A stretch of 60,978 nucleotides of DNA, filler included. It is 7 parts of 7 records of this genome, joined end to end, with 100 filler letters (N's around TTAATTAATTAA, not from the genome) between each part and the next. Parts side by side here need not be neighbours in the genome. Positions count along the whole stretch, not along the records: positions 1 to 8,881 come from SRR31147125_52106; 6 more parts are not named here. One strand, 5' to 3'. Positions 1-60,978 of the stretch are shown in pieces. The translations under genes were made by a program, and so were the position numbers. Under the pieces are notes generated by a model. It saw nothing but the letters and a program-made list of their open reading frames with translations. It ran no database searches and had not been told where the DNA came from. How positions within the stretch are numbered: the stretch's first letter is position 1; the number at the start of each line of letters is the position of its first letter.

Positions 1-1480
1 TTTTTTTATATGGCTGCCAAATTTCTGTTTCTATGTCCGAAAACTCCGGAGCACATACCGGTCACCACGTGGCAAACATAGCCAGAACGACGACCTGATC
101 TTTTAGTTCCTGTAAATTTATTGTTCCACTACCATTTGCGACCACGGGAAGATCAAATTCAGGTGCTGGTATTCCAATATCAACGCCAAAGGTTGAATTA
201 CCAGCCAGTGATACACGAATTCGATTTTCGTCCGGATCATTACTGACAATTTCCATGGTGCCACGCGCATTATTTGCAATAGCCGTATAGAGGATATCAA
301 GAGTTGTTTCCTGCCCGGGTTCAATAACCTGAATAACCGGACTTGTACTAAAATCAGGATGAGTTATTCCAATCCCGGAAAATTCCAGGTTTTCCTGTCC
401 ATTGTTTTGAATTTGTAACTGAGCTGTTTCTGACTGCCCTGTTTGCAAGTGACTAAAGTTAATGACCCTGGTATCGAGATCGATATCCGGACCATTGACA
501 GGCCCGACCTGCATAACACGAAGAAACTGCCATTCTGCTGAATAAACAATATTTCCACCAGGCGATCCAACAGCCATAACCCGGCCACCTGTATTTTTAT
601 ATCCATACAGTTCCAGGGTTGATCCATTCCAGTTAAGAACCTGGAGAGCATTCCAGGCTGATACGGAAACAAAATTACCATCTACTGCAACCCGGGAAGC
701 AAAGCCTGATGTTATAAAATTATCTAAAAAGGTTGGTTGTTCCGGGGACGTGACATCATATACGTCCACGCCAGAGCCACCAACAGCCAGAAAGACTGTT
801 CCATTTTTGAAACGAATATCTCTGGCTGTACCAGAGGTTGCATGATTAGCAATTATTTCTGGCTGCTGTAATTTACTAAAGTTTACGATGGTTAATCCAG
901 AGTCTCCATCTGCAACATATGCCAATGGTTCATTAACGGCCACAGACCACGCATTGGCTGTTGTAATTTGGCTGATGAATTTAGGATCTGCAGGATCGGA
1001 GATGTCATAAAACAAAAGTCCATCTGTATGAGCTGCAAATATCGCTATATTATTCACGATTTCAACATCTTCAAGAGAAATTTGTCCTGTTCTGTTTTTA
1101 CGGTTAAAATTCTCTTCAGCTGGATTGAGCATTTTCCGTAGATTTGGACGAGTCGGATCTGTTATATCCACAATTCCCATTCCGCATTCACGATTTGTTT
1201 CAATAGCTATCGTGTTCTGAATATCCCAATTGTATGAACGACCTCGCCAGATACAAGCCGGTAGAAAGATGGATGAAAGCTCTCTCGGTAGAGTTGGATC
1301 AGAAATATCATACAACACAGCACCACCAAGACCAGCCGGGATAATCATTTTTGAGCCTTCAATCTCTACGTCCAATAATTCAAAATTGCTCGGATTGAGT
1401 GTGCTAACCAGAGAGATGTTTTTTCCAAAAAGCATTGTGGCGCTTGCAAAAATGAGCAGCGCAAAAAAGATTCTTTTCAT
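1..1480 (-). CDS. Exported LVIVD-repeat / Ig-like / TlpA-AhpC-type redoxin fusion, probable selenoprotein (UGA at 62-64); 3'-partial
   Basis: Signal peptide, LVIVD-like repeats (AVLYDISDPTLP, LAYVADGDSGLTIVN), an Ig-like segment, then a redoxin start (PAPEFDLP...KDQVVVLAMFATW). Reading through TGA gives U-PVCAPEFSDIETEIWQPYKK, open to the window edge. ATG at 1480 lies 1 nt after the upstream stop. Confidence 0.85.
32..57 (-). promoter_or_regulatory. Candidate bacterial SECIS hairpin
   Basis: 3' of the UGA the mRNA reads UAUG-UGC-UCCGGA-GUU-UUCGGA-CAUA: a two-part stem whose loop starts with G after 17 intervening nt. Confidence 0.65.
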
Positions 1481-1481
1481 T

Positions 1482-3761
1482 TTAATCACCCGTTTTAAAA
1501 TGAGAAGGTTTTAAAAGATTCAGCATTTCATTTATTTTTGTTGTCGGTGAATTGCATGCATAATTTTGACAGACATAGGCTGTAGGTTTTCCATTTACTG
1601 GTAAATGATATTTCGTAAATTCGGCAAGATAGGAGATGTCTTTATCATGTTGATTCTGTGGCAGGAATATAACTATCTTGTTAGGTAAAAATTCTTTTCG
1701 CAATCCTGAAACCATTTTATGTGTAGAAGAGCTATCTGGTGTCCCTGCAATGACAACCTCCGAACTCGGTCCTAAAATAAAATCGTAAGCAGAAAGGAAA
1801 AATGAATATCCTGTTGGCATTTGTTTTACTTTGGAGGAAAAAGTGTTTACAATAAGATGAGCTTTTTCCTCAAGGTCTTTATTGGCGGTGATCCGGGCCA
1901 GGCGAATAAAATTTAACGCAGCGATTGAATTTCCGGAAGGTAGTGCGCTATCATAAAATTGTTTTTGTCGAACAAGTAAATCTTTCTCTTCATTGGTAGC
2001 AAAATAGAGAGCTCCACCTATATCGTCCCAAAATAGTTTTATCATATCCTCATTTAATTGAAGAGCTGATTTTATATAGTCTGTTTCAAATGTTGTTTCA
2101 AATAACTCTATCAAACCCCAAATAAAAAACGCATAGTCATCAACATGAGCAGGTAATCCTGAATGCCCGTTCCGATACCTGTGCTGCAAGCGACCGTTCG
2201 AATCCATCAGATGAGTCATCACAAAATGAGCCGCGTCTTTTGCAGCTTTAAGGTAACGCGGTTCATCAAATACTCTGGCAGCTTTTGAAAAGGCGGCGAT
2301 CATCAATCCGTTCCAGTCGGTTAGTATTTTATCATCCTTGAGAGGATGAACACGGTTTTGTCGTTCCCTGAATAGCTGTCCTCTGATATTCTCGAGACGT
2401 TTTTGCAGTTTATTCGGAGACATGTTTTGATTTGCCGCAATGTGTGCCATTGAATCCTTCAGGTGAAGGATATTTTGTCCCGTTTTTTCGCCCAGAATAG
2501 GGTCATCAAAGTTGCCTTTTGTTTGTAGATTGTAAACGCTAATAAACAGGTTTGCATCACTTTTATTCAGAATTTTATTTACTTCATCAATTGACCAGAC
2601 ATAAAATTTACCCTCTTCACCTTCGCTGTCTGCATCCTCGGCTGTATAAAAACCCCCTTCCGTGGAAGTCATATCGCGCATTATATAGGCACATATTTCA
2701 TGTGCGGTGCGGGCGTATTCGATGTTTTTTGTTGCCTGGTAGGTCTCAATATAAGCCATGGCGATCAAAGCCTGATCGTATAACATTTTCTCAAAATGCG
2801 GGACATGCCACGACTTGTCTGTTGCATAGCGGTGGAATCCATAGCCGATATGATCGTATATGCCCCCGAATCGCATACTGTGTAGGGTTTTTTCAACCAT
2901 GTCCAGGGCTTCTTTATTGCCGGTTCGATGCCAGTATCGTAATAATAACAGTAAATTATGGGGTGTCGGGAATTTGGTTGAGGAGCTAAAACCTCCATTT
3001 TTATTATCAAATCTATTTTTCAATTGCTCAAAGGCTAAACTAAAAACAGATTCTCCAAGGGATTCCTTTGGGAGATCGTCTGATAATTTGAACAGAGTGG
3101 AGGTGATTTGGTCTGCTGATTCCAAAATATCGTTCCGCTTGTTTTTCCATACGTCACGGACTCTTGGAATAAGATCCATCATGCCAATTTTGTTGTAATA
3201 TGTATTTTTAGGAAAATAGGTACCGGCAAAGAAGGGTTTCTTATCCGGCGTCATCAGGATAGTAAGGGGCCACCCACCACTTCCTGTCATCATTTGGCAC
3301 ACGGCCATATATAAATTGTCAATATCAGGTCTTTCTTCACGATCCACCTTGATAGAGATAAACGTGTCATTCATTAACTTTGCCACATCCTCATCTTCAA
3401 AGGATTCGTGCTCCATCACGTGACACCAATGACACGTGGAATAGCCGATAGAAAGAAAAATGGGTTTGTTTTCTTTTTGAGCTTTTTCAAATGCCTCCTG
3501 TCCCCATGGATGCCAATCGACAGGATTTGTTGCATGTTGTAATAGATAAGGACTTTTTTCAAATAAAAGTCGGTTAAAAATTTTTCCGTTATCCGGGTGT
3601 AGAACAGACGTGTTTGTCCTGTCAGGAGGTGTTTTAATATCGCTTTTGTTCCCTGTCTGGTTATCAGTTTTAAAGCCAGAGGCTAAATAGGTCGTTGTCA
3701 CCACAATTCCCACCAGAATTATTTGAAATTCTCGTTTTGATTTTTTCACTTTTTCTTTCAT
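1482..3761 (-). CDS. Thioredoxin domain-containing YyaL/SPATA20 (DUF255) family protein
   Basis: [53 protein letters not shown]; extra hydrophobic N-terminal segment. Confidence 0.93.
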
Positions 3762-4021
3762 GCATTATAGATTCTATCAGAGATGGTACTGATAAACACA
3801 GTTAGATGTAAGCAAACCATCCTATAGGTGGATGCTTTTTTACCCTATGATTTGAAAAGAACACCTATAATTCTTTAACAAGTTAACACCACATGAATAT
3901 TAAAAAGTAAGAGACATTACAGAACTGGATAATAGGGGTAAACGACCGTTTTCTGCATGCAATCCTTTTTGTCAATCCATTGAACTCGTGTCTGTTTTAA
4001 TGAATTTAAAGGTATATAATC

Positions 4022-4060
4022 AAAAAAGGGAAAAGCCATCATCAGAGCTTTTCCCCTTTT
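4022..4060 (-). terminator. Intrinsic terminator (possibly bidirectional)
   Basis: GGGAAAAGC/GCTTTTCCC stem flanked by A and T runs, downstream of the 4152-4544 gene. Confidence 0.7.
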
Positions 4061-4151
4061 GTGTTTAGGACCGGATTTGATGGTTCAATCATATTGATCT
4101 GGTTATACTTTCCTCATAATAAGGATTGAAAAATTTTTGTCCGCAGTAACG

Positions 4152-4544
4152 CTAATGACTGTGTTCAGGTGCAACTGCAGAACATTTTTTACAATACTTA
4201 TAATTTTTACCATCGACTTTATAGCTTGCCACATCGATAAGTTTAGCTTTGGAAACCAATTTTCCAGACACAGAAATATCTTTGCCATGAAGCGTTTTAT
4301 TATTCATCAATTCTTTGGAATGATCATTTTCAACAAAGGACCATAACTCCCCCTCTTTTGTAAGCAAGGCGCCTTTATGACCATATGTACTGCACTGTGC
4401 CTGTACTCCTTCCGATTTTTTCAGGTTACACCCGACACAGACTAATTTACCATCTACTTTTTTTGTTTTGTCTCCAGCAAACACGAGACTTGATGACAGG
4501 AGAAAAAAGAGGGTAAAAATGAAGATAGAATTATACCATTTCAT
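4152..4544 (-). CDS. Small exported Cys/His-rich protein, putative metal or thiol binding
   Basis: Signal peptide ending VFA; CVGC, CSTYGH and CKKC...HSH motifs; GGAGG RBS. Confidence 0.75.
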   Translation of the reverse strand: MKWYNSIFIFTLFFLLSSSLVFAGDKTKKVDGKLVCVGCNLKKSEGVQAQCSTYGHKGALLTKEGELWSFVENDHSKELMNNKTLHGKDISVSGKLVSKAKLIDVASYKVDGKNYKYCKKCSAVAPEHSH

Positions 4545-5045
4545 AAAAAGACCTCCAACACTTTATTTAAAGTTTATCGTAATAACAATTAGCATAAAAA
4601 AGGTATAGCTTTTGTTTTATCTTAACTGTAAGCAAGATTACATATATTAAAAGAGTTCACATTAACTATAATTATATAAAAATTATTTCAACACAGATCT
4701 TATTTATCGAGATCTGCAGTTAAACACGTCATTTTTTTTATAGGTCCTAACAAATGGAGAATTAACTGCTTGATTTATCCGGAACTGAAATGTTTTGGCA
4801 TATAGCTTGCAATTGTATTACAAGTTTGATAATAGTCGAATAATAATTTGTTTCAGCATCGTAGTGATTTTGCCCAAACTTTTGATATTGTTAAAGATAA
4901 GCAGGGTGGTTCTGAGCGGTGAGATTACATTAATTTATTCTAGTGGACGAATGCCTCATGTTGGGACAATGTGGTAACACATCTCAGGTTGTTTGTGGCA
5001 TCTGGTCAACTTGCAAAATTAAAATGTCGGAATAAGGAGGTAAAA

Positions 5046-6587
5046 TTGTTTTATCCTGATTTTCGCACAGTGCTATTCCTGTTGCTTTTTCTTTCAGCAC
5101 GTCTTTATAGCGATGTTTTTGTCGTTCAAAATACCCAAAATAGAGGAAATGGCTCCTTGAACTGGGCCCTGTCTGAGTCACAAACGAATGCCGGCCCGGA
5201 TACCGTTTTGTTTAATATTCCTACCAGTGATCCTCACTTTAATGGTTCTTATTGGGAAATCGATATAGCAGATCCTCTGCCTCCCATTTCTGATGATTTA
5301 ACTTATATCGATGGTTTTTCGCAAACAGATTTCAAAGGTAATACCAATTTTTCAGGTCCTGAGATCAGAATAGATGGACAAAAGTGTCCGAATGGAACCA
5401 GTGGTTTTCAAATATTTTCAGCTAATAATGTTATCTGCGGATTGGCTATTTGTTGTTTTCCGAATTCGGGAATCGAGCTGAACGGAACCCTGGCTAAAGA
5501 AAATCTTATTTATGGTTGTTCTATTGGATTTTTAGAAAACTGGAGTTTTATTTTAAATAATTATCAATCGTGGGATGCCATTCATAATTATGTCAGGTCC
5601 TCCGGGATAAATAATGTAAATAAACGGCGGATGCAGAGTCTAAACAGCCATAAGAATCACATTGGATTTGCCACTGTTTCACATTTAAAAACAAAAGCCC
5701 GTATGGCTATGAGCAATGTCTCAAAAAATTACAATAATGAACTGAAATCATTTGAATGGCAAAATGTAGACAACAAGTCCCATAATCCACAAATTGATGG
5801 TATTCTGGTAAAAGGAGGAGCTCATGACAACCTTATCGGACCAGGTAATATCATTGTGAATAATCGTGGTAACGGTATTCATATTCAAAATGAAGACCTG
5901 CTGCCAAATAAAATAACTCAGAATCTTATTTTCAATAATGGCAACAAGGCCATATGTTATAAAAAACAATGGCGAGACAGTTTTACACCACCCGAAATTT
6001 TGTATATGGATGGGACTACTATAACCGGAACATCAGAGCCTGATTCATATATTGAATTTTTCGCTGACAAGCAAGGTCAATCCCGATATTTTATCGGTTC
6101 AGTCATGGCGGATAGTACGGGCTATTTTGAGTGGGAGGGAGCTCTACCTGATATACCAGTCACTATGTTGGTTATAGATTCTGAAGGGCATTCATCAGAA
6201 TTGTCACAAAAATATTCTGTTGCTGTTGAGCTTATTTATTTTAGTGCTCATCTTAGCGGGCCTAATAAGGTCCATCTTTCCTGGCAAACCAGCAGAGAAG
6301 GACAAAATCTGGGGTTTTGGGTTCAAAAACGGACTCGAGAATCCAGTTACAAAGATGTGCAATTTATTCAACGTAAAGATTTGGCAGAAGAAAAGGTATA
6401 TGAGTACGATGATGTGACAGTTGTCCCGGATGTATTCTATTATCGACTAAAACAAATAGATGCTGATAGAAAAGTTCACTATTTCTCGGAAGTGAGAGTT
6501 GATTTAAAAAATCTTTCTTCAGAAAAATTAATACAGCTTTGTCCGGAATCAACACCACAAGCTGTTACCCATTATGCGGTTCCATAG
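5046..6587 (+). CDS. Secreted beta-helix/Ig-type surface protein
   Basis: AAGGAGG RBS before TTG 5046; signal-like N-terminus; Asn/Gly-rich repeats; VELIYFSA...YYRLKQID C-terminal module. Confidence 0.65.
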   Translation: MFYPDFRTVLFLLLFLSARLYSDVFVVQNTQNRGNGSLNWALSESQTNAGPDTVLFNIPTSDPHFNGSYWEIDIADPLPPISDDLTYIDGFSQTDFKGNTNFSGPEIRIDGQKCPNGTSGFQIFSANNVICGLAICCFPNSGIELNGTLAKENLIYGCSIGFLENWSFILNNYQSWDAIHNYVRSSGINNVNKRRMQSLNSHKNHIGFATVSHLKTKARMAMSNVSKNYNNELKSFEWQNVDNKSHNPQIDGILVKGGAHDNLIGPGNIIVNNRGNGIHIQNEDLLPNKITQNLIFNNGNKAICYKKQWRDSFTPPEILYMDGTTITGTSEPDSYIEFFADKQGQSRYFIGSVMADSTGYFEWEGALPDIPVTMLVIDSEGHSSELSQKYSVAVELIYFSAHLSGPNKVHLSWQTSREGQNLGFWVQKRTRESSYKDVQFIQRKDLAEEKVYEYDDVTVVPDVFYYRLKQIDADRKVHYFSEVRVDLKNLSSEKLIQLCPESTPQAVTHYAVP

Positions 6588-6740
6588 TGGGACGAGTTCT
6601 AGGTCCATAGCTAAAATGTGGAGTGACCGCGGACGGTATACGCAAAACATCTGAATCATTATATGAAAGAGTCAGGATAATTCCTGCGAATTTTAGCATC
6701 GGATAGCAGACAGGTAGGGGATAGGATCTTTAAGAAAATT

Positions 6741-6780
6741 AAAAAGCCGGTTGTTTCGAAAAAGAACAACCGGCTTTTTT
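6741..6780. terminator. Bidirectional intrinsic terminator
   Basis: AAAAAGCCGGTTGTT...AACAACCGGCTTTTT between convergent genes. Confidence 0.85.
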
Positions 6781-6794
6781 TAGTTAGATTTTTA

Positions 6795-8881
6795 TTATGC
6801 CTGTTCCGGAGCGACGTTAAATTTTCTTTTTCTCCTGGCCGCTCGTTTTGTTTTTATTTTTTCACCAAATAATTCCAGTGCTGCATAGAGAACAGGAACA
6901 ACAACAAGTGTGAGCACGGTAGCCACCATCAAGCCTCCCATAACAGATCTTGCCATGGGTGCCCAGTTTTCACCACTCTCACCAAGTCCCAATGCAAGTG
7001 GAAGCATGGCCAGAATAGTCGTTAGCGCTGTCATTAATACAGGACGCATTCGAACCCGACCTGCCTGATAGATCGCATCAAATAATGATATGCCCTCTTC
7101 ACGTAATTGATTGATGTAATCGACAAGCACAATACCATTATTAACCACAATTCCAACTAACATGATTATGCCGATAAGAGCCATGACACTCAGGGTCGTA
7201 TTGGTAATAAATAATGCAAAGGCTACCCCGATAATTGAAAGGGGAATAGTAAACAGGATAATAAAAGGATCTATAAACGATTCGAATTGAGATGCCATGA
7301 CCATATAAACCAAAAGTAACGCAACTAACATGGCCAATCCGAGGTACATAAACGATTCCTGTTGTTCTTCAGCAACACCACCGATCTCAAGTCGAAAATT
7401 ATTGGGAACAGGGATTGTGCCTAACACTTTATTAACATCGGCTGTAACGCTTTGTAAATCCCGTCCGGTAATGTCAATATCTACTCTGACAATTCGTTCC
7501 TGATCCTCACGGTTAATTTCAGTTGGTGCTTTACTATAATCCAGAGATGCCACTGAACGTAAAGGAATCTGTTTTCCAGTCGGAGTCATTATGAGGATGT
7601 TACCGACATCTTTTTTACCTCTTCTTTCATCTTTTGCCAATTGAACTCGTACATCATATTCGTCGCCTTCTTCCCGATATCGGGTGACCACTGAACCGAG
7701 AATATGAGTACTCACAACTTGCCCTATTTGGGCTGTACTCAAGCCCAGATCTGCGATTCTCTTACGATCCAGATTAACCTTTATTTCCGGAGCTGTTTCT
7801 TTAATGCTTATCTCTGTACTGACAACACCTTCAATAGATTTGACATTATCCTCAATGGTTTTAGCCAATGATGAAGCGCGTTGTAAATTGTGTCCGAATA
7901 TTTCGATAGATATATCACCTGATGTTCCAAATATATCCATGCCCCGATCCTCAAATCTGGCTTTAACATCAGGAAGTTTGTCAAAATAACCACGCAAGTC
8001 ATCCTGAATTTCAAACATGGACCGTTTTCGTTCTTTTCTGGATTTGAGCCTTATGATAATCTCACCTTCGTTTGACGCACTGGCGGAAAAAACGGCGAAC
8101 AATCCCTCTCCCTGGCCAAAGTTTGTGTAGACCATTTCCGCCTCTGGTACGTGCTCCCGAATAATGTCATTCATTTTGTGAACACTTTTTTCCATAGCTT
8201 CAAGACTGGTACCAGGGGATCGATCAATCGCAACTTGAACATAACCCATGTCCGATTCGGGTAAAAATTCACCACCACTTGTAGATAGTAAAAATATGGA
8301 TAGTACAAAAAGGCCCAGCGTCGAGAATAATACTGTTTTTCTGTGATTCATGGACCACTTTAGTGATGTATCATAAACCGATTGCAGGTTCTCAATCCAA
8401 AATCCGATTTGGTTGCCCAATTTGTGTAATCGGCTTGATTTATTTGTTTCACGTCGAAACTGCAACAATCTCGATGCTAAAAGTGGCACGAGAGTCAGTG
8501 CTACCAGCAGTGAAATGGCAAGTGAAAAACATATGGTCACCACCATGTCATTAAACAACGCCCCGGCTATTCCAGGAACGAACAAAACAGGGACAAATAC
8601 GGACAGAGTCGTAAGTGTGGATGCTGTAATGGCCATGGCCACCTGAGTGGCTCCTTTAAAAGCTGCCTCGCGTGGTTGCTCACCTTCCTCGTGCTGGCGA
8701 AAAATACTCTCCAAAACCACAATGGAATTATCTACCAAAAGACCAACAGCCAGGGCTAAACCGGCCATGGAAATAATATTCAACGTAAGTCCTGCCTGGT
8801 CCATGACCGCAAATGTAACGATCATTGAAATTGGAATTGATGTTGCTACTATAAGAGAGCTTTTCATATTTCTCAGGAAAA
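6795..8881 (-). CDS. RND efflux permease, AcrB/AcrD/AcrF family; 5'-partial
   Basis: GLLVDNSIVVLE, GIVVNNGIVLVD, RMRPVLMT motifs; runs into the linker. Confidence 0.95.
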
Positions 8882-8981
8882 NNNNNNNNNNNNNNNNNNN
8901 NNNNNNNNNNNNNNNNNNNNNNNNNTTAATTAATTAANNNNNNNNNNNNNNNNNNNNNNNNNNNNNNNNNNNNNNNNNNNN
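8882..8981. other. Artificial contig linker
   Basis: N44-TTAATTAATTAA-N44; stop codons in all six frames. Confidence 0.98.
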
Positions 8982-9034
8982 TTTTTTTATTAATAATTTC
9001 CCGTTTGTTAAATGAAAATCTCAATTTTCTATAC

Positions 9035-9062
9035 TTGACAATCATATCCCAAACTGTACCAT
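9035..9062 (+). promoter_or_regulatory. Candidate sigma-70 promoter
   Basis: TTGACA-16 nt-TACCAT about 50 nt upstream of ATG 9112. Confidence 0.45.
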
Positions 9063-9111
9063 CAGTAACATTAGTGTAAGAAATTTTTAGACTGCAAAAG
9101 AAGGAAGAAGA

Positions 9112-10665
9112 ATGCTTGTAAAAACCCGCTTATCTTTGTTTGCCATTATCGTTTTTTGTTTTTTCGGATTATGGGCTTGTAGCGATTCAGAAGATGCCGG
9201 ACTGTCATCTGTTGTAAACCAGAAGCTTGAAACGCAGTTCGAGCTATACAAGCAGGCTCAAACGAAAATTATCGATAGAGTTGTTACGGAGAAGGGCAAA
9301 GTTGAAAGAACCGAGTGGGAGCAATGGCTCACTCCGGCTGATGACTCGAAGCTTACTGAAGAAGAACTGGCAGAACTTCGCGAGTATCATCAAGCGGACA
9401 TCGAATCAAGCCGGGATGCTGCAATCGCCGATTCAAAGCTCGATCTTTCCACTATTCGTTCTGATGAGACGAAAATCACCGAATATTGTGCTGATTTGCC
9501 TAAAGGCGCACTCTTGCATATTCATCCATCAGGAACCAGAAATGCGCAGACAATTAAGGATATGCTTGAAGAAATCGACCCGACAATCAACGGCAAAGAA
9601 CTCCTGAAAGAAGCCAACAATGGAACTTCTACAGTCTTGTATAAAGACGAAATAGATTTCCTAACAAATCTTCCTTTGAAGAAATATTCCGAGCAAACAG
9701 ACGAAATCAAAGCAAAAATCGAGGCTTTGTTTATACTCCCGATGGACCCTATAAGTCACGATTTCAAGCGTTTCGAGGCACTTTTCAGCATTAATGACAC
9801 ACTAAAAGAAGATGAAACGAAAATTGATTGGCTGGAAGAAAAAACCTATCTCGATTTTCTAAAACGTGCCGCTTCTCAGAAAGTAATGTATGTCGAGTTT
9901 ACCAAGGTTATGTATCCCGATACCAAAATGTTCGAGAAATTACATACCTGGGCAACCAAATTCCATGATGAAACAGGCATTGTCGTTCGCTGGAATTCGG
10001 CTTTTATTCGCACGCTCGACTACGAAACCAATACAGAATGGACAAACAGTTTCATTTCGATTCTCGAATCGAATACCTATGAAGAACTGATTGGCATCGA
10101 CCTTTTGGCAAATGAAACGGACACGCCAGCACTTGAAACAGGACAAAACATTTACGTTCCGATTCTAAATGCAAATAACGAAGGTAAAATCTCCATCAAT
10201 CGAACCATGCACGCAGGTGAACTAGGAGATATTCGCAATGTTCGAGATGCGATGATTATGGGTTCCGAACGAGTCGGACACGGAGTACTACTTTGGCAAG
10301 ATCCGGTTAGTCTGGAATTCGCCCGCAGAATCGTCAATTTACCGATAGAAATCAATCTTTACAGCAATTTAAGACTCAAAGTTCAGGAAGACTTGTCCAA
10401 ACATCCGTTTATCAAATTTCTGAGACTCGGATTACCTGTAAGCCTTTCGACAGATGATGAGGGAATGTTTGTTACAGACATAAACAAGGAATGCACAATC
10501 GCAGTTTCAAAAACCGACATCACACATTCCGAGATGAAACGCATGTCTTATAATTCTCTCGAAACAGCATTTGCTGATAAAAATCTCAAATCAGAGCTTA
10601 TCAAAAAACTGGATGCCGCCTTTACGGAATTTGAGAACAAGTGGTCAGAAAAGCTCAAGAATTAA
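9112..10665 (+). CDS. Adenosine deaminase-family lipoprotein (ADGF/ADA2-like motifs)
   Basis: Lipobox LWAC; LPKGALLHIH, MHAGE, ERVGHG and SLSTDDEG motifs. Confidence 0.85.
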   Translation: MLVKTRLSLFAIIVFCFFGLWACSDSEDAGLSSVVNQKLETQFELYKQAQTKIIDRVVTEKGKVERTEWEQWLTPADDSKLTEEELAELREYHQADIESSRDAAIADSKLDLSTIRSDETKITEYCADLPKGALLHIHPSGTRNAQTIKDMLEEIDPTINGKELLKEANNGTSTVLYKDEIDFLTNLPLKKYSEQTDEIKAKIEALFILPMDPISHDFKRFEALFSINDTLKEDETKIDWLEEKTYLDFLKRAASQKVMYVEFTKVMYPDTKMFEKLHTWATKFHDETGIVVRWNSAFIRTLDYETNTEWTNSFISILESNTYEELIGIDLLANETDTPALETGQNIYVPILNANNEGKISINRTMHAGELGDIRNVRDAMIMGSERVGHGVLLWQDPVSLEFARRIVNLPIEINLYSNLRLKVQEDLSKHPFIKFLRLGLPVSLSTDDEGMFVTDINKECTIAVSKTDITHSEMKRMSYNSLETAFADKNLKSELIKKLDAAFTEFENKWSEKLKN

Positions 10666-10744
10666 TTGGTAGACGAATCAATAATAGATTGTTAAACTTG
10701 AACTCGTGTTTTGCGGATTTAAACAAATTTTACGAGGTGTGGCT

Positions 10745-12348
10745 ATGAGACGCATTTGCTTATTGGCTATCGGAATCATGTTTTCAGTTCAGGCAATCGC
10801 ATTTGCCGAAGGAATTCCATACTCATATGAACAAGCTGAATGGTTCGTTATTTCCGAAAAAGGAACTGCCGCTCTGAAATCAGCTTTTCCAATCAAATCC
10901 TCACTTGGCAAAGGCAATAAAGTTTGCGAAATAAACGTTAGTCGCGACAATGCTCGTGTATGCGTCAAGGTAAAGCCGATGGTAAAAAATGTGCCCTCGT
11001 TTTCCATCCCGATCAAGCATTCAAAGGCGATAAAATAATAGGAAATTTTGCCATTCATAAAGCTGCCGACAATAACGCAAACGGCGCATGGGAAGTGCTT
11101 GCCAAAAAGCTTGGAAAAATCAAAAAGGATGTATGGACAAAATCCAAGCACGATCATGCCGAGTATCTGCATCTTGATGATAAAATCACAACTGTCATGA
11201 TGACTCTGCTTGATATGTATGAAACCAGCCTTGCTCATGAACTCTATAACGGACTCGCCGAACTCGACTATGACAAACAAAAAGCAGCAAGATTGTTGTA
11301 CTTATTGTATGGACAGGAAAAACGACTAAAAAATGCAGAGAAAGTTTACAAAGAGTTGACATCAGATGGAGCCGATGATCCTGTTATTAAAGCCATAAAA
11401 GCCAGAGTTCTTTCCATTAATGGTGAAATAGAAAAAGGAGCAAAACTGCTTGCCGAAGCTGTTGCAAACAGGCCAAAAGGCAGTGAGCTAAGATGCGAGC
11501 AAAGCTTTTTTACAATACAGCTAATCAATAAAGGAAACAGAGAAGGCGCGTCAGATAAAGTATGGCAGACTTTTAGAAATGAATTTCCTGACTGCCTAAA
11601 TCTCTACACTCATCAAATATGGAAAAACATCAACACAAAAGACATCAAAGATGCTTGTGATATTTGCGATGAAGCAATGAAAGCCTTCCCTGATAATCCA
11701 CAATTGATCTTTGCTAAAGCCTTTATACTTTATAGGCAAGGTAATTATACAGAAGCAGCAAATATGGTTATATCTCTCAGCAAAGTTAGAAAGAATAATT
11801 CCGAAATCCTGTTCCTGAATAATCAAATCCTTTCTGCATTTAATGAGCAAGAAGCAAAAGATTATTTAAAAGTTGCAACTAAAGAACTTGAAACAGATCA
11901 AAGCAACTTAATGTTTGGCCATGCAATCGGATATGTCAATTACAACCTAGGCAACTTTGATGATGCGATTAAAGCCATGCTTACTATAGAACCTCAATTA
12001 AAAACCAAGGAAAGCGTTTATCGTATTTTAGCAATGTCGTATTACTACAAAAACGACACAAAGGCAGCTACCAAATGGATTGAAAGTTTTGAGAAAGCTA
12101 TACCTCAATCCGACACAATTTTACGCATCAAAGCAATATTCTTTAGCAAAAAAGATATTGATAAATCAAAGGCTTTTCTTAAACAATACATGGATCGAAT
12201 CAAACAGGATGGCCTGACTGATGAGAAATTCATATTACAGATTCAAAATGAACTAAACAGCCTTGATAAAGGAGTAATTCCTCCCAAATGGGAAAAAGGA
12301 CCTTTATATAAAGCGGAAAACATTCAAACTGATCGTGAAGAAGGCTAA
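10745..12348 (+). CDS. Exported TPR-repeat protein, split by a probable frameshift near 10968
   Basis: GAGGTG RBS and a signal peptide (MRRICLLAIG...AFA) in one frame; continuation GKADGKKCALVFHP and TPR-like helices in the other. Confidence 0.6.
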
Positions 12349-12590
12349 ATCCGGCTATTTCCAATTATGAAGAATCGTGTTATCAAAAGGGGGCTTTTTT
12401 ATTAGCTGCTGTACTCATTGCGCAGGTTTGCTATTGCTACGCTAGTGCAGCATTACCTTCTGAGCTGATATTTCAAGAAAAATCCCAAAAAGATGTTATT
12501 CAGAACTGGACATTAAAAGACACCTTCTCTTCTCCCGTACTTATAGAATTTCTCTTTGTTCACGAAAAACATGGCGAGCTAAAAGTTCGA

Positions 12591-14443
12591 TTGATAGACA
12601 AAGATGAAAACAAAGGAGCTTTTAAAAGAAGCACTTCCTTTAACATTCTTTATGCAGGAAAACAAACAAAAGATCCGGATAGAAATCAATCGATTATCCT
12701 GCTTATGGAGGAAATTTCCTCACAAGTACAAAAGAATGATGCCGGTCAAATAAAGCTAAGGGCTCCTCCCAAAACAGAAAATAAAAACAATCTTCAAACA
12801 GAACAAAATGAAAAAGACAGAATTCTCCCATATGGCGCACCGGAATGGCTCACGATCAAGGCTTGGAAGATAGTCGATGCGCTTGAGCGAATGCTTGCTT
12901 TTATTTTACTTGTAGTTGCTTTATTCGGAATTTTTTTCCTGCTGCCGATAATTCGGAAAGATTTGTTTTTATGGAGTAAAAATGAAAGGTGGTTATTCTT
13001 TACTCTGGCTCTGCTCGCTTTTTTGCTGCGACTTGCTATACCAAACCGTTTGGTAATGGAATTCGGCGGCTATCAACTTCTTGATCAGGCGATCCACTTT
13101 GAGAAAATTTATCGCTATGGTGCCGGATCACCCATGTTTTACAACTTGCTTATGAAAATAATTCCAGGTGAGGCCGATGCTTATTTTCTGATAAATACTA
13201 TTTTCGGCAGCCTGACTATTGTTATCGCCTCATTGTGGCTGCAAAAAATTTTAAAAATCAACCGGCTTGCAATTGTATCTATTGTGTTCCTTGGTATTTC
13301 ACCTCTTTTGTTAAAGGATCATAACTCCGAAAGCAATCTCATTCCTGCCATGTTTTTCTTCTTTACGGGACTTTATCACCTAAGCAGTTACAAACGTAAA
13401 CACATTCATTCGCTTGTTTTTATACTTGCTTCATTTTTATTCTGTATTATTTCACGTCCACTGTTTTTTATCTTCATACCCGCTACTTTACTGATTCTGA
13501 ACTTCCGCTTCCAGGGTGTCTATCATTTTGAAATTCTGAGAAATAAAAAGAAGTGGATTGTCGGCCTGCTTGTTTTAACAGTTGTCGTTATAATAATTTT
13601 CCGACAAATTTTAATCCTGTATCTCGTTCTTGTGTTATTGATTGCTGAGTTACGAGATAAAAAATCTATTCGTAAGCTCGACTGGAAGTATTTGGCAAAA
13701 ATAAGCGGTCTGGCTTTAGTAATCCTGTCTCCTCATTTAGCCTTTTTGATTATCTACTATATCTCCGATCTTTCAAGTGGAGATGCAAGCGGTTTTCTGG
13801 GGGCATCCGAAGGATTAGTTCGCCAATTCTTTTCTGGCAACATGTTTTTACGGCCGGATATGAATCCACTTTTTTATACTGCCCTATTTCTGTTTGCATG
13901 GGTATTTGCCAAAAGCCGCCAAAGACTTGATCTAATGAGATTTACAGTAATTGGTTTTTGCTTCTTTGTTTTCTATTTCGTTGATGCTCCACCTCCTTCT
14001 TTGCCAAGATTACAGATTCCAAGTATTTATTTCTGGAGTTTTATTTCGGCTATCGGTTTGGCATTGTTTTTTGATAGCCAATGGTTTAAAAAGCGAAAAC
14101 TTCTGGCATTTTTGCCTATGATTTTGTTATCGAGTTTTTATTGGCCTATCAAAGGAGTGTGGGAACCTACAAACGCAGAAAGAGAACAGGAAGCTCTTGA
14201 ATATATCGCAGAAATCCTACCCGATAAGCCGGTTGTTTTCATTCGGATAGGCATTCCGGACAAACCAAAAACCTGGGGAATTTTCAGAGAATATCCGGAA
14301 TATCTGTTTGAAAAACCGAGACGCAATGATCGTATTATGGATATCTCTTCATGGATGTCTGCCTACAATAAAAATGAAATTAAAACGGATAGTTACTTTT
14401 ATCTTGGCATGCGTTGCTATGCTGTAAATTACAAGCGAAAACC
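12591..14443 (+). CDS. Polytopic membrane protein, GT-C-like glycosyltransferase candidate; 3'-partial
   Basis: More than ten hydrophobic segments and a KDHNSES loop. The true start may be ATG 12367, followed by homopolymer indels. Confidence 0.55.
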
Positions 14444-14543
14444 NNNNNNNNNNNNNNNNNNNNNNNNNNNNNNNNNNNNNNNNNNNNTTAATTAATTAAN
14501 NNNNNNNNNNNNNNNNNNNNNNNNNNNNNNNNNNNNNNNNNNN
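14444..14543. other. Artificial contig linker
   Basis: N run containing TTAATTAATTAA. Confidence 0.98.
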
Positions 14544-14544
14544 C

Positions 14545-15579
14545 CGCTACCTGACTTCGGCACAGCCGAACCTGGTTTGGAAAGGCATTCTGGAGGATGA
14601 TCCTTATCCAATTCGCGCTATGATCGTCAGCGGCAGCAACCCTGTCATCTGTCAGGCCGACAGCCACTTGATCAGAGATGCCCTGACGCGGCTGGACCTT
14701 TTGGTGTCATTGGATATGTTTGTCAACCCGACCAACGCTCTGGCTGATTACATCTTGCCGATGGCTGGAAGTCTGGAGCGCCCTGTGCTGCAGACCAATG
14801 CAGGTGTGTCTGACATCGCTTATGGAGGCCCTCCGGCCATTTTGCCGCTTTATGAACGCAGAACTGATTTTGCTTTCTGGAAAGATCTAGGTGTCTACTG
14901 TGGACAAGAAGCACACTGGCCGTGGGAGACCTTTGAAGACAGTCTTGATGATATCGTCCAACCGCTAGGAGTGAACTGGGAACAGTTTTGCCGGGCCGGT
15001 TTGTATGCGTCAGAACCAACTTACGAAAAATATCGACGAAAATCCTCAAACGGTGCTGAAGGATTTGCAACGTCCACCGGGAAAATCGAGCTCTACTCCT
15101 GTTTTCTCGAACAGTTCGGTGTGGACCCCTTACCTGAACATCAGCCTTCAGAAAAGAGTGCGGAACTGCCTCTCACTTTGGTGACCGGTGGGCGCAAACA
15201 ACCGCACTGGGCCTCTTCCTTTCGCCAACTTCAAACATTGAAAAAGCCAAACCAGCGTCCGACTGCGGAAATCAGCCTTGCGACAGCACGAGCAAACAAG
15301 TTGATTGACGGTCAGCATGTCTGTGTCGAAACGGCGTGGGGGACAGCGTCTTTTTATTTGAAGATCACCGAAATACGAGATGAGGTTGTCAATGTTGATT
15401 ACGGCTGGTGGTTTCCCAATCAGTCACTCGATTCCACTTCTCTCGGTGGCGCATTTGCAGCCAATGCGAACACCTTGACGACGGCACAATTTAAAACGGC
15501 TGACCCTGCTTTGGGGCAATGGAAATATAACGATATTCCTTGTCGGATTTATGCACAGCCTTCCGACAGAACAAAATAA
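14545..15579 (+). CDS. Bis-MGD molybdopterin/tungstopterin oxidoreductase, C-terminal part, acetylene-hydratase-like subgroup; 5'-partial
   Basis: PYPIRAM..GSNP, ADYILP...LERP, GFATSTGKIELYS, YGWWFP and NANTLT motifs; frame open to the contig edge. Confidence 0.85.
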   Translation, partial: RYLTSAQPNLVWKGILEDDPYPIRAMIVSGSNPVICQADSHLIRDALTRLDLLVSLDMFVNPTNALADYILPMAGSLERPVLQTNAGVSDIAYGGPPAILPLYERRTDFAFWKDLGVYCGQEAHWPWETFEDSLDDIVQPLGVNWEQFCRAGLYASEPTYEKYRRKSSNGAEGFATSTGKIELYSCFLEQFGVDPLPEHQPSEKSAELPLTLVTGGRKQPHWASSFRQLQTLKKPNQRPTAEISLATARANKLIDGQHVCVETAWGTASFYLKITEIRDEVVNVDYGWWFPNQSLDSTSLGGAFAANANTLTTAQFKTADPALGQWKYNDIPCRIYAQPSDRTK

Positions 15580-15613
15580 CCAGTCATCTGATGACTCATA
15601 AAGGAGACAGATT

Positions 15614-16447
15614 ATGAAAGCACGTAAAAACGCATTGATCTTTTTCACCAAGGTTCCGACCCCGGGGGTCACAAAGACACGTTTGACCAAAGAAGCGGGA
15701 GGGATTTTTACCCCGGAAGAAGCGGCAGAACTTTATCATGCCGTCATGCTCGACACTGCAGAGGTCGGGTATATTGCCCTCGAGCAACTTCAGTTAGGAA
15801 CCGACGATGACTACGCGTTTTTTGTCTGTTCGACTCCCGCATCAGACCATCCACGGTTAAAATCAATCTTCTCTGAATTGGGTGAGCGTAAGGTCGAAAC
15901 GCACTATATCTCCGACCAGGGGAAAGATTTTAACGAGCACTTCAATGATGCATTCCAGCAGGTGTTTAGTCTCGGCTACGATGCTGCTGTCGCGATTGGT
16001 GGTGATCAACCACAAATGACGACCAACAGTATTATCAGGGCTTTTGAGTGGCTCCGTGATTTTGCGGGGAAAACCGATGGCTCAGGCCTGGTCCACTGTC
16101 CATGTCAGGCTTGTGGCGTTTCTCTTGTAGGCTTGAACAAAAATACTGAGATGGATTTCGAAGGCGTCTTTTACAACACGAATGGGGTATCTGCTCTGGA
16201 CGCCATTATTAACATCTGTGAAGAAAAAGAGATTCCCGTCGCGGCTCTGGAGACGGTTGCGGACATCGACAACACTGAAGATCTCGCACATGCCTTGAGC
16301 CTGGCTCACTCTCAAAAATACACAAGCCGCTTTCAAAGTCAGGTCGTTGTCCCTGAGCGATTCCTCAACTGGGCAGACAAGACGGGATTGTGTGTCACCA
16401 CTCCACCGAATGAGGATCGTGACCCGAGAGAGCTGATCGATGCCTGA
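15614..16447 (+). CDS. DUF2064 / TIGR04282-like (CofC-related) transferase
   Basis: IFFTKVPTPGVTKTRL, IGGDQPQ, DIDNTEDL; unusual HCPCQACG motif; AGGAG RBS. Confidence 0.8.
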   Translation: MKARKNALIFFTKVPTPGVTKTRLTKEAGGIFTPEEAAELYHAVMLDTAEVGYIALEQLQLGTDDDYAFFVCSTPASDHPRLKSIFSELGERKVETHYISDQGKDFNEHFNDAFQQVFSLGYDAAVAIGGDQPQMTTNSIIRAFEWLRDFAGKTDGSGLVHCPCQACGVSLVGLNKNTEMDFEGVFYNTNGVSALDAIINICEEKEIPVAALETVADIDNTEDLAHALSLAHSQKYTSRFQSQVVVPERFLNWADKTGLCVTTPPNEDRDPRELIDA

Positions 16448-17420
16448 AGTTAAAGTTGATCTAGACCGCTGCAGCGGCTGTGGAATGTGTGTCAACTTCT
16501 GTCCGGTTGATATTTTTACTCTGGAGCAGAAAGACGCGCGGACGGTTGCTCAGGTTGTACGGGAGGATGATTGCTGGGCCTGCGATACCTGTGTCGGACA
16601 GTGTCCTGAAAATGCGATCCAGATCGTTGAAAGCAGGGAGGAGGCTCAGAAAAGAGAGGCCCTGTTCAAAACAAGAGCTGAGCCGCTACCATCCGAAGAG
16701 CGTGAACTCTACAAACAGTGGCATGAAACCTTGACCGACATTCTTGGTTTGCGCTGGGATCCTGTTGCGATCTCATTAATCAAAAAAGATCAGCTTCTAC
16801 CCGACGTTTCCATGCCACGTGTCAAGCTGCGCTTCTGTCAGTCATTAATGATGGCACGTCGTGGACAGTCGATATTGATGCCGGCCCAATGTCACGCCTG
16901 CCCGGATGGAACTCACATCCTCGGTTTGACTGAAATTCCTCCCAAACTGGCAAGCGGAGAGATGTATCTGCACTTTAAGAAGCTCGCAAATATGGACGCG
17001 GCTAAGCGGATGGTCAAAGAACGCCCGAGCCTGCCGGAACGGTCCACGTTGGCAACGCTAGTCGCTCCCCTGGAGAATGCTGCCGCGACACCCGATGTTA
17101 TCGCCGTTATCGCGAAACCGGAACAGATCATGTGGCTTACCATGAGTGCTTCTTTTGAAACCGGTCATCGCTCAGAATTCCATGTCAGCGGATACAACGC
17201 CCAGTGTGTGGAGACAACGCTACTTCCTTATACATCGCAGCGTTTCAATTTGTCTCTCGGCTGCTATGGGTGTCGTGCAAGTTCTGATGTGGGTGATGAG
17301 TTGATGTTTATGGGAATTCCACGTGCTCAGATGCCGGCCCTGATGGAAGGACTCAACAAGCTGGGGCGTAAAGCGATCTCAGACTCACGAAAAAAAATAT
17401 ACTTGCCGCCCAATGTTTAA
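16440..17420 (+). CDS. 2x[4Fe-4S] ferredoxin fused to a DUF169 domain
   Basis: CSGCGMCVNFCP and CWACDTCVGQCP; RFCQ, HACPDG and SLGCYGCR; overlaps the upstream stop codon. Confidence 0.88.
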   Translation: MPEVKVDLDRCSGCGMCVNFCPVDIFTLEQKDARTVAQVVREDDCWACDTCVGQCPENAIQIVESREEAQKREALFKTRAEPLPSEERELYKQWHETLTDILGLRWDPVAISLIKKDQLLPDVSMPRVKLRFCQSLMMARRGQSILMPAQCHACPDGTHILGLTEIPPKLASGEMYLHFKKLANMDAAKRMVKERPSLPERSTLATLVAPLENAAATPDVIAVIAKPEQIMWLTMSASFETGHRSEFHVSGYNAQCVETTLLPYTSQRFNLSLGCYGCRASSDVGDELMFMGIPRAQMPALMEGLNKLGRKAISDSRKKIYLPPNV

Positions 17421-17706
17421 ATCGCGATTGATAGTGATCGTTGAGTCAAAATGAGATAAGCAAGCTGAAATGGTGCAAATTGGAACGGAGATAATGCTTT
17501 TTTCTGGCAGAAAATTGTGAATGAGAGCCTTTGACCTTTTGTTTTCGTCTCCGACCATTCTGATTGAGGTTGTTCTATTTGGTGCATGTTCAAATGGCGT
17601 CAGAAACCTCAGAAAATAGCTTTATTTTATCCATCAACGGACATGTTTGGAAAGGCTTCGACCGTATACAGAATCGAGGCCTTTCTTTTTTTCTGATCTT
17701 GGAATG

Positions 17707-17722
17707 TGGCACTTAACTTGCT
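17707..17722 (+). promoter_or_regulatory. Sigma-54 (-24/-12) promoter
   Basis: TGGCAC-TTAAC-TTGCT, an exact TGGCAC-N5-TTGC match. Confidence 0.85.
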
Positions 17723-17842
17723 GTTAACTGTATTGAAAATAGAAAAAGTAAAGACATCTTCTGTTGTCGTACGTGATCTTCCAATGGTGCATGGTGTGCC
17801 ATAAATCTTATATGTTCCCTAGCAAAAAGAAGGAGAGTCGTT

Positions 17843-17983
17843 ATGTGTTTTAGACCAGGTGGCGTAGAGAAGCCTCAAGAATGTCCTAAGTGTGGAAAAA
17901 AACTGGTTGCTTTGGGTGGCGTTAAGCAGAAAGTTTGCCCTTTCTGCAAGACCCCTCTGGATCAGGATCAGAAAGATAGCTGA
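17843..17983 (+). CDS. 46-aa double-CxxC (zinc-ribbon-like) protein, absent from the ORF track
   Basis: AAGGAG RBS; MCFRPGGVEKPQECPKCGKKLVALGGVKQKVCPFCKTPLDQDQKDS; has its own promoter and terminator. Confidence 0.85.
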   Translation: MCFRPGGVEKPQECPKCGKKLVALGGVKQKVCPFCKTPLDQDQKDS

Positions 17984-18008
17984 TTTCACTTTTCCGATGT
18001 TTGATATG

Positions 18009-18043
18009 AAGAGGCCCGTAAAATCAAATTTTACGGGCCTCTT
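18009..18043. terminator. Bidirectional terminator
   Basis: Perfect 16-bp inverted repeat AAGAGGCCCGTAAAAT-CAA-ATTTTACGGGCCTCTT between convergent genes. Confidence 0.85.
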
Positions 18044-18084
18044 TGTATTTGTATAGCTCAATAGAAGAGGTCTAGACAAGAGGT

Positions 18085-18444
18085 CTAGACGGCAGCTTCT
18101 TTCTGGGTTTCTTCTGGTGCCGGGTTGTTGAGGTCTACCTTGGCTCCTTTTGGACGGTTGCTGAGCAAGGAGTTGTCGACCGCTTGCAGGTCAACATCGA
18201 TGACCTGCATGGTAACTTCTTTGGCTTCCTTGTTCCATGTTACCTCGATGTCAATGCTAGCCTGTGTGTCATCATTCGTCAGGCGTATATTCCCATCTTC
18301 ACCAGAGACCAGGAGCTTCTGGGCAAAGCTTTCAACGAGACGGAATATTTCGAGGTGATTAAACTTGGCTTCGACCAGTGTTTCAAGAGTTTTTCTCTCG
18401 ATTCCAATTGTGACGTCATTGTCTTCATATTTAGTTTTAAACAT
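18085..18444 (-). CDS. Hypothetical acidic protein
   Basis: AGGAG RBS; 119 aa; follows moaA on the same strand. Confidence 0.7.
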   Translation of the reverse strand: MFKTKYEDNDVTIGIERKTLETLVEAKFNHLEIFRLVESFAQKLLVSGEDGNIRLTNDDTQASIDIEVTWNKEAKEVTMQVIDVDLQAVDNSLLSNRPKGAKVDLNNPAPEETQKEAAV

Positions 18445-18502
18445 TGTTCACTCCTGTGTTTCTGTTGATTGTTTGTTGTTGAATGCTATCTAGTTAAATG
18501 TT

Positions 18503-19483
18503 TTAGCCGCCAACCTGAGACATGACAAAGCTGCTATGGTCGCATTGTGTTGTTGAGACCGAATGACATTTTGGTTTGTTGATGACCAGGTTTTTCAGTT
18601 GTTGCCTTAGCATGTCGGTGTTGCCATTCTTGAGGTAAGGCTTCAGGTTGACGGACTCATCAGAAAAGAGACAACTTTTAGCCTCTCCGGTTGAGGTGAC
18701 GCGGATCCGGTTGCACTGTTCGCAGAAATGATTTGAAAGCGCTGTAATGAAGCCGATGGACCCCGTGCTTCCGACAATTCTATAGTCAGTTGATGGTCCT
18801 GCAAAAGCCCCCTTATCGATTGATTCAAGAGGATAGCGAGCGGAGATCTTTTCAAGGATTTCACTTCCTGAAATCCAATACCTCTGCCAGTCATCTTCTT
18901 TCAGGGTCGGCATGTATTCAATGAATCTGATGGCGTAACCATTCGTGTAGGTCAAATCGACGAAATCAAGAATTTCATCATCGTTAATGCCCCGCATTGC
19001 GACAATGTTCAGTTTTGGAAGAGGGAACCCTGCATCGAGTGCTTTTTGAATTCCACTGAACACTTTTTTAAGATCTCCGCCTCGAGTGATTCTGGCAAAC
19101 CGCTCTGGGCGCAGTGAGTCCAGACTGATATTGAGTCGTTGAACGCCGGCCAGATAGAGGTCGGATGCCATGGTGTCGAGCATCTGTCCGTTTGTCGAAA
19201 GAGCCAGGTGTTTTAAACCGTCAATGGCTGACAAGGAACCAAGAAATGGGATGATTCCTTTGCGGACAAGAGGTTCGCCACCAGTGATCCGAATTTTTTC
19301 GATACCAGATTCAACAGCTGTCCTGGAAAGCGTCAACAGCTCATCGTAACTCAGAATGTCTTCATGTTCGCAAATACAGACGCCGTGCTCAGGCATGCAG
19401 TAAAAACACCGGTAATTACATCTGTCAGTGACAGAGATTCGAAGGTAGTTGATCTGGCGTCCGTATGAGTCTGTTAGTTTCAT
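18503..19483 (-). CDS. moaA: GTP 3',8-cyclase MoaA
   Basis: LRISVTDRCNYRCFYC, FCEQCNRIR...C and C-terminal MSQVGG. Confidence 0.97.
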   Translation of the reverse strand: MKLTDSYGRQINYLRISVTDRCNYRCFYCMPEHGVCICEHEDILSYDELLTLSRTAVESGIEKIRITGGEPLVRKGIIPFLGSLSAIDGLKHLALSTNGQMLDTMASDLYLAGVQRLNISLDSLRPERFARITRGGDLKKVFSGIQKALDAGFPLPKLNIVAMRGINDDEILDFVDLTYTNGYAIRFIEYMPTLKEDDWQRYWISGSEILEKISARYPLESIDKGAFAGPSTDYRIVGSTGSIGFITALSNHFCEQCNRIRVTSTGEAKSCLFSDESVNLKPYLKNGNTDMLRQQLKNLVINKPKCHSVSTTQCDHSSFVMSQVGG

Positions 19484-19530
19484 GTCAGGCCTCGTCGGTC
19501 GTACTCGGTTATTGGCCGGGGTACGCTGTC

Positions 19531-20140
19531 TTAGTAGTTAAGTAACTGTTCGTTTTCTTCCCTGCGCTGATAAATCAATTTGGCTCCAGCCGATCGGGTT
19601 TTTTCCAGAGGTTCTCCCAGCGCGTAATAGGCCCGTTCGCCAGCACTGCTGACTAAGGGGTCAATCCGCGCGGCGATCGGAATGTTCTGATCGTTAAGAA
19701 CGGATTCGTCCGCTTTGATATCTAAAACTTGCCCTATAAACTGTGTGTGTGATCCGATGTCGAGTTGGTGGATTAACTTACATTCGAGGCAAATTGGAAA
19801 TTCTTCAACATAAGGAGCATCAACCAGAGTGCTGCGTACGGCTGTCAGGCCAGTATTGGAAAATTTGTCACTGTTGACCCCAGAGACCATGCCGATGTAA
19901 TCAACTTCAACGAGGTAGTCTCTTGGAGGGATGTTGACCGTAAAGGCTCCATGTTCGACAACGCCTGCATAGGTTGCTCTGTTTTTTCTGATGGACACGC
20001 CCAGACAGGGGGGCGCCGTGCAACAAATAGAGCCCCAGGCGGCAACCATAATGTTTGGCTGCTCGTGAACGCCGTAACTTCCGATGACCCATACGGGTGT
20101 CGGAAGTGCGTAGGCTTTAGGGCCGAGTGAGATTTTTCAT
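19531..20140 (-). CDS. Flavin reductase / flavoredoxin family protein; +1 indel just after the start
   Basis: The typical N-terminus KISLGPKAYALPTPVWVIGSY is in frame upstream of the tracked ORF. ATG 20140 is one base out of frame at an A5 run. GSHTQFIG motif. Confidence 0.88.
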
Positions 20141-20164
20141 TGCAAACCTCTCCATTCCTCGTAA

Positions 20165-20635
20165 TTAAAGTGAAAGTTCCATTCCATCATAAGCAAGAAA
20201 GACGTTTGGCTGATCCGCGAGGTGCTTTTGCAGGTCACAGACAGTCATCGGATGGCTGTAGTGAATCGCCAGATGCGTCAGTACGGTGTTTTCTGCACCG
20301 ATTTCGCGACCCAGTTCAACCGCCTCATCGATCGACATATGACTGTTCGGATACCAATTGTCACCGGTAAAAGTTGCATCACAGACAAACCAACCCAGAT
20401 TTGTCAGCTTCTGTTTCGTTGTGTCGGGTAGCCCCGCGGTGTCTGGGAAATAGGCCAGTGTGTTGTTTTCTGATGTGATCAGGAAACCAGCTGTTTCAAC
20501 ACCATGATTTGCTGGAAGAGGTGTGACCGTACACCCTTCTAGTTCGTAAGAATGACCGAATTCCCAGGACAGTGTCGTAAAGACATCTGACAGGTCGGGA
20601 AACGCTTTTGAAATAAACCGATAGCCGATGGCGGA
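20165..20635 (-). CDS. MBL-fold metallo-hydrolase (PhnP-like); 5'-partial; not in the ORF track
   Basis: Hand translation: PLPANHGVETAGFLI...AYFPDTAG...CDATF...SHMSIDEA...VLTHLAIH...LAYDGM. Confidence 0.85.
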   Translation of the reverse strand, partial: SAIGYRFISKAFPDLSDVFTTLSWEFGHSYELEGCTVTPLPANHGVETAGFLITSENNTLAYFPDTAGLPDTTKQKLTNLGWFVCDATFTGDNWYPNSHMSIDEAVELGREIGAENTVLTHLAIHYSHPMTVCDLQKHLADQPNVFLAYDGMELSL

Positions 20636-20735
20636 NNNNNNNNNNNNNNNNNNNNNNNNNNNNNNNNNNNNNNNNNNNNTTAATTAATTAANNNNNNNNN
20701 NNNNNNNNNNNNNNNNNNNNNNNNNNNNNNNNNNN
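20636..20735. other. Artificial contig linker
   Basis: N run containing TTAATTAATTAA. Confidence 0.98.
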
Positions 20736-20736
20736 G

Positions 20737-20868
20737 ATCGATGCCATCTCCGGTGCCACCATCTCATCCGTATGCGTCACCACCATCATCAACACGGCGG
20801 TTGCCGACTTAGGGAATGAGTTGAGACAACGAAACAACCAATCACAAATTGAAAAAGGGAAAGAATAA
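20737..20868 (+). CDS. rnfG: Rnf complex subunit G, C-terminal end; 5'-partial
   Basis: IDAISGATISS FMN-attachment motif; its TAA abuts the rnfE ATG. Confidence 0.8.
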   Translation: MDAISGATISSVCVTTIINTAVADLGNELRQRNNQSQIEKGKE

Positions 20869-21477
20869 ATGGCTGAACAACCTACTGCGATGGAGAGATT
20901 CGTTCAAGGAATCCTTCCTGAAAACCCGGTTTACCGGCAGCTTCTGGGGTTGTGTCCCACCTTGGCTGTTACCAACGGTATGAAGCCGGCCATCACCATG
21001 GCCTGCTCTGTGGCGTTTGTTCTTTTTTGTGCCAATATTGTGACCAGCCTGATCCGTGATCTTTTGAAACCCCATCTGCGTATCGTTATCTTTACGCTAA
21101 CCATCGCCACTTTCGTGACCATCGCCGATCGATTTCTGGCGGCTTATGTCTATCAAATGAGTAAAGTTCTCGGGCCCTACATTCCTTTGATCATCGTCAA
21201 CTGTCTGATCATCTGTCGATGTGAGGTGTGTGCCTCCAAGCAGTCCGTATTTGTTGCCGGTGCCGATGCCATCGGTCAATCCATTGGTTTCGGTCTTGCC
21301 CTGGCAAGCATTGCAGCGGTGAGAGAGATCCTTGGAACCGGGATGCTTATGGGATTTCAGGTGCTGCCGTCGGCTTGGCCGGACTGGGTCATCATGGTGC
21401 TGCCTCCCGGGGCATTCATTACTTTGGGACTGCTGCTGGGTGCCGTCAACTGGTACACGGCGCGTAAAGATGCATAA
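20869..21477 (+). CDS. rnfE: Rnf complex subunit E
   Basis: LLGLCPTLAVT, IPLIIVNC and LPPGAF. Confidence 0.95.
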   Translation: MAEQPTAMERFVQGILPENPVYRQLLGLCPTLAVTNGMKPAITMACSVAFVLFCANIVTSLIRDLLKPHLRIVIFTLTIATFVTIADRFLAAYVYQMSKVLGPYIPLIIVNCLIICRCEVCASKQSVFVAGADAIGQSIGFGLALASIAAVREILGTGMLMGFQVLPSAWPDWVIMVLPPGAFITLGLLLGAVNWYTARKDA

Positions 21478-21535
21478 TCGATATTGTCATGCATAACCTC
21501 GTATATTGGTTTGCATCTGATTTGGAGAGAAAAAT

Positions 21536-22360
21536 ATGAACTATCTGATTGATGTCATACTCATTGCACTGAGTGCCGCACTGATCAACAACTTCGTGCT
21601 TTACTACTTTGTGGGAATTTGTCCGTTCATCGGGGTTTCCAAAAAAGTGGACATGGCATTCGGTATGGGATGTGCGGTCACCTTTGTTATCACCATTGCC
21701 GCATTCCTCAGCTGGAGTATCACCACCATGGTGCTGATCCCCGGCGCCCCGATATCCTCCTTTGTGGGGGGCTTTTTTCTGCCGGAAGAGGCGGCTGCGA
21801 AAATCGACCTGACCGTTCTGAGCTACATTGTCTATATTTTTTCCATCAGCTCTTCGGTACAGTTCGTTGAGATGTATGTAAGAAAGTTTTTTCCGGCACT
21901 TTATAAATCCTTTGGTGTGTTTTTGCCACTCATCACCACCAATTGCGCCATTCTATTTGCCTGTCTCACTATTATGAGTAACGTGGCAGGCGTAGAGAAT
22001 CCGGCCGATGCTTGGGATCTGGGGCGCTCCTTGATTCTGGCCTTTTTCGGCGGCATCGGGTTTACCATTGCCATCGTGATCATGTCCGGTATCCGTGAAG
22101 AGATGGAGATTTGCGACATTCCGGAACCATTCCAGGGCGCAGCCATCACTTTGGTAGTGGGGGGGATTATGGCCTTGGCCTTCATGGGCTTTACCGGTGT
22201 GGACTCCGGATTGAAAAAAGCGCTGACCTCTGCTTTTGCTTCCAAGGCTGAAGTTGAAGTCTCCCATGTGGTTCCTGCCCGGACTCAGGATGCGTTCGGT
22301 GAAAAATGGGACATTGCTGAATTGGCTCGAAATTATCATAAAGTAGGGGAGGGCTGCTAA
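21536..22360 (+). CDS. rnfA: Rnf complex subunit A
   Basis: NNFVL...GICPFIGVS and [10 protein letters not shown]. Confidence 0.93.
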
Positions 22361-23178
22361 TGACTGTTGTAACCATCGGTATTGCTGCCGGAACCATGCT
22401 CATCATGGCCATCATCATGTCCTATATTCTGGGCTGGGCCAATGTGAAATTTCATGTGGAAGTGGATCCCCGTGTGGAGGCGGTCAATGGGGCCCTTCCC
22501 GGAGCCAATTGCGGCGGCTGCGGATTTATCGGATGTAGTGATTATGCGGAGGCGGTTGTCCTGGATAATGCCCCCGTCAACAAATGCCCGGTTGGCGGCG
22601 CTGCCTGTGTGACTGACATTGCCGGTATCATGGGCATTGAGGCAGGGGAAGCCCAGATCTTCAGGCCGGTTGTCCATTGCGGTGCAACGGCAGATGAACG
22701 AAAAGGGCGATCCGACTACCGTGGAGAGAAAACATGCTCCGGCGCCAATTTTGTTGCCGGTGTTCAGGCATGTACCTTTGGATGTCTTGGCTTTGGTGAC
22801 TGCGTTTCAGCATGTAAGTACGATGCCATCCATGTGGAAAACGGCCTTGCCAAAGTCGATTATGAGAAATGCATCGGCTGCGGCGCTTGTGTCAAAGCGT
22901 GTCCCAGAAACGTCGTTTCCATGGCGCTGTTTGCAGAAGATGTGGTTCCGGCGGTGGCCTGCTCCAATAAAGATAAAGGAAAAGATGTCACCTCTGTCTG
23001 TGAAAAGGGGTGTATCGGCTGTAAAGCGTGTGCCCGTCTGGATGACATATTTGTCATGGACGGAAATAATGCGATCATCACTTACGATGCCTACAGTGTC
23101 GACAAAAATGAAAATGTGGACAAAGCCGTTGAAAAGTGTCCCAATGATTGTATCGCCTATGTTGGCGCAAAGTCTTGA
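22360..23178 (+). CDS. rnfB: Rnf complex subunit B
   Basis: LPGANCGGCG...C...CPVGG and several ferredoxin motifs. Confidence 0.95.
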   Translation: MTVVTIGIAAGTMLIMAIIMSYILGWANVKFHVEVDPRVEAVNGALPGANCGGCGFIGCSDYAEAVVLDNAPVNKCPVGGAACVTDIAGIMGIEAGEAQIFRPVVHCGATADERKGRSDYRGEKTCSGANFVAGVQACTFGCLGFGDCVSACKYDAIHVENGLAKVDYEKCIGCGACVKACPRNVVSMALFAEDVVPAVACSNKDKGKDVTSVCEKGCIGCKACARLDDIFVMDGNNAIITYDAYSVDKNENVDKAVEKCPNDCIAYVGAKS

Positions 23179-23673
23179 GACGGAATAGAAAAACAGTTCA
23201 TTGTTTTGTCATCTTTCAGATCACTTAAAAAGTAGTTTCGGATCCACGCGAAAATAAATTGCCTAACTTATTTTTTGATTGTTCATACAATTAATAAGTT
23301 GCAGTACAAAGAAAGATCATTTGTTTTTGCATGATTCCTTATGCTTTTCTGAAACATTTGAACCGTGATTTGCATGGTAACAAATCAAGATAAATCCTTG
23401 AATCATGAAAATCATGATTCAAAAAAGTGTAAATTGATAAATTAAAGATGTCATTTCTTTGATCGACTTTTGGATCTACGTCTTAGATTGCATTTAAGTT
23501 GTTAAACCTCAACAGGGCGGGAGAAATCCTGCCCTGTTGCTGCTTGGGGGGGTGTACATTTTTTCAAAATAAATGTACAATCTGTCCGATACTATCATAA
23601 CGCACACTTATAAGGGTCGCGACTCAAGGCAGTATTATCGAGTAATATCGGGTTAAACCAAAAGGGATCGATT

Positions 23674-24558
23674 ATGAAGATAGTTCTGTGCGGTAGTGAA
23701 GGGCAACTTGGATGGGATTGTCGTAGGGTATTTGAAAGAGAGCATGAAGTGATTGGGGTCGGACGCTCCGAGATGGATATCACCAATCCGGACACTGTCA
23801 TGGCTACGATTTCATCCATTCATCCGGACTGGGTGATCAACTGTGCCGCCTACACCCAAGTGGATCGATGCGAGGCGGAAAACGAGTTGGCATTTGCCGT
23901 TAATGCACAAGGACCGGAAAATCTTTCAAAAGCATGCAAAGAACATGGTGTAAAACTTCTTCATGTTTCCACGGATTATGTGTTTGAAGGCACCAAAACG
24001 CCTCCTTTGCACTATACGGAGGCCGATGACGTCAATCCCGTTTCAACCTATGGAAAAACAAAGCTTGAAGGGGAGCGACGTATCGCATCCATTATGGACG
24101 ATCATATCATCGTGAGAACCGCATGGCTCTATGGGATCGGTGGGCATAACTTTCTTAAAACCATGTTGCAGCTTTCCCTCGATGCGCCGGAAAAAGAGTT
24201 GAAAGTGGTCAATGATCAGTTTGGGTCGCCCACATGGACGCTTCGGCTGGCTCTTCAGTTGGAACGCCTCATTGCCATTGACGGGCAGGGAATTTATCAT
24301 GCCACTTCCCAAGGATATTGTTCCTGGTTTGAATTGGCCCAATATTTTCTGAAACTAATGGGGGTTCCTTTTAATGGTGTCCCTTGCACCACTGCAGAGT
24401 ATTCCACACCTGCCAAAAGGCCTGCCAACTCCATTCTTGAGAATGCCCGTCTGAAAAGCAGTGACAACAATCGCATGACCGGATGGCGACACGGCTTGGA
24501 ACAGTTTGTTTCTCGATACCGTCAACAACTCATTGATGAGGTTTCAGATGCGAAATAA
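23674..24558 (+). CDS. rfbD: dTDP-4-dehydrorhamnose reductase
   Basis: GSEGQLG, NCAAYTQVD, STDYVF, YGKTK and DQFGSPT. Confidence 0.95.
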   Translation: MKIVLCGSEGQLGWDCRRVFEREHEVIGVGRSEMDITNPDTVMATISSIHPDWVINCAAYTQVDRCEAENELAFAVNAQGPENLSKACKEHGVKLLHVSTDYVFEGTKTPPLHYTEADDVNPVSTYGKTKLEGERRIASIMDDHIIVRTAWLYGIGGHNFLKTMLQLSLDAPEKELKVVNDQFGSPTWTLRLALQLERLIAIDGQGIYHATSQGYCSWFELAQYFLKLMGVPFNGVPCTTAEYSTPAKRPANSILENARLKSSDNNRMTGWRHGLEQFVSRYRQQLIDEVSDAK

Positions 24559-24796
24559 CGTGCCTAGTTACAGATCGAAAAAGCTGTCTTTCAACGCAGG
24601 CTGTCCTGGAAATTGATAGGCACTAATGACTCATTTTTAAATTAAAAATGGTGCGTTGAAAAAAATGAGTCTGTTTATGGTCATTCCATGGAGGTTCAGC
24701 GTATATTTTTCTTGAGATTTTTATGGACTCCATGTATTTTGTGATGAATGTATAAATAATAAACCCAATTCAAAATATAATGGAGATGGCTGCTAT

Positions 24797-25426
24797 ATGG
24801 GTATTCAGGAACGAAAACAGAGAGAAAAAGAGATGAGGCGAAAGCAGATCATGCTGGCTGCAAAAAAGGTCTTTTCTGCAAAGGGGTTCAATCGGGCCAC
24901 CATGGAGGAGATTGCCGGGGAGGCAGAGTTGAGCCCTGGAACGCTTTATCTCTATTTTAAAAATAAAGAAGAGCTTCATACCTCTTTATCCATTGATATC
25001 CTTCAATACATTACCGAGTTGATGAAAAAGATCATCGGCCGAAAGGATCTCAATGCAGAAGAGAAGATGGAAAAATTGAAAGAGACCTATATTGAGGTTT
25101 ATGAATATGATTCCATGGTGCTGATCAATCTCTTTCATCTTCAATCCGGTGAGACATTGCAAAATCTCTCACCGGAGGTGCTGGCCATATTGAAAGAAAC
25201 CTCTTCCGAAGCGGTATCGGCCATTACGACCATTGTACAGCAAGGCATTGAGCAGGGTATTTTTAAAGAAAGGCATCCGGTTGCCCTTGCTGATATTATC
25301 TGGGCTACCTACTCTGGGGTTGTGCTGTGGGTCGACAGTAAACGGCTGTTGAATAATGAGAAGGATTTTGTTCGACAGACCCTTGAGACGGCATTTGAGG
25401 TGATGTTGGCAGGCTTTAAAAAATAG
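24797..25426 (+). CDS. TetR/AcrR-family regulator
   Basis: ATMEEIAGEAELSPGTLYLYFKNKEEL helix-turn-helix. Confidence 0.93.
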   Translation: MGIQERKQREKEMRRKQIMLAAKKVFSAKGFNRATMEEIAGEAELSPGTLYLYFKNKEELHTSLSIDILQYITELMKKIIGRKDLNAEEKMEKLKETYIEVYEYDSMVLINLFHLQSGETLQNLSPEVLAILKETSSEAVSAITTIVQQGIEQGIFKERHPVALADIIWATYSGVVLWVDSKRLLNNEKDFVRQTLETAFEVMLAGFKK

Positions 25427-25462
25427 CGTTCCCTTCAATATTATCCAAATTTTCGCCCAGGC

Positions 25463-26040
25463 TCACTTTTTACACAGCCGGTGGATGGTCTGGGCGTGCC
25501 ACTCTCCCCGACCTGAAAAGGTGGGAATTCCCTCCTCCTCCAGACTTTTTGCAATTTCGGAAAAGGTCGCCTTTTTTTTCGCATCTCTTTGATCATGGCG
25601 ATGACTTCATCTTTGGTGTGTCGATTATCCGTTGACGGGGTTGGAATGCAGATCTCCTTGGCAGTCGGTGCGGTGGAGGCTCTCATCTTCATGAACTGGG
25701 TACTTTTTTCATCCAGCATGGTGACTATGGAACTGAAAAACAGATCCATGGATTGAAAATGATCAATTTTGGCCTTTACCAGCGCTTCGTTTTGTTCCGT
25801 CAATTTTTCCAAAGAAGAGGCAATGATGGAAAGGGTTTCCTGAACTTGAGATAGGGTTTCTTCCTGCAGCTCTTCGGAAATTGTGACATCCTTCACCCGC
25901 TGAGGCGCTCTTCTATCTTTGATCTTACGCCGATCTTTTCCCGGAAAGTAGTTGCCGTCAACCTCTTTTCTGGATCCTCCGGGAAATCGTTGATGGGTCG
26001 TGCGCTGCGTGGTTCTTAGGTTTTTTAAAAAATCATTCAT
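25463..26040 (-). CDS. Coiled-coil protein with a C-terminal recombinase-like HTH; frameshift near 25570
   Basis: A shift at the A8 run gives ATFSEIAKSLEEEGIPTFSGRGEWHAQTIHRLCKK-stop. Confidence 0.7.
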
Positions 26041-26584
26041 GATACCCCCTGCAGTGACGTAATGAAATAAGCATTTGAAATGGTTAATTATCTACGACTG
26101 TGAAAGCCGATAATAGGTTGAAATGAATATCCCTTTCGGTCAGTCTTGAAAAATAACCGGCATGGTGTATTTGCACGAATTGTTTTGTCAGATCGTCTGA
26201 CATGGCAGTTATTAATAAACGTCTGCACTGGTAAAAGAAGGTGCAGTCAAAGATCATGAGCGGTTGTGGTGCTTGTTTGGTGTGGATGTCTGATTTCCAG
26301 AGTGATGATTACGACGATATTGATGATTCAGAAAGTATCGGATATTAGTTTTTTGTATAAAATATAATTAATAATATATGAATTTTCGGTGAAGTCAAGT
26401 TGTAAAAGATGAAAAAAAACAAGAGACTGTGTAGGGGAGAGACGTGGAAGTGTTTGAGTATTTAAAAATAGATGGAAGAAAAAAACGCTTGGAAAAAGGG
26501 GCGGTGGAGAAAAATAGTAAAAGCAAGGGTGAAAAGTGAAAGATGGAGACACCGGTCATGAAGGCGTCTCCTTTGTGATATGCG

Positions 26585-27010
26585 TTATTTCCCGCTCATG
26601 AGCTGGGCCGTTACTTTTTGGATGCAGTAGTAAATATCTTCATCACTGCCGTAAATGTCGATAATATCTTTATGGTTGATAAGCGTTTCCAGAATGAATG
26701 CGGTGATATAAAGAGAGACGATATTCGGGTTTTGCACAAGGGTTCTGAAAGGGGCAACCTGGTAATCGATATCAAAATCTTCAGCGCGACACATGATATC
26801 GGCACATTTTTCAATTTGTTCCTGAACGGTATTTTTGCTGACCGTTTCAACCAATTTATCTTCAACCAGTTTCATGGCAACTCTGTTGCTGAACAGCTCA
26901 ATATTATCTCTAACCGCGTTGATGGCGCGAAGTTTTTCCCGCTCCTTCGAAGACTCAATCTTCGACAGCAGCCTTGCCTCACGGTTGCCAACTCTAAATG
27001 TTTTACCCAT
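26585..27010 (-). CDS. Hypothetical protein
   Basis: 141-aa ORF with a purine-rich RBS and a downstream GGAGAC...GTCTCC hairpin. Confidence 0.75.
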   Translation of the reverse strand: MGKTFRVGNREARLLSKIESSKEREKLRAINAVRDNIELFSNRVAMKLVEDKLVETVSKNTVQEQIEKCADIMCRAEDFDIDYQVAPFRTLVQNPNIVSLYITAFILETLINHKDIIDIYGSDEDIYYCIQKVTAQLMSGK

Positions 27011-27144
27011 GATCTGTCCTTTTCCTAGTCAATGTCATATTTAATAAGCGAGTATCGCTAAGCAACACCATTGAATTATAGTCGGAAAGGGAAAGCGGTT
27101 TCAAGATAAAAATCATTTCCAAATGATAATATCGATCCTTTCGG

Positions 27145-28909
27145 TTACCGGACCTCTTCAATGATGATCTGTGGGGTATTCTTCCTTTGGAAGCGATTCA
27201 TACGGACACGGAACGCCACACGCTTGAAACCGGACGGTGTGGGGAGATTCGGGTCGATATTGAATTGAAGCGCTTCAATCGTATGGGCCGGCGTATGGGT
27301 CGGAGCAGCCGCTTTTTTGGGTGTCCTTTGGGGTGTCGCAAACCACCATTTTACGATGTTTGGCGCCCATCATGAAGGAAGAAATGACTTTAAGATCATT
27401 GCATTGAAACAACGGCTCTGGATTATTACTTCCAAATGGACGCAATCGTTCGATCTCTTCGACAAAAGATGGGGTAATCTCTTCGATAGTAATGAGGGTA
27501 TCGATGAGGATTTTTTTGATTAGGGACTCATCCGTCGTACTTTTTGCGATTTCGCCCTTGAAGCGCCGGGCGAAGGGTCCAATATTCTTTTTATCGATGG
27601 TGAGGCCTGCAGCCATGGTGTGTCCGCCAAAGTTATCGAGCAAATCGCTGCAGCGACAAAGTGCATCGTGGATGTTGATGTTATTAATGCTGCGGCAGGA
27701 TCCGGTTGCCGGGGTGACGGCCGTGGAAATGAGCACAACGGGTCTGTTGTATCTTCGGGAGAGCTTGGATGCGGCAATGCCGATGATGCCTGGATTCCAC
27801 CTGGATCCTTGCATGACAATGGCCGGCTGTTTCAACATGGCGTCATTGACGGCGATTTTATTGTCAATTTCATCCACAATGGCAGCTTCCGTTTGTTGGC
27901 GCTTTTTGTTCAGCTCATCCAGAATAAAAGCGGTTTGTTCCGCTTTGACTCTATTTTTCTCCGTCAATAGATCCACACAGATTCTGGCATGGGAAATCCG
28001 ACCGGCAGCATTGAGTCGGGGGGCGATTCGAAATGAGATGTCATCGGAATCCATTGTCTCCGGGGCAATTCGGACGGCTTTTGTCAGGGCTTTCACTCCC
28101 TCTCGCGTAGACGTTTGAAGGACCCCCATACCGGCTTGGGATAAAATTCGATTTTCATTCTTTAGCGGAACCATATCGGCAATGGTACCGATGGCAAACA
28201 GATCACAATAGCTGAGAAGATTGGGCTCTTCAATCTCTCCCCAAAATCCCTGTTGTCTTAAAAATTGCCGAAGGGCAATGACCAGATAGAGCGCCACGCC
28301 GACACCGGCCAGATAGCTCATTCCGGATGGACAATCCGGCCGTTTTGGGTTTACCACCGCCAAGGCCGGCGGAATACGGCTGGTAATTTCATGGTGGTCG
28401 GTGATAATGACGTCGATATCTTCCCGAACGGCTCTTTTGACGGCGTCGTGGCTGTCGGAACCGCAATCCACCGTGATCAACAGATCACATTTTCGCTCAA
28501 CGGCCATGTCGATATGAGCGACTTTAAGGCTGAACCCCTCTTTGATTCTATGGGGAATGTACCAGGATAGGTCCGCTTCCACATGATGGAAAAAATCATG
28601 AAGCAAAGAGGTGGCCGTAATGCCGTCTGCATCGAAATCTCCGAAAATGAGAATCTTTTCATTGCTCATGAGGGCCGTATAGATTCTTTCCACGGCCTTT
28701 TGCATATCTTTGAGGGAAAAGGGATCGGTCAGATGGGTCATACTGGGGTGAAGAAATGTGTACGCATCTTCAGGCGTCGAGATTCCTCGGTTGACAAGAA
28801 TTTTAGCCACAATGGCATGGCAGCCTAAAATTCTAGATATCTTTTCCGCAGCTTCAGCGTGGTCGGCGTGACTGTTTGGGATGATCCATTGCGTTTCCAT
28901 GATGTGCAT
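27145..28909 (-). CDS. recJ: ssDNA exonuclease RecJ; frameshift at 27313-27318
   Basis: GDFDADG, TVDCG, TDHH, PRLNAAGR and GGH..AAG motifs. The C-terminus IEALQFN...PQIIIEEVR lies in the shifted frame. Confidence 0.95.
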
Positions 28910-29091
28910 TCATATAGCCGAAAGTGTTTGGGATGTCATTAAAAAAACCGACGAGTCATTTTTCCATGATATATGGTTCATGAAAAATAGTTGGAGAAAG
29001 CGTCCATATTTGTGGTATAAAGAAAAGTTGACTGTAATTGAAATTGCGTGTTTTTTCTTAACATCTTGTTTTAAGAGCATTTTGTATTTAA

Positions 29092-29334
29092 ATGAGAACC
29101 ATTCGAAAAGAGTATCGGGTCGATAAAAGCAGGATCGGGTTTTTGAAATTTATTTTTGAAGCCCATGACGGGCTTGCCGTCATCACCACGCTGAATGTCC
29201 GGGAGGGGCGAGTTCGTTTTGCCGTGGCACCGGGATGTGAAGCAGATGTGGAGATGATCCTGTCGGACCTGAAAAAAGATATATTCATTCAAGAGATCGA
29301 CAATGAATCCATGGGTGAGAAGGAACTTGGATAG
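29092..29334 (+). CDS. DUF4911-like protein
   Basis: IGFLKFIFEAHDGLAVITTL; directly upstream of miaB. Confidence 0.75.
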   Translation: MRTIRKEYRVDKSRIGFLKFIFEAHDGLAVITTLNVREGRVRFAVAPGCEADVEMILSDLKKDIFIQEIDNESMGEKELG

Positions 29335-29340
29335 CGCTTA

Positions 29341-30815
29341 ATGAAACATAAAGGATTCGCGTACATTTATACCATTGGCTGCCAGATGAACAGTTATGAT
29401 TCTGAGAAATTGGCAGCCATTCTTGCATCAATGGGGTATGGAAAAACCGATGCATTGGAAGGAGCCGACATTGTCATTTGCAACACCTGCTCCATTCGGG
29501 AGAAGGCTCAGGAAAAGGCGTTCAGTTTTCTGGGAACGTTGGCAGCCAAAAAGAAGAAAAATTCAAAACTGATATCGATCATGGCCGGGTGTGTGGCCCA
29601 ACAGGAGGGCGAGCGGGTGTTCAAGCGCATCCCTCATCTCGACATTGTCATGGGAACCCGGGCATTTGATCGTCTGCCGGATCTCATCGCGACCGTGCAA
29701 TCAGAGAGAGCGCATCGCGGTAAGAGACGCATTGTAGATATCGAAGACAGCAGTGAGATCTTTGAATCCATGCCCGATTTCACCACCCTGGATCAAGGAA
29801 GAGTCTCCAGGTTCGTCACCATCATGCAGGGGTGTGATAATTTTTGTACCTACTGCGTGGTTCCCTATGTCCGGGGAGGAGAGCGAAGCAGAACGCCCGA
29901 GCGGATTGTGGAAGAGATCAAGGTGCTTGCCGATGCCGGGGTCCGGGAAGTGACCTTGCTTGGCCAAAACGTCAATTCCTATGGAAAAAAAGAGGGGATC
30001 TGCACGTTTCCGGAGCTGTTAGCCAAAGTCAGCGATATCCAAGGGATTCACCGCATTCGATTTGCTACCTCCCATCCCAAGGATCTTTCAGATGAGTTGA
30101 TTTTTGCCATTCGGGACCTCGATAAGGTGTGTAATCAGCTTCATCTTCCGGTTCAGTCCGGATCCAATGCGATTCTAAAAAAGATGAATCGGAAATATAC
30201 GAGAGAGATCTATTTGGAGCGTATCGACACATTGAGAACGCACTGCCCCGATATCGGCCTCTCATCCGATATGATTGTGGGATTTCCATCCGAAACCCGG
30301 GAAGATTTTGAAGCAACCCTGGATCTGATCCGGACGGTGAAGTTTGACGGCATCTTTGCATTTGCCTATTCGGATCGACCCAATGCACCGGCAGCCTCCT
30401 TTTCAGGCGCATTGGATGAAGAAGAGAAAATGGCCCGCTTAAATGAGCTGCTTGCGCTTCAGGAAACTTACACGGAAGCTTCAAATTCGGCTGCCGTGGG
30501 ATCTGTTCAATCGGTACTGGTTGAGGGAAAGAGTTTGAAAAAGCGACAGGTGAATGGGGATGAAAAAAGAGTCGCCGTTCCTCTGAACAGATAAATCGGA
30601 ATCGGATGCATCCCATGGACGCCACAGAGTCTGAAGCGACTCAGATGAGCGGTCGAACGGAATCCGGGAAAATCGTCCATTTTCAGGCAAACGGCATTGA
30701 GCCGGGCCGGCTGGTTGATGTCAGAATTGAACACGGGTATCCCCACTCATTATGGGGAACGGTTTGTAAAAAAAGTGAAGCAGCGCCTTTGACATGCGAG
30801 GCCATGAGCGAATAA
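29341..30815 (+). CDS. miaB: tRNA methylthiotransferase MiaB; TRAM domain split by a frameshift near 30562-30600
   Basis: GCQMN, NTCSIRE and GCDNFCTYC; the TRAM remainder GRTESGKIVHF...HSLWG is ORF 30606-30815. Confidence 0.95.
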
Positions 30816-30879
30816 CAGGGCATAAAACATGTTCAGCTGTATGTTAGTGAAAGCGGCCGAACGATGGAGCGAAACAACA

Positions 30880-31808
30880 ATGAAAAACCAAACATCAAAG
30901 ACCCAAAACAAAATCGGAAGAAATAGTCTATGCCCTTGTGGAAGCGGAAAAAAATATAAAGTGTGCTGTATGGGATCCCAGCCGACGACACAACCGACCC
31001 AACTCCCACCGCAACAAAATTTCTTGTCGTTAAAGCACGAGTACAAAAAGAAGCACAATATCATTTTAAAAGCCCCCATGAGATTGAAGGGATTCGAAAG
31101 TCCGGGAGCCTGCTTCTTGACATCATGGAAAAAGTGGAAAAGATGATCAGACCGGGAATCATGACCGAAGAGATTAACACGTTGGTTCACAAGGAAACCA
31201 TTAAAGCCGGAGCGGTTCCGGCCCCCCTGAATTATCGCGGATTTCCAAAAAGCTGTTGTACTTCCATCAATGACGTTATCTGTCACGGCATTCCCGGTAA
31301 AGAGCTGCTGAAAGAGGGGGATATCATCAATGTGGATATCACTCCCATTCTCAACGGCTACTATGCCGATGCCAACAAAACATTTTTTGTCGGCAATCCA
31401 ACCCCTGAAGGAGAGAAGATCGTCTCGGTAGCCCGGGAGTCCTTGAAACGAGGCATTGATATGGTGAAACCGGGAGCGCGCCTGGGAGACATCGGATGGG
31501 CTATTCAGAAATATGCAGAAGGGCAGAGATGTACGGTAGTCAGGGAGTTCGTCGGACACGGCGTGGGGCTTAACTTCCATGAGCAACCCCAGGTGCTTCA
31601 TTTTGGAAAGCGGGGAAAAGGGGTGATGCTGGTGCCGGGAATGGTCTTTACCATTGAGCCCATGATCAATCTCGGCACCCGGAGACTCCACGTTTTGGAC
31701 GATCAATGGACGGCCGTAACCAACGACGGTGCCTTGTCCGCTCAGTTCGAGCAAACCATTTTGGTGACGGAAAAGGGGTGGGAGAGCCTGACTCCCTATG
31801 ACCTTTGA
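30880..31808 (+). CDS. map: Type I methionine aminopeptidase with an N-terminal SEC-C motif; frameshift near 31070
   Basis: [18 protein letters not shown] in one frame joins [10 protein letters not shown]...CHGIP...GHGVG...FTIEPMIN...SAQFEQT in the other. Confidence 0.93.
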
Positions 31809-31946
31809 ATGTGAGTGAATGCCTTCAAAATGGGCGATAAATACATTTAGGGACTCAACAGCAGACGACATTCAATCTTAAATTGGGATATCAGTCACTT
31901 TGCCTGGAGAGCAGAGCATTGCCGTGATTCAATTGTAGGGGATTTC

Positions 31947-32699
31947 ATGATCAATCGCATTTTTTCCGTGTTGTTTCTGGGGTTTCTCGGTGTCACTTCC
32001 GGCGTTTTCTTTTGCGGTGCATTTTTTATCTGGCTTGTTACTGTGCACTTTGACAAACGGTTGACGATATTGCATCTATACTCATCCTTTTGGGCATTTT
32101 TTTATGTTTGGTGCATGCCGGTATGGTCGGTGAAAATTGTGGGAAAAGAGAAGTTGGATTGGAAAAAACAGTACATGATCGTTTCCAACCATCAATCTCA
32201 GCTGGATATTTTGGTGGCTTTCGGACTTTTTTTCCCGTTTAAATGGGTCTCCAAAATCGAAGTGTTCAGGCTACCGTTTATCGGTTGGAATATGATACTC
32301 AATCGATATATCGGTTTGAAAAGAGGAGACAAAGAGAGTGTGGAAAAAATGATGGCCGTTTGTGAAAGAGAGCTGGACAAAGGCTGCTCCATTTACTTTT
32401 TCCCGGAAGGGACCAGATCAAAAACCGGTGTGATGAGGCCTTTCAAACCGGGGGCGTTTCATCTGGCCAAAAAGCGAAATCTCCCGATTTTACCCATTGC
32501 CATTAACGGCACGTTGGAGGCACTTCCAAAACATAGTTTGGTATTTCAAAAAAATCATGAAATTACCTTGGAAATCTTGGATGAAATTCCGGCGGTGGAA
32601 GTTCAGGCAATGGAAACGGAAAGGTTGTCGGCAAACGTTCGGGAATTGATCGGGAATCACGTTCGCCTTCATCGTGAATTTCATTTGAGAGTCAATTGA
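31947..32699 (+). CDS. plsC: 1-acyl-sn-glycerol-3-phosphate acyltransferase family
   Basis: NHQSQLD and FPEGTRS. Confidence 0.88.
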   Translation: MINRIFSVLFLGFLGVTSGVFFCGAFFIWLVTVHFDKRLTILHLYSSFWAFFYVWCMPVWSVKIVGKEKLDWKKQYMIVSNHQSQLDILVAFGLFFPFKWVSKIEVFRLPFIGWNMILNRYIGLKRGDKESVEKMMAVCERELDKGCSIYFFPEGTRSKTGVMRPFKPGAFHLAKKRNLPILPIAINGTLEALPKHSLVFQKNHEITLEILDEIPAVEVQAMETERLSANVRELIGNHVRLHREFHLRVN

Positions 32700-32709
32700 A
32701 AGAGAGGAC

Positions 32710-33672
32710 GTGTTGTCATTGGATTCAATTTCTTCTACGCCGCATTCTTCACGACAGAGTAAAGGGATGCCTTCTGAAGTCAGCGGTATTCTATTTCTTG
32801 TCCCGGCTTTTTTTATATGGGGAATCAGCCCTGTCTATTGGAAAGCGCTTTCCCATGTCTCATCCATGGAGTTGTTGTTTCAACGGGTGTTTTGGTCGTT
32901 TGTCGCCCTGCTTGCCATTGTGGCGTACCAGGGAAAACTCCATGAACTGAAATCGATTCTGAAAAGTGCATCGGCAATGGGGGCGTTGCTCGGCAGTACG
33001 CTTGTTCTTTCAGTGAACTGGTTTTTGTTCATTTGGGCGGTGAACAACGGGCAAGTACTTCAAACCAGCCTGGGATATTATATCAATCCGCTGATCATGG
33101 TCTTTCTCGGGATGATTTTTCTGAAAGAGCGACTTCGACGCATGCAGTTGGCTGCGCTGTTGATTGCCGGAGGCGGGGTCTTGTATTATGCTGTGGGGTT
33201 GGGGGAATTTCCTTGGATCGCCCTCAGTATTGCGTTTTCCTTCGGTATTTATGGGTTGTTTCATAAAATGACCCCGATTTCATCCTTGACCGGGCTTTGC
33301 GTGGAGACCATGATACTCTCCGTACCCGCACTCTGTTTTGTGGTCCGGTGGCAAATTCAAGGAACCTCAGCTCTGTTTCATGTGAATCTTCAAACCGATT
33401 TCCTGTTGGTGGGCACCAATTTGGTGACGGCGCTGCCCCTCATGCTCTTCATCGTGGGAGCCCGGATGAGTAGCATGACGACTGTTGGATTCACGCAGTA
33501 CCTGGCGCCGAGTATCACTTTCATTTTGGCGGTATTGATCTATCACGAACCCTTCTCCCATGAACGGCTTTTGACCTTCATCCTGATCTGGATCGCGCTG
33601 GCGATTTACAGCGCCGATTCCGTTATCACTTACCGAAGGCGAAAACGAAGCGGGATGAAAATTCCTTACTAG
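32710..33672 (+). CDS. rarD: EamA-family transporter RarD
   Basis: SLGYYINPL, ERL and GFTQYLAPS; about ten TM segments. Confidence 0.92.
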   Translation: MLSLDSISSTPHSSRQSKGMPSEVSGILFLVPAFFIWGISPVYWKALSHVSSMELLFQRVFWSFVALLAIVAYQGKLHELKSILKSASAMGALLGSTLVLSVNWFLFIWAVNNGQVLQTSLGYYINPLIMVFLGMIFLKERLRRMQLAALLIAGGGVLYYAVGLGEFPWIALSIAFSFGIYGLFHKMTPISSLTGLCVETMILSVPALCFVVRWQIQGTSALFHVNLQTDFLLVGTNLVTALPLMLFIVGARMSSMTTVGFTQYLAPSITFILAVLIYHEPFSHERLLTFILIWIALAIYSADSVITYRRRKRSGMKIPY

Positions 33673-33701
33673 AAATCGATATCAGCCATTGATGACATCC
33701 A

Positions 33702-34645
33702 TCAGGCTTCTTCATCACAAAAGTCGGACCCGGAAAGCTTCTGTTCCGTGAGATAGGCGATCAATGCATCCAGACCGGTAAGGGGACTAGGAGAGGGGGA
33801 GGCTCAAAACCGATGCTTTTGGGGATAGAGTGGGAAGCGATTGTTCCAAAAAACTCATGTTTTGATGGTCGGCTACAACCTTGTTCCAGATGATCTTTTT
33901 CACAAGGATACCGTTTTTCTCAAGTTCATCATGAACTCTTCTGGTTTCCGAAACCGCAAGGGCGTTATTATTGAGCACGGCATTGACGGCAGTGATTGTC
34001 CCATCTTGAAAGATCTTTGATGCGGCCTGATATCTTTTCTTCATCTTCTTGATACGATTCAGCACCCTATCCCCTTTGAATTCTTGCTGTCCCGGCCGGA
34101 TTCGATGAATGATCTCCTTTTTTTCTCTGATCTCGTTTCTCAATATTTCCAGGTGTTCAATCCATTTTGCCGACAAATAAGGCAGATGGAAGAACTTGAG
34201 TGCCAGGGCTGTCGGGGGCATATCGAAAATAAGATAATCCAAATCCTTGTAGGTTGACAGCAGATTTTCGAATGCCAGAAAAAGGGCATACTCCTCAAGT
34301 CCTGGAGAGTATTTCAGTATGTTGAAATATCCCTCCAGATTGAATGCCGTCAGGTATGAGTACGTGCGCTTCAGCTCATTTTGTGTCTCGGTCAAGTATC
34401 TTTTGATCAGCAGTTCCTGGTCGATTTCCGCACCAAGAAGACCGGGTACGATCTCTTTGGGTTGGTGCGTCAATGCCATCTGAAAAATATCAGAAAGGTT
34501 ATGTGCCGCATCCATAGAGGCCAGAAGCACTTTTTTTGTCATTGGTAAGGGCAAGTGCGGAAAATGCCGACACGGTGGATTTTCCCGTTCCACCTTTTCC
34601 AACATAAAAGATGATTCGGGGACCTTTGATTTGTGAATCCATCAT
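33702..34645 (-). CDS. Single-domain ArsA/Get3-family ATPase; frameshifts near 34533 and 33795
   Basis: GKGGTGKST, SMDAAHNL, PGLEE, FDMPPT and PLTGLDAL distributed across frames. Confidence 0.85.
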
Positions 34646-34758
34646 TGGGTATAAAAATGGCCTTTCATGTGTTGTGATGACGGTGAGGGGTAGGGATGCC
34701 ATGGCTGATATTTCTGAGAGGAAAGTAGAGTAAGGGAGTCAGCGATTATTGATTTACC

Positions 34759-34858
34759 NNNNNNNNNNNNNNNNNNNNNNNNNNNNNNNNNNNNNNNNNN
34801 NNTTAATTAATTAANNNNNNNNNNNNNNNNNNNNNNNNNNNNNNNNNNNNNNNNNNNN
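34759..34858. other. Artificial contig linker
   Basis: N run containing TTAATTAATTAA. Confidence 0.98.
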
Positions 34859-34873
34859 AATTTATAATTGTGT

Positions 34874-35157
34874 AAATGCAATGACGGAAAAGAGTAGTTA
34901 TATAAAGGCTATTAAAGAGAATCAGCGTTTTGGTGAAAGCTGTATAGCACGATTATAATGAAGATGGCTTCAAGAGCAGCATGGGTGAATGATTAGCTTG
35001 TGACGGATATGGGAACGTTATAACCCAAACTAAATCGCGCTGTAGGTAATATTTTTCGGTTTAGGCAAGAGATGAATGTGAGATTTTTTTAATTTTCATG
35101 TTTGAATAAGGGTGGTACCACGATAGCTCGTCCCTTTTGTAGGGTGGGGCTTTTTTA
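34874..35157 (+). ncRNA. T-box riboswitch leader (Met-specific)
   Basis: Stem-I AGAGA and GGTGAAA motifs, candidate specifier AUG at 34964-34966, T-box AATAAGGGTGGTACCACG at 35105-35122, then a terminator with a U run; upstream of metG. Confidence 0.92.
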
Positions 35158-35180
35158 TATGTAATTAAACGGAGGTTTAT

Positions 35181-37109
35181 ATGAAAGAGAAGTATTATAT
35201 TACGACGGCTATAGCATACACATCAAAGACGCCTCACATAGGTAATACATATGAGGCAGTATTAGCCGATGCAATTGCAAGGTTTAAGCGCCAAATAGGC
35301 TATGATGTATTCTTTTTGACAGGTACTGATGAGCACGGTCAAAAAATAGAAAACCAAGCAAAAGAAATGGGTATAGCACCTAAAGAGCATGTTGATAACA
35401 TTGCAGCAGAAGTTAAGGAAATCTGGGATTTTATGGGTACGAGTTATGATAAATTCATAAGAACTACTGATGATTACCATGAAGCGGCTGTACAAAAAAC
35501 ATTTGAAAAACTATATAAACAAGGTGATATATACAAAGGCTCATATGAAGGCTGGTACTGTACATCATGCGAATCATTCTATACAGAGGGGCAGCTGAAT
35601 GAAGGTAAATGTCCAGATTGTGGTGACACTGTTGACAAGGCGAAAGAAGAAGCTTACTTTTTAAAGCTTTCAAAGTATCAAGATAGGTTGATGAAGCATA
35701 TTGAAGAGAATCCTGAATTTATTCAGCCTGAATCCCGTAAAAATGAGATGGTTAATAACTTCATCAAACCAGGGCTGCAGGATTTATGTGTATCAAGAAC
35801 ATCATTTACATGGGGCGTACCTGTAACGTTTGATGAAAATCATGTAGTGTATGTATGGATTGATGCGCTTTCAAATTATATTACGGCATTAGGGTATGAC
35901 ACTGAAACAGATGCTCCATTATATAATAAATACTGGCCTGCTGATGTTCATTTAATAGGTAAAGATATATTAAGATTCCACACAATTTATTGGCCTATTA
36001 TGCTTATGGCACTAGATGTTGAACTGCCAAAGCAGGTTTTTGGTCACCCATGGCTTTTGCAGGGTACTGATAAAATGAGCAAGTCAAAGGGCAATACAAT
36101 ATATGCAAAGCAATTGGTTAATCATTTTGGCGTAGATGCAGTAAGGTATTATCTGCTTCATGAAATGCCATTTGCCAACGATGGATCTTTGACATATAGT
36201 TTGTTAATTGAAAGAATAAACGCAGAACTTGCAAATATATTAGGAAACCTGGTTAACAGAACTATTGCAATGAGCAAAAAGTATTTTAACTCAAAGATAA
36301 TGGCTCCAACTGAACTAGAAGACATTGACAAAGAGTTGATGGACTTGGCATTAGCTACTCCTGCAAAACTGGTTAAATCTATGGATGAACTAAAAGTAGC
36401 TGATGCAATAAGCTATGTATTTGAACTATTGAGAAGATCAAATAAATATATTGACGAAACTTATCCATGGCTGCTTGCTAAGGATGAAAGCAAAAAGGGA
36501 CGCCTAGGAACTGTATTGTATAACTTGCTAGAAAGCATTAGGTTCTCTGCTGTAATGTTAGCGTCATTTATGCCAGAAACAGCTAAAAAAATATTTAAGC
36601 AAATAAACACTACAGTAACTGACTGGGACAGTTTAAGCAGCTTTGACGGAATGAAAGCAGACGATACATTAGGTGAAGGCGAAATACTATTTGCCAGAAT
36701 CGACGCTGAAAAAAAATTAGCTGAAATTGATGAAGAAAACGAAAAGAATTTGCCAAAAGACAATATTGAGATAGTGTCGAAGCCTGAAATAACAATTGAT
36801 GATTTTGATAAAATTGATATTAAAGTTGGAAAAGTATTGGAATGCAAAAAGCTTAAAAAATCTAAAAAACTGCTTGTATCTAAAGTGAAGATAGGCAATC
36901 AAGTTAGGCAGATAGTTTCTGGAATAGCTAATTACTATGATCCAAAGGATATGGTTGGCAAGAATGTAATGGTAATAATAAACTTGAAACCAGTTAAGCT
37001 TTGTGGTGAATTATCAGAAGGCATGATATTAGCGGCACAAAATGAAGATGGTTCTTTAGTTGTATGTTCCCCAGAAACTGAAGTTACAGATGGGTGCACA
37101 GTAAGCTGA
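35181..37109 (+). CDS. metG: Methionine--tRNA ligase
   Basis: HIGN, GTDEHG and KMSKS motifs, a zinc knuckle and a C-terminal tRNA-binding domain. Confidence 0.97.
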   Translation: MKEKYYITTAIAYTSKTPHIGNTYEAVLADAIARFKRQIGYDVFFLTGTDEHGQKIENQAKEMGIAPKEHVDNIAAEVKEIWDFMGTSYDKFIRTTDDYHEAAVQKTFEKLYKQGDIYKGSYEGWYCTSCESFYTEGQLNEGKCPDCGDTVDKAKEEAYFLKLSKYQDRLMKHIEENPEFIQPESRKNEMVNNFIKPGLQDLCVSRTSFTWGVPVTFDENHVVYVWIDALSNYITALGYDTETDAPLYNKYWPADVHLIGKDILRFHTIYWPIMLMALDVELPKQVFGHPWLLQGTDKMSKSKGNTIYAKQLVNHFGVDAVRYYLLHEMPFANDGSLTYSLLIERINAELANILGNLVNRTIAMSKKYFNSKIMAPTELEDIDKELMDLALATPAKLVKSMDELKVADAISYVFELLRRSNKYIDETYPWLLAKDESKKGRLGTVLYNLLESIRFSAVMLASFMPETAKKIFKQINTTVTDWDSLSSFDGMKADDTLGEGEILFARIDAEKKLAEIDEENEKNLPKDNIEIVSKPEITIDDFDKIDIKVGKVLECKKLKKSKKLLVSKVKIGNQVRQIVSGIANYYDPKDMVGKNVMVIINLKPVKLCGELSEGMILAAQNEDGSLVVCSPETEVTDGCTVS

Positions 37110-37879
37110 TGAAACTATTTGATACACATACTCATCTGTATGATGAAAGATTTGATAAGGACAGAGATGAATTAATATCCAACCTTAAGGAACATAATGT
37201 TGCTAAAGTAGTTACATTAGGCACGAATATTGAAACATCAAAAGAATGTATAGATACTGCAAACAAATATGAGGATGTATATGCTACCGTTGGCATACAT
37301 CCTCATGATGCTAAAGATTTTAAAGATGGAGATATTGAAATCTTAAAAGAATTAGCAAAGGACGATAAGGTTGTTGCCATTGGTGAAATCGGTCTTGATT
37401 ATCACTATGATTTTTCTCCTAAAGATATGCAGATGAAGGCGTTTAGCTTTCAAATGGAGATTGCAAAAAGATTGCATTTACCTGCTGTATATCATGTACG
37501 TGAAGCATTTGGAGACTTTATACCTATGGTACAAAAAGGTAAAACAGTAAATAATGCTGTAATGCACTGCTATGGAGGATCTAAAGAAAGTGCTAAAATT
37601 TGTTTAGATGCAGGTATGATGATTTCCTTTACAGGGGTTATTACCTTTAAAAATGCTAATAAGATAAGGGAGGTAGTAAAATACATTCCATTAGATAGAT
37701 TAATGATAGAGACGGATTGTCCCTATATGGCGCCCGTACCGTTTAGAGGCAAGAGAAATCAGCCGGCATATGTCATTGAAGTTGCAAGGGCTATGGCGGA
37801 AATAAAGGGAAAGACTGTTGAGGAATTAGCTGAGATAACATATAATAACGCTATAAGATTTTTCAATCTAGATCAATAA
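37109..37879 (+). CDS. tatD: TatD-family hydrolase
   Basis: DTHTH, GEIGLDY and ETDCPY; TGATG overlap with metG. Confidence 0.95.
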   Translation: MKLFDTHTHLYDERFDKDRDELISNLKEHNVAKVVTLGTNIETSKECIDTANKYEDVYATVGIHPHDAKDFKDGDIEILKELAKDDKVVAIGEIGLDYHYDFSPKDMQMKAFSFQMEIAKRLHLPAVYHVREAFGDFIPMVQKGKTVNNAVMHCYGGSKESAKICLDAGMMISFTGVITFKNANKIREVVKYIPLDRLMIETDCPYMAPVPFRGKRNQPAYVIEVARAMAEIKGKTVEELAEITYNNAIRFFNLDQ

Positions 37880-37888
37880 ATTACATAA

Positions 37889-38524
37889 ATGATTAAGGGT
37901 AGTAAAAAAGATAATGAGAAAAAAGATAATATATATGTATATGAATTACATGACAATTTATATATAAACTTAACAAATAAATGTACAAGCAACTGCGAAT
38001 TTTGTGTACGTAACCAAAAAGATGGTATTGGTGATGATGTTCTATGGTTGGAAAAAGAGCCGACAGTAGATGATATCTTAGAGCAGCTTGATAACTTTGA
38101 TGTAACATCATATAAGCAAATTGTATATTGCGGTTATGGGGAACCAACATTAAGATTAGATATATTGTTAGAGAGTGCAAAGATAATAAAAGAAAAGTAT
38201 AGATTGCCTATTCGCATTAATACAAATGGTCATGTAAATCTATATTATGAAAAGGATGTTACACCTCAATTTAACGGTCTTATCGATAGAATATCCATAT
38301 CTTTAAATCACAGTGATGCAGTTGAATATGATAAAATATGCCATAGTAAATATGGGATTAATGCATTAAAAGGGTTGATTGATTTTGCAGAAAAATGCAA
38401 AAAACATATACCTAATGTTACGCTGACAATAGTTGACATATTACCGGAAAAAGTACAGAATGAATGCAAATTAATTGCAGATAGAATTGGTGTAAGTTTA
38501 AGAATACGAAAACTTATTGATTAG
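37889..38524 (+). CDS. TatD-associated radical SAM protein
   Basis: TNKCTSNCEFC, CGYGEP and RINTNG; adjacent to tatD. Confidence 0.9.
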   Translation: MIKGSKKDNEKKDNIYVYELHDNLYINLTNKCTSNCEFCVRNQKDGIGDDVLWLEKEPTVDDILEQLDNFDVTSYKQIVYCGYGEPTLRLDILLESAKIIKEKYRLPIRINTNGHVNLYYEKDVTPQFNGLIDRISISLNHSDAVEYDKICHSKYGINALKGLIDFAEKCKKHIPNVTLTIVDILPEKVQNECKLIADRIGVSLRIRKLID

Positions 38525-39923
38525 AATTTATTTCTTCATTATCCAAATACGAATAAGGGTGAGCAAAAGTTATCGGATATTTATTAGCAGATGGCTTTGT
38601 GAAAGTAATAAGACCATCTTTATTGAAGGTAACCACAATTTCTGCATTAACATATATAGATATACCATCAATATCATCTATACTTCCATAAGGTTTTGTG
38701 CTCGTAAATATTAAATCACCAGGCTGCAAGTTGTCTTTGGATATGAGAAGTGAATTGGTTTTACAAAAACTTAATTGTTTTTCTAAGGTTTTAGGGAATT
38801 GTTCAAATCCCACATTTTCCATACACCATCCTATAAAAGCAGAGTTATCACGGTAGTGAGTAAGTGAAGAATAGTCTTTGTCAAAAGACATAATATTTCT
38901 TGCAGCAAACTCAATTAACTCGTAATTAATTATGCATTTGTTTTCAGGGGTTATTCCAAGATAGGCTAAAGATTCGGTAGATGGTTCAAGGGATAAGCAT
39001 CTTATGGATTGTCTTATATCTTTTCCTTCAGTTAAAGGAGATAAATCATATAAAGGAGTATCTACGCTTTGTTCAAGTTCATTAATTATGTCGCTATGAG
39101 TTAAGATTTCTCCGTTTTCGCTTTGCAGAAATGACACATAGAATAGCGATGATTTTTTATTTTGTTTATTAATATAATCAATAGCTTCTTCAATGCTATA
39201 TTCACTAGAAAGAAGTATTTCAAATGATTCAATATTCATCTGTTCTTGGTTTTCTTTCACTATATTAATTATCACATTGCTGTAATCATCGTCATCGCAT
39301 AGGAATAATAAGTTTTTTGATAGAGGAGAAATTGTTTTGGAAACCATAATTGTATTAGCAATGGTTTTACTTACTGAGGAAATAGGTGTAATAGTATCGT
39401 GAACTACTTGGCTGCTAGCGCCATACAACAATATCTGAGAAGAAGGGAAAAACAAATCTTTTATTTCTTTAGAAGCAGTAACTGCATTATCTCCTATTGA
39501 TATAATATGGTGATAATCTTTTTTATGATATATTCTCAGCAATAGGCTATTATTTATATTATCTAAAATTGAAGCCCCATTACTAATAGTATCTATCAGC
39601 ACTAGATCATAATTGGAGTCGGGTATACTGTCTAACAAGTTTTTTAGCAGATAGAAATTGGAATATGAATCATCGTTGTAGTCAGTATAATCCATTACAA
39701 CTAAAATCTTTGAATTAGAGAAATTTTCTTCATCGCAGCCTGTTGAATCTTTAGAATTGTAATTAAAAACATAATGAGCAGTAGATGCAGGTAAATCTCT
39801 CCTGAAAAATGAATAAGCTATCAAAAATAATAGAGCTACAATTATTAGCAGTGCAAATTTAGAATAATATAAGAATCTATCCAATCTGCTGCTTTGATTA
39901 ATATGTTCTGCTTGTTCGCTCAT
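38514..39923 (-). CDS. Membrane-anchored protein with a binding-protein-like domain and a degenerate NlpC/P60 domain
   Basis: N-terminal TM; IISIGDNA...ILLYG region; C-terminal RDNSAFIGWC...LQPGDLIF...IDGISIYV. Confidence 0.6.
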   Translation of the reverse strand: MSEQAEHINQSSRLDRFLYYSKFALLIIVALLFLIAYSFFRRDLPASTAHYVFNYNSKDSTGCDEENFSNSKILVVMDYTDYNDDSYSNFYLLKNLLDSIPDSNYDLVLIDTISNGASILDNINNSLLLRIYHKKDYHHIISIGDNAVTASKEIKDLFFPSSQILLYGASSQVVHDTITPISSVSKTIANTIMVSKTISPLSKNLLFLCDDDDYSNVIINIVKENQEQMNIESFEILLSSEYSIEEAIDYINKQNKKSSLFYVSFLQSENGEILTHSDIINELEQSVDTPLYDLSPLTEGKDIRQSIRCLSLEPSTESLAYLGITPENKCIINYELIEFAARNIMSFDKDYSSLTHYRDNSAFIGWCMENVGFEQFPKTLEKQLSFCKTNSLLISKDNLQPGDLIFTSTKPYGSIDDIDGISIYVNAEIVVTFNKDGLITFTKPSANKYPITFAHPYSYLDNEEINSNQ

Positions 39924-39975
39924 TCTTAATATTTCCTCATCAATAATCTACTATCTTTATATATATCATAATAAC

Positions 39976-40004
39976 AAAAAAGGTTCACCTTTTCAAGTGA
40001 ACCT
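39976..40004 (-). terminator. Intrinsic terminator
   Basis: AGGTTCAC/GTGAACCT stem followed by a U run on the minus strand. Confidence 0.7.
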
Positions 40005-40023
40005 AAAGTGTATTTTACAAATA

Positions 40024-40782
40024 TTAGTTAGATACAATAACTACAACTTGAACATTTGCAGTTACATCTACTTCACCGCTCATAATAGGAGTGGAGTAAT
40101 TTGAATCAGCATCATCTAAAGTTTTTACCGCAGCATAATCATAATATCCTTGTGAATAATATGTCTCATCACTAATGTTTTTTACACCTAAAACCTTTAC
40201 ATTAGCTGCACTAGCGATTATATCAGCTTTTCGTAGTGCATCTTCTACTGCTTTTGACAAAGCATCTTCCTGAGATGCTACTGTATCTTCAGCGTCAAAA
40301 TATATATTGTATGCTCTGTTTGCACCGGCTTCTGTAGCGATGTCTATTACATCACCTAAAATGTCCAAGTCTTTAACTCTTAATTTTACTGTGTTGCTTA
40401 CAATATAGTATTCAGGCTCTTCACTGCGTGAGCCACTATCATAGTTATAATATGGATTTATTGAGTAATTACTGGTGGTAATATCTTCATCAGTTAATCC
40501 TTTTTCTTTTACTGCCTTTATTACTTTATCCATTGCCTGCGCATTTTCATCCTGCGCTTCCTTTACGTTCTTATTTTGGGTCTCCACGCCCAGTTGAATG
40601 TACCCAACATCAGCCGGAACCGAAATCTCACATGTACCGGATACACTGATTGTTGATAATGTTTCTTCAGTTGTATGGTCTACATAAGCAGTATCTTTAT
40701 TTAACACTAATGCTAATGAAAATGATCCGATTATAAGTACTGCTACTATTGCTACTAGTAAAATAATTTGTTTTATACTCAT
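40024..40782 (-). CDS. SIMPL (DUF541) domain protein
   Basis: TISVSG...PADVGYIQLGV, ITTSNYSINP and AVEDALRKA. Confidence 0.9.
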   Translation of the reverse strand: MSIKQIILLVAIVAVLIIGSFSLALVLNKDTAYVDHTTEETLSTISVSGTCEISVPADVGYIQLGVETQNKNVKEAQDENAQAMDKVIKAVKEKGLTDEDITTSNYSINPYYNYDSGSRSEEPEYYIVSNTVKLRVKDLDILGDVIDIATEAGANRAYNIYFDAEDTVASQEDALSKAVEDALRKADIIASAANVKVLGVKNISDETYYSQGYYDYAAVKTLDDADSNYSTPIMSGEVDVTANVQVVVIVSN

Positions 40783-40791
40783 AATAATCTC

Positions 40792-41661
40792 CTATCTTAA
40801 TACGATATACACATATCCTGTATTTTGCAAGTCAGCCAGTTCTTCATTATAATTATCATATTCTAAAAACAATTCTGCATCGTAATCAATATTGTGTGAA
40901 TATTCCGTGCCTATTTCGTCTGCAATACGTTGTACTTGTTCAATAGTCATAATTACCCGTATTTGCTTATACTCTAATGGTTCATCATACTCTGATATTA
41001 TCCAGCTGGTATCAGGTAGTGGATCAGGGAAGAGTTCAAGCAGCTTTTCGTATACTTCATCAATGTTTTCAACATCCAGAATCAAAACCCTTGAATTGCC
41101 TTGCTCTAAGTAATGGTAGCTATCTTCTAAGGCTGATTTTTCTTCACCTTCTTCAGTAGCTTTTGCTGAATCGTTTCTTGATCCAGCACCATCAATAGAA
41201 GATGTACTATCTTGAGGAGATGTTTCAGTCTCACCAAAATTTGACAGTTCCATGTCGCTCTCTATCGACTTCTCTGGTGCTTCTGCAGCCTCTTCAATAG
41301 CCATATTAGTGGTATTATCAAACATATTTTGATTAGGTAAAATGCTGATTACCGCTACAACTAATAGCAATGAACACGCACTTAATGCAGCTATTTTCAC
41401 TCCTGTTGATAGCCGTTTTTTTGGCTTTACTGGGTTTTCTAATTCTCGTTGCAAAGCAAAGTGCAGCTTGTTGCTAAATCCTTTTGGAAGTTCTTGCTCC
41501 TTTATTGATGACAAATCGTTAAGCATTTGGTTCATTACTTCGTAGTATCTTGAGCACGATTCACAATTTTGAATATGATGTAATACAGACTGTAACTCAT
41601 TGTTATTAATACAGTCATTATGCATTTTATCTATTGTTTTTTTGCATTTATAACAATTCAT
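40792..41661 (-). CDS. Anti-sigma factor (zf-HC2)
   Basis: MNC...HIQNCESC motif and a single TM; overlaps the sigma factor stop. Confidence 0.85.
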   Translation of the reverse strand: MNCYKCKKTIDKMHNDCINNNELQSVLHHIQNCESCSRYYEVMNQMLNDLSSIKEQELPKGFSNKLHFALQRELENPVKPKKRLSTGVKIAALSACSLLLVVAVISILPNQNMFDNTTNMAIEEAAEAPEKSIESDMELSNFGETETSPQDSTSSIDGAGSRNDSAKATEEGEEKSALEDSYHYLEQGNSRVLILDVENIDEVYEKLLELFPDPLPDTSWIISEYDEPLEYKQIRVIMTIEQVQRIADEIGTEYSHNIDYDAELFLEYDNYNEELADLQNTGYVYIVLR

Positions 41662-42251
41662 TACTTAGCCTCCTTACATATTTTTTGACGTACTGTACTC
41701 GGATATAGTTCCATTTCGATACAGATATTTGCTAGTTTTTTTCTAGAGCGGGACAGTCTGGATCGTACAGTACCGACTGGACAGCTTAATATTCCGCTGA
41801 TTTCTTCGTATGAATAGCCTTGAACATCCTTTAAAACTATTATTAATTTCTCTTTTGGTTCTAATTTATCCATTGCTTGTGTTATCCCGCACCTTAAATC
41901 ACTATCGTTAGTAAAGCTTTGAGATTTTTCATCCTTTAATGTGTGACCTTTTTCTTTTAAGTCTTCAATTGACTGGGTGTTGTTTTTTCTTTTTCTTAGT
42001 TCATCCAAGCATGTATTTATAGCAATCTTATATAGCCATGTTGAAAATGCTGCTTTAAGATTAAACTTTTTTAAACTTCTCCATGCTTTTATAAGCGCTT
42101 CCTGCGCCATGTCTTGGGCGTCCTGCTCATTTTTCATCATTCTTAAGCAGAGGTTATATATTCTTTTTTGATTAGAGCTTACAAGCTCTTCAAACGCAGA
42201 TATATCTCCGTTCAAAGCTCGTTTTAAAAGCTCTTTGTCTTTGTTGCACAT
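41661..42251 (-). CDS. ECF sigma-70 factor
   Basis: DAQDMAQE, FSTWLYKIAIN and SYEEIS...GTVRSRLSR. Confidence 0.95.
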   Translation of the reverse strand: MCNKDKELLKRALNGDISAFEELVSSNQKRIYNLCLRMMKNEQDAQDMAQEALIKAWRSLKKFNLKAAFSTWLYKIAINTCLDELRKRKNNTQSIEDLKEKGHTLKDEKSQSFTNDSDLRCGITQAMDKLEPKEKLIIVLKDVQGYSYEEISGILSCPVGTVRSRLSRSRKKLANICIEMELYPSTVRQKICKEAK

Positions 42252-42311
42252 AAACACTCTTCCTTTGTTGATTATTTTTTTATTATAGCACAGCATTTAT
42301 CTTTGTAAATA

Positions 42312-42411
42312 NNNNNNNNNNNNNNNNNNNNNNNNNNNNNNNNNNNNNNNNNNNNTTAATTAATTAANNNNNNNNNNNNNNNNNNNNNNNNNNNNNNNNN
42401 NNNNNNNNNNN
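42312..42411. other. Artificial contig linker
   Basis: N run containing TTAATTAATTAA. Confidence 0.98.
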
Positions 42412-42826
42412 GTCTGGCTCCCTCCTCTCCGCCGGAAACACCGGTGCCGATAAAGAGAATACCCTTGTCACGCAGCTCTTTGGTCCTGCGGGTTGAATCG
42501 GGAAAATGGGAATTGCCGCCGTCAATAATAATGTCTCCCTCTTCGAGATAGGGAAGCACCATATCAATAAATATATCTACGACTTCACCGGCTTTCACCA
42601 TCAGCATGACTTTACGTGGACGCTTCAGTGATGCGACCAACTCCTCTACTGAGTAGGTGCCGTAAATTGTATCCCGCCCGGCAGCGGCATCATTAAGAAA
42701 ATCATCGACTTTAGATGTCGTCCGGTTGAACACAGCTACCGAATATCCGTGATCATTCATATTCAAAACCAGGTTCTGACCCATTACCGCCAGCCCAATC
42801 AATCCGATATCAGCTTTTTTATCCAT
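42412..42826 (-). CDS. gnd: 6-phosphogluconate dehydrogenase (decarboxylating); 3'-partial
   Basis: IGLIGLAVMGQNL, LMVKAG, DGGNS and GVSGGEEGAR. Confidence 0.96.
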
Positions 42827-42869
42827 AATTCTGTTCTCCTTATTCAATATGTAATTATATTTCTCACAG

Positions 42870-44138
42870 TTAATGAAACCGTTTTTTGTCGGCCCATAAT
42901 CCAAGTGCTGGATTTGCAATAAAGAATATCCGTTCACCATTCACATCGTAAAAACCAGTCTGTTTTTCAAGTGGTTTGTATACATCCATCATATCCTGAA
43001 TATCCCCATACCGGTAGCCAGCACTTTCTATCTCCTCTCCAGTGAGCCCTCCGGGGCAATAGGTTATTTCAAACCTTCCATCTGCCGTCCCGTGAATAAG
43101 ATGAGCAGCAGCCGATAGATTGTTCTGCAAATCAGATTCCTTCGCTGTCTTTTGTAAAATATCTTCGGTGTTCGTATATCCGTATTTGCGAATCAACGTA
43201 TCAATTTCCAGATCTTCTCCAAAACCCGACACCCCTGGAGCAAGAACGATCAGTTCACCACCATCGGCAATTGCCATACGTGAACGATAGATGCTTTTAT
43301 TGCCAAGCCAGGTGGTGCGATACTCTTCCGGGTCCAGATAGACAATCACTTTATCTACAGGTTCTTCAAGCATGGTGAAGTTCACTTCAAGTGCTAGCTC
43401 GGCAGCTTGTGTAAATACTTCACGGTCATCACCGGCATACAACCCTTTAAGGGCCAGAGAGCCATCTTCTTCCGCTCCTACCACTGTCTGGATGAACACT
43501 ACTGGCAGATCTTGGCCGAATTGTTCGAAAGCACTGTCCATAATTGTCCGGACCGGATTATCAATCCGACCCATAATTCGTTCCATCCCATAGGCTGCCC
43601 CAAGGAAATGGCTTCTATTGATGCCTTCCCGACCTCCGGTACCAACGAAAATATTCTTCGTATAGTTCGCCATTCCGATAACTTCATGGGGCACTACCTG
43701 ACCGATGGATAAGATTAAATCGAATCCTCCTTCTAAAAGGAGTTTATTTATCTGAACCGGCCAGGAATATGACACGGTACCTTCCGACAGTTCTGTAAGT
43801 GTTTCAGCTGGAATTTCTCCAAGAGTCACTACATCATTTCGCCAGTCATGATCAATAAACAATTCATCGGGGATCGTACCGAACATTTTCTGCTTTTCAG
43901 CATCGGTCATCGGCACATGCGTGCCAAGTGCCGGCATAACCGCTTTCAGAGAATTCCCATAATAGGAATATGCTGTTTCCGTTATGCCGCCAGCCATGCT
44001 GTGATATCGTGTAATATCCGGCGGCAGGATCAGCACCTTTTTCCGCGGTCCGATTTTATTAAATATTTTCAGCAGAGATTCATCCAGATCGGACTTGTTA
44101 ATTACCGAATTTTTGGATCCTTTACCATAATAGAGCAT
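42870..44138 (-). CDS. LarA-superfamily (DUF2088) racemase/epimerase
   Basis: PDITR, ALGTH and PHEVIGMANYTK match the positions of the LarA active-site motifs. Confidence 0.85.
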   Translation of the reverse strand: MLYYGKGSKNSVINKSDLDESLLKIFNKIGPRKKVLILPPDITRYHSMAGGITETAYSYYGNSLKAVMPALGTHVPMTDAEKQKMFGTIPDELFIDHDWRNDVVTLGEIPAETLTELSEGTVSYSWPVQINKLLLEGGFDLILSIGQVVPHEVIGMANYTKNIFVGTGGREGINRSHFLGAAYGMERIMGRIDNPVRTIMDSAFEQFGQDLPVVFIQTVVGAEEDGSLALKGLYAGDDREVFTQAAELALEVNFTMLEEPVDKVIVYLDPEEYRTTWLGNKSIYRSRMAIADGGELIVLAPGVSGFGEDLEIDTLIRKYGYTNTEDILQKTAKESDLQNNLSAAAHLIHGTADGRFEITYCPGGLTGEEIESAGYRYGDIQDMMDVYKPLEKQTGFYDVNGERIFFIANPALGLWADKKRFH

Positions 44139-45023
44139 TTAGGCCTCCCATGGTGGATGTTCCGGCAGATACTGCTGGAATTCATCAATCAGCATCTTTT
44201 CATACTCTCCGGCATACGTTCCCGCAAAGAATCGATCGAGTCCCTCATTATGGAGGCGCTCCCAGGATGTATCTTCATTACCGGGATTTATGGGATAGAA
44301 CAGTACACCATTGGCTTTAGCCGCCTTCAGATCTCCGGGGGCATCACCGACCATCAATATATGATCCGGTGCGTATTTACCCACAGCCGCATAGGCCAGG
44401 TGTTCGGTTTTCGTTCCCATTTCCTGACCGGCAATAATTTCCACAAACTTTTCTATGTTATGTTCGGTCCATTCTCTGGTTAAGGCCTCTACCGGTGTTT
44501 GGGAAACAACAATCATATCGGCCAGGTTATCAACCTTTTCCAGACACTCCCTGACGTACGGGAATGGTGGTATACCATGCACCATTCGCTCAATTGTGTT
44601 GTTCACTGAAATTGAGTAATCATACACAATATCAAACTCCGGATCGGGATTTGTTTTCATTTCAGCTATCAAGGCGGGATTCCCAAGCTTTGTTTCCCGT
44701 TTAATCCAATCTCGCAGTAAAGCAAGTTCGGGAATTTCTTTACCCCTTTTTCGAACCTCCTCCCGCTGCTCTAAAAGTTCCATGGCCCAGATGACCGCCA
44801 AAAAACGGTTGCAGCCCCGCATTTTCGAATAGAGGTTCACAAAATCCCAGATTTCTCTGGCATAGCGAGAGACTGCCTGCAGGTTGAATTTTTCTATGAA
44901 ATTCGGGCAGAAACACTCCTTATGCTTTATCTCCATGGTATCGAATACACAACCGTCGGAATCCAGACCGATAAAATAGTCATGTGCCGGCTGTAGTTCT
45001 TTTAGTTTTTGTGCTGGATTCAT
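44139..45023 (-). CDS. HAD-family hydrolase
   Basis: LDSDGCVFD (motif I), VVSQT, K and MVGDAPGD. Confidence 0.92.
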   Translation of the reverse strand: MNPAQKLKELQPAHDYFIGLDSDGCVFDTMEIKHKECFCPNFIEKFNLQAVSRYAREIWDFVNLYSKMRGCNRFLAVIWAMELLEQREEVRKRGKEIPELALLRDWIKRETKLGNPALIAEMKTNPDPEFDIVYDYSISVNNTIERMVHGIPPFPYVRECLEKVDNLADMIVVSQTPVEALTREWTEHNIEKFVEIIAGQEMGTKTEHLAYAAVGKYAPDHILMVGDAPGDLKAAKANGVLFYPINPGNEDTSWERLHNEGLDRFFAGTYAGEYEKMLIDEFQQYLPEHPPWEA

Positions 45024-45177
45024 AGTAACATCCTTTTCTTTTTGTTTTTCGTAACTATTTGAAAGTTTTACCATACAAGTAAACAGTTGGTCAACATGAA
45101 TCATTTTTGGATTGCTTTATACTTAATTTTTTACAATATAATAGTTTATTATATTATTGTCATTTTAATATAGTATA

Positions 45178-45228
45178 TTGACATCCATGTTTGAAAAATA
45201 TATGCTTTTATAACGAAAGGAAACGAAA
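45178..45228 (+). promoter_or_regulatory. Sigma-70 promoter with a possible operator
   Basis: TTGACA-17 nt-TATGCT, then tandem AACGAAA at 45212-45228. Confidence 0.5.
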
Positions 45229-45231
45229 CAC

Positions 45232-45980
45232 ATGTATGCTGTTCGCCATGAAAAAATTCTAAAGCTGCTATCCCTGCTGAGGGAAGTTACCGTACCCGAG
45301 CTTGCCGAACGGCTCTCCGTATCGGAAGTAACCATACGTAAGGATCTCACCATACTGGAGAATATGGGCTGCCTGCTGCGTACTCACGGAGGGGCAGTAA
45401 TAGCCGAGGATTTCAGACTGATAAAATCCATCGACATCCGTCAGCGCGAAAATGTCGATAAAAAACAGGCTATTGCAGCAAAAGCCAAAGAGCTGGTTTC
45501 CAATGGTGATACTGTATATCTTGATTCGGGCAGCACTTGTCTGATACTGGCTAGAGAACTTCGTAATATGGATCTGCATATTGTTACGAATTCAATAGAT
45601 ATCATGGCAGAATTATCTGCGGCCCGTGGAATAGTACTGCACTCTCTGGGGGCAGTTTCCGCAGGGAATCGGGAACTTTTATTGGCCCGCATGCCTTAAA
45701 TGCTTTACGGGAATTCCAGTTCAGCATATGCTTTCTGGGAACAACGGGATTTTCCGATTCAGGAGTTTTCTCATCCCAAAATACTGTTGAATCCGACATG
45801 AAGCGTCAGGCACTGGCTCATTCCGCCCGACGTGTTATCGTTGCTGATTCAACAAAATTCGGTATATCCGCTTTCTCTATTTTCGCCCGCTCCGATGATG
45901 TGGACATGCTCATAACTGATGATACATTTCAAGCCTCCAGCAAACTGGAGATCTGTAATATAGAAACATTGCTTGGATAG
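45232..45980 (+). CDS. DeoR/GlpR-family regulator; frameshift near 45650
   Basis: VSEVTIRKDL...RTHGGA and LDSGST; VIVADSTKF...LITD continues in a second frame. Confidence 0.9.
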
Positions 45981-46029
45981 TGGTGAACTGTTTTCCAGCC
46001 AATTCCAACTGCAATGTAAAGGAGATATT

Positions 46030-47256
46030 TTGAAAGGCAATTGTGTCATAGCTCAAAGCGGCGGTCCGACAACCGTAATCAACTCCAGTGCCTGCGGCGT
46101 CATTCAGGAGGCTATCCGCCATCCTGAAATTGAGGGCGTTTTTGCGGCTCATAATGGAATTCTCGGGGTTGTGAATGAAGATTTATTCGATCTGCGCAGA
46201 GAATCATCAGACGCTATCGAGGAACTCCGGACAACCCCTGCCGCGGCACTGGGGTCATGTCGTTATAAGCTGAAAACCGAAGCTGATTACCAAAGAGTTC
46301 TGGATGTGTTTATCAAATACAATATTCGTTACTTCTTCTACATCGGCGGCAACGATTCCATGGACACAGCCGATAAGGTCAATAAACTTGCCGCAAGTAC
46401 TGGATATGAGTTCAGGGCAATGGGTGTTCCAAAAACCATTGACAATGATTTGGCCGGTACCGATCACTGTCCCGGATATGGAAGCGTAATCAAATATCTT
46501 GCTGCCATGACTATGGAGGCAGGCAGAGACACCGAAGCACTCTATACCACTGACACAGTAAATGTAATAGAGACCATGGGACGCAACGCAGGCTGGATAG
46601 CAGCTGGAACAGCTCTGGCAAAACGATCTGAAGAAGATGCGCCTCATATCATACTGCTGCCGGAAGTACCGTTTAATGACGAGGCCTTTATAGCACGGGT
46701 TCAGTACTTTCTGGATAAGCTGGGAAGATGTGTCATTGCAGCTTCGGAAGGAACACAATATGCCGATGGTACATATGTAGCCGAACAGAAAGGTGAATTC
46801 GCCAAGGATTCTTTCGGCCATGTGCAGTTAGGTGGTACAGGGTTATTCATAAAAAACCTGGTTGAAGCCAAAGCAGGGGTAAAAGCCCGCTTTGCTATTC
46901 CCTCCACATTACAACGGTCGGGTATGCATTTTGCTTCTAAAACCGATGCCGATGAGGCCTATATTGTCGGGAAGAGAGCAGTTGAACTAGCGGTCAATGG
47001 AGTAAGCGGTAAGATGGTTACTCTGGAACGGACCGCAGCAGATCCGTATACGTGCACAACCGGAACAGCAGAACTTTCCGATGTCGCGAATGGTGAAAAA
47101 CTGTTTCCCGCTGACTGGATAACCGAAGATGGATTTTTTGTAAAGCCGGAATTTTTGGCATATGCCAGACCCCTGATTATTGGTGAGGTTCAGCCGATAA
47201 TTGAAAGCGGCTTACCGAAATTCATGCGATTTGAACGATTCCCGGTAAAAATCTGA
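46030..47256 (+). CDS. pfp: PPi-type phosphofructokinase family protein
   Basis: AQSGGPT, GGNDS (Asp typical of PPi use), PKTIDND and MGR; AAAGGAG RBS before a TTG start. Confidence 0.85.
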   Translation: MKGNCVIAQSGGPTTVINSSACGVIQEAIRHPEIEGVFAAHNGILGVVNEDLFDLRRESSDAIEELRTTPAAALGSCRYKLKTEADYQRVLDVFIKYNIRYFFYIGGNDSMDTADKVNKLAASTGYEFRAMGVPKTIDNDLAGTDHCPGYGSVIKYLAAMTMEAGRDTEALYTTDTVNVIETMGRNAGWIAAGTALAKRSEEDAPHIILLPEVPFNDEAFIARVQYFLDKLGRCVIAASEGTQYADGTYVAEQKGEFAKDSFGHVQLGGTGLFIKNLVEAKAGVKARFAIPSTLQRSGMHFASKTDADEAYIVGKRAVELAVNGVSGKMVTLERTAADPYTCTTGTAELSDVANGEKLFPADWITEDGFFVKPEFLAYARPLIIGEVQPIIESGLPKFMRFERFPVKI

Positions 47257-47282
47257 CCCAAAACTATACAGAAGAGGTGTGT

Positions 47283-48098
47283 ATGAATTATGTAGACAAT
47301 ATGTTTGGATTAAACAGTAAAACAGTAATTTTAACAGGTGGCGGCGGAGCAATCGCAGGAGCTCTGGCTGAAGCTTTTCTGAAAAGCGGCGCTAATGTCG
47401 CTTTGTGGGATATAAAGCTTGAGTTTGCAGAAAAAGCAGCCGAACGATTATCTGAATTCGCAGATTCAAAAAATCAAATCCTACCACTGGAAGCGGATAC
47501 TACTTCAGAAGACTCTACCGCAGCAGCCCTGGAAAAAACCTTCGCTCAATTTAAATCGGTTGACATCCTGGTTAATGCTGCCGGAGGCAACAGAGGAAAG
47601 GCACCCTTCGTGGAAACCGATGTGGAACTCTTTGAAAAGGTTATAAAACTGAATCTTATTGCCGGTCTCGTTGTCCCTACTAAAGTAGTAGCAGGCTGGT
47701 GGAAAAAATACAGCGTAAAGGGAACGATCATCAATCTTGCATCTATGTCCTCCTATATACCCCTCTCAGGTATATGGGCCTATGACGCGGCAAAAGCAGG
47801 GGTGATGAATCTGACTATGGCAACCGCCAAGGAGTTCGCGGCTGACGGTATACGCGTAAATGCTCTTGCTCCGGGATTCTTTATCGGAAAACAAAACAGG
47901 GCTTTGCTTATTGATGAAACCAGCGGGGATCTTACACCGCGGGGGCAGGATGTTATCAACCACACCCCATTCGGCCGCTTTGGCGATGTTTCCGAACTGG
48001 CTGGAGCTGCTCTCTTTCTGGCAAGCAATAAAGCTGCGGGATTTGTTACAGGAATCACCCTTCCTGTTGATGGTGGATACCTTATTCACAACATCTAG
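47283..48098 (+). CDS. SDR oxidoreductase, D-mannonate oxidoreductase (YjmF/UxuB-SDR)-like
   Basis: TGGGGAIA, YDAAK and APGFF..QNRALL...LTPRG...HTPFGRFG. Confidence 0.8.
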   Translation: MNYVDNMFGLNSKTVILTGGGGAIAGALAEAFLKSGANVALWDIKLEFAEKAAERLSEFADSKNQILPLEADTTSEDSTAAALEKTFAQFKSVDILVNAAGGNRGKAPFVETDVELFEKVIKLNLIAGLVVPTKVVAGWWKKYSVKGTIINLASMSSYIPLSGIWAYDAAKAGVMNLTMATAKEFAADGIRVNALAPGFFIGKQNRALLIDETSGDLTPRGQDVINHTPFGRFGDVSELAGAALFLASNKAAGFVTGITLPVDGGYLIHNI

Positions 48099-48121
48099 CA
48101 GCTCAGGCTTGAATCGATCTC

Positions 48122-48156
48122 GGTAATTTACACCATCGAATGGTAATTCCCACCAT
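48122..48156 (+). promoter_or_regulatory. Tandem candidate PspF-type upstream activator sites
   Basis: GGTAATTTACACCAT and GGTAATTCCCACCAT, 20 bp apart and quasi-palindromic, 60-95 bp upstream of a sigma-54 promoter. Confidence 0.6.
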
Positions 48157-48216
48157 CACTCCTCTCTAATAAACCGAAAAACAGGCAAAATCTACCTAAT
48201 TACCGCAAAAAAAAGT

Positions 48217-48232
48217 TGGCACGCTTTATGCT
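48217..48232 (+). promoter_or_regulatory. Sigma-54 promoter of pspA
   Basis: TGGCAC-GCTTT-ATGCT. Confidence 0.75.
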
Positions 48233-48309
48233 TTATATAGTCGTACAGCAACTAAACGATTGCGAATTTTACAAATCATTAAAGATTATAGCTTATTTGG
48301 AGGAATTAC

Positions 48310-48993
48310 ATGAAAACAGCAAATCGTATCAAGCATATCACAAAAGCGAATATCAACTCGTTTCTGGATAAGGTGGAGAAGCCCCAGAAAATGATCGGCT
48401 TGATGATTCAGGAGATGGAAGAGGCTATCGTGGACCTGAAGAGCTCCATAGCAGCCAGAATTGAGGCCAAAAACTCAACAGAGGTTGAGGAAAAAGTGAT
48501 TGTCCAGCAGATTGAACGCTGGGAAGCACGCGCAAAGATGGCCGTTGAGAAGGACCGGGATGACCTGGCAAAAGAGGCTTTAGTTGAGAAAGCACGCCTG
48601 GAACGAAGCCTTGAACTGTTAAAAAATGACCTTGCCCAGTTCGACAAATTGATAACCGACGGTCGCGCAAGCATAGTCGAACTGGAAGAAAAACTTGAAC
48701 TGGTTCAGCAGCGCCAGCGCCTGCTTATTCAGCGCGGTATCCACGCGGTTGAAAAGAAAAAGGCCAATGAGATGCTGCGCAATGCCGAAAGCAACGAAGC
48801 ATATCGTCGTTTTCTCGAACTGGAAGCTAAAATTGAAAAAATTGAGGCCGAAGCGGAAGTCGAAGGCTTTACAGCTCCCGGCAAAACCGATGCCGAAGAT
48901 GAATTCTCAAAGATGGAATCGGACAGTGTCGTTGAACAGGAACTTGCGAAACTGAAGAAAAGCCTGAAAAAAGATACCAAGGCTAAGGAGTAA
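48310..48993 (+). CDS. pspA: Phage shock protein A (PspA/IM30)
   Basis: ANINSFLDKVEKPQKMI..MIQEME, WEARA...DLAKEAL; coiled-coil. Confidence 0.93.
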   Translation: MKTANRIKHITKANINSFLDKVEKPQKMIGLMIQEMEEAIVDLKSSIAARIEAKNSTEVEEKVIVQQIERWEARAKMAVEKDRDDLAKEALVEKARLERSLELLKNDLAQFDKLITDGRASIVELEEKLELVQQRQRLLIQRGIHAVEKKKANEMLRNAESNEAYRRFLELEAKIEKIEAEAEVEGFTAPGKTDAEDEFSKMESDSVVEQELAKLKKSLKKDTKAKE

Positions 48994-48996
48994 CCC

Positions 48997-49269
48997 ATGT
49001 CATACAAATATGAAGACTATTCATACCGTTATCGCAGCAGCGGTTATCGTGGATCAAAATCCAAAAAGAAACTGCGGCGCTCACGTGATGGAATCATCTG
49101 GGGTGTCTGTAAAGGGCTGGCCGACTGGCTGGAAATACCTGCCGGTTTTGTTCGGGTCCTCTATTTAGTCCTTATGCTGGTAACCGGGTTCTTCCCGCTT
49201 GGCTTGGCATACATACTAGCCGCAATATTTATTCCCCTGGAAGATGATACGGAAGACGGCTGGTTTTAA
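48997..49269 (+). CDS. pspC: PspC domain protein
   Basis: LRRSRDGIIWGVCKGLAD...AYILAAIFIP. Confidence 0.9.
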   Translation: MSYKYEDYSYRYRSSGYRGSKSKKKLRRSRDGIIWGVCKGLADWLEIPAGFVRVLYLVLMLVTGFFPLGLAYILAAIFIPLEDDTEDGWF

Positions 49270-49283
49270 CGGAGTTTGAGCGT

Positions 49284-49898
49284 ATGAACATAACGAAAAA
49301 TCGTACGGATAATCGTTTCCTTCTTTATGAACGAACCGTTTCAATTTTTCTGCTGATCCTTGGAGTGTCCATGATTGGAGTCTGGACACTCCTCTTCTTC
49401 ACAGGAGCGGCGGAATTCACCAATAATCCTAACGAAAATATGGCTCTCATGTTTCACCTTGGGTCAGAGCTCCTGCTTGCCGTCCTTGCACTTCTTACTG
49501 GAATTTATCTGTTATACTCTTCCAAGAAGGCACATCGGGGGCTTTTTTTCACACTAGGCCTGGCAATCGGATCCACCTTTAATGCACTGGTTTTCTATTT
49601 CTTTTCTGATTTTAATCTGGTTATGCTTATCATTCTCGGATTATTTTTTATCCTGTCGGCAGCGGCTTTTATTGCCGGCCTGTTCACCACAACCCTCGGG
49701 ATGGGCAAGCATCGCATGATGTACAAATTCGGGTTATTCCTTTTAGGATTGATGGTCTATTTTCTGCTTAATACAGCGACGATTTTTGCTGTACCGGGCT
49801 CCTGGTTTCTACTGGGTCAGGTTGTACTGTTTGTCATCTTGATTTTAGCTTATGCCGCAGCCCTGGTCAGTCAGACGAATGAACTCGCAAACGGCTAA
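49284..49898 (+). CDS. Hypothetical membrane protein, about six TM segments
   Basis: Hydrophobic ORF, 14 nt after pspC, with an RBS. Confidence 0.75.
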   Translation: MNITKNRTDNRFLLYERTVSIFLLILGVSMIGVWTLLFFTGAAEFTNNPNENMALMFHLGSELLLAVLALLTGIYLLYSSKKAHRGLFFTLGLAIGSTFNALVFYFFSDFNLVMLIILGLFFILSAAAFIAGLFTTTLGMGKHRMMYKFGLFLLGLMVYFLLNTATIFAVPGSWFLLGQVVLFVILILAYAAALVSQTNELANG

Positions 49899-50088
49899 TT
49901 GTTTCCGGGAATATTCCAGACAACATATTACCTGAAGGTTTTCACAGTAAGATAATCACAGAGTGTCTCACAGAGAGTCTCACACAGTAAGAAAATCATT
50001 GCTAAATTAGCTAATCATTTGTATAGTTAAACAACTACTCACAATTAACCATTTAATGAGTATTTGCCTAGAGAAATAATTACATACA

Positions 50089-51339
50089 ATGATGAAACCA
50101 GTAAAGCTCACAAAAAAACAGGCTGCACATTTTCTCACCTACTACCACGGTCTGCACAACAAACGGCAGACAACAGGTAAAGATGGTATCCTGGAAGTGT
50201 TCAATCGTCTTCGCACTATCCAGTTTGATCCGATAAACGTAACCGGGACCAATCCTGATTTGGTTCTGCAGTCCAGGGTTTCTGATTATACCCCCAATAT
50301 GCTGCAGGAATTGCTCTATAAAGACCGCGTACTGGCAGATGGGTGGGATAAGATGATGTCCATCTATCCTATTGACGATTGGTCCGGCTTTAATCCGCTC
50401 AGAAATCAGGTATATAAACGAAACGATGAACGGATTGATCGCTTACGCCCAACTTTGAAAAGCGTTTTGGCTGAGATAGAAGAAAAAGGTCCCGTTTCAT
50501 CTTTAGAACTTTCCGATTACGGCACCATAGATTGGCATTGGGCTCCCGCGGCACAATCCAGAGCTGCTTTGGACACCCTATTTTCCGCGGGAGAGATCAC
50601 GGTTCACCACCGGGTGAATACCCGCAAATACTATGATCTTACAACTCGGCTATTCCCAAAAAGGATACTGGACAGACAAATTATCTACGACAATCTTGAG
50701 AAATATCCGGAATGGCGGCTGCTGCGCCGTATTAAGGCTTTAGGCCTGATATGGGATAAGCCGGGTGACGGTTGGCTTGGGCTGCCGTCAAAACGCGTCA
50801 CCGAACGAAAAAAATTACTGAATCGTCTGGTTGTCTCCGGGGAAATTATTCCGGTATCGGTTGACGACTCTCTTCACACCTTCTATATGCCTGCATCTGC
50901 TTATGATGTTTTGGATGTATCCAATAATACCGAACCGTGTACTCATCAACCCTATTTCATTGCCCCGCTCGACAACATGATGTGGGACCGCAATCTGATA
51001 GAATTTCTCTTCGAATTCAATTACCGGTGGGAGATCTATAAACCAGTTTCCAAGCGAGAATATGGATATTATGTTCTCCCGGTTCTGTTTCACGGTCAAA
51101 TGGCAGCACGATTTGAACCGCTGCGTGTTAAACCAAAAAACGGAAATAAAGGCACTCTGCTGATTAAAAACTGGTGGTGGGAAGAATCGTTTACACATAC
51201 CGGCAAGAGAGAAAAAGCCCAATTACTGCAGACACTTCCAGATGCACTGCAGCGCTTTGCTCTTATGCTGGGCGTAGAGAATATACAATGTTCAGATACC
51301 GTTCCGCAAGAGATTGCCGAAGCATCTTTTGTTTCCTGA
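50089..51339 (+). CDS. YcaQ/AlkZ-family crosslink-repair DNA glycosylase
   Basis: IQFDPINV (QxD), APLDNMMWDR, YRWEIYKP..KREYGYYVLP. Confidence 0.9.
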   Translation: MMKPVKLTKKQAAHFLTYYHGLHNKRQTTGKDGILEVFNRLRTIQFDPINVTGTNPDLVLQSRVSDYTPNMLQELLYKDRVLADGWDKMMSIYPIDDWSGFNPLRNQVYKRNDERIDRLRPTLKSVLAEIEEKGPVSSLELSDYGTIDWHWAPAAQSRAALDTLFSAGEITVHHRVNTRKYYDLTTRLFPKRILDRQIIYDNLEKYPEWRLLRRIKALGLIWDKPGDGWLGLPSKRVTERKKLLNRLVVSGEIIPVSVDDSLHTFYMPASAYDVLDVSNNTEPCTHQPYFIAPLDNMMWDRNLIEFLFEFNYRWEIYKPVSKREYGYYVLPVLFHGQMAARFEPLRVKPKNGNKGTLLIKNWWWEESFTHTGKREKAQLLQTLPDALQRFALMLGVENIQCSDTVPQEIAEASFVS

Positions 51340-51467
51340 TGTTCGCAGCCTCCGATATTGTGAGTTTAATTGGATACATATCAACCTGACCATCCGAATC
51401 CCCCCGCACTATACTTTCTCAGCATTACAGGCTACACTGGACTGTGTCTTGATGTTAGAATTACTTC

Positions 51468-52772
51468 ATGCATCAGGATACAGGTAAATCCATGAAGCAG
51501 AACAATAACTGGTTCAAGCTTGATACGGCAGGAAACCTCTATCCGGCAATTGAGAGCTTGAAATATACGGGTATATACAGAATCAGCGCCTCATTTTGTG
51601 AACCAATTGATCCTAAAAAAATGCAGGAGGCTGCTAATCGGGTTATTACACGATTCCCCAGTATGCATGTCAGAATGCGGAAAGGGTTGTTCTGGTACTA
51701 TCTTGAAGAAAACAAAAAAAATCCAAGAGTAAAAAAAGATCTCCATTTCCCCTGTCGAAGACTTAACAGAAACCACAATAACAACTACCTGATTCGGATT
51801 TTATATAAAGATAGGGTACTTTCCGTAGAGTACTTTCATGCCGTGGCGGACGGCAGCGGAGCTTTGATTTTCTTCAATACCCTTGCGGCAGAGTATCTGA
51901 GAATATTGGGGGTCGAGATCCCCTACACACCAGAGATTCTTAACTACAAGGAAGCCCCACATCCGGAAGAGTACGAAAATTCATTTACCCGCTACTACAA
52001 AGGACGCTTGAAGCGCCGTGTCAAAGAACCGCCTGTATTTCATCCCTCAGGAACAAGACTGCCAAGCTCGATTTTCCTGTCAACGACGGGAGAAATTGAA
52101 GTAGATAAGCTTTTGGAAAAAACCCGTAAACTAGGCGTTTCAATCACCGAATATATTACCGCTATCGTAGCATACGCTCTCTACCAGATGCAGGAATCGC
52201 AGCGAAAATACCGCAGCAAACGCCCCATCAGAGTTTCGGTGCCGGTCAATCTGAGAAACTACTATAAATCCAGAACATTGCGGAATTTTTCCATGTTTAT
52301 CAAACCAGGAATCAATCCCGATCTCGGAGACTATACCTTTGAAGAAGTACTCTATCAGATTCATCATGAGATGCGGTATGAGCTTAGTGAAAAATATATT
52401 TCCGCGGCCATGAGCGCCAATGTCTCGATTGAACAGAATCCTGCAATACGGGCCGTGCCGCTATTCCTGAAAAATATTATTATGAATATAGTATTCAAAA
52501 ATTTTGGTGAAAATAAGCTTTCCGCTACCCTGTCCAACGTGGGAAGAGTTATATTACCGAAAGAGATGCAGGAACATATTGAAAATTACAGTCTGCTGAT
52601 TGGTCCCAACGCCATCAATCCGGTAAACTGCAGCATCCTGAGTTACAATGGCAAACTGCGCCTTACTATCGGCAGAACTATAATGGAGGCGGAGATGGAA
52701 CGGCTGATTTTTACCCAGTTCGTCAAAGAGGGAATACCGGTAGTGGTTAGTTCTGCTACCCCGCTGCCCTAA
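51468..52772 (+). CDS. Alcohol acetyltransferase / condensation-fold protein
   Basis: HAVADG (HxxxDG), VPVNLR, TLRNF and LSNVG. Confidence 0.8.
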   Translation: MHQDTGKSMKQNNNWFKLDTAGNLYPAIESLKYTGIYRISASFCEPIDPKKMQEAANRVITRFPSMHVRMRKGLFWYYLEENKKNPRVKKDLHFPCRRLNRNHNNNYLIRILYKDRVLSVEYFHAVADGSGALIFFNTLAAEYLRILGVEIPYTPEILNYKEAPHPEEYENSFTRYYKGRLKRRVKEPPVFHPSGTRLPSSIFLSTTGEIEVDKLLEKTRKLGVSITEYITAIVAYALYQMQESQRKYRSKRPIRVSVPVNLRNYYKSRTLRNFSMFIKPGINPDLGDYTFEEVLYQIHHEMRYELSEKYISAAMSANVSIEQNPAIRAVPLFLKNIIMNIVFKNFGENKLSATLSNVGRVILPKEMQEHIENYSLLIGPNAINPVNCSILSYNGKLRLTIGRTIMEAEMERLIFTQFVKEGIPVVVSSATPLP

Positions 52773-52847
52773 AAAGGCGTATTACATGACTCATGAGTCC
52801 GCAATATTTCAGAATATTGACGGTTTACATAGGAGAATAAAAACTAA

Positions 52848-53441
52848 ATGAAAAAGAAAACATTATTAATTGATTATGAAAATATTCAGCAGATAGATCT
52901 ATCCGCAGTCGCTGATATGGATATCCAGATTAAGTTGTTCATTGGGAAATCCCAGAATAAAATTCCTTTTACCCTGGTTTCTGAGGCTCAGCGTTTGGGA
53001 TCTAATATTGAATGGATAAAAATTGATGGAAACGGCAGCAATGCCTTGGATTTTCACATCGCCTACTATCTGGGGTTTTTGACAAGGATTGATCAGAAAA
53101 GTGAGTATATCATCCTTTCAAAGGACAAAGGCTTTGACCCCATCGTGCGGTACGTATCCAAAAAGAATATTGCCTGCAAGCGTATTAACAGCATCGTAGA
53201 AATCCTTGAAAACCAGAAAAAGCCATCCATCAATACAGCCCATATAAACAAGGTTTTGGAGAATTTGAAAAAGATCGATCGTGCCAAACGTCCCCGCAAA
53301 CGCGGAACACTGCATAAGCACGTTGTATCCCTCGGCAAGGGAACCATGACCGAAAAAGAGGTTACGGAGATCATTGATGAACTGTTTATAACGGGTCTGA
53401 TCAGTGAAGAGAACAATCGCCTGAAATACGACATTACATAA
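52848..53441 (+). CDS. PIN-domain protein
   Basis: LIDYENIQ, NALDFHIAYYLG and SKDKGFD. Confidence 0.88.
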   Translation: MKKKTLLIDYENIQQIDLSAVADMDIQIKLFIGKSQNKIPFTLVSEAQRLGSNIEWIKIDGNGSNALDFHIAYYLGFLTRIDQKSEYIILSKDKGFDPIVRYVSKKNIACKRINSIVEILENQKKPSINTAHINKVLENLKKIDRAKRPRKRGTLHKHVVSLGKGTMTEKEVTEIIDELFITGLISEENNRLKYDIT

Positions 53442-53454
53442 ACGGTAGTACATT

Positions 53455-54341
53455 ATGGATTATATTGAAGCAATTCATCAGCGTACATCAAAGCGTAATT
53501 TTTCAAGAAAAAGCTCTCTCCACTCGATCGAAAGGGTTTATCGGCCTATATGGGGATATCTTCGGACAATCCGTTCAATATTCCGGTCACGTTCACTCTC
53601 ATGGACAGAACCCCGGGTAATAATGAAAGATTGGGAACCTATGGTATTATCCGCGGGGCTCGATCATTTATTGCAGGGGTGGTTGAATCCGATGGGGATG
53701 ACTATGCCATGGAAGCCTACGGGTACGAATTTGAGCGGGTAATTCTCACGGCGCAGTTTATGGGTCTTGGAACTTGTTGGCTTGGGGGTACTTTCACCAG
53801 AAGCAGTTTTACGCAGACTCTGAAACTCAAGAAGGGAGAAATAATTCCCTGTGTTTCGCCCGTTGGGTATACCCTGCAGAGAAGAACAGTTCTTGAACAC
53901 CTCATGCGTACCGGTGCCCGCTCATCAAAAAGAAAATCGTGGAGTGAGCTGTTTTTCAATGACAGTTTCGACCACCCGATGGAGATGAACCAGGCCGGTA
54001 TCTTCAATGAAATCCTGGCATGCGTCAGAATTGCCCCGTCGGCTTCCAATAAACAACCTTGGAGAATTGTGGCAGAAGCTGGAGAATTGGAAAAACCTTA
54101 CGCCTTTCATTTTTATCGCTACAGTCCTTCCGGATATGTCGGCAATAAACTGGGTTTTATAATCCAGAGAATTGATATGGGTATCGCCATGTATCACTTT
54201 GATGCCGCTGCAGGACAACTTGGGATCAAGGGATCATGGAAAATAGCCGATCCCGGTATTTTCACACCCCTGATGGCTAATGGTGAAATCAATTACGTAG
54301 CTTCCTGGTACGCACATTCAGACAGGACTGAAGGCAGCTGA
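53455..54341 (+). CDS. Nitroreductase-family protein; frameshift near 53510-53550
   Basis: IHQRTSKRNF in the first frame; LGTCWLGG, APSASNKQPW and IDMGIAMYH in the second. Confidence 0.88.
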
Positions 54342-54345
54342 AGAA

Positions 54346-55481
54346 ATGAATAAAATCGCGATTATCGGAGCCGGACCGGCTGGATTGGCCGCGGCCTGTT
54401 TCGCGGGAGAGTACTCTGTTAAAAACAACCTGCCGGTTCAAACTGTTATATATGAAAAAAAGAAATCTGCAGGCAGTAAACTGCTTATATCGGGTTCAGG
54501 ACAATGCAATGTAACCAATATCTCTCCTGACTCCGATACTGGCCGGGAATCGTTCAATAATTTTTTATCCCACTACGGCAATGTAAACCAACAGCGATTC
54601 TTACGTAACGCCTATTATGCCTTCTCGAATCGCGACACCATGAATTGGTTTGAATCCGGTGGAACACCTATGACTATCCGTTCCGATGGGAAAGTGTTTC
54701 CAGCCTCTTTCTCAGCCGCTGATATACAACAACACATGCTTTCGGTCTGTGAAGATGTACATATACGCATAATTTGTCATTATACTGTTTCAGAAATCAG
54801 CAAATCTTCTGATTCCGGCCTCTTTACACTGACATTTTCTGACAAGTCACAATTGGATGGTTTCTCGGGGATCATTGTAACAACGGGCGGGAGATCCTAC
54901 CCGAATACGGGTTCGGAGGGTGATGGATATCGCATAGCCGATCAACTGGGTCATACAGTAATCAATCCGGAACCTGCATTGAGCGGTGTCACAATTTCCG
55001 ACCACGCCTTGTCCAGTCTTGCGGGGATCTCAGTTATATCGGCAAACATGCGGCTCTGGCGAGGCAATAAAAAGATTCTCGAACGTGATGGAGATGTTCT
55101 GATCACTCATACCGGATTTTCCGGGCCGGTAATTATCAATAATTCCAGACTTATGCGCAAAGGTGATGAGCTCTCATTCTCATTTTTACAGGACAACTTC
55201 CGAAATATGGACGATGTAAAACTCAGAGAGTTCATACGATCCGGAGGAAATCGTTCTATCGGTACAGTTATCAGGTCTCTTGTTGAACCCCGCAGACTTG
55301 CCGACACCCTGCTAGCGTTAACACATATCCCTCAAGAGAAGAAATGCTCTGATATTGAGAAAAAGAGCCTTTATAGACTGGTCGAACTGCTGACATCCTG
55401 GAGACAACAGATTGCATCCGCGGGGAAGTTCAGTACCGCTATGGTTACTGCAGGGGGTATATCGCTGAAAGAGGTCTCCCC
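54346..55481 (+). CDS. HI0933/BaiN-like flavoprotein; 3'-partial
   Basis: GAGPAG, KLLISGSGQCNVTN, TGGRSYP, THTGFSGP and VTAGG. Confidence 0.92.
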
Positions 55482-55581
55482 NNNNNNNNNNNNNNNNNNN
55501 NNNNNNNNNNNNNNNNNNNNNNNNNTTAATTAATTAANNNNNNNNNNNNNNNNNNNNNNNNNNNNNNNNNNNNNNNNNNNN
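55482..55581. other. Artificial contig linker
   Basis: N run containing TTAATTAATTAA. Confidence 0.98.
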
Positions 55582-56220
55582 GATTGTATTCGTCGCCGCT
55601 AAATCTTTTCCCTGAAATCCTCTCACCCGGGCTGCGGCGATTTGGCATCCCAGATACGTATCCTCGCCTGCTCCTTCGACGATCCGGCCCCATCGTGGAT
55701 CACGGGCAATATCCACCATGGGAGCGAACGTCCAATGGATCCCGGTTGCAGCAGCTTCTATCGCTGCAATGCGAGCTGATTTTTCGATCGCCTCCAGGTC
55801 CCAACTGGCCGCTTCAGCTAATGGAACAGGAAAGATCGTTTTGTAACCATGTATCACGTCCAGGCCGAAAATGAGCGGGATACCCAATCGACTCTTTTCA
55901 ACAGCCACTTTTTGTAAGGCTCTGGTCTCTTTGGCGCCCGCAACATTTAAAAACGATCCGACGCGTCCCTTTATCACATCTTTATATTTGGGATCTGTCT
56001 CTTTTTTACTCCGATCCGGTCCGGTCTGAGCCCAGGCACCACTGTACTGATTGAGTTGTCCGATCTTTTCTTCCAACGTCATCTTTTGTAACAAAAAATT
56101 TACCCGATTCTCAATATCTACTGAAGACAACTTTTTTACTGGTGCTTCCATATTCATCTGACCTTTTGCGCTTACCGAAAAAAGAATCAAAAACAACCAC
56201 TGTACGATAATCTTATTCAT
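55582..56220 (-). CDS. GH3 beta-glucosidase (BglX-like); 3'-partial
   Basis: Signal peptide; MTLEEKIGQL, DVIHG and RDPRWGR..EGAGED. Confidence 0.93.
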
Positions 56221-56273
56221 TTACACACAACCATATTAAAATAGTGCTCCCAGTTATCAACCAGTCCACCGGA

Positions 56274-57272
56274 CTATATTATGCGGTCATCATTAGGATA
56301 CCTCAATCCCCAGGGCTCACGAATCGCATCCATAGTCCGCATAATATGCAGTGATTCCCCCAAAGGCATACGCGGACTTTCCAGTAATCCTTCCTGCATA
56401 CAGCGCATGACCTCTGCGGCTTCGTAATTCAGACCATTGCCTTCGATGGGGATTTCTACTGTAACATCGTCCTGCCCTTTCACACTTAATGTCGCCCGGC
56501 TGGGCACGGCAAATTGTGGATGCACTTTGATACGACCTTCCGTGCCAACGATATAAGCCTCATTTTCAGTGGCGGTGCGTAGGGCAAAACTGAGAAGACC
56601 TAAAGCACCGTTCTCATATTCAAGCAGGGCGGCTCCCTGCTCATCCGAACCGATCTCACCAATATGTCCAAATCCAACGGCTTTTTGTGGGGCTTGTCTA
56701 TAAATCATGGAAGAAAAAGAAATAACATACACGCCCACATCCAGCAAACTACCGCCACCAAGCGCCGGATTCAAATGACGACCCTCAGCACTGAATTCTC
56801 CACGCGAACAACGGCTGGCTTTGACCATACGCACCTCGCCAATCCTGCCTTCATCAATCCATGATTGTACAGCCAGACTCACAGGCATATGGCGGGTCAT
56901 CATCGCTTCCATTAAAAATACTTTTTCTTCTCTGGCCACTGCAATCATCTTTTCCGCTTCCTTGGCATTTATGGAAAAAGCCTTTTCACACAACACGGCC
57001 TTGCCAGCCCTCATACAAAGGATGCTGTTATCCATATGAAAAGCATGGGGTGTGGCCACATAAACAACATCCACCTCCGGATCCTGTGCCAGCTCTTCAT
57101 AAGAACCATACCGCCGCATCACATCATATTTATCACCAAAATCATCAGCAGTAGCCTGACTTCGTGATCCAACCGCCACTAAATTGGCATCTGGTAATAG
57201 TTTTAAAGCCTCTGCAAACTTTTGTGCAATATGTCCTGTACTAATTATTCCCCAATTGATTTTTTGACTCAT
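56274..57272 (-). CDS. Gfo/Idh/MocA oxidoreductase
   Basis: WGIISTGHIA, YVATPH, VLCEKA and GGSLLDVGVY. Confidence 0.93.
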   Translation of the reverse strand: MSQKINWGIISTGHIAQKFAEALKLLPDANLVAVGSRSQATADDFGDKYDVMRRYGSYEELAQDPEVDVVYVATPHAFHMDNSILCMRAGKAVLCEKAFSINAKEAEKMIAVAREEKVFLMEAMMTRHMPVSLAVQSWIDEGRIGEVRMVKASRCSRGEFSAEGRHLNPALGGGSLLDVGVYVISFSSMIYRQAPQKAVGFGHIGEIGSDEQGAALLEYENGALGLLSFALRTATENEAYIVGTEGRIKVHPQFAVPSRATLSVKGQDDVTVEIPIEGNGLNYEAAEVMRCMQEGLLESPRMPLGESLHIMRTMDAIREPWGLRYPNDDRII

Positions 57273-57349
57273 TCTTTTCCCTTTTCAGTCTGGTTTTCAG
57301 CTGTCCTGTTTATATGCGAAATATTTTTTCATCTTTGCTAATCAGGCAA

Positions 57350-58750
57350 TTAATCAGAATCCCCTGCTTTCACCCACGCTTCATTTATCCGTGCGTATTT
57401 TATAGTCTCATTTGGCTCACCCCTGGATTTGTCCTTAAAATGATAACTATAAATAACGTGAATCGTACCGTCCTTTCCTTCAATTATGGATGGATAGGAG
57501 CCTTGCACTTGTACTCCGTCTTTTCGATTTTCTATCTCCAAATGACGGGTATAATCCCAGCTTTCACCTTCATTCGTTGATATAGATACAGCCAGATTAC
57601 GTCGTCCATTACCAATCTTTCCGTCATTATATGCCAGCACCCAATGACCATTACTCAGCGTCACAACATCAGCCCCGGAACCGGGATTTGGTAATTCAGA
57701 ATCACGAACACCACTCCACGTTACACCATTATCTGCTGATTCACTAACATGTAATCTTTTTGGCGGCGGACCGTTATCACGCATATAAGCGACAAGAATC
57801 CCGTCTGTTTTTTCGGCGATACTGGCCTGAATACATCCCGGTGCCACCAGCGGTTCACTAAATTTCCAGTGCTGACCACCATCGTCGGTAATGGCCATGA
57901 GTGAAAAACCAAATCCATCCGAGTAAAACGGAATAACAATTCGATTATTATCCAGCAAAACCGCCTTGTTTTTGCTTTGCCACCCCATGCGTTGAAAATA
58001 GGGGTAACCCATTTGCCCATTGATCCTTTGCCCTTGCTCATTTATATAATAGCCCTTACGCTTCATGTCCTCACCGCGTGCTTTACCCAGAGCATTCTGA
58101 CTCCACTTTTGCCAGCGCTCTTGCAGCTCCGATGGCAGTTCCCTGTTTGGGAAAGATTCTGTCAGGTATTGTCCATATTCCTTCAACTTTCTATCAACAG
58201 ATTTCACAAAACGATCATGTGGTAATATTCCCCTTTCTGACGGATCACCTGGCTTAAAAAGGATGTCGTCCTGCCAGTTCCATTCCGGCGCACCTTCTGA
58301 TTGTTGATAGCTATCACTAATCCGGTATTTGGGAAGAGATGTCTCCCATTGATTGGCTATCACCGTATACCAAACCAGCCATAATTTTTTTTCATGATCT
58401 ATAAAAAGAACCGGATTAATATCCGGGAAATCCGGAACATCGGCCATTACAAATGGCTCGCTCCATGTATCTTCACCCTTGTGCAAACGGGCTCCTTTTA
58501 TGGCCACATCATCTGCCCACCGTTCTCCCGAACCCTGAAACCAGGCTGCCAAAAGATCACCATTTTCCAATTCAACAATTGTTGAACCATGCGCATGCTC
58601 TGAAACCAAAGGAAAAATCTCCATGGATCGGTGAAAATTTTCACCGGCACGGACAGAATCTAACGGGTAGCCTATAATTATAAATGTCAATACACCTAAG
58701 AACAAAAATAGTATATTTCTAAATTTTTCTCTTGTGTTGAAATCACTCAT
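57350..58750 (-). CDS. Sialidase-like BNR/Asp-box protein
   Basis: HGSTIVEL..GDLLAAWF; Asp boxes TDDGGQHW, SADNGVTW and STNEGESW; SYPSII. Confidence 0.88.
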   Translation of the reverse strand: MSDFNTREKFRNILFLFLGVLTFIIIGYPLDSVRAGENFHRSMEIFPLVSEHAHGSTIVELENGDLLAAWFQGSGERWADDVAIKGARLHKGEDTWSEPFVMADVPDFPDINPVLFIDHEKKLWLVWYTVIANQWETSLPKYRISDSYQQSEGAPEWNWQDDILFKPGDPSERGILPHDRFVKSVDRKLKEYGQYLTESFPNRELPSELQERWQKWSQNALGKARGEDMKRKGYYINEQGQRINGQMGYPYFQRMGWQSKNKAVLLDNNRIVIPFYSDGFGFSLMAITDDGGQHWKFSEPLVAPGCIQASIAEKTDGILVAYMRDNGPPPKRLHVSESADNGVTWSGVRDSELPNPGSGADVVTLSNGHWVLAYNDGKIGNGRRNLAVSISTNEGESWDYTRHLEIENRKDGVQVQGSYPSIIEGKDGTIHVIYSYHFKDKSRGEPNETIKYARINEAWVKAGDSD

Positions 58751-59010
58751 TATCTAATCCTTAATTATTAATCCACTGTTCATCTACAAAATTCCACACT
58801 TTATAAGTACGATAATTCATATATAAATTGGGAATTAAAGTATAAATAACATAAAATAAATCCAAGTAAAATAAAGACAAAACATCATTTTGGAAAATGT
58901 CTCTCGAAACAAAAAGCCATTGTTTTCTAAGTAAAAACTTGTTTATTTACTATTAGGAAAATTTTCCGGAAGGAAAAATCATTTATCTGAAAAAGGAATG
59001 AAGGACAGTC

Positions 59011-60006
59011 ATGAAAAATCATTGGTTACCAACGCTGATAATCCTGGTCATTGTATTTTCCGCATTCTCGCAAACGAAAATCAAAAAAACAACTACTGAC
59101 AAATTTGAGATTATCTTACCGGATAACAACCAGCAATCCATTCGCATTTTGCAGCTTACTGACCTTCATCTCGGCAACAAACGCGCCTGGAAAGCGGATA
59201 TGCTCACCTTTCGGAGAGTGGAATGGTTAATTGAACAAACAAATCCGGATATCATTGCCATAACCGGTGATTTGTTTACCGGTCAAAAACCGGATGGCCA
59301 CGTGCTTGCTATGATGGTGGTTAACTTTTTAGATCACTACAAGATACCCTATTTTTATACCATAGGGAATCATGATCCTGAGGGGAATATTGGTCGTGAA
59401 CCTTTTCGGCAGGTTTTTGATGTCTCAAAAAACGGCCTTTTGGGATTTCACATGAATCGTGACAGCAGTGTTAAACATGATTACAAAATGACCGTTAAAA
59501 TCGGTGAATCACCTGTCTGGAATTTATTTGCCTTTGATTCCGGTTCGGAAAAAGGATTCAAGTCCATTAAAACGGATCAACTTGAATGGTTCAGAAAAAT
59601 ATCATCAGAGGACGACAAAAAATATGAAACAGAATTACCGGCTACCGCTTTTTTTCATATCCCTTTAAAACAATATAAGGACTTGTGGTATGATGATTCC
59701 ATACCTAAAAATGGCATTCTCCATGAAAAAGTGTGTTATGAAGAAGACGACGGCAGCGTGTATGATTATTTTTTAAAACATGGTCATATTCGCGCCTGTT
59801 TTTGCGGGCATGATCATGATAACAATTATTACGGTATTTACAAAGGTGGCATATTACTCGCTTATGGGCATGTCACCGGTGAATCGGGTTATCATCGTCA
59901 CTGGCCTCCTGGGGGTACTCTGATAACCCTGCCACTTAATGGCAGAGAAATTCAAATCAACGAGTTCATTCCGGATATAGATATCAGTGTGTTTGAAGAT
60001 AAATAG
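59011..60006 (+). CDS. Exported calcineurin-like metallophosphoesterase (Dcr2-like)
   Basis: DLH, TGD, GNHD, FFHIP and GHDHDN motifs. Confidence 0.92.
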   Translation: MKNHWLPTLIILVIVFSAFSQTKIKKTTTDKFEIILPDNNQQSIRILQLTDLHLGNKRAWKADMLTFRRVEWLIEQTNPDIIAITGDLFTGQKPDGHVLAMMVVNFLDHYKIPYFYTIGNHDPEGNIGREPFRQVFDVSKNGLLGFHMNRDSSVKHDYKMTVKIGESPVWNLFAFDSGSEKGFKSIKTDQLEWFRKISSEDDKKYETELPATAFFHIPLKQYKDLWYDDSIPKNGILHEKVCYEEDDGSVYDYFLKHGHIRACFCGHDHDNNYYGIYKGGILLAYGHVTGESGYHRHWPPGGTLITLPLNGREIQINEFIPDIDISVFEDK

Positions 60007-60032
60007 GATTTTCTTGCTTTTTAAATGAATAA

Positions 60033-60596
60033 CTATATTAATCCGTTATAGTACTCGTACAAAATCACCCGATAAGCCGGTTTATAGGACCTCCGGTAAA
60101 TAGCTGAATGATGTGCCGCAGGATAACCTTTTTCCGCCATGTTGTCAAAAAAGTGCAACAAATCCGTTTTCGCGAACAAAAAGTCTTTTTTGTTAGCCAT
60201 GTGCACGGCATAAGCCCATATTCTTTTCAGATCTTCAATATTTCCTTTATAATAATTCGCTGTCCGAATAAAGACCGCTAAAAGTTTCTCCGGATCTCCT
60301 TTTTCTGCGATATAGGGCCGTAAATGAATGCGCACAATACACTTATCTGCCGATATGGGATCAACAACCGGTTCCTCAGGTCCCTCGCCAAGATTTGCCA
60401 CCTCTTTTATCATCCAGGCACGAACCGCCTCTAAATCCGCAACAGCATGCCCGCTACCCATCACAGATTGGTATATTAATTTATACAGATCCTGTATTTC
60501 CATTTTGGGATAGCGCCTTATGTGCTCTTTAACAATCCTGCGAAAGACTTTTTCTTTTTCTGAAAAGGTGTTATTACTGAAAATTTGTTTCGACAT
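60033..60596 (-). CDS. Hypothetical protein
   Basis: QDLYKLIYQ...GHA and HHS..YR..Y.PAYRV look like conserved motifs. Confidence 0.75.
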   Translation of the reverse strand: MSKQIFSNNTFSEKEKVFRRIVKEHIRRYPKMEIQDLYKLIYQSVMGSGHAVADLEAVRAWMIKEVANLGEGPEEPVVDPISADKCIVRIHLRPYIAEKGDPEKLLAVFIRTANYYKGNIEDLKRIWAYAVHMANKKDFLFAKTDLLHFFDNMAEKGYPAAHHSAIYRRSYKPAYRVILYEYYNGLI

Positions 60597-60740
60597 TATT
60601 ATCTCATATTTGAATTAAACGTAAAATAAATCAAATCATGAATTGCCAACTGTGCATAAATAAAAGTAAAAACAATTCCCATTAAAATGAATAACATTTT
60701 TTTCTCGCAAGTAATATAAAATATTTGGAATTAAACTCGC

Positions 60741-60790
60741 TCGCAGGGGATTTATTCTCACATGACTTTTTCCCAGGTAATCCCCTGCGA
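60741..60790. repeat. 12-bp perfect inverted repeat, REP/MITE-like
   Basis: TCGCAGGGGATT...AATCCCCTGCGA; a related arm lies at 60943-60956. Confidence 0.5.
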
Positions 60791-60978
60791 AAACGATAAA
60801 TCAGGAATTGAATTCCTTTTCATACTCATTTAAAGAGCTAAAAATGGAGTGATATAAAATAATCAGATAGGAGCCTTTTTAACCTGGATTAATGTCTGGA
60901 CAACAAGGAACTCAGTGAGGGATGCAATCCCTTTTTCATTAGTTTCGCAAGGGATTCTATGAAAAAAATAGCAGGGGG

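Follow-up and report, generated by a model that had tools for sequence, protein, structure and literature searches.

A family of propeller-redoxin proteins from uncultured marine bacteria with a predicted selenocysteine in the redoxin active site

Redoxins of the ResA/TlpA/CcmG (DsbE) group have CcdA or DsbD as partners, and apocytochrome c and CuA sites as substrates. They are single-domain, cysteine-based proteins that are either membrane-anchored or periplasmic, and among solved structures (Bacillus ResA, PDB 4nmu and 1st9; E 2e-15) and NCBIfam models (E 2e-18) they are the best relatives of the protein family described here, with which they have in common the W-C-x-x-C site, the P-x-P cis-proline loop region and an exported location. 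In contrast to them, the proteins of this family combine a predicted selenocysteine (Sec, U) with a propeller, an Ig domain and a sorting tail, and with 66.8 bits against a cut-off of 170 for the NCBIfam ResA subfamily (NF002854) they are relatives rather than members of it.

Redoxins with a UxxC active site are a recognised class of selenoproteins, as a first-pass annotation of this DNA had stated. The accessible text of one catalogue (PMC13188914) lists a “Prx-like thiol:disulfide oxidoreductase” (PF00578, UxxC/UxxU) and a “Redoxin family protein” (PF08534, UxxC) among predicted bacterial selenoproteins, and that of the GOS catalogue (PMC2398784) lists “Prx-like 1” and “Prx-like 3”. As far as the accessible parts of these sources go, the catalogued Zhang/Gladyshev redoxins share with our family the Pfam domains, the UxxC motif with Sec in first place and an in-frame UGA with an adjacent hairpin; however, they are described as redoxin-domain proteins, whereas in our family the redoxin comes fourth among the modules of a protein about 680 residues long, and they have many Cys homologues, whereas we saw none for the propeller-redoxin family. 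The redoxin part of the family may well have been counted in the GOS marine tallies, although the shortness of GOS reads makes this a matter of inference. The accessible text of the 2026 review (PMC13188914) makes no mention of propeller, Marinimicrobia, signal peptide or secreted, and the BSepDB paper makes none of propeller, LVIVD, Marinimicrobia or redoxin. The propeller-redoxin architecture was not found in the literature searched, and the supplementary tables of the catalogues could list members under a generic name. The earlier remark that the architecture was not recognised as described thus stands within that literature; the UxxC redoxin class itself is catalogued.

Three curated NCBIfam models likewise cover thioredoxin-fold or Ig-like (seleno)proteins that annotation pipelines rescue, namely NF041054 (ResA-like WAxxUGC), NF040737 (PrxU) and NF041425 (OS_HP2 (seleno)protein). 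Membership in each was rejected on score (23.7 against 300, 34 against 270 and 16.5 against 100 bits, respectively), and that in the peroxiredoxins (Prx/PrxU) also because a W precedes the U and there is no T-x-x-U; the peroxidatic motif of peroxiredoxins is PxxxTxxC/U, according to the accessible text of PMC13188914. Since no curated model claims the propeller-redoxin family, pipelines still truncate its proteins.

The window, that is, the whole stretch of 60,978 nucleotides (filler included) analysed here, consists of no fewer than 7 contigs, with six N44-TTAATTAATTAA-N44 linkers between them, and the apparent errors elsewhere in it, earlier taken for indels, are in fact genes cut at these joins. 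The gene of interest lies on the minus strand at positions 1..1480 and is represented by its 5' part only, 493 codons from the ATG at 1480-1478 to window base 1, where it is cut; in relatives a further 165-220 codons come after the Sec codon. This ATG, one base past the stop of the upstream gene, is the likely start codon. Under translation table 11 the open reading frame (1489..62, minus strand) has the C-terminus ...VVVLAMFATW and then meets a TGA (plus-strand “tca”, 62-64). With the TGA read as U, the same frame continues as U-PVCAPEFSDIETEIWQPYKK and is free of stops to window base 2, so that both the position of the TGA and the open frame yielding W-U-P-V-C are as the first-pass annotation had them. 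The window's gene is visible for 20 codons past the TGA; the remainder of the redoxin and the tail are extrapolated from relatives of at most 55% identity. A Logan contig of 37,005 nt, made by another assembler from the probable source run, extends past window base 1 and is identical to the window over positions 1-1500, with 0 other letters at a depth of 35.7; it was built from the same data and is thus not independent evidence for the window sequence. Two other runs (X2 and X3) gave no contig matching the window, which does not prove that the sequence is absent from them. A search of metagenome contigs with the window's own protein found no relative.

Read through the TGA, the protein is composed of several recognisable modules in series. 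A signal peptide, MKRIFFALLIFASATMLFG, is predicted by eye from the sequence at 1424..1480 (minus strand); it has no lipobox Cys, and the mature protein begins with a conserved K-N-(L/I), in which N22 is invariant and KNL the consensus (alignment A3). There follow an LVIVD-repeat beta-propeller (500..1420, minus strand; Pfam PF08309, 6e-16) and an Ig-like beta-sandwich of the HYDIN/VesB/ASH/DUF1573 or “choice-of-anchor D” type (212..490, minus strand; PF22544, 1.2e-9, residues 334-426), which NF012200 also matches above its cut-off (6.9e-12). The last module within the window is the N-terminal third of a ResA/TlpA-type thioredoxin-fold redoxin with the motif W-U-P-V-C (2..178, minus strand), matched in the read-through product by AhpC-TSA (1.3e-7, residues 438-490, profile positions 1-52 of 124, 32.0 bits against a cut-off of 26) and by Redoxin (1.5e-6, 28.5 bits against 26.6). 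All four Pfam matches to this product (LVIVD, Ig-like, AhpC-TSA and Redoxin) exceed their curated cut-offs. As the redoxin match starts 38 residues ahead of the TGA and spans it, the TGA sits within a domain.

The domain is seen whole in a relative, locus L001, where AhpC-TSA is complete across the TGA (residues 438-558, profile positions 2-123 of 124, E 2.3e-24, 86.1 bits) and Redoxin scores 63.5 bits. An AF2 model of L001 (pLDDT 86.8, pTM 0.75) has the four folded modules in order. In this model a helix occupies residues 2-16, residues 21-330 are all-beta, and residues 445-575 show the beta-alpha-beta pattern of the thioredoxin fold. In Foldseek, seven-bladed propellers were matched with a TM of about 0.7 normalised by target, and the whole model retrieved generic seven-bladed propellers and PorZ only, with no functional lead. 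The order of the Pfam matches and the full domain of the relatives agree with the exported LVIVD, Ig and UxxC-redoxin fusion first proposed. A residue-by-residue alignment of a relative with ResA (4nmu, E 2e-15) places U at the first Cys of WCxxC, in agreement with the first-pass reading, so the UGA at 62..64 (minus strand), codon 476 of the protein (P0001), is a predicted Sec codon in the position of the nucleophilic Cys. The second, resolving Cys of U-P-V-C, encoded here by TGT (53..55, minus strand), is invariant in 47/47 distinct sequences.

Comparison with homologues, proposed at the outset as a check, bore out this reading. A TGA stands at the redoxin active-site column in all 55 related loci collected (30 from species-representative genomes and 25 from metagenomes), which is more than chance. 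It is followed by codons for P-[VA]-C-x-P-[EQ] and, where the contig continues, by a conserved open frame of 165-380 codons to the next stop, which completes the redoxin and adds a surface-sorting tail. No Cys form was seen at this column in any relative or in any collection searched. Three loci depart from the pattern, L030 having TAG in place of the preceding Trp and Tyr in place of the resolving Cys, and L027 and L059 having frame breaks, which indicates that some copies of the family are decayed or mis-assembled. The same column marks the end of the database proteins inspected: all 16 short proteins examined from the 120 matches listed (of 763) stop exactly there, and the longer entries, only three among the matches listed, all read W, which for two of them (L045 and L055) is TGA on the DNA. 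In a profile search of 1.84 billion representatives, 13/13 family matches in one stretch end at profile position 465-466 of 670. The output of that search was dominated by giant LVIVD/Ig/T9SS repeat proteins.

A candidate bacterial SECIS element lies at 32..55 (minus strand), with a predicted core hairpin at 50..36 (UCCGG AGUUU UCGGA) that starts 12 nt after the UGA. The family consensus is UCCGG-AGUUN-UCGGA with a 5-bp stem, inside the coding sequence. In all 47 distinct sequences codons +4, +5, +6 and +8 keep the same third base, while for the flanking Pro, Val, Cys and Asp codons all synonyms are in use. RNAalifold recovers the 5-bp hairpin, with pair 25-31 being G-U in 29 sequences and C-G in 1, and L059 provides a second compensatory C-G case; covariation is thin, in that 4/5 pairs never vary and the two compensated sequences may be related to each other. 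The published bSECIS model (loop of 3-9 nt, G in the first two loop positions and then U, 16-37 nt from the UGA, MFE of at most -7.5) accommodates the window hairpin in silico (loop AGUUU, spacing 16 nt, MFE -8.2), and its energy rule is passed by 38/47 distinct sequences, the other 9 being weaker than -7.5 kcal/mol over 45 nt. The lower stem predicted in the window, 4 bp with a bulged C, was rejected as a family feature, since it is absent from the consensus fold. Rfam gave no match at the hairpin site even at E <= 10. Elsewhere in the window it finds a T-box only.

With respect to the decoding machinery, the genomes of relatives (n=5) encode selA, the SelB wing domain and selD in 5/5 cases, and their selD genes have a TGA in frame, after which come hairpins whose apical loops are GUU or GUA. 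A tRNA-Sec, confirmed by ARAGORN, is present in 4/5 of them; it was not found in the fifth, G001, the home of the closest relative of the window's gene. Within the window itself there is no tRNA, and no sel gene among the ORFs scanned.

Can the TGA be explained otherwise? Were it a true stop, the gene would encode a propeller-Ig protein of 472 residues, and the frame downstream would be a separate redoxin gene or a dead remnant. Gene callers everywhere read it so, table 11 yields ORFs past the TGA (for example L001 4385-4990), and partial termination at UGA is to be expected for bacterial selenoprotein genes under selenium scarcity. Against this, the stop would split one thioredoxin fold between its first strand and the active-site helix and leave the downstream ORF lacking the domain's initial 38 residues as well as its first active-site residue; in 55/55 loci both the frame and the spacing are preserved, with a frozen hairpin right after the codon, and a dead remnant would not remain open and conserved among sequences that are only 35-55% identical. 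We therefore hold a true stop to be extremely unlikely. Decoding as a standard amino acid (Trp, Gly or Cys), through a reassigned code or near-cognate suppression, could be read out of the three database entries that give W, presumably by the caller's code 4 or 25, and out of the Trp that precedes the position in most members. However, in the window 8 of the 42 long ORFs end on TGA, as do 9 of 27 complete family genes, and because TGA ends other ORFs in the same organisms the genetic code is not reassigned; moreover, the column belongs to the fold's catalytic Cys, which Trp or Gly could not replace without loss of activity, the relatives hold a complete Sec system with a Sec-containing SelD, and the SECIS-like hairpin is conserved at the right distance. 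This reading, too, is very improbable. That an error of sequencing or assembly turned a TGC or TGT into this TGA is conceivable insofar as only assemblies of one probable source sample were compared for the window; with the same codon in all 55 independent loci from many assemblies, the second assembler's contig identical, and no Cys codon at the column in any relative, its probability is practically negligible. Judging from these comparisons of sequences, we consider it very probable that the “stop” of the window encodes Sec, and that the gene specifies a genuine selenocysteine-containing propeller-redoxin protein.

Where this protein would act is suggested by the tails of its relatives. The C-terminus of L001 matches TIGR04183 (39.5 bits, cut-off 23) and PF18962 (27.5 bits, cut-off 27), and by a crude regular expression 34 of 54 loci have T9SS-like and 10 dockerin-like tails (2 cut tails counted). 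SprA is encoded in 5/5 of the relatives' genomes and PorU, above cut-off, in 3/5. Together these features support the surface exposure that had been predicted for the protein. Most relatives thus resemble the T9SS type-A cargo of the FCB group, with its C-terminal Por_Secre_tail/TIGR04183 and with SprA and PorU in their genomes, unlike which a sizeable minority of the family carries a dockerin-like pair as tail. We found no selenoprotein described as T9SS cargo in the literature searched. No reductant is apparent beyond the outer membrane, and the step by which the enzyme would work on the surface is the weaker for it.

The neighbourhood offers several candidates for functional association. 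Immediately upstream in the window, in the same operon and on the same strand (1482..3761, minus), lies a gene for a membrane-anchored DUF255/Thioredox_DsbH thioredoxin-domain protein of 759 aa, with one base between its stop and the ATG at 1480, and it is possible that this protein is the redox partner of the selenoprotein. DUF255 as a family-wide partner was rejected, such a gene standing beside the family gene in 0/55 loci of relatives. A small DsbD-gamma/DsbH-like thioredoxin is encoded directly upstream in 7/55 loci.

It is also conceivable that the selenoprotein is genuine and serves another function, as a surface thiol peroxidase or in the handling of thiophilic metals or chalcogens (Hg, Se, polysulfide). 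The Pfam family is AhpC/TSA and peroxiredoxins are among the weaker matches; L001 adjoins two further redoxins, a Crp-type regulator and an Fe/Mn superoxide dismutase; and the family gene is clustered with DUF3179 in 17/55 loci, with a conserved protein bearing an N-terminal Cys-Cys motif in 10/55 and, in L012 only, with a MerT-like membrane protein. The accessible texts of PMC9312934 and PMC13188914 count DUF3179, MerT-like and DUF1573 proteins among the selenoprotein families in their own right. Several points tell against such roles. The W-U-x-x-C active site corresponds to that of ResA/TlpA/DsbE and differs from the peroxiredoxin motif PxxxTxxC, ResA comes first among the NCBIfam models (2e-18, as against 2e-8 for PrxU), MerT is matched only weakly (E 1e-5 to 1e-6, under the cut-offs) and in a single locus, and the analysis of the protein itself revealed no metal-binding domain. 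Such other functions therefore appear unlikely to us, if well worth bearing in mind.

The mechanism that we propose instead is that of a disulfide reductase at the cell surface. Window positions 1480..1 would cover the first (5') three-quarters of a single gene, which encodes an exported selenoprotein about 680 residues long and in which the UGA at 64-62 would be decoded by SelB and tRNA-Sec recruited by the UCCGG-AGUUU-UCGGA hairpin. The predicted product would comprise a signal peptide, a seven-bladed LVIVD propeller, an Ig-like domain, the W-U-P-V-C redoxin and, as in relatives, a T9SS or dockerin-like tail, which would put the protein on or outside the outer membrane. There, the Sec selenolate might attack a disulfide, or some other sulfur or selenium species in oxidised form, bound to the propeller/Ig scaffold, the ensuing selenenylsulfide would be resolved by the Cys three residues downstream, and the U-C pair would be re-reduced by a thioredoxin-like partner in the envelope, for which the upstream DUF255/DsbH-like protein is a candidate. 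Taken on its own, this surface disulfide-reductase mechanism strikes us as about evenly balanced between right and wrong.

A broader proposal can be built upon it, and we offer it tentatively, as one that is rather doubtful in its entirety. It holds that the family is obligately selenium-dependent, which is suggested because no Cys form was seen in any collection searched, and is displayed on the surface via T9SS or dockerin tails. There the selenolate, carried by the propeller/Ig scaffold, would trap and reduce disulfides, polysulfide or further thiophilic species outside the cells of Fidelibacterota (Marinimicrobia) and their FCB relatives, in concert with a gene set that is conserved but unstudied (DUF3179, the Cys-Cys protein and the DsbD-gamma-like thioredoxin).

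The family is widespread among uncultured marine bacteria, and the database entries that we inspected all mis-annotate it, being either cut at the Sec codon as hypothetical proteins or reading this codon as Trp, with the result that the catalytic domain and the sorting signal are invisible to annotation, to metaproteomics databases and to selenoproteome counts. The clean hairpin and the frozen codons make up a simple SECIS signature, specific to the lineage, by which further genes could be rescued. If the surface location is true, this would be a selenoenzyme active outside the outer membrane, a setting that would suit Sec, which resists irreversible over-oxidation and has a fast exchange chemistry, and the family would tie selenium demand to uncultured Fidelibacterota (Marinimicrobia). 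Should the obligate surface reading also prove true, uncultured bacteria that are among the most abundant in the ocean would possess a new redox system, extracellular and based on selenium.

The minus-strand gene at the left edge of the window (1..1480) has a table-11 ORF, 1489..62, that ends in ...DQVVVLAMFATW and is then closed by a TGA (plus-strand 'tca', 62-64). If this TGA is read as selenocysteine (U), the frame stays open to the window edge and continues U-P-V-C-A-P-E-F-S-D-I-E-T-E-I-W-Q-P-Y-K-K. On the minus-strand read-through product, Pfam places LVIVD repeats (6e-16), a HYDIN/VesB-type Ig-like domain (residues 334-426), AhpC-TSA (residues 438-490, profile positions 1-52 of 124) and Redoxin, all above curated cut-offs, and these spans make the TGA internal to a domain. 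A residue-by-residue alignment of a relative with ResA assigns it to the first Cys of W-C-x-x-C. Translation, Pfam and the ResA alignment thus agree with the first-pass annotation, which had placed the TGA at this very Cys with an open frame beyond it. Its right-hand coordinate, 1480, likewise coincides with the likely start codon, ATG 1480.

That the codon is real is supported at two levels. A Logan contig of the probable source run (37,005 nt, depth 35.7) matches window positions 1-1500 exactly and extends past base 1; it is not independent evidence, because it represents a second assembler working on the same data. About 2.1 kb further on, beyond window base 1 (record positions about 11,750-13,800), the same contig matches window segments 529-606 and 29-76 a second time with their spacing kept, and this match table suggests that a tandem paralogue, with a TGA and a hairpin of its own, lies just outside the window. 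Stronger evidence than the Logan contig comes from relatives, which were gathered with a pattern derived from the propeller and hence blind to the TGA column. The 55 loci, of which species-representative genomes supplied 30 and metagenomes 25, belong, where genome records are named, mostly to Candidatus Neomarinimicrobiota / Fidelibacterota (one common taxid, FCB group); the closest relative of the window gene, at 55% identity, lies in a KSB1 MAG. All 55 carry TGA in this column and after it P-[VA]-C-x-P-[EQ]-[FL]-[SA]-D, and wherever the contig goes on the frame remains open for 165-380 codons past it, which answers the earlier question of whether homologues have Cys or TGA there and are conserved downstream. 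Some copies are apparently decayed or mis-assembled. One of them, L030, looks decayed, with TAG replacing the Trp before the TGA (4075-4080) and Tyr replacing the second, resolving Cys; in L027 (about 3920) and L059 (about 1980) the frame breaks inside the propeller. L059 (2745-3887) is also atypical: between the redoxin and a dockerin-like pair it has some 250 additional residues, which include a C-x-x-C (W-C-Y-F-C).

Protein databases record the same column as a truncation. A protein search gave 763 matches, and 118 of the 120 listed were 433-517 residues long; among the 18 of these 120 that were examined, all 16 short proteins run just up to the column and no further (...FFASW, ...FFAPG or the like), and the two longer proteins, of 687 and 690 aa, show a W there that is TGA on the DNA (L045, L055). 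A redoxin-directed search, confined to lengths of 375-1196 residues, gave three proteins: the truncated product of locus L001, an unrelated multi-thioredoxin protein and a 418-residue fragment, which likewise has W in this position. When 1.84 billion representatives were searched with a profile, each of the 13 family matches made of a single stretch ended at profile position 465-466 of 670, and none of the best 150 matches was a full-length single stretch. No Cys form was seen at the column in these searches, a negative whose reach is limited by the clustering of the representatives and by the giant repeat proteins that dominate the profile list.

The RNA downstream of the codon is constrained as well. 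A hairpin, UCCGG-AGUUN-UCGGA, is located 12 nt 3' of the UGA, and RNAalifold on 30 sequences returns exactly this structure, with four invariant pairs and a fifth that is C-G in L022 and G-U in the other 29. The metagenome locus L059 also has C-G at the fifth pair, and in both loci the double change replaces E by Q and S by A at once. Codon usage is more telling than this covariation. Across 47 distinct sequences, drawn from 54 loci and the window (55 in all, L030 excluded), codon +4 is NNT throughout, although it encodes four amino acids, codon +5 is CCG without exception, codon +6 has G as its last base in every sequence and codon +8 is invariably NCG; all four Pro codons occur at +1 (17/11/11/8), and the codons for Val +2, Cys +3 and Asp +9 are free to vary. 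The hairpin occupies this same frozen stretch. As set out in section 5 of PMC13188914, the consensus bSECIS model has an apical loop of 3-9 nt with G in the first two loop positions and then G/U, an upper stem of at least 4 bp, a UGA distance of 16-37 nt and an MFE of at most -7.5 kcal/mol. In silico, the family hairpin fits this model at 16 nt from the UGA; its MFE is -8.2 kcal/mol in the window and, over 45 nt, at or below -7.5 in 38 of the 47 distinct sequences. Rfam gives no match at the hairpin site.

No tRNA gene was found in the window, and the ORFs scanned there include no sel gene. Sec machinery was looked for in five genomes with family members (G001-G005), all of which have SelA, the SelB wing domain and SelD; tRNA-Sec exceeds the Rfam cut-off in four, each called tRNA-SeC with anticodon UCA by ARAGORN, and was not found in G001, a fragmented MAG that carries the closest relative of the window gene. 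As a check within the lineage, the selD genes of all five (L061-L065) contain an in-frame TGA, in G-U-A-x-K, followed by hairpins with GUU or GUA apical loops that resemble the AGUUU loop of the redoxin family; SelD is itself a selenoprotein there. G001 additionally encodes a 750-aa SelD fusion lacking a TGA. A reassigned code, in which TGA would simply be a sense codon, is excluded because TGA is otherwise a normal terminator in these organisms, closing 8 of 42 long ORFs of the window and 9 of 27 complete family genes.

Directly upstream, with 1 base between its stop and the ATG, lies a gene (1482-3761, minus strand) for a DUF255/Thioredox_DsbH protein of 759 aa that is anchored in the membrane by its N-terminus and bears a C-H-W-C motif; this gene is translationally coupled to the selenoprotein gene. 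It was not found beside relatives (0 of 55 loci); other thiol-redox neighbours recur there, namely an exported DsbD-gamma/DsbH-like thioredoxin directly upstream (7/55), DUF3179 (17/55), an uncharacterised protein of 310-320 residues with a signal peptide and an N-terminal Cys-Cys motif, Q-x-C-C-x-[LI]-Q-G (10/55), a weak MerT-like membrane protein of 122 aa (L012 only) and, at several loci, extra redoxins, Crp-type regulators or superoxide dismutase. The recurrent set is sited at L012 186-2983 and L004 974-2988; it lies upstream in L011, L002, L003, L006, L026 and L041 and downstream in L010, L013, L024 and L025. Two reviews, PMC9312934 and PMC13188914, name DUF3179, MerT-like and DUF1573 proteins in their tables among the selenoprotein families of other organisms. 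The window itself consists of at least seven contigs joined by six linkers, N44-TTAATTAATTAA-N44, in which TTAATTAATTAA is a six-frame stop spacer (8882-8981, 14444-14543, 20636-20735, 34759-34858, 42312-42411 and 55482-55581). Since the joins are artificial, linkage of genes past 8881 to the selenoprotein gene, and synteny across joins, are not established. The apparent errors that had been put down to indels are instead genes cut at these contig ends: AcrB without profile positions 1-355 (6798-8867), a C-terminal piece of a molybdopterin oxidoreductase (14620-15579) and the N-terminal half of a GH3 (55537-56220). Elsewhere, a T-box leader (34872-35138, plus strand), whose 99 bits exceed the gathering score, is found immediately 5' of a methionyl-tRNA synthetase gene (35181-37109, plus strand).

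The whole protein can be followed in L001 (683 aa with U), where Pfam and NCBIfam identify LVIVD, Ig-like (choice-of-anchor D), a complete AhpC-TSA (profile 2-123 of 124, E 2e-24), Redoxin, FlgD_ig and Por_Secre_tail (TIGR04183, 39.5 versus a cut-off of 23 bits). Its AlphaFold2 model, built on an alignment of 35 full-length sequences, is confident (pLDDT 86.8, pTM 0.75) and comprises a signal helix, an all-beta propeller (21-330) that Foldseek matches to seven-bladed propellers, a beta-sandwich (335-429), a thioredoxin fold (445-575), a disordered linker and a C-terminal beta-sandwich (594-681). Sorted by a crude custom regex, the tails of 54 loci are T9SS-like in 34 (one cut), dockerin-like in 10 (one cut), unclear in five and cut too early to class in five; L004 has a weak Pfam dockerin match (E 0.009), and PF00404 is precomputed for the protein P0262. 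SprA occurs in all five genomes, and PorU exceeds its cut-off in three, those with a T9SS-tailed member (L001, L012, L020), the sample being small. The genomes with dockerin-like members (L004, L027) give only shorter PorU-like matches, which with n = 5 may be chance. Because two alternative surface-display tails occur on one conserved core, we argue that the protein would act at or beyond the outer membrane, in line with the surface exposure first suggested for it.

Going beyond the observed codon and its conservation, the domain continuity across it, the RNA constraint and the relatives' machinery, we propose that the UGA would be decoded as Sec by SelB and tRNA-Sec, and that the protein would be exported via the Sec pathway and displayed through T9SS or dockerin. 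The selenolate, at the nucleophilic CxxC position, could then attack a substrate with oxidised sulfur or selenium that the propeller/Ig scaffold holds. The selenenylsulfide would be resolved by Cys+3, and the U-C pair might be recycled by a thioredoxin-like protein of the envelope, no reductant being evident outside the outer membrane. A peroxidase role, or the handling of thiophilic metals or chalcogens, is a less likely but possible alternative function. The closest solved and curated relatives of the redoxin are ResA, TlpA and DsbE (4nmu, 2e-15; NF002854, 2e-18), peroxiredoxins being more distant, and despite its 2e-18 the family redoxin falls far below the cut-off of the ResA model NF002854.

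UxxC redoxins are indeed a recognised class, catalogued as predicted selenoproteins in PMC13188914 ('Prx-like thiol:disulfide oxidoreductase', PF00578; 'Redoxin family protein', PF08534) and in PMC2398784 (GOS 'Prx-like 1' and 'Prx-like 3'), and the redoxin part of the present family may already be inside marine selenoprotein tallies. The combination of LVIVD with a selenoprotein was not found in the literature searched, and neither was the architecture, which the first-pass annotation did not recognise as described. That literature gave nothing related on a selenoprotein as type IX secretion cargo, nor, by title or abstract among the papers listed, any work on this architecture under Marinimicrobia and selenocysteine. 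The 2026 review does not use the words propeller, Marinimicrobia, signal peptide or secreted, nor the BSepDB paper the words propeller, LVIVD or Marinimicrobia, and the supplementary tables of both may list members generically; no NCBIfam model claims the family. The architecture is unusual and the chemistry that of an established selenoprotein class. Taken together, the family is real and widespread, and it is systematically mis-annotated.
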